Sequence record: CP124586.1
Strand: one strand, 5' to 3'
DNA from: a plasmid
Length of the DNA: 9,675 nucleotides
Shown here: positions 1-9,675 of the stretch, in pieces
Layout of the letters: each line of letters starts with the position of its first letter
How positions within the stretch are numbered: the stretch's first letter is position 1
Program-made: the position numbers and the translations under genes
The notes under the pieces: model-generated
Seen by the model: only the letters and a program-made list of their open reading frames with translations
Told to the model about the DNA's origin: nothing
Databases searched by the model: none

Positions 1-618
1 ATGTTCACATTTTTATATTATGTCATCCCTATATGTATCGTTATTTTATGTTTATTCGTAATCCTCTTCTGGTTTGGAAGTCAGGAAGACCATCTCAGAT
101 CATTACGATTCACAGTGCCTTTATCACTGATGATTTTCATCATCGGTATCACCATCAGTACGTGGACACCTTTATCTCCGTTACCGTTTTACCAGCAACA
201 TCTCCATGTTCAAAAAGTTAATGAACAGTACAAAGTAGCTGAAAGATATTTGGATAATTTGATGAATAAAGGATTTTTAGATTTCAACACAACCGTAAAA
301 AAACATGTAACCCATCGTCATTTTTCAGTCGCTCAACAGAAAATCAATCGAATTGATGATCGTGAGAAACGAAAAGCACTCATGAATAAACATAGCGAGT
401 ATTTAGCCATCTATGAACAGCGTATTGGTGACAATCTTATTCAGCAAATTCAACTTGAACATCTCAGTGTGTCTGAATACAGTCAGCTGACAGCACAAGA
501 TTATGACAACGTGCGTTATCAGATTCGACAACAGATTCAAGATGCACAGACAGAAAAATATTTTCTCGAACGTGTTCAGAAACTACAGAAAGAGCACGAT
601 ACACTTTATTCACAATGA
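1..618 (+). CDS. Hypothetical membrane protein: N-terminal two hydrophobic helices, C-terminal Q/E/R-rich coiled-coil domain. May be 5'-truncated by the window edge.
   Basis: Long ORF from position 1. Hydrophobic segments are YYVIPICIVILCLFVILFWF and LSLMIFIIGITISTW. The C-terminal half is heptad-like and charged. No recognisable catalytic motif. Confidence 0.45.
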   Translation: MFTFLYYVIPICIVILCLFVILFWFGSQEDHLRSLRFTVPLSLMIFIIGITISTWTPLSPLPFYQQHLHVQKVNEQYKVAERYLDNLMNKGFLDFNTTVKKHVTHRHFSVAQQKINRIDDREKRKALMNKHSEYLAIYEQRIGDNLIQQIQLEHLSVSEYSQLTAQDYDNVRYQIRQQIQDAQTEKYFLERVQKLQKEHDTLYSQ

Positions 619-621
619 TAA

Positions 622-1461
622 CTAGATGACAGCATTATAGACAAAATAATGTTGTCCAATATACTCACGTAAAATACCGATATAGTAGGCTCTGTCATTT
701 TTAATCTTAGATGCCAGTCCATTAAATTCTTTTTTCTTCGCTTTAACAAGAGATTGTATCGCATAAATCATGATTTCAATGTGATCTTCCGTGTCATAGA
801 TATTGTTACCGATGGTTTCTTTTAGCATTGTTTTATACAGAGACAGAATTTCTTCATCACTAAAGAAAGGCTTTGCGACGTTGTAAATTGCGTCAGGCAC
901 TTCCATCGGTTTGACACGGATATCTGAGTTTTTAATGTTGTGATATAAAACTTTAGCATGTGTTTTATTTAAACGTTTCTTGTTACTTAAAAAGATATTT
1001 AATAGATTTAAAAAGAATATAGTTTCCTTTTTTGCGTGAACATGTTGTAACGCCTGTTGTGATAGCTCTTTTCCGCTCTTAATGACCTTATTAAGCGTGG
1101 ACATTTTAGCGTGGACATTTTTTTCTCGGATGACTTCATATTGTGTATAGGTATTGATTCTAAAGACTAATGCGCCGTTATTCATACGTTTGCCACTAAC
1201 CGTATGAATTTTAGTGATATAACCTTTTTCATCAAGATTTTTTAAAGTGCGATAGACTGTTTTCTTACTGATATGTAGAAGGTCTGCGATGGTCTGAAGT
1301 TTTAAATGAGAAAAACCAATCACTTTTAAGCTGTGTTGTTTTAATACGTTTAAAACACGGTATTCAGTCTCTTTAAGGTGACGATTATATCTTTCAACCG
1401 TACGATCCATTGCGATGATTGTTTCAAAATTATTTTCAAAGTCGTTCATGATGTAAGTCAT
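622..1461 (-). CDS. Plasmid replication-initiator-like winged-HTH protein (Rep-like; family not resolved). Probable start is the ATG at 1459-1461 (MTYIMNDFENNFE...). The ORF-track N-terminal extension to 1548 is probably non-coding leader.
   Basis: Contains an wHTH segment (LKLQTIADLLHISKKTVYRTLKNLDEKGYITKI) typical of firmicute plasmid initiators and MarR-like proteins. An AAAGGA Shine-Dalgarno lies 9 nt upstream of the ATG at 1461. Length is about 279 aa. The gene sits next to a hairpin-rich non-coding region (1549-1960). Confidence 0.45.
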   Translation of the reverse strand: MTYIMNDFENNFETIIAMDRTVERYNRHLKETEYRVLNVLKQHSLKVIGFSHLKLQTIADLLHISKKTVYRTLKNLDEKGYITKIHTVSGKRMNNGALVFRINTYTQYEVIREKNVHAKMSTLNKVIKSGKELSQQALQHVHAKKETIFFLNLLNIFLSNKKRLNKTHAKVLYHNIKNSDIRVKPMEVPDAIYNVAKPFFSDEEILSLYKTMLKETIGNNIYDTEDHIEIMIYAIQSLVKAKKKEFNGLASKIKNDRAYYIGILREYIGQHYFVYNAVI

Positions 1462-1688
1462 TGTGATCATTCCTTTTTTAGATTTTAGGAACGAAAAAAG
1501 AGTACACGCCGGTCTTTTCCATGGCATGCACTCTATGACTTTTATCATATATGATGTTTCCTTAAATCATTCTTTCGATTTGTTTTATTGAAAACTGTTT
1601 AAAAATCGGGTATGATTAAAACATAATCTTATAAGAAGAGTTTAAGGAACATTCTAAAGTGTTTGCCGATGTTAGGGATCGGTAAGCG

Positions 1689-1717
1689 ATTAATAACTGT
1701 TTGCAGCAGTTATTAAT
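1689..1717. repeat. 11-bp perfect inverted repeat ATTAATAACTG / CAGTTATTAAT with a 7-nt loop, in the region upstream of the Rep-like gene.
   Basis: Read directly from the sequence. Possible operator or hairpin. Confidence 0.5.
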
Positions 1718-1770
1718 GCTGAATGTTCTTTTTACGTTCAATTAAGTTATTTAAATTGTATAACTAATGA

Positions 1771-1824
1771 AAAAAAATAGCAAATCAAAATGGAAAACTT
1801 TCCATTTTGATTTGCTTATTTTTG
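1771..1824. terminator. Bidirectional rho-independent terminator. The stem is 18 bp perfect (AGCAAATCAAAATGGAAA / TTTCCATTTTGATTTGCT) with a 2-nt loop, an A7 run on the 5' side and TATTTTTG on the 3' side.
   Basis: Perfect 18-bp stem flanked by an A-run and a T-run. It lies downstream of the minus-strand toxin/immunity operon. Confidence 0.75.
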
Positions 1825-1877
1825 AGTTGAATTATTTCATAGCATAAAAGATTCTATTAAATCTAGTCTGGATTTGT

Positions 1878-1913
1878 GACATCATCAAAATACTTAAGTA
1901 TTTTGATGATGTC
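1878..1913. repeat. 36-bp perfect palindrome GACATCATCAAAATACTT|AAGTATTTTGATGATGTC with no spacer and no adjacent U-tract. Candidate protein-binding or recombination site, or a cruciform.
   Basis: Exact 18+18 bp reverse-complement symmetry read from the sequence. The lack of a T-run argues against a simple terminator. Confidence 0.6.
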
Positions 1914-1961
1914 TAACGGCTAGTATGTTCTTTTTCATCAGTATAAACCACTTCTGTGTAA

Positions 1962-2458
1962 TTAAATAAAATTATTTTCTTCTAAACATTCCAAATAAAA
2001 TTGATAATCTAAATTATTTATATTAGTGTCTAAATTCTTAGGAGGAATATAACAAAATAAATGACTAACTAATTTTTGTGCAGGACCATAAACTTTATAA
2101 TTTGAGACATTTTGTCCATCATTAGATTCTAAAACAATAGATATACCTTTTCCAGCATTATGTTTCGCGATTAATGTGTCGTAATCAAAATTAGACGACA
2201 TTTCAGAAGTATAATCTTCATCATCAATAGCAAATGAATCTACTATTTTATTTAAAATATTATGATTGTCTATGTGGAATAGTTTATAAATATTTTTTCG
2301 TTAACTTCATCATCATTAGTGTAATCTTCTATATCAATTGAATATAAAGGAATTTCAAAAGCTTTATATTTATCCATTAAAATTTTTTCTATATTCTTTT
2401 TATCGTTAGATAATTTAGCGATCTTTTTGTATTTACTGTTCAATTCTTTATAATCCAT
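1962..2458 (-). pseudogene. Acidic immunity-like protein gene split by a frameshift in an A6/T6 homopolymer (+strand 2293-2298). The two ORFs (62 aa at 2270-2458 and 79 aa at 1962-2201) are contiguous. The second frame stays open back to 2300 and overlaps the end of the first.
   Basis: A strong RBS (AAGGAGA, 6 nt spacing) sits before the ATG at 2458. The frame of the 79-aa ORF is open upstream to 2300 without a start codon and overlaps the C-terminus of the 62-aa ORF by about 10 codons. Joined by a -1 or +1 shift in the A6 tract they give an approximately 160-aa D/E-rich protein. It lies 13 nt downstream of a basic toxin-like ORF. Confidence 0.5.
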
Positions 2459-2475
2459 CTAAATTCTCCTTTTAA

Positions 2476-3108
2476 TTACTGAGCTTTACCATAAAAAGAA
2501 TGCATTTTTGGGGTGCGTTTATAAGGATGATAATGAAAATATTTACCTTTCCTATTTTGATCTATTTCATGGATTGGTAAACCATTTTTATTTGCTCCTC
2601 TAGCTACTTCTTTAGCTTGATTCTTAGATACTGACCAGACATCTTTCTTTGATTTTGCACGCTTAATAGCATTTGTTCTAGACAAACCACTTCCAAGATA
2701 TAGTTTATAATCCTTTAACACAGCTCTATAGTGGTTATATTTTCTCTTTGGTGACTTCATAATAGAAGCGATTGATTTTGCTGCAGCCACCATTCTTTGT
2801 CCTTCTACTACAATAAAATAAGCAGCTGTGACTGATAATATTATTTCAACACCAGATGCAACTAAGATTGGTATTGCAGGAGCAACATTATTATGAACAC
2901 TAGCTGTTTGTACTATAGTCGAATCTTTGGTCTGTGTATTTGTTAAGTTTGCATATGTATTATCATTCGAATCAGCGATAACATCAGCATCAAATGTTTG
3001 AACTTTATTATCTACGAGACTTTTAACATCAAAATCTCCTTTTACTATATCATAATCAAAATGTGCAATAGCACCATTTGACTCTGTTATGGAATTTTTA
3101 AGGTAACT
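2476..3108 (-). CDS. Start-less C-terminal fragment of a larger protein. It has a D/T/Q-rich segment, one hydrophobic helix (VAPAIPILVASGVEIILSVTAAYFIVV) and a very basic 100-aa C-terminal domain (K/R-rich, with a ...GKYFHYHPYKRTPKMH... motif). The first ATG is at 2793, which would give a 105-aa product. Candidate orphan toxin C-terminal module.
   Basis: Manual translation shows the frame open from the stop at 3109-3111 down to 2476, with no ATG, GTG or TTG before the codon at 2791-2793. That codon has a plausible AAGGA RBS. The basic ORF is followed tightly by an acidic ORF with a strong RBS, the typical toxin-immunity arrangement. The integrase stop codon lies only 30 bp upstream of the open frame. 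Confidence 0.45.
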   Translation of the reverse strand, partial: SYLKNSITESNGAIAHFDYDIVKGDFDVKSLVDNKVQTFDADVIADSNDNTYANLTNTQTKDSTIVQTASVHNNVAPAIPILVASGVEIILSVTAAYFIVVEGQRMVAAAKSIASIMKSPKRKYNHYRAVLKDYKLYLGSGLSRTNAIKRAKSKKDVWSVSKNQAKEVARGANKNGLPIHEIDQNRKGKYFHYHPYKRTPKMHSFYGKAQ

Positions 3109-3117
3109 TTAAGGTTT
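3097..3117. repeat. Tandem TTTAAGGTAAC / TTTAAGGTTTG repeat at the junction between the recombinase gene's 3' end and the truncated toxin-like ORF. It carries the 10-mer TTTAAGGTTT that recurs at 3841, 3881 (inverted) and 4381 (inverted).
   Basis: Exact motif matches read from the sequence. Four copies of a GC-containing 9-10-mer within 1.3 kb of AT-rich DNA is far above chance. Confidence 0.55.
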
Positions 3118-3140
3118 GCAAATTTAATTAAAGATTATTT

Positions 3141-3710
3141 TTATACCTTATATAAATTTTCCATGGTATTACTGATAGATTCGTTCATCATATCCTGGTT
3201 AATTCCAATGTATTTCAGTGTTACATACTGAGAAGAATGATTAAATAGATTCATCAACAAAGCAATATCCTTCGTTTTCTTGTAGTAGTGGTAACCAAAG
3301 GTCTTACGCATCGAATGTGTTCCGATTTCACTTAAACCGATTGATTTAGCTGAATGATTCAGGATTCTATAAGCCTGTACACGACTGATGGGTTTACTTT
3401 TGCCCTCAGAATCGAGTTTATTGCTTTTAAACAGATAATCTTCATCCTCCAGGAACTGAATATAACGATCGATATCCTCCTTTAGATGATAAAGGGGGAT
3501 TTGTTTTTGTTTACGGGTTTTCTGCTCTCTTAATTTTATTATATAATCTTTAATATCTTTTTTCTTCAGTCCCAACATATCGCTCACTCTCAGGCCACAG
3601 TTAATTCCGAGATTAAACAGAAAAACGTCGCGTTCCGATCCATAGTAAGCGAGCGCCTCTTTCATCTCCTGTATCTTTTTCACGTCTCGAATCGGTTCTA
3701 CGCTGTTCAT
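3141..3710 (-). CDS. Small tyrosine site-specific recombinase, about 189 aa, consisting of the catalytic domain only (FimB/FimE-size).
   Basis: The catalytic signature is present: GLRVSD (box I Arg), HSMRKTFGYH (H-x-x-R) and NHSSQYVTLKYIG (His/Tyr nucleophile region). An AGGAG RBS lies 9 nt upstream of the ATG at 3708-3710; the GTG at 3719 is an alternative start. No N-terminal core-binding domain is encoded, because a stop occurs at 3753 and non-coding repeats lie upstream. Confidence 0.85.
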   Translation of the reverse strand: MNSVEPIRDVKKIQEMKEALAYYGSERDVFLFNLGINCGLRVSDMLGLKKKDIKDYIIKLREQKTRKQKQIPLYHLKEDIDRYIQFLEDEDYLFKSNKLDSEGKSKPISRVQAYRILNHSAKSIGLSEIGTHSMRKTFGYHYYKKTKDIALLMNLFNHSSQYVTLKYIGINQDMMNESISNTMENLYKV

Positions 3711-3783
3711 CCAAATCACTCCTATATGATACGTATAATGTACGTATTGATATCACTATGATACATTATTTCAGGCATAAAAA

Positions 3784-3808
3784 TAAACCCCTTTTGTGCT
3801 GGGGTTTT
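3784..3808. terminator. GC hairpin AAACCCC-TTTTGTGCT-GGGGTTT with U-runs on both sides. Bidirectional terminator or insulator between the recombinase gene and the small +strand cassette.
   Basis: A 7-bp G/C-rich stem flanked by AAATAAA on one side and TTTTGT on the other. Confidence 0.55.
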
Positions 3809-3810
3809 GT

Positions 3811-3838
3811 ATGTAACATAATTCCTATTGTGTTACAT
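3811..3838. repeat. Lox-like palindromic site A: ATGTAACATAA-TTCCTAT-TGTGTTACAT (11-7-10).
   Basis: Shares the 13-mer ATGTAACATAATT with site B at 4248-4277. Has the inverted-arm architecture typical of tyrosine-recombinase core sites. Confidence 0.55.
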
Positions 3839-3895
3839 TATTTAAGGTTTAAATATTGAAAAAAACATTTTACTATATTTAAACCTTAAATAATG
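3836..3895. repeat. Perfect 21-bp inverted repeat CATTATTTAAGGTTTAAATAT ... ATATTTAAACCTTAAATAATG separated by 18 bp. The arms contain the TTTAAGGTTT motif and are flanked outside by ATGTAA(C)A-type half-sites.
   Basis: Exact reverse-complement match over 21 bp. Located between the recombinase gene and the promoter of the small ORF. Confidence 0.7.
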
Positions 3896-3920
3896 TAAAT
3901 AATATAAAAGTAATTTCTAT

Positions 3921-3949
3921 TTGACTAAGTTACAAAAAAAGTATATATT
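3921..3949 (+). promoter_or_regulatory. Sigma-A-type promoter TTGACT-N17-TATATT driving the 67-aa ORF.
   Basis: Near-consensus -35 and -10 with 17-bp spacing, about 30 bp upstream of the RBS (AATGAGGT) of the ORF at 3978. Confidence 0.6.
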
Positions 3950-3977
3950 GAACAAAAAATAAAATGAGGTTTATACA

Positions 3978-4181
3978 ATGGATATCATATGGTTAATTGT
4001 TTTTTGTCTAATAATTATCTGGGTTACAATTACAATAGGGCTTTTCATTAGAAGATTGTTAAATAATATGAAGCAGAGAACAAAAAGTAGAATTGAATTA
4101 GAAGCACTGCAGAAGAAAGAACTTGAGAAAAGAATTGAAATATTGGAGCAACAATTGGCAGAGAGAGATAATAAACTTTAA
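3978..4181 (+). CDS. Small bitopic membrane protein (67 aa): N-terminal transmembrane helix plus C-terminal charged coiled-coil (ELEALQKKELEKRIEILEQQLAERDNKL).
   Basis: Good RBS (GAGGT, 8 nt). Has its own promoter and a strong terminator. Function unknown. Confidence 0.6.
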   Translation: MDIIWLIVFCLIIIWVTITIGLFIRRLLNNMKQRTKSRIELEALQKKELEKRIEILEQQLAERDNKL

Positions 4182-4205
4182 AAGATCTGGAGAGATCTCA
4201 GATTG

Positions 4206-4246
4206 AAGACAAACTCACAATTCTAAAAGTGAGTTTGTCTTTTTTG
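4206..4246 (+). terminator. Rho-independent terminator: 13-bp perfect stem AAGACAAACTCAC / GTGAGTTTGTCTT, 10-nt loop, then T6.
   Basis: Read from the sequence immediately after the stop of the 67-aa ORF. Confidence 0.85.
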
Positions 4247-4247
4247 T

Positions 4248-4277
4248 CATGTAACATAATTACCATTATGTTACATG
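4248..4277. repeat. Lox-like palindromic site B: CATGTAACATAAT-TACC-ATTATGTTACATG (13-bp perfect arms; can also be read as 11-8-11).
   Basis: Perfect inverted arms. Shares ATGTAACATAATT with site A 437 bp upstream. The two sites bracket the small-ORF cassette. Confidence 0.6.
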
Positions 4278-4642
4278 AATTTTTAAAGAGACGCACTATT
4301 CAATTAAAAGTATAATAATAGAATTCTAATTGATTATTATAGCTGTAGACTAAATAGACGAATGAAGCGAATGATTGTACAACCTTAAATTTTTAAAAAT
4401 TCAGTAATAAATAGAATTATTACGGTATACTGAAAAAATAAATTATAGAGGTGATAAAATATAAATATAATGAAACATTATACTAATTACTTTAATTTTA
4501 TCTAAAGAAATATCCATTATTTAAAAATAAAGTAGTGTCATGGAAGAAAGTGAGATTTCAATGGCTAAGAAAAAAGAAAGGAATAGTGAAGTAATCTATT
4601 CAACATCGAAGGAAATTGTCATCAATATCGCGAGGTGAAAGT

Positions 4643-4858
4643 ATGACCTATAAATTTTATAAGATTTTGACTAGTCTAATTATTATTAGCTTTTTATTTA
4701 TCTTTCATTATTATTTAGCAAGTACAATGCATGAAGGAGTGGATAGACCTCTATGGATTTATTTTTTAAATCCAATAATTGCTATCATTCTGTATATTAT
4801 TTTTACAACTTTAGGTGAAAAAATTTATAAGAAGGAAGATGATAACCGTGACAAATAA
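4643..4858 (+). CDS. Small two-transmembrane-helix membrane protein (about 71 aa). Probable start is the ATG at 4643 with a GAGGTGA RBS; the ORF-track TTG at 4616 is less likely.
   Basis: Hydrophobic helices LTSLIIISFLFIFHYYL and IIAIILYIIFTTL. A strong SD lies 5 nt upstream of the ATG at 4643. Overlaps the start of the downstream secreted-protein gene by about 10-20 nt. Confidence 0.55.
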   Translation: MTYKFYKILTSLIIISFLFIFHYYLASTMHEGVDRPLWIYFLNPIIAIILYIIFTTLGEKIYKKEDDNRDK

Positions 4859-5531
4859 GACTAATTTATTAATTACTACCACAGTAGCAGTTTCTTTATT
4901 AACTTCTACTTTTATATCCCCATTAAAAGCAAATGCTGAAGCATAACAATCTGTAAAAAGTCAAAATTTTTCTGTTGATAATATAACATATACAAACGAT
5001 AAGATTATTATGGAAGATGGTTCAGAAGTGAAATACGGCACTAATTATAATATAGTAACTGATGAAAAGAAAAATGATACTTATAAATTGGTATTAGATT
5101 CAGCTAATAAAAGAATTGTAGTAACAAATTTGAAGAATGGTATTGTTTCATATAAGAAATTAACTACTGAAGTGGTTATAGAAGAGCCTTCTCAATTACG
5201 AAAAGATGATATTGAAATTGACGGACGCTTAAGCTCAAGTACGGATGAAAAGAAAATTTTATCTCGAGCAGCAGCAGGGCCACCAGCAGGATCAGTAGAT
5301 GGTTATAAATATGTGAGAACCACAAAGCATTCTTTAGAAAATGATGTTAATAATACAACTTTATTAATAGGTTTAATGATAACAGGAGGAAATATAGCTG
5401 CAGGAACGACTGCAAAAGCAGCTGCAAAAGATTTATTAAAACCTATTGCAGCCTATATAATAGGCAGTAAATTACCGAAAGTCTATTGGAAAGAAAGATT
5501 ATACTCTAAAAGTAAAAGAATTGATAATTAA
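4839..5531 (+). pseudogene. Secreted protein gene interrupted by an in-frame TAA (4944-4946) directly after a Sec-type signal peptide (M-ITVTNKTNLLITTTVAVSLLTSTFISPLKANA|EA*). The same frame continues into the 173-aa ORF at 5010-5531, whose C-terminal region is Gly/Ala-rich and hydrophobic (LLIGLMITGGNIAAGTTAKAAAKDLLKPIAAYIIG).
   Basis: Manual translation: the ATG at 4839 or GTG at 4848 (with a GGAAG SD) opens frame 0 and encodes a canonical n-h-c signal peptide ending in AXA. A TAA at 4944 follows. The frame is identical to that of the annotated ORF at 5010, whose own ATG lacks an SD. Confidence 0.45.
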
Positions 5532-5571
5532 AATACAGAATACATCAGTATGTTTTCTTCTGTATTTTTTA
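5532..5571 (+). terminator. Rho-independent terminator: stem AATACAGAA / TTCTGTATT enclosing an inner hairpin, then T5.
   Basis: Directly follows the stop at 5529-5531. Also serves the 3' end of the convergent HTH gene region. Confidence 0.6.
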
Positions 5572-5661
5572 TTATAATAAATACATTGATGAAAATTTTT
5601 TTGATATTTCCAATTGGTGTTTCAATTCCAATATCTTCACTCCTATAATCCTATATAAAAA

Positions 5662-6216
5662 CTATTTTTTAAACCATTTGCTTAAAAATCCTTTTTTATT
5701 CCTATCATCGCTATTTTTTAGTTCATTATACACTTTATCGTTTATATTCACTGTTTGTGCTTCTATAACATCTTCTTTAATCTCATTCAATTCTATCTCT
5801 AATGCTTTTATCTTTTTATTTGACTGCAATTGTAAAGACTGTTGTTGGGATAAAAGTGTTTGTTGCTGTTTTAATAAACCATTTAAATTATTAACCTGAT
5901 TAATATATTCATTTTTATCTTTTTTTAGATCTTCTATTTGTTGTTTTAGTATTTCGACCAAATCATCATTTCTAGAATCTTTTTCTTCTGTTTGACTATC
6001 TGATACATTAACATCTTCTAGATTCTTATTAATCATACTATTTACTTGTTTGTTCTTATTTATACGCTGAGAGATTAAATCTGCCTGTCTATCATCAATT
6101 TGTATCACATTATCTATTTTTTTTAATTCTAAATCTAATGCTTTCGCATTATTTGTGATAGTTGCTTTAGTAACTTCTAACTTATCTGCTAACTGTTTAA
6201 CTGTATAATTCATCAT
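5662..6216 (-). CDS. DNA-binding protein with an N-terminal MerR/excisionase-like HTH (YTVKQLADKLEVTKATITNNAKAL) and a long C-terminal Q/N/K-rich coiled-coil. Resembles plasmid Rep-associated (DUF536-like) proteins of Firmicute plasmids.
   Basis: HTH motif at residues 4-27. GGAG RBS 7 nt upstream of the ATG. Heptad-rich C-terminus. A palindrome array lies in its promoter region. Confidence 0.5.
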   Translation of the reverse strand: MMNYTVKQLADKLEVTKATITNNAKALDLELKKIDNVIQIDDRQADLISQRINKNKQVNSMINKNLEDVNVSDSQTEEKDSRNDDLVEILKQQIEDLKKDKNEYINQVNNLNGLLKQQQTLLSQQQSLQLQSNKKIKALEIELNEIKEDVIEAQTVNINDKVYNELKNSDDRNKKGFLSKWFKK

Positions 6217-6243
6217 TTAACTACTCCATTTCAATTATGCAGT

Positions 6244-6400
6244 GATAAGTACATCTATGTACATAAAAATTAATATTCATTATGTACTTATTATGCGCTA
6301 TACAATAACAATTATATGCCATTAACCACTTAGACTATGTACTATTCACCGGATATATTATGTAGATAGATTATGCACCTTTATGTACTCTTATCCATCT
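6244..6400. repeat. Array of at least 7 copies of the palindromic core (T)ATGTAC(AT) and variants (TATGCAC, TATGTAG, TATGCGC), spaced about 10-25 bp apart. Candidate operator or iteron array between the divergent HTH and Hfq-like genes.
   Basis: Copies start at about 6246 (inverted), 6256, 6281, 6292, 6336, 6359, 6372 and 6382. The core ATGTACAT is self-complementary. Confidence 0.55.
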
Positions 6401-6492
6401 AAAATTATAACATTTTTATCCGTTTACATTACTCTGAAATTCAATTATTCGTTATAATTAAAATAAGTAGTTAATTTATATGGGGTGATTAC

Positions 6493-6699
6493 ATGTCTGA
6501 AGAAATCAAAGAAGAAAAAAGAAAATATGGTTTTTATCATCATAAAGGAAAAAACGTAAAAATAGTTTTTAAGGATGGCAAAGCAATTACGGGGAAACTT
6601 CTATTTACACCACCTTACGATATCATCATTGAAAAAGAAGATGGACGAGAAATTACGATATTTAAACATGCTGTAAAGTATGTCTATGTCATTGATTAG
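6493..6699 (+). CDS. Hfq/Sm-like small RNA-binding protein (68 aa).
   Basis: Sm1-like segment VKIVFKDGKAITGKL and Sm2-like ITIFKHAVKYV (compare Hfq VTVFLLNGxxxxGxI and LIYKHAIST). GGGGTGA RBS 5 nt upstream. Confidence 0.55.
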   Translation: MSEEIKEEKRKYGFYHHKGKNVKIVFKDGKAITGKLLFTPPYDIIIEKEDGREITIFKHAVKYVYVID

Positions 6700-6700
6700 T

Positions 6701-6729
6701 TTTACAAAGAATACTGAATGATATATAAT
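6701..6729 (+). promoter_or_regulatory. Promoter TTTACA-N17-TATAAT immediately after the Hfq-like stop codon. Predicted to drive a transcript of about 65 nt that ends at the 6764-6799 terminator.
   Basis: Near-consensus hexamers with exact 17-bp spacing read from the sequence. Confidence 0.55.
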
Positions 6730-6735
6730 AGACTT

Positions 6736-6800
6736 AACAAGGATTAGTTCCATGGAAACACCGAACCCCCTGACTGCTGGAACAGTTAGGGGGTTTTTTA
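6736..6800 (+). ncRNA. Predicted antitoxin sRNA (RNA II-like) of an Fst/par-type type I toxin-antitoxin system.
   Basis: Its own promoter gives a product of about 65 nt. It converges on the toxin gene and shares the bidirectional terminator. It contains TTCCATGGAA, whose halves (TTCCAT, ATGGAA) recur in direct DNA orientation in the toxin 5' UTR (6924-6929, 6942-6947), together with AGAC..TTA (6732-6738 and 6952-6960). This is the par-like direct-repeat arrangement that gives RNA-RNA complementarity. Confidence 0.45.
6764..6799. terminator. Bidirectional intrinsic terminator: 13-bp stem (1 mismatch) AACCCCCTGACTG / CAGTTAGGGGGTT, loop CTGGAA, then T6.
   Basis: Read from the sequence. It lies between convergent transcription units, as at the par locus. 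Confidence 0.8.
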
Positions 6801-6817
6801 GGTGCTGGTATGCCGTC

Positions 6818-6910
6818 TTACGACTTACGTTGATCTAACCAGTGAGAAAACAACGCAAGGACCACACCGACAATAATCGGCGCAACTATATTTACAAGGA
6901 TATAGTCCAT
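6818..6910 (-). CDS. fst: Fst/Ldr-family type I toxin peptide, 30 aa: MDYILVNIVAPIIVGVVLALFSHWLDQRKS.
   Basis: Found by manual reverse-complement translation; it is absent from the ORF track. Strong match to pAD1 Fst (MKDLMSLVIAPIFVGLVLEMISRVLDEEDDSRK). GGAGGTGA SD 5 nt upstream. The SD sits inside a GGAGGUGAUCUCC hairpin, followed by a second 8-bp 5'-UTR hairpin (CUUCCAUA...UAUGGAAG). A candidate -10 (TATAAT, minus strand, +strand coordinates 6965-6970) is present. Confidence 0.8.
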   Translation of the reverse strand: MDYILVNIVAPIIVGVVLALFSHWLDQRKS

Positions 6911-7072
6911 GGAGATCACCTCCTTCCATAAGATCTCGCCTATGGAAGTAAAGACGGCTTACTCATTATATCGAATTACGATGATTTCTTCTAGGTGGCT
7001 TACCTTATTCTTTTTATCACGTAAAAATGAGTGGCATAATAAGGGTAACGATAAACATCAGGAGGATATGTC

Positions 7073-7444
7073 ATGACAAATATTGATTACGAAAAAGAAA
7101 TTCAAGCGTTAGAAGAAAAGAAGAAACAACTATTGAAAGAAAAGCGTGAAAAAGATAAGAAAGAACTTCAGACCTTAAAAGAAGTCTTTGGTAAAGACTT
7201 CCCAAGAAAAGAGAATGGTAAATTTATCTCGTTAGATGAATTTAAGAAAAATTATGTCATTTCACATAAGGATCAGTCAGGGATTGATTCGAATAAATTG
7301 AATGAAGTTCAGGAAGAACTCAATCAATTAAAGAAGGCGCTGAATGGCATTGCGGATGCAATGGACGATTCAAGAGGCTACTGGCACGTGAGTGATCTTA
7401 AGGGGTTAACGAATTGGTTATCACAGTTTAGAACGAAGGGCTAA
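7073..7444 (+). CDS. Hypothetical protein (123 aa) with an N-terminal K/E-rich coiled-coil.
   Basis: AGGAGG RBS 7 nt upstream. No recognisable motif. Confidence 0.55.
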   Translation: MTNIDYEKEIQALEEKKKQLLKEKREKDKKELQTLKEVFGKDFPRKENGKFISLDEFKKNYVISHKDQSGIDSNKLNEVQEELNQLKKALNGIADAMDDSRGYWHVSDLKGLTNWLSQFRTKG

Positions 7445-7462
7445 ACTGTGATAACCAGGCTT

Positions 7463-7493
7463 ACAAAAGATACTGGTATGCAGTATCTTTTGT
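7463..7493 (+). terminator. Hairpin with a 13-bp perfect stem ACAAAAGATACTG / CAGTATCTTTTGT and loop GTATG. The U-tract lies within the 3' arm.
   Basis: Read from the sequence, 19 nt after the stop of the gene at 7073-7444. Confidence 0.5.
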
Positions 7494-7560
7494 ATCGAAT
7501 GGATTGGATTAGGATGACGTAAGTAGTCATCATATTCAAATCAATTTGATGAGGTTTTCT

Positions 7561-7613
7561 ACAAAAATCCATCCAAACATCATGTGATGTTTGGATGGAT
7601 TTTTGTATTTTAT
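7561..7613. terminator. Large hairpin with a 20-21-bp perfect stem ACAAAAATCCATCCAAACAT / ATGTTTGGATGGATTTTTGT followed by ATTTTAT. Terminator and/or relaxosome/oriT-associated structure upstream of the mob promoter.
   Basis: Exact 20-bp reverse-complement arms read from the sequence. Confidence 0.55.
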
Positions 7614-7760
7614 ATCATCTGTATATTTCGAAGAAATAGACGATGATATAAAACGAAAGGGTTAAGGGAAATACTTTTCCCTTACAAGGAGGTGAATGAT
7701 ACTTTGCGAAGCAAATGTATACATTAGCACTGCTTGACCAAAACATTTTTGTACAATTTA

Positions 7761-7769
7761 TGGTATAAT
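7761..7769 (+). promoter_or_regulatory. Extended -10 promoter TGGTATAAT, with a TTGACC hexamer at 7734-7739 (spacing non-canonical at 24 bp). Likely mob operon promoter with a leader of about 190 nt.
   Basis: TGnTATAAT read from the sequence upstream of mobC. Rests on sequence pattern alone. Confidence 0.4.
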
Positions 7770-7964
7770 TGAGATAAGCATAGTGACAGAACAATTGGAC
7801 AATAAATGTTTTGTGTTCTTGTGATGCGATGGCTGTTGTTAATCTCAAATGCGAGCGAATAGTGAGTCATTTGGATTTACAACAATCGTGTGAATGTCTG
7901 TGACCGAATAGGGAGCAGTCTGAACCGATACATCACACCACTTCGGCACGGAGTGGCGTAAAAA

Positions 7965-8408
7965 ATGACGAATGGACATGAGATATTTTTTACAGAATGG
8001 AGGGACGAACAAGTGAGCGAGACAAAGAAAAAATCAAAGATTATTTCTTTTCGAGTGAACGCAGATGAATATGATGTGATTGCTGGTACAGCTTCAAGTG
8101 CCAACTTGAACATCACATCATATTTAAAGGCGCGCGCATTAGGAGGTAAGATACATCGACCTCTGATGAAGTCAGAGGATATTCAGAGTATCTTACCACC
8201 ACTATCAAAACTTTCAGGAGAAATCAGTCGTGTCGGTAATAATATGAATCAATCGACACGTGCCTTAAAAGTCTTATCAAGAGAAACATTTTTAGGACAA
8301 CATGAAATGAATGAGGTTAAAAATTTGACTGAGGAATTCAATGCATTAAAACAAGAATTCGAAATGCTACAGAGTGAGGTGCATCAGATATGGCACAAAC
8401 TAAAGTAG
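7965..8408 (+). CDS. mobC: Mobilisation accessory protein MobC (ribbon-helix-helix, relaxosome component).
   Basis: MobC-family signature ISFRVNADEYDVIAGTASSANLNITSYLKARALG. Located immediately upstream of and overlapping the relaxase gene, as in pC221/pC223-type mob regions. Confidence 0.8.
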   Translation: MTNGHEIFFTEWRDEQVSETKKKSKIISFRVNADEYDVIAGTASSANLNITSYLKARALGGKIHRPLMKSEDIQSILPPLSKLSGEISRVGNNMNQSTRALKVLSRETFLGQHEMNEVKNLTEEFNALKQEFEMLQSEVHQIWHKLK

Positions 8409-9490
8409 CTTCATCTAAAAGTGCCACAGCATCTATTAAATATGGTCGGGATGGTAAAGATAAAGAAACATCAGAAAAAAAGTGTGTTGCGATGTCTGGC
8501 ATCAACTGTGATCCGAGTAATGCTGAATATGAGTTTGGTGTCGTCAGAAAAGCATTCAACAAAGCGAAGGTCGAAGGACAAGACATTCAGGCACATCTTA
8601 TTGAACAGTCCTTTAAAGGCCGTGAGATTGACCCTTTTGAAGTGAATCAGATGGGGTATAAACTGGCTGAACGGCTCAATGAAGAACTGGGTGGTGGCTT
8701 TCAGGCTGTCGTCTATACCCATGGCAATACAAACAATTATCATAATCATATTGTGTTTAACGCTGTAAATTTAGAGGATGGCCATAAATATCATTGTTAT
8801 CAGGAAAAGAAAATTGTCGAACGGATTAATGATGCCGTTGTAAGAGAACACGGCTATCCTGTCATTGAGAAAAATAAAGAACGTGGTACATCAGTTACGA
8901 TTAAAGAACAGAAACTTAAGGATACAGGCGAATATATATGGAAAGATGATTTACGCGACAGAATAGACAAAGCCTTTGAAAAAACAAAGGATAGCCTTCA
9001 TTTCGATTTAGAGCGCTTTAAAGCGCATTTAACTGATTTAGGTGTAAACATAAGGGAGAGGTTCAATCAGAAGCAACAAGTCACCCGTTTTTCGTATGAT
9101 TTTATCGATCAGGATGGTAAGAAGCGTGTGACACGTGAAAAAAATTTAGGAGTTGATTATGGTGCCGAGGGAATCAAATACGGATTGGAGCAAGAACGAA
9201 AATCTTACGAACAGTTTAAACAACAACAATCAGGATTCACACCTAACCCAGCAGGTAGAAAATCTGACATTGAAATACCAGAAAGCAGAGATAGCATTCA
9301 ACAGTATGCGGGACAAGTACTTGACGCTCGTATCAGAGATGCAGGCAATGAAAGAACACAACGAGAACCTCGAACAAGAGATGAACACAACCATCAACGA
9401 AAACAAAGCACTCAAGACAGAACTTCAAAAGACCATTCAGTTAAGTCAAAACAAAATAGACAACATGACCGAGGTGGACTTGAACGCTAA
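8390..9490 (+). CDS. mobA: MobA relaxase (pC221/MOBQ-type).
   Basis: N-terminus MAQTKVASSKSATASIKYG (catalytic Tyr region) and a 3-His metal motif YTHGNTNNYHNHIVFNAV. Overall collinearity with the staphylococcal pC221 MobA as I recall it. GAGGT RBS at 9 nt. Confidence 0.9.
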   Translation: MAQTKVASSKSATASIKYGRDGKDKETSEKKCVAMSGINCDPSNAEYEFGVVRKAFNKAKVEGQDIQAHLIEQSFKGREIDPFEVNQMGYKLAERLNEELGGGFQAVVYTHGNTNNYHNHIVFNAVNLEDGHKYHCYQEKKIVERINDAVVREHGYPVIEKNKERGTSVTIKEQKLKDTGEYIWKDDLRDRIDKAFEKTKDSLHFDLERFKAHLTDLGVNIRERFNQKQQVTRFSYDFIDQDGKKRVTREKNLGVDYGAEGIKYGLEQERKSYEQFKQQQSGFTPNPAGRKSDIEIPESRDSIQQYAGQVLDARIRDAGNERTQREPRTRDEHNHQRKQSTQDRTSKDHSVKSKQNRQHDRGGLER

Positions 9491-9674
9491 AAAGCTGAAA
9501 CAAACAGTTTTAACCGATATAAAACGTGATTTAAAATCTGAGATAGATAGCTACCAACAAGAACTGAATAAAGGTTATCTAAAGTCAAACATCTTTTTGA
9601 ATTATGTACCGGTCATCATCAGTCTTATTTTTGTGATATTTATTATCTATTATCTCGTAATAGGAATGCATTAG
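9153..9674 (+). CDS. mobB: MobB-like protein encoded out of frame within and beyond the 3' part of mobA, with a C-terminal hydrophobic anchor (VPVIISLIFVIFIIYYLVI).
   Basis: AGGAG RBS 6 nt upstream of the ATG at 9153. A coding-quality ORF overlapping mobA in another frame is the hallmark of pC221-family mobB. Confidence 0.6.
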   Translation: MIMVPRESNTDWSKNENLTNSLNNNNQDSHLTQQVENLTLKYQKAEIAFNSMRDKYLTLVSEMQAMKEHNENLEQEMNTTINENKALKTELQKTIQLSQNKIDNMTEVDLNAKKLKQTVLTDIKRDLKSEIDSYQQELNKGYLKSNIFLNYVPVIISLIFVIFIIYYLVIGMH

Positions 9675-9675
9675 T

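Follow-up and report, generated by a model that had tools for sequence, protein, structure and literature searches.

The window, that is the whole stretch of 9,675 nt of plasmid DNA analysed here (CP124586.1), carries on its minus strand a recombinase gene, an open frame without a start codon and an acidic gene split in two. The features of this locus, named after the ABP toxin system to which we compare them below, are as follows.

3141..3719, minus strand: small tyrosine recombinase gene, 192 aa (Pfam Phage_integrase, E 6.6e-21)
3089..3140, no strand: junction spacer, from the recombinase stop to the truncation point; 3088 is the limit of homology to every intact abpT locus
2887..3088, minus strand: acidic remnant of AbpT, probably of the BetaH beta-sheet, aligning to residues ~121-190 of the homologue P0004
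2794..2886, minus strand: central hydrophobic BetaH helix; hydropathy peaks at open-frame residues 75-101, and the P0004 model has a helix at 199-231
2476..2793, minus strand: cationic C-terminal toxin domain, 105 aa, pI 10.4, for which the S8-VOC1 class would be the best fit
1962..2458, minus strand: abpI-type immunity gene, 165 aa if intact, pI 4.7, frameshifted in the window
1779..1913, no strand: rep-side edge of the cargo slot, with a hairpin that resembles a bidirectional terminator (1779-1816) and, at 1878-1913, a perfect palindrome of 18+18 nt

The minus-strand frame runs from 3108 to a TAA at 2476-2478 and comprises 210 codons without a stop in the ORF listing; its earliest start, with ATG, GTG and TTG all accepted by the ORF lister, lies at 2793 and opens an ORF of 105 aa, exactly as the initial annotation had it. 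The layout proposed there, an acidic segment followed by a hydrophobic helix and a basic domain, is confirmed by pI and hydropathy: the retained N-terminal segment has a pI of 4.35, the top 19-residue hydropathy windows begin at residues 75-83, and the C-terminal domain contains 25 K+R, with a charge of about +20. The gene has indeed lost its 5' part, as tblastn of a full-length homologue against the whole window aligns only residues 121-323, the first 120 residues of AbpT being found nowhere in the window. This loss had been placed at the recombinase junction, where the open frame begins; the truncation is real, and its exact point is not 3108 but 3088/3089, homology to six intact or near-intact loci stopping exactly at 3088. 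Codons 1-7 of the open frame (3108-3088) derive from junction DNA. A start hidden by a frameshift at AAAGGAG-N6-ATG (~3030) was considered and rejected, because the identical sequence is present in intact loci, in which the frame reads through from upstream.

Upstream of the toxin domain, the retained BetaH remnant (2887-3088) is missing the signal peptide, the N-terminal linker and approximately the first two of seven strands. It gives a weak match to NCBIfam NF038340 (SAR2788 family putative toxin; E 0.001, 18.9 bits against a cut-off of 50), a family that matches 11 of 12 relatives, with a best E of 2.3e-17. In a low-confidence full-length model of P0004 (pLDDT 49.6), seven strands at residues 103-182 precede a long helix at 199-231, and the segment initially taken for a transmembrane helix is better read as the central helix of the BetaH domain. 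A weak match of the N-terminal region to PDB 8bgm_B, entitled 'Toxin', was also noted (E 0.0094). Without a start codon, a signal peptide or the first part of BetaH, abpT can thus no longer give rise to an exported toxin in this plasmid.

The acidic gene is separated from the toxin frame by 17 nt (2459-2475), which hold an AAAGGAG ribosome-binding site, and not by the 13 nt first given. Joined again, its two ORFs, 2458-2270 (62 aa) and 2201-1962 (79 aa), give an acidic protein of 165 aa without a signal peptide. The initial annotation had described a strongly translated ORF: the gene is real, and it is really split, and simple strong translation does not hold, since a deletion of 1 nt frameshifts it. 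One A has been lost from an A7 run, leaving A6 at 2293-2298, and over 1206 nt nothing else distinguishes the window from the intact loci L003 and L004. The 165-aa protein has no significant match in Pfam, NCBIfam, PADLOC or PDB sequences. Macrococcus and Bacillaceae loci carry an intact orthologue of 165-175 aa, with 41-71% identity, directly 3' of the toxin gene, and the partner gene is kept in all related loci. The proposed pairing of a toxin fragment with a cognate immunity-like gene is upheld. The abpI reading frame is broken in the window, and its function has most likely been lost; with abpI also inactivated by the homopolymer deletion, the window copy of the cassette is therefore most likely functionless. 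The start-less ORF should be annotated as an abpT pseudogene, and the split acidic ORFs as an abpI pseudogene.

The S8-PTS/ABP system (AbpP/AbpT/AbpI) is a three-gene antibacterial toxin system of Gram-positive bacteria (Li, Tan & Zhang 2022, PMC9424270; Colautti et al. 2025, PMC12582261; review PMC13460014; see also Mwangi et al. 2025, bioRxiv 10.1101/2025.07.24.666436). Its BetaH domain, acidic and of ~120 aa, consists of a seven-stranded sheet round a C-terminal helix (PMC9424270), and in the characterised toxins the helix together with the toxin domain forms the active fragment freed by the protease (PMC12582261, PMC13460014). Following this literature, in an intact system AbpT is exported by Sec, the co-secreted S8 protease AbpP cuts it within the acidic BetaH, the freed helix and cationic toxin domain enter other Gram-positive cells, and cytoplasmic AbpI shields the producer.

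The search for full-length homologues identified the parent of the fragment as a Sec-exported BetaH toxin of ~300 aa, AbpT. The full-length relatives, of 282-323 aa, show 88-100% identity over the retained part and have 106-120 extra N-terminal residues; they comprise a Sec signal peptide (detected in P0002, P0004-P0006 and P0008-P0011), a probable acidic BetaH domain and a cationic C-terminal domain. An S8 protease gene lies directly 5' of the toxin gene in eight loci (L007, L010, L012-L015, L021 and L022), and the operon order S8 protease, toxin, partner is found in Macrococcus (L015), Virgibacillus (L022), Oceanobacillus (L021) and other Bacillaceae (L007, L010, L012-L014). The relatives resemble the published ABP toxins in their signal peptide, in the seven strands and central helix tentatively modelled for an acidic N-terminal domain, in the very cationic toxin domain, in the protease gene directly upstream and the acidic cytoplasmic immunity gene directly downstream, as well as in their Bacillales hosts. 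The window copy differs by the absence of abpP, for which tblastn finds no gene anywhere in the window, by the lost abpT start codon, signal peptide and first part of BetaH, and by its frameshifted abpI. The signal peptide is accordingly a feature of the parent proteins and not of the window copy, which retains the strongly cationic helix and toxin fragment, and an immunity gene of the cytoplasmic type, albeit frameshifted, directly 3' of it.

Taken together, positions 1962-3088 are probably what decay has left of an S8-PTS/ABP operon (abpP-abpT-abpI), and they occupy the cargo slot of a small plasmid that is mobilizable and of Macrococcus type. The toxin/immunity feature is real; the gene pair being the broken remains of a known system, it is of a known kind and does not constitute a working weapon in this plasmid. 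A further difference from the described ABP systems is that the cassette is plasmid-borne and recurs in a truncated, immunity-retaining form; text searches of the ABP papers, each term being searched in only some of them, returned no mention of a truncated or plasmid-borne orphan state. The novelty is modest: the parent system is already known, and what is new is a spreading, plasmid-borne, probably immunity-only ABP cassette.

The toxin domain has no significant match in Pfam, NCBIfam or PADLOC, and PDB sequence searches returned nothing significant. The name Ntox24 ('Bacterial toxin 24'), borne by the relative P0008 in UniRef, was set aside: the window domain has no Pfam match, and Ntox24 is absent from all 17 families matched by 12 relatives and from the best 25 of the 141 families matched by 117 relatives. 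The model of the 105-aa domain is confident (pLDDT 94.1) and displays an alpha/beta core preceded by an N-terminal helix. Its top structural matches, with scores below usual significance, belong to the VOC superfamily and include the CdiA-VOC toxin 5T86 as well as 3E5D and 4QB5, two entries that Li et al. also name. In an alignment of 117 sequences, H87, H89 and H98 are conserved at 98-99%, H21 at 67% (Tyr in 28%) and E76 at 88%. S8-VOC1 is a toxin class of Li et al. 2022 with a VOC-type fold (beta-alpha-beta-beta-beta core), an N-terminal extension and four conserved histidines, published as paired with a ferredoxin-like immunity family (PMC9424270). The window domain resembles this class in its position C-terminal to BetaH, in being a small alpha/beta domain with an N-terminal extension, in the four conserved histidines seen in the 117-sequence alignment, and in its weak structural similarity to the glyoxalase-type VOC proteins cited above. 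Set against the published description, it would best fit S8-VOC1, as a His-rich putative metal-binding toxin domain. It differs in that a domain of the window type, with the preceding hydrophobic helix, is also found on an RHS orphan fragment (L023) accompanied by an unrelated partner of 96 aa. With this assignment, S8-VOC1 would gain a structural model of high confidence and a set of conserved His/Glu residues.

The initial annotation had suggested an LXG/EsaD-type or CDI origin. The domain does come from a polymorphic-toxin system, and one distant relative, P0128 of L023, is a true RHS orphan located within a genuine RHS orphan array, its 96-aa partner being unrelated to AbpI (hhalign probability 0.2). 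Most of the 127 clusters carrying the toxin domain (54-397 aa) fall between 250 and 400 aa. An LXG/T7SS parent was rejected, given that the full-length parents begin with Sec signal peptides, and the LXG domain is absent from the 17 families matched by 12 relatives and from the best 25 of the 141 families matched by 117. The proposed LXG/EsaD or CDI parentage gives way to AbpT, encoded between the S8 protease and immunity genes (PMC9424270, PMC12582261, PMC13460014). An LXG gene seen near the toxin locus in L011-L014 is a separate gene on the opposite strand. The window does share with CDI/Rhs orphans the retention of a start-less 3' toxin fragment together with an immunity gene. Classical CDI/Rhs orphans follow a full-length cdiA or rhs gene, with which they share a stretch of homology, whereas the plasmid has no full-length abpT, the ORF list and tblastn revealing no full-length toxin gene in the window, and the parent is a Sec-exported protein.

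The recombinase gene is adjacent to the remnant and a tandem repeat does lie where the open frame begins, as first reported; the gene ends 32 nt before the start of the open frame. The repeat, TTTAAGGT-N3-TTTAAGGT, occupies 3097-3115 of the plus strand (copies at 3097-3104 and 3108-3115) within the 52-nt junction spacer, for which DNA searches found no source in plasmids or genome contigs. From this arrangement one could argue that the recombinase captured the orphan cassette, by site-specific insertion or exchange at the TTTAAGGT repeats in the manner of an integron or of a Bacteroidales island, and that the truncation is the scar of that event. The break at 3088/3089 is indeed 8 nt from the tandem repeat, and the 8-mer is present in 7 copies in the window against 0.6 expected, a number reached in none of 200 shuffles. 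Moreover, an inverted TTTAAGGT pair lies within an inverted repeat of 31 nt on the upstream side of the recombinase gene, a tandem TTTAAGGT-AAN-TTTAAGGT recurs in two more unrelated flanks of sister plasmids (one common to L002 and L018, the other in L020), in L017-L020 cargo already starts within 6-11 nt before the stop codon of the recombinase gene, homology ends 27-41 nt upstream of that codon in L001 and L002, and the cargo slot often carries competition genes. Against capture, the identical block shared by cassette-carrying plasmids ends inside the backbone, at 3263 or 3347 on one side and at 1707 or 1799 on the other, and takes in the 3' end of the recombinase gene; sister plasmids have no TTTAAGGT at the recombinase-cargo junction, the 8-mer could equally be a site for a protein of partition or replication, the immunity gene stands alone and not in an array, and the parent toxin is of the ABP type, neither LXG nor CDI. 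We consider capture very improbable. Recombinase-associated acquired interbacterial defence islands were reportedly described in Bacteroidales by Ross et al. in 2019, and the initial annotation had drawn this parallel. The window shares with them an immunity gene without a working toxin, a mobile element and an adjoining tyrosine recombinase gene; it differs in having one immunity gene, which is broken, a general backbone recombinase and boundaries of homologous exchange. No evidence was found for the island idea: in the sister plasmids L001, L002 and L017-L020 the recombinase adjoins unrelated cargo (a lactococcin-972 locus, cadD, capA/MFS), and it is a plasmid backbone gene outside the toxin system.

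The distribution of the cassette points instead to exchange through the backbone. At least 21 contigs with backbones that diverge by 3-7% carry the truncated cassette, together with intact abpI, at 100% identity. Between 3200 and 1962 the window is 99.92% identical to L025-L030, where abpI is intact and the junction spacer unchanged, while the flanks are 93-97.5% identical. On the recombinase side, the first mismatch is at 3264 against L026, L027, L029 and L030 and at 3348 against L025, and the last ~120-200 nt of the recombinase gene fall in the 100%-identical block. Its ends vary and lie inside backbone genes, which argues for homologous exchange and not for recombinase capture, and indicates that homologous recombination in backbone sequence on either side probably carried the cassette from one diverged plasmid to another. 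On the rep side, backbone homology to sister plasmids stops at 1796-1838, and position 1884 is where the Logan contigs L003, L004 and L024 break off. A simple deletion from an L003-like plasmid was rejected, because the L003 recombinase shares no more than 87% identity and the flank 3' of it is not the same either. A DNA search of 1900-3200 against plasmids gave no match, and the related-locus search of genome contigs returned only two loci.

Two further explanations concern the state of the genes themselves. The frameshift in abpI might be a homopolymer error of sequencing or assembly, in which case the plasmid would be an ordinary carrier of the immunity-only cassette with truncated abpT and intact abpI: a single A in an A6/A7 run is the sole difference from six or more other loci, and intact abpI is found on at least 21 other contigs. 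We regard this as unlikely, as the independent Logan assembly L024 (SRR24415345), in which the frameshift recurs, is 100% identical over 1435 nt including the A6, the backbone genes contain no other frameshifts, and a second inactivating change on the plasmid, CAA to TAA at 4944-4946 in another gene, suggests real decay. It is noted that L024 might come from the same isolate as the window plasmid. Alternatively, the pair could be a working two-gene addiction module resembling a toxin-antitoxin system, in which a cytoplasmic 105-aa toxin initiated at ATG 2793 and neutralised by AbpI stabilises the plasmid. Gene callers report this ORF from the internal ATG, preceded at 6-7 nt by AAGGA, and it is called on at least 21 contigs, where the recombinase lies 348 nt upstream and an intact partner gene of 165 aa is always found 17 nt downstream; a terminator scan found no terminator-like site between the recombinase gene and the cassette, and toxin-antitoxin systems are known to reuse domains of polymorphic toxins (PMC3482391). 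Yet the Met at 2793 is an internal residue conserved in full-length Macrococcus AbpT, the existence of the window plasmid and L024 with a frameshifted abpI is hard to square with an expressed active toxin, and the identity of all copies gives no sign of selection on the ORF. An addiction module is in our opinion the least probable of the readings considered here.

We thus retain the reading of a decayed ABP operon, whose cassette, where abpI is intact, is likely immunity-only and would protect its carriers from the toxin of neighbours. All truncated copies are identical, and selection on abpI or on the remnant therefore cannot be gauged, including by dN/dS. Only tentatively, as a possibility that we would not yet favour, we propose that truncated abpT with intact abpI forms a selected immunity-only defence against diffusible S8-VOC1 ABP toxins that is sweeping through mobilizable plasmids of Macrococcus and other Staphylococcaceae, that the retained 3' end of abpT supplies homology for swaps of toxin/immunity alleles with resident ABP loci, and that the window represents a carrier that has newly lost the immunity gene. 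If true, the immunity-only cassette would be a Gram-positive, plasmid-borne counterpart of acquired interbacterial defence.

Our work places a hitherto unannotated 'hypothetical' gene pair of Macrococcus plasmids in the recently characterised ABP/S8-PTS family, in which toxin genes appear to decay while immunity genes persist and spread on mobilizable plasmids. If confirmed, this would suggest that animal- and food-associated relatives of the staphylococci are under selection to resist diffusible ABP toxins.

The cassette and its neighbour are laid out as follows.
3141-3719, minus strand: recombinase gene (Pfam Phage_integrase, E 6.6e-21), ending 32 nt upstream of the open frame
3108 to TAA 2476-2478, minus strand: open frame of 210 codons without a stop
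2458-2270 and 2201-1962, minus strand: two ORFs of a split acidic gene

The ORF listing, in which ATG, GTG and TTG were accepted, agrees with the initial annotation that the frame open from 3108 has no start before 2793, where a 105-aa ORF begins. The open-frame product falls into three parts: an acidic segment (pI 4.35) comes first, then a hydrophobic helix whose top 19-residue hydropathy windows begin at residues 75-83, and last a 105-aa domain (pI 10.4). Protein searches returned relatives of 263-323 aa with 88-100% identity across the retained part, as well as Bacillaceae relatives at 43-55%. Homology to related loci ends exactly at 3088, be it with L003/L004 (99.9%), L015/L016 (84%) or L005/L006 (75-77%), and tblastn against the whole window found only residues 121-323 of a 323-aa homologue. 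The proposed loss of the 5' part is thus borne out, residues 1-120 being absent, and these alignments identify the start-less gene as a 5'-truncated abpT. In L003/L004, abpT misses only its first four codons, start codon included, an intermediate state of the loss. L003 (1-5023, Logan ERR15373395) and L004 represent another plasmid variant, in which the same abpT/abpI pair (99.9% identity) has as neighbours one gene for a trypsin-like (S1) protease and three unknown ones rather than an S8 protease gene.

The search for full-length homologues suggested at the outset found them, with N-terminal signal peptides, and their S8 protease gene order indicates an S8-PTS/ABP parent. Indeed, a Peptidase_S8 gene lies directly upstream of the toxin gene in Macrococcus (L015), Virgibacillus, Oceanobacillus and other Bacillaceae, the Virgibacillus copy bearing a lipoprotein-type signal sequence. 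This order matches the published S8-PTS, defined by an S8 protease, a toxin that has a signal peptide and an acidic N-terminal domain, and a cytoplasmic immunity gene (Li et al. 2022, PMC9424270), a system since given the name ABP, its components being AbpP, AbpT and AbpI (PMC13460014). Experiments have shown that the ABP protease cleaves within the BetaH domain, and that the active fragment, antibacterial and membrane-potential-dependent, comprises the freed central helix and the cationic toxin domain (PMC12582261; bioRxiv 10.1101/2025.07.24.666436). A low-confidence model of a full-length relative displays seven strands then a long helix, like BetaH as published, and the NCBIfam 'SAR2788 family putative toxin' matches 11 of 12 relatives in the N-terminal region. 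Because of this gene order, model and match, the helix initially described as transmembrane is instead tentatively assigned as the BetaH helix. The Pseudogracilibacillus-type loci L011-L014 combine two different toxin systems, since an LXG toxin gene and two small genes downstream of it (about 1-2014) lie on the other strand, ~2-3 kb away from the ABP operon.

The cationic domain is provisionally placed in the S8-VOC1 class of predicted toxins. When all cluster representatives were searched, it appeared in 127 clusters, in nearly all of which it forms the extreme C-terminus of 250-400-aa proteins. Its AlphaFold2 model (117 sequences) reached a pLDDT of 94.1, and H87, H89 and H98 are conserved at 98-99%, E76 at 88% and H21 at 67%. 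UniRef gives one relative the name of Pfam Ntox24, a family that Pfam searches of 12 relatives did not return and that was not among the best 25 of 141 families listed for 117 relatives. Moreover, in protein P0128, an RHS orphan fragment, the same domain comes after an RHS tip and a hydrophobic helix, and the next gene encodes an unrelated 96-aa protein; this RHS context supports the helix and domain as a true polymorphic-toxin cassette. P0128 is encoded in locus L023 (54-2714, ENA ERZ4239670), a classical RHS orphan array: two successive fragments have a '...YYLQSRYYDPSICRFINADIPE' tip in common, the second of them terminating in a hydrophobic helix and an S8-VOC1-like domain, and the 96-aa gene, 17 nt further on, encodes a candidate alternative immunity protein.

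The acidic gene noted downstream is real, with a spacer of 17 nt containing AAAGGAG, not 13 nt, and is split into two ORFs. A 165-185-aa gene directly follows the toxin gene in every related locus (gap 15-34 nt); the reconstructed window protein, without signal peptide, shares 41-71% identity with five aligned copies. Over 1206 nt, a single base distinguishes the window from L003/L004, an A7 run being reduced to A6 at 2293-2298, and the independent Logan contig L024 has the same frameshift with 100% identity across 1435 nt. At the sequence level, the acidic gene is thus the conserved partner abpI, broken by a frameshift.

The window corresponds to a mobilizable plasmid (~9.7 kb) whose family occurs in Macrococcus and Macrococcoides; four records match it over >80% of its length at 90-94% identity. 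Its backbone encodes an HTH-type Rep, the small tyrosine recombinase, a DUF536 protein, an Fst toxin, a NikA-like protein and a MOBP relaxase. The small Fst-family type I toxin ORF (MDYILVNIVAPIIVGVVLALFSHWLDQRKS; 6818-6919, minus strand) carries the Fst annotation in sister plasmids. A signal-peptide protein gene (4815-5531, plus strand) is interrupted by an in-frame TAA at 4944-4946 where its 272-aa counterpart in sister L017 (4786-5604; 99% identity) has CAA (Gln), a second inactivating mutation on the plasmid. Backbone homology to six sister plasmids ends at 1796-1838 (Rep side) and 3149-3184 (recombinase side), and ~1824-3148 is therefore a cargo slot; sister plasmids carry there a lactococcin-972 locus, ABC transporter genes with a YxeA-family gene, cadD/arsR, or capA with MFS and GNAT genes. 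In S. aureus plasmids, a 90%-identical recombinase adjoins a class II bacteriocin cluster. Bacterial-competition cargo recurs just downstream of the recombinase gene (L017 1-3223; L018 7645-10867; L020 7991-11590; S. aureus L031 386-2322): lactococcin-972 bacteriocin with DUF1430/YxeA/ABC genes, ABC/YxeA genes alone, or, in S. aureus, Blp-type class II bacteriocins with a PedC/BrcD isomerase. The Rep-side edge bears a bidirectional terminator-like hairpin (1779-1816, 17-bp stem) and a perfect 36-nt palindrome (1878-1913); L003, L004 and L024, contigs from short reads, each end inside the palindrome, at 1884.

The tandem repeat reported at the start of the open frame is present: TTTAAGGT occurs at 3097 and 3108 (stretch 3097-3115), beside the cassette break, and in 7 copies in the window against 0.6 expected. 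Upstream of the recombinase gene, an inverted pair forms part of a 31-nt inverted repeat (3833-3898); a further site is at 4382-4389. In sister plasmids (L002 7474, L018 6832, L020 7123), 11-bp-spaced tandem pairs occur in unrelated flanking contexts, one site having 1 or 2 copies. TTTAAGGT is a candidate protein-binding site for recombinase, partition or replication.

Gene calls on at least 21 contigs include exactly the window's 105-aa ORF. In six loci (L025-L030), 348 nt separate it from a recombinase gene upstream, and 17 nt from an intact 165-aa gene downstream; these loci are 99.92% identical to the window over 3200-1962, the A-run being the sole difference, and 93-97.5% in the flanks. 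Depending on the plasmid, the perfectly identical block stops within the backbone at 1707 or 1799 (Rep side) and at 3263 or 3347 (recombinase side), and it includes the recombinase 3' end. Recombinase-mediated capture, a reading close to the recombinase association initially proposed, does not fit these variable ends and included 3' end, which are consistent with one old truncation of abpT, after which the cassette would have spread by homologous recombination in conserved flanks. The internal 105-aa ORF could play a toxin-antitoxin-like role, but the existence of carriers with broken abpI makes this less likely.

The original observation holds with small corrections. The finding is a decayed member of the known S8-PTS/ABP system. 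The window has no abpP, its abpT has neither start codon nor signal peptide, and its abpI is frameshifted; such a cassette would be unable to make an exported toxin. We infer that the window copy no longer functions, provided that the A6 call is correct, and in sister plasmids the cassette most likely provides immunity only. A plasmid-borne, spreading, immunity-only ABP state, of which term searches of the ABP papers (PMC9424270, PMC12582261, PMC13460014) gave no mention, would be the only, modestly new element.

Follow-up and report, generated by a model that had tools for sequence, protein, structure and literature searches.

A locus on a small Macrococcus plasmid (sequence record CP124586.1) probably represents a plasmid-borne, Xer-like site-specific recombination system with a single recombinase, which would combine the resolution of plasmid multimers with the formation of module arrays like those of integrons and of the pdif plasmids of Acinetobacter. 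The window, i.e., the whole stretch of DNA that was analysed, comprises 9,675 nucleotides, and the support for this reading is comparative throughout. The system was not found described in the searchable literature. If the recombinase, Int, moves modules, the locus would be a Gram-positive counterpart of integrons and of the Acinetobacter dif modules, and would include its own minimal enzyme together with a simple, programmable 28-bp site. A 189-aa recombinase that dispenses with a core-binding domain in recognising a site the size of lox would be of interest to those who work on recombinase mechanisms and on genome engineering.

Anatomy of the locus

The features of the locus are as follows.

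3097..3117, minus strand: tandem ACCTTAAA-N3-ACCTTAAA with an 11-bp period, which includes the 3108 copy of the 10-mer TTTAAGGTTT (motif comparison with relatives)
3141..3710, minus strand: int, tyrosine recombinase of 189 aa, catalytic domain only (PF00589, E=6.6e-21, residues 16-174 of 192)
3720..3784, minus strand: 5' region of int with ribosome-binding site, presumed promoter and two direct TATGATAC repeats (kept in 9/9 aligned plasmids)
3785..3808, unstranded: G+C hairpin separating int from site A (shared by all relatives; loop changes are compensatory)
3811..3838, unstranded: site A, the int-proximal 28-bp site, ATGTAACATAA / TTCCTA / TTGTGTTACAT (site scan; at the same place relative to int in 27/27 Macrococcus loci)
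3833..3898, unstranded: long hairpin with 31-nt arms, bearing a TTTAAGGTTT pair (-26.6 kcal/mol, z=-8.6)
3839..4248, plus strand: module of hairpin, promoter, 67-aa ORF and terminator (in four plasmids; precisely missing from p19Msa1047-3)
3921..3949, plus strand: promoter-like TTGACT-17-TATATT for the small ORF (10/12 matches)
3978..4181, plus strand: ORF of 67 aa, with a hydrophobic helix at the N-terminus and a tail that is a charged coiled coil (ORF list)
4205..4246, plus strand: intrinsic terminator of the small ORF (fold energy -20.4 kcal/mol at z=-5.2, with TTTTTT after it)
4249..4276, unstranded: site B, the distal 28-bp site, ATGTAACATAA / TTACCA / TTATGTTACAT (perfect arms, centre TACC)

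The open frame of int extends from 3141 to 3719 on the minus strand, with a GTG at its upstream end (3719); translation likely starts at the ATG at 3710, which lies 8 nt 3' of a GGAG motif and yields a protein of 189 aa. An earlier note on this DNA had described a recombinase of about this size that consists of the catalytic domain only, and this description holds. Int belongs to PF00589 (75.3 bits at a Pfam cut-off of 27.1), and its homologues are uniformly 179-197 aa long, so that its shortness is a family trait and does not reflect a truncation. The full catalytic set (R44, K67/K70, H135, R138, H161 and Y170) is present and invariant across 41 homologues, and we infer that Int is an active recombinase. 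The top PDB matches of its AlphaFold model (pLDDT 87) are the catalytic domains of XerA, XerH and IntI, with 40-50% of these targets covered (37-50% for two-domain targets overall), and the structure comparison also revealed a resemblance to the catalytic domains of lambda Int and Cre. The alignment with XerA begins at XerA residue 119, and the N-terminal core-binding domain of about 100 aa that is typical of two-domain tyrosine recombinases is absent from Int. The scores of Int against the NCBIfam equivalog models are all far below the respective cut-offs, i.e., 62.5/220 for XerA, 49.9/329.6 for XerD, 46.9/335 for XerC and 42.9/267 for XerS.

Sites A (ATGTAACATAATTCCTATTGTGTTACAT) and B (ATGTAACATAATTACCATTATGTTACAT) are near-perfect palindromes, which are better drawn as 11-6-11 (or 12-4-12) than in the layouts of 11-7-10 and 13-4-13 that had been proposed for them; the consensus consists of 11-bp arms, ATGTAACAYAA, and a 6-bp centre, TTNNNA. 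The two sites are direct repeats, and their centres, TCCT in A and TACC in B, differ at two positions. A relaxed scan of the window yielded no further good copy of the site, with 0.36 matches expected per shuffled window. Although the motif had not been recognised as any att, res or dif site, the Xer/dif architecture is evident, with a length of 28 bp, two inverted 11-bp arms, a 6-bp centre and a dif-related arm. The right arm, TTATGTTACAT, is identical to the XerD arm of dif at 10/11 bases in E. coli and at 8/11 bases in B. subtilis (the dif strings were checked in PMC3025954). Agreement of the left arm with either XerC arm is limited to 5/11 bases, and the site lacks the separate XerC- and XerD-type arms of a two-recombinase dif site, its arms being near-identical inverted copies. 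A weak promoter-like match overlaps with site B.

Between int and site A, positions 3755-3766 (ACTATGATACAT) agree with the right arm of the site at 10/12 bases (2 mismatches) and may constitute an accessory or autoregulatory half-site for Int binding. The minus-strand fold of the adjacent hairpin (3785..3808) has an energy of -9.5 kcal/mol (z=-2.7) and is followed by TTTATTTTTAT, which makes it terminator-like on that strand; it would insulate int from transcription leaving the array.

All parts of the 410-bp promoter-ORF-terminator module that the two palindromic sites had been said to bracket were located. The 67-aa ORF has only a weak match to DUF4083, under Pfam's cut-off, and no match in a PADLOC scan. 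In p19Msa1047-3, the segment from A to B is exactly missing and a single site is kept, the junction falling within the left arm that A and B share. The module, which is labelled M03 in one module listing and M04 in another, is known from one genomic position only, which counts against cassette mobility.

Sites and modules in Macrococcus and in the wider family

The orientation of int and its spacing to its site, which lies about 100 bp upstream, are constant in 27/27 Macrococcus loci, and the outer edge of the int-proximal site is, in every relative, the exact point at which homology between plasmids stops. A census of 21 Macrococcus loci revealed two or three sites at 11 loci and a single site at 10. 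Arrays of three sites, the maximum seen, are present at four independent loci, one of which is a chromosomal island. Modules recur across arrays in varied combinations and positions, with exactly site-bounded junctions, and the same terminal flank either abuts the int-proximal site or is separated from it by one or two modules. The array cargo includes cadmium-resistance (cadD/arsR) and small membrane-protein modules.

The arms of the Macrococcus sites are nearly invariant, and at least 15 variants of the hypervariable centre were seen, which is the pattern expected of the spacer of a tyrosine recombinase. All array sites have one polarity: the arm asymmetry T/G is found in 32/44, and the centre TACC, which is common to the outermost site in most Macrococcus arrays, never occurs as GGTA. 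Most distal sites retain near-perfect arms, and some are decaying, such as site B of pMP8659_3 (ATGAAACAAAAT) and the distal site of locus L013. It should be noted that some observations count against the main reading, namely that there is no consistent association of a centre with the module to its left or to its right, and that these plasmids have their largest cargo region beyond int, on the side away from the array, without a bounding site.

The Int family is present on 1182 PLSDB plasmids, including Enterococcus faecium vanA plasmids, mercury-resistance plasmids and plasmids of the B. cereus group, and is common in gut metagenomes. The palindrome ATGTAACACAAT-N4-ATTGTGTTACAT was found at 30/80 loci, mostly 94-145 bp upstream of the int homologue, compared with 0 in shuffled sequence; it extends to Clostridia and Bacilli, with occurrences in Clostridium, Gracilibacter, Aneurinibacillus, the B. 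cereus group and Romboutsia, at an Int identity of only 50-55%. The other genome loci with an Int homologue (50/80) have no recognisable site, which also counts against the main reading. Diverged Ints pair with diverged palindromes, for example with ATGTAAAC arms in B. mycoides pBM9.

Single sites prevail in the metagenomic loci (74/120). Distant metagenomic relatives contain inverted site pairs with reverse-complementary centres, which flank segments of 113-250 bp or, in some cases, the recombinase gene itself. In one lineage, L118, the int segment is flipped relative to eight related contigs, and comparable metagenomic pairs with short inverted-site segments all had the same orientation (29/29), with no flip. 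The Int family can probably invert DNA, though the window lacks such a geometry.

Proposed mechanism and alternative explanations

A homodimer of Int would bind both arms of the 28-bp site, two sites would be synapsed, and strand exchange would occur at the borders of the centre, the asymmetry of which would determine the orientation and the choice of compatible partner sites. One function would probably be the resolution of plasmid multimers at a lone int-proximal site, as in Cre/loxP or Xer/cer, and the layout with one site beside the recombinase gene on most plasmids fits this function. A second function would be exerted when sites on different replicons or excised circles recombine, so that modules would be inserted, deleted or swapped beside int, with arrays of direct sites as the outcome. 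Given the two mismatched positions between the centres of A and B, excision of the module is probably a rare event, which would explain its persistence; the same difference should render direct recombination of A with B inefficient, which counts against the main reading. Two more points weigh against it: for the recognition of arms of 11-12 bp by a catalytic-domain-only protein without helpers, the only precedent to our knowledge is FimB/FimE, which need IHF and Lrp, and the arms could conceivably be bound by host XerD.

A more far-reaching proposal, which we put forward tentatively, is that the locus exemplifies an unrecognised cassette platform of Firmicutes plasmids and islands, in which a one-domain Xer-like enzyme would insert and excise self-contained promoter-ORF-terminator modules at 28-bp dif-like sites beside its own gene. 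The variable centre of 3-4 bases would serve as a compatibility barcode, and the arrangement of sites alone would set whether resolution, exchange or inversion occurs. Identical centres would recombine, leading to multimer resolution or, if the sites are inverted, to inversion, and unlike centres would lock modules in place and stop co-resident sister plasmids from fusing.

An alternative explanation is that Int and the int-proximal site serve multimer resolution only, that the extra sites are relics of plasmid fusions, and that the presence or absence of modules results from RecA-independent slippage or from homologous recombination between the identical arms of 12-13 bp. This would account for the single-site loci (10/21 in the Macrococcus set and 74/120 in the metagenomic set), for the A/B junction in p19Msa1047-3, which lies within 13 bp of perfect identity, for the mismatched centres of A and B, for the occurrence of the module in just one context, and for the decay of distal sites in pMP8659_3 and L013. 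Nevertheless, we regard it as unlikely, since the same modules appear in more than one array and position, with junctions that coincide exactly with sites, most distal sites retain near-perfect arms, three-site arrays have been found at four independent loci including the chromosomal island, and all sites have a uniform polarity.

It is improbable that the sites are pdif-like and worked by host XerC/XerD, with the small Int having another role, e.g., a regulatory or accessory one. The 28-bp 11-6-11 layout, the identity of an arm with the XerD arm of dif at 8-10/11 bases and the site-bounded modules would agree with this idea, but both arms are XerD-like and an XerC-like arm is absent (5/11), the site is genetically linked to int at a constant distance and the two are conserved together among distant Firmicutes, the arms diverge in step with Int, and every catalytic residue is kept in Int. 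Even less probable is the view that the palindromes are operators through which Int, or another plasmid protein, regulates int and its neighbours, like the integrase-like regulator FliZ. The position of the site upstream of int, the overlap of the half-site-like repeat with the presumed int promoter and the location of site B over a promoter-like match could be taken in its favour. However, operators would not explain why unrelated DNA starts exactly at the site edge in different plasmids, why module arrays exist or why the centre varies freely while directionality is kept, and the catalytic residues of Int are invariant.

The earlier note had proposed a switch or cassette, and it is the cassette that survives: the two sites and the cassette behaviour are borne out by the exact absence of the A-to-B segment, the breakpoints and the arrays, but inversion of int or of the module is not. 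Its lattice of recombination repeats was built on TTTAAGGTTT, which was thought to occur four times. Three copies in the window are exact, at 3108, 3841 and 3881 (minus strand), with a chance expectation of 0.08, and the copy at 4381 matches at just 9/10 positions (TTTAAGGTTG). None of these copies coincides with a homology breakpoint, and the one at 3108 lacks conservation; the inverted copies around int are thus fortuitous and peculiar to this plasmid. The tandem ACCTTAAA pair was not found at the equivalent position in any of eight related plasmids examined, and the same tandem motif occurs elsewhere in p19Msa1047-2, -3 and -4; it does not belong to the recombination system and probably serves for the binding of a regulator upstream of a promoter or ORF. 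The array sites are direct and their centres non-identical, and thus the geometry suits excision or integration and not inversion. An inversion switch, in which int and/or the small-gene module would flip between inverted TTTAAGGTTT copies or between A and B, is the least probable explanation, because, against the above-chance number of exact TTTAAGGTTT copies, the inversion of the 18-bp loop (3857-3874) between two of them relative to three related plasmids, and the inverted site pairs and the L118 flip in distant relatives, it has to be set that the 3108 copy is missing in relatives, that int (27/27 loci) and the module (4/4 plasmids) have one orientation throughout Macrococcus, that A and B are direct, that a synapsed recombinase reaction needs more than 18 bp (flipping of the loop within long hairpins is a known outcome of replication or template switching), and that the 29 comparable metagenomic short-segment pairs are concordant.

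Comparison with known recombination systems

Int shares with the FimB/FimE invertases, of which RecV of C. difficile is a functional analogue, a size of about 190-200 aa and an architecture of a catalytic domain alone, and it aligns with positions 10-175 of the 198 of the FimB-type profile, i.e., with nearly the whole profile. It scores below the cut-offs of the tyrosine-type DNA invertase subfamilies of NCBIfam (38.9/222 and 24.6/221), and, unlike in a FimB/FimE switch, the sites are direct, their centres are unlike, and orientation variants were not seen in the window or in the 27 Macrococcus loci. The Firmicutes tyrosine recombinase TnpI of Tn4430 has about 284 aa and two domains, and the internal resolution site of Tn4430 lies directly upstream of the tnpI gene and consists of a palindromic core and extra copies of the binding motif. 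The half-site resembling the right arm at 3755-3766, between int and site A, recalls this layout, its accessory role being conjectural.

The combination of one recombinase with a palindromic site and a short asymmetric centre is shared with XerS/difSL, XerH/difH, archaeal XerA/dif and Cre/loxP. XerA and XerH are the best matches in sequence and structure, and a role in resolving replicon dimers would match. The genetic linkage of XerS to its site (as described in PMC2731167) is a further parallel. However, the single-recombinase Xer and Cre enzymes comprise core-binding and catalytic domains in 280-360 aa, whereas Int is catalytic only, and the single-recombinase Xer systems are chromosomal, whereas the present one is borne by plasmids and islands.

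As in integrons, the recombinase gene points away from a primary site, beyond which short site-bounded modules are lined up, a flank can be found with 0, 1 or 2 modules at the recombinase-proximal site, and IntI is among the best structural matches. In contrast to the integron integrase, Int has no N-terminal domain and scores far below the cut-off of the model TIGR02249 (22.4 bits, cut-off 265). The sites are near-perfect double-strand 12-4-12 palindromes like the primary site, whereas integron attC sites are imperfect and act as a folded single strand, the modules have their own promoter and terminator, whereas integron cassettes are mostly promoterless, and the arrays are short, with at most three sites seen.

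The pdif modules of Acinetobacter, the mechanism of which has been inferred mainly via comparative genomics in accounts such as PMC6449649 and PMC13141974, likewise reside on small plasmids on which several 28-bp 11-6-11 sites bound modules and the same module occurs in varied contexts. In Acinetobacter, the XerC and XerD arms of a pdif site differ from each other, the orientation of the sites alternates, and recombination is ascribed to the XerC/XerD enzymes of the host, a dedicated recombinase being absent. In the present system, by contrast, the arms are alike, the array sites are all direct, and a dedicated minimal recombinase is encoded at a fixed distance from the first site, in Firmicutes hosts.

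The recombinase and its plasmid

The window appears to be an entire small, mobilizable Macrococcus plasmid (Staphylococcaceae): over its whole length it matches a MOBP plasmid family of Macrococcus and Macrococcoides, at 85-94% identity. Among its products are a replication protein with an HTH, a NikA-like protein and a relaxase of the MobA/VirD2 type. A 23-bp perfect inverted repeat 5' of the NikA-like and relaxase genes is a candidate oriT, and a 25-nt inverted repeat with an 18-bp perfect palindrome 5' of rep is a candidate origin (these elements lie within 7560-7607, 1772-1823, 1878-1913 and 6778-6868). A match to the Fst antitoxin RNA in the window fell below threshold, and no known RNA family was found in the int-site region. 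This region lies between the accessory region and the backbone. After the recombinase gene int come the cognate site A, a single self-contained module and site B, beyond which the DNA is backbone-proximal:

3141-3719, minus strand: int reading frame, open to a GTG at 3719
3811-3838: site A, the int-proximal 28-bp palindromic site
3839-4248: 410-bp module with a promoter (TTGACT-17-TATATT), a 67-aa ORF and a strong terminator
4249-4276: site B, the distal 28-bp palindromic site

The length of 189 aa put forward in the earlier note for the recombinase, Int, holds: the likely start is the ATG at 3710, 8 nt past a GGAG, and the homologues are uniformly 179-197 aa long. PF00589 matches across residues 16-174, and 41 aligned sequences, with identity down to 53%, show no variation at R44, K67/K70, H135, R138, H161 and Y170. 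Among solved structures, archaeal XerA and XerH are closest in sequence, and the alignment with XerA begins at XerA residue 119, the start of the catalytic domain. An AlphaFold model of Int (pLDDT 87) could be superposed on catalytic domains from XerA, XerH, IntI, Tn1549 Int, lambda Int and Cre, covering just ~40-50% of these proteins. The NCBIfam scores lie far under all Xer, integron-integrase and FimB/E cut-offs; despite its sub-cut-off score, the FimB-type profile (198 positions) is aligned by Int over nearly its full length. Taken together, the invariant catalytic residues, the modelled fold and the profile alignments make Int a one-domain tyrosine recombinase, predicted to be catalytically intact, that is Xer-like in sequence and FimB/E-like in architecture. 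Database annotation of the family is generic ("tyrosine-type recombinase/integrase"), the contig index has no exact entry for the Int protein of the window, and neither Int nor the small ORFs matched defence-system profiles.

Sites, modules and their linkage to int

Sequence scans bore out the two palindromic sites that the earlier note had described, and the promoter, ORF and terminator were indeed located in the module that they enclose. In 11-6-11 notation, site B reads ATGTAACATAA-TTACCA-TTATGTTACAT. Its right arm agrees with the XerD arm of dif at 10/11 bases in E. coli and at 8/11 in B. subtilis (dif strings confirmed in PMC3025954). Since both arms are one sequence, the site appears to suit a homodimer and not XerC plus XerD.

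Breakpoints, absence of the module, arrays and polarity form the comparative evidence suggesting that the sites are recombination joints. The megablast matches of most relatives end at query 940-948, the outer edge of site A, and in base-level alignment five unrelated sequences begin directly past the right arm of this site. On either side, plasmid p19Msa1047-3 runs collinear with the window, and what it lacks is precisely the stretch between a point within site A and a point within site B; it retains one site, with the centre of B, and the module of the window is present in p19Msa1047-2, another plasmid of this strain. Among 21 loci oriented alike, one site is present in ten, two in seven and three in four (the M. 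canis chromosomal locus, p18KM1742-1, pMP21332_1 and p19Msa0383-2), and six further contigs compared beyond these have one or two sites each. The module junctions in the arrays are exact at the site edges. The cadD/arsR flank adjoins the int-proximal site in three loci and in two others is separated from it by two modules, a 302-bp module found in two plasmids is followed by a different module in each, a module with a 92-aa ORF takes first place in one array and second in another, and two metagenomic contigs have the DNA past site B of the window as a closed module of 3.2 kb. All Macrococcus array sites have one polarity (arm asymmetry T/G in 32/44; TACC never as GGTA), which provides the geometry for deletion and insertion. 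Excision of the Int type would leave the empty-site junction ...GGGGTTTTGT-ATGTAACATAAT-NNNN-ATTATGTTACAT-GAATTTTTAAAG, and the excised module would show the circular junction ...GAGTTTGTCTTTTTTGTC-[site]-TATTTAAGGTTTAAAT.

The 410-bp module was found elsewhere only at the same position in three plasmids and in one Logan contig (SRR24415345), which is identical to window 3293-4419; the identical 67-aa ORF occurs in one contig only, arranged as in the window, and these comparisons showed no product of recombination. Four modules of ~300 bp (L098 1301-1602, L099 18499-18801, L097 5590-5910 and L093 9011-9296; L-numbers denote compared loci) have common ends, the shared sequence being terminator-like over ~45 bp at one end and ~55-67 bp long at the site end, and unlike interiors with seemingly different small hydrophobic ORFs, as judged from untranslated sequence. 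This suggests a common cassette chassis. Whole-plasmid scans found no second site bounding the large cargo region past the int 3' end, where homology fades within the last ~15 codons of int. A degenerate site-like sequence at 4470-4497 (ATGAAACATTATACTAATTACTTTAATT), with 6 mismatches to the consensus and thus near chance level, is kept in relatives and may be a decayed former site.

Sites A and B are direct repeats, and two positions distinguish their centres, TTCCTA and TTACCA. In other tyrosine recombinases, spacer homology between partner sites governs exchange, and exchange between A and B should therefore be inefficient. This offers an explanation for stable two-site arrays: an active resolvase would leave only arrays with unlike centres. 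In contrast to the arms, which are nearly invariant among Macrococcus loci, the four central bases vary widely, with at least 15 versions (TCCT, TCAT, TACC, TAAC, TTAT, TGGT, TGGC, TGTA, TACA, TAAT, TAGC, TGCG, ACAT, TATC and TCTT). TACC is the usual centre of the outermost array site and is shared by several single-site plasmids. This would fit an entry of newer modules beside int that pushes the ancestral TACC site outward, a reading weakened by centres that do not consistently follow either neighbouring module. A possible rule that the centre always accompanies the distal module fits three flank types, with TACC, and does not fit three others. One strain harbours three plasmids of the family, p19Msa1047-2, -3 and -4, with the int-proximal centres TCAT, TACC and TTAT, respectively, and site B of p19Msa1047-2 is identical to the sole site of p19Msa1047-3. 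These observations are consistent with centre-controlled partner choice, in which recombination among co-resident plasmids would depend on the centre.

The first site occupies a single fixed position, 92 bp before the GTG of int, in 27 Macrococcus loci on plasmids, contigs and chromosomal islands, and a conserved terminator-like hairpin precedes it. The pattern ATGTAACACAAT-N4-ATTGTGTTACAT is present in 30 of 80 genome loci with Int homologues (0 in shuffled sequence), upstream of int in almost all cases and mostly 94-145 bp from its start; the hosts include Clostridium, Gracilibacter, Aneurinibacillus, the B. cereus group, Lentibacillus and Romboutsia, with 50-55% Int identity. More distant Ints are accompanied by correspondingly changed palindromes. 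In B. mycoides pBM9, two ATGTAAAC-type sites (1126-1153 and 1381-1408) lie upstream of a 43%-identical Int; their arms, ATGTAAAC...GTTTACAT, are nearer to the Firmicutes dif XerD arm, and the pair encloses 227 bp with a terminator hairpin. E. faecalis pNY13412 has a weaker palindrome of 27 bp with the arms ATGCGACA/TGTCACAT and 5 mismatches to the consensus.

By tblastn, the Int family is present on 1182 PLSDB plasmids, including 559 of Enterococcus, 337 of Bacillus and 77 of Clostridium. The int-site module is also carried by Macrococcus chromosomes (L093 8983-9900, L094 3657-9903 and L095 9870-9897), with a separate full-length integrase gene (338-344 aa) within a few kb in two of the three loci (L094 and L095); it therefore travels on mobile elements of more than one type. 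The S. aureus plasmid NC_010077 (3943-4353) and ~20 other S. aureus plasmids have an int copy with ~90% nucleotide identity. Because this copy is annotated at 411 nt only and adjoins an IS6-family (ISSau6) element, and because no adjacent site was found, it appears to be an inactivated remnant.

Inversion and the repeated 10-mer

The earlier note had interpreted the repeats as a switch by which int or the module could be inverted or excised. For this locus, inversion of int or of the module was rejected on the single orientation in all Macrococcus loci; at the level of the family, the idea partly stands. The exact site pattern occurs in at least 120 metagenome loci (gut, termite-gut and fermentation samples). 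Among the 120 listed, 54 code for an Int homologue with 31-50% identity, the site being mostly 30-101 bp upstream, and two sites occur in 46. The two centres are reverse-complementary in nearly all 46 (for example, ACCT/AGGT, ATCC/GGAT and GTTT/AAAC), and the sites thus represent inverted pairs with identical centres. The spacing in the loci listed is ~113-250 bp, or 625-983 bp round the int gene (examples are L114 2819-2987, L111 903-1936 and L118 587-1598). In the diverged contig L118, of the int-flanking class, the inner segment is flipped versus the outer flank, relative to eight relatives. No orientation variants of the short inverted-site segments were found in the metagenomes, with 29/29 comparable pairs concordant. 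The Int family probably includes invertases, as the inverted pairs and the L118 flip indicate.

A small inversion was observed at the window locus itself. The 18-bp loop (3857-3874) of a long hairpin, with arms at 3833-3863 and 3868-3898, matches the loop of pMP8659_3, p19Msa1047-2 and pMP21332_2 exactly, but as its reverse complement, and the arms and surroundings are collinear with these plasmids. An origin by recombinase is disfavoured because a full Int site is absent from the arms and because a synapsed reaction needs more than 18 bp. The change is probably a hairpin-loop flip, presumably due to hairpin-mediated template switching or intra-arm recombination.

The 10-mer TTTAAGGTTT, of which four copies had been reported as a lattice round int, occurs exactly three times in the window (0.08 expected by chance), the 4381 copy matching at only 9/10; it was rejected as a recombination site, as two copies are the hairpin arms, the 3108 copy is absent in relatives and none lies at a homology breakpoint. 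At 3108, the 10-mer makes up one half of a tandem ACCTTAAA-N3-ACCTTAAA with an 11-bp period, and the ACCTTAAA motif accounts for both the 3108 and the 4381 copies. The tandem occurs at 3097-3115 in the window, 7474-7492 in p19Msa1047-2, 7558-7576 in p19Msa1047-3 and 7123-7141 in p19Msa1047-4, and the motif is also placed at 4380-4389 of the window. The tandem lies typically just 5' of ORFs or promoter-like sequences, was not found downstream of int in 8/8 relatives examined, and looks like a candidate regulator-binding site. Directly downstream of it, a minus-strand frame at 2476-3096 is open for ~206 codons, the listed 105-aa ORF (2476-2793) being its tail; the upstream part has a hydrophobic segment and no ATG, GTG or TTG start, and the frame may be a 5'-truncated gene or a gene with an unusual start.

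Role and relation to known systems

The commonest layout is one site beside the int gene, on plasmids of all sizes. Because this is the layout of multimer-resolution systems, with a single site beside the recombinase gene as in Cre/loxP, ResD/rfsF and XerS/difSL, we infer that multimer resolution is the primary role of the int-site system. Module exchange would be the same chemistry between sites on different molecules, akin to what has been proposed for Acinetobacter pdif modules.

No description of this system was found in the openly accessible literature on Macrococcus plasmids, pdif outside Acinetobacter, plasmid Xer-like and one-domain tyrosine recombinases, or the site sequence. The "XerD" of pBAS2 is a full-length protein and therefore belongs to a different family. 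Xer/dif-type recombination, dif modules and integron-like arrays are rated as already known kinds, from which the system described here is set apart by its dedicated one-domain enzyme, the symmetric arms of its sites and its direct-repeat arrays.
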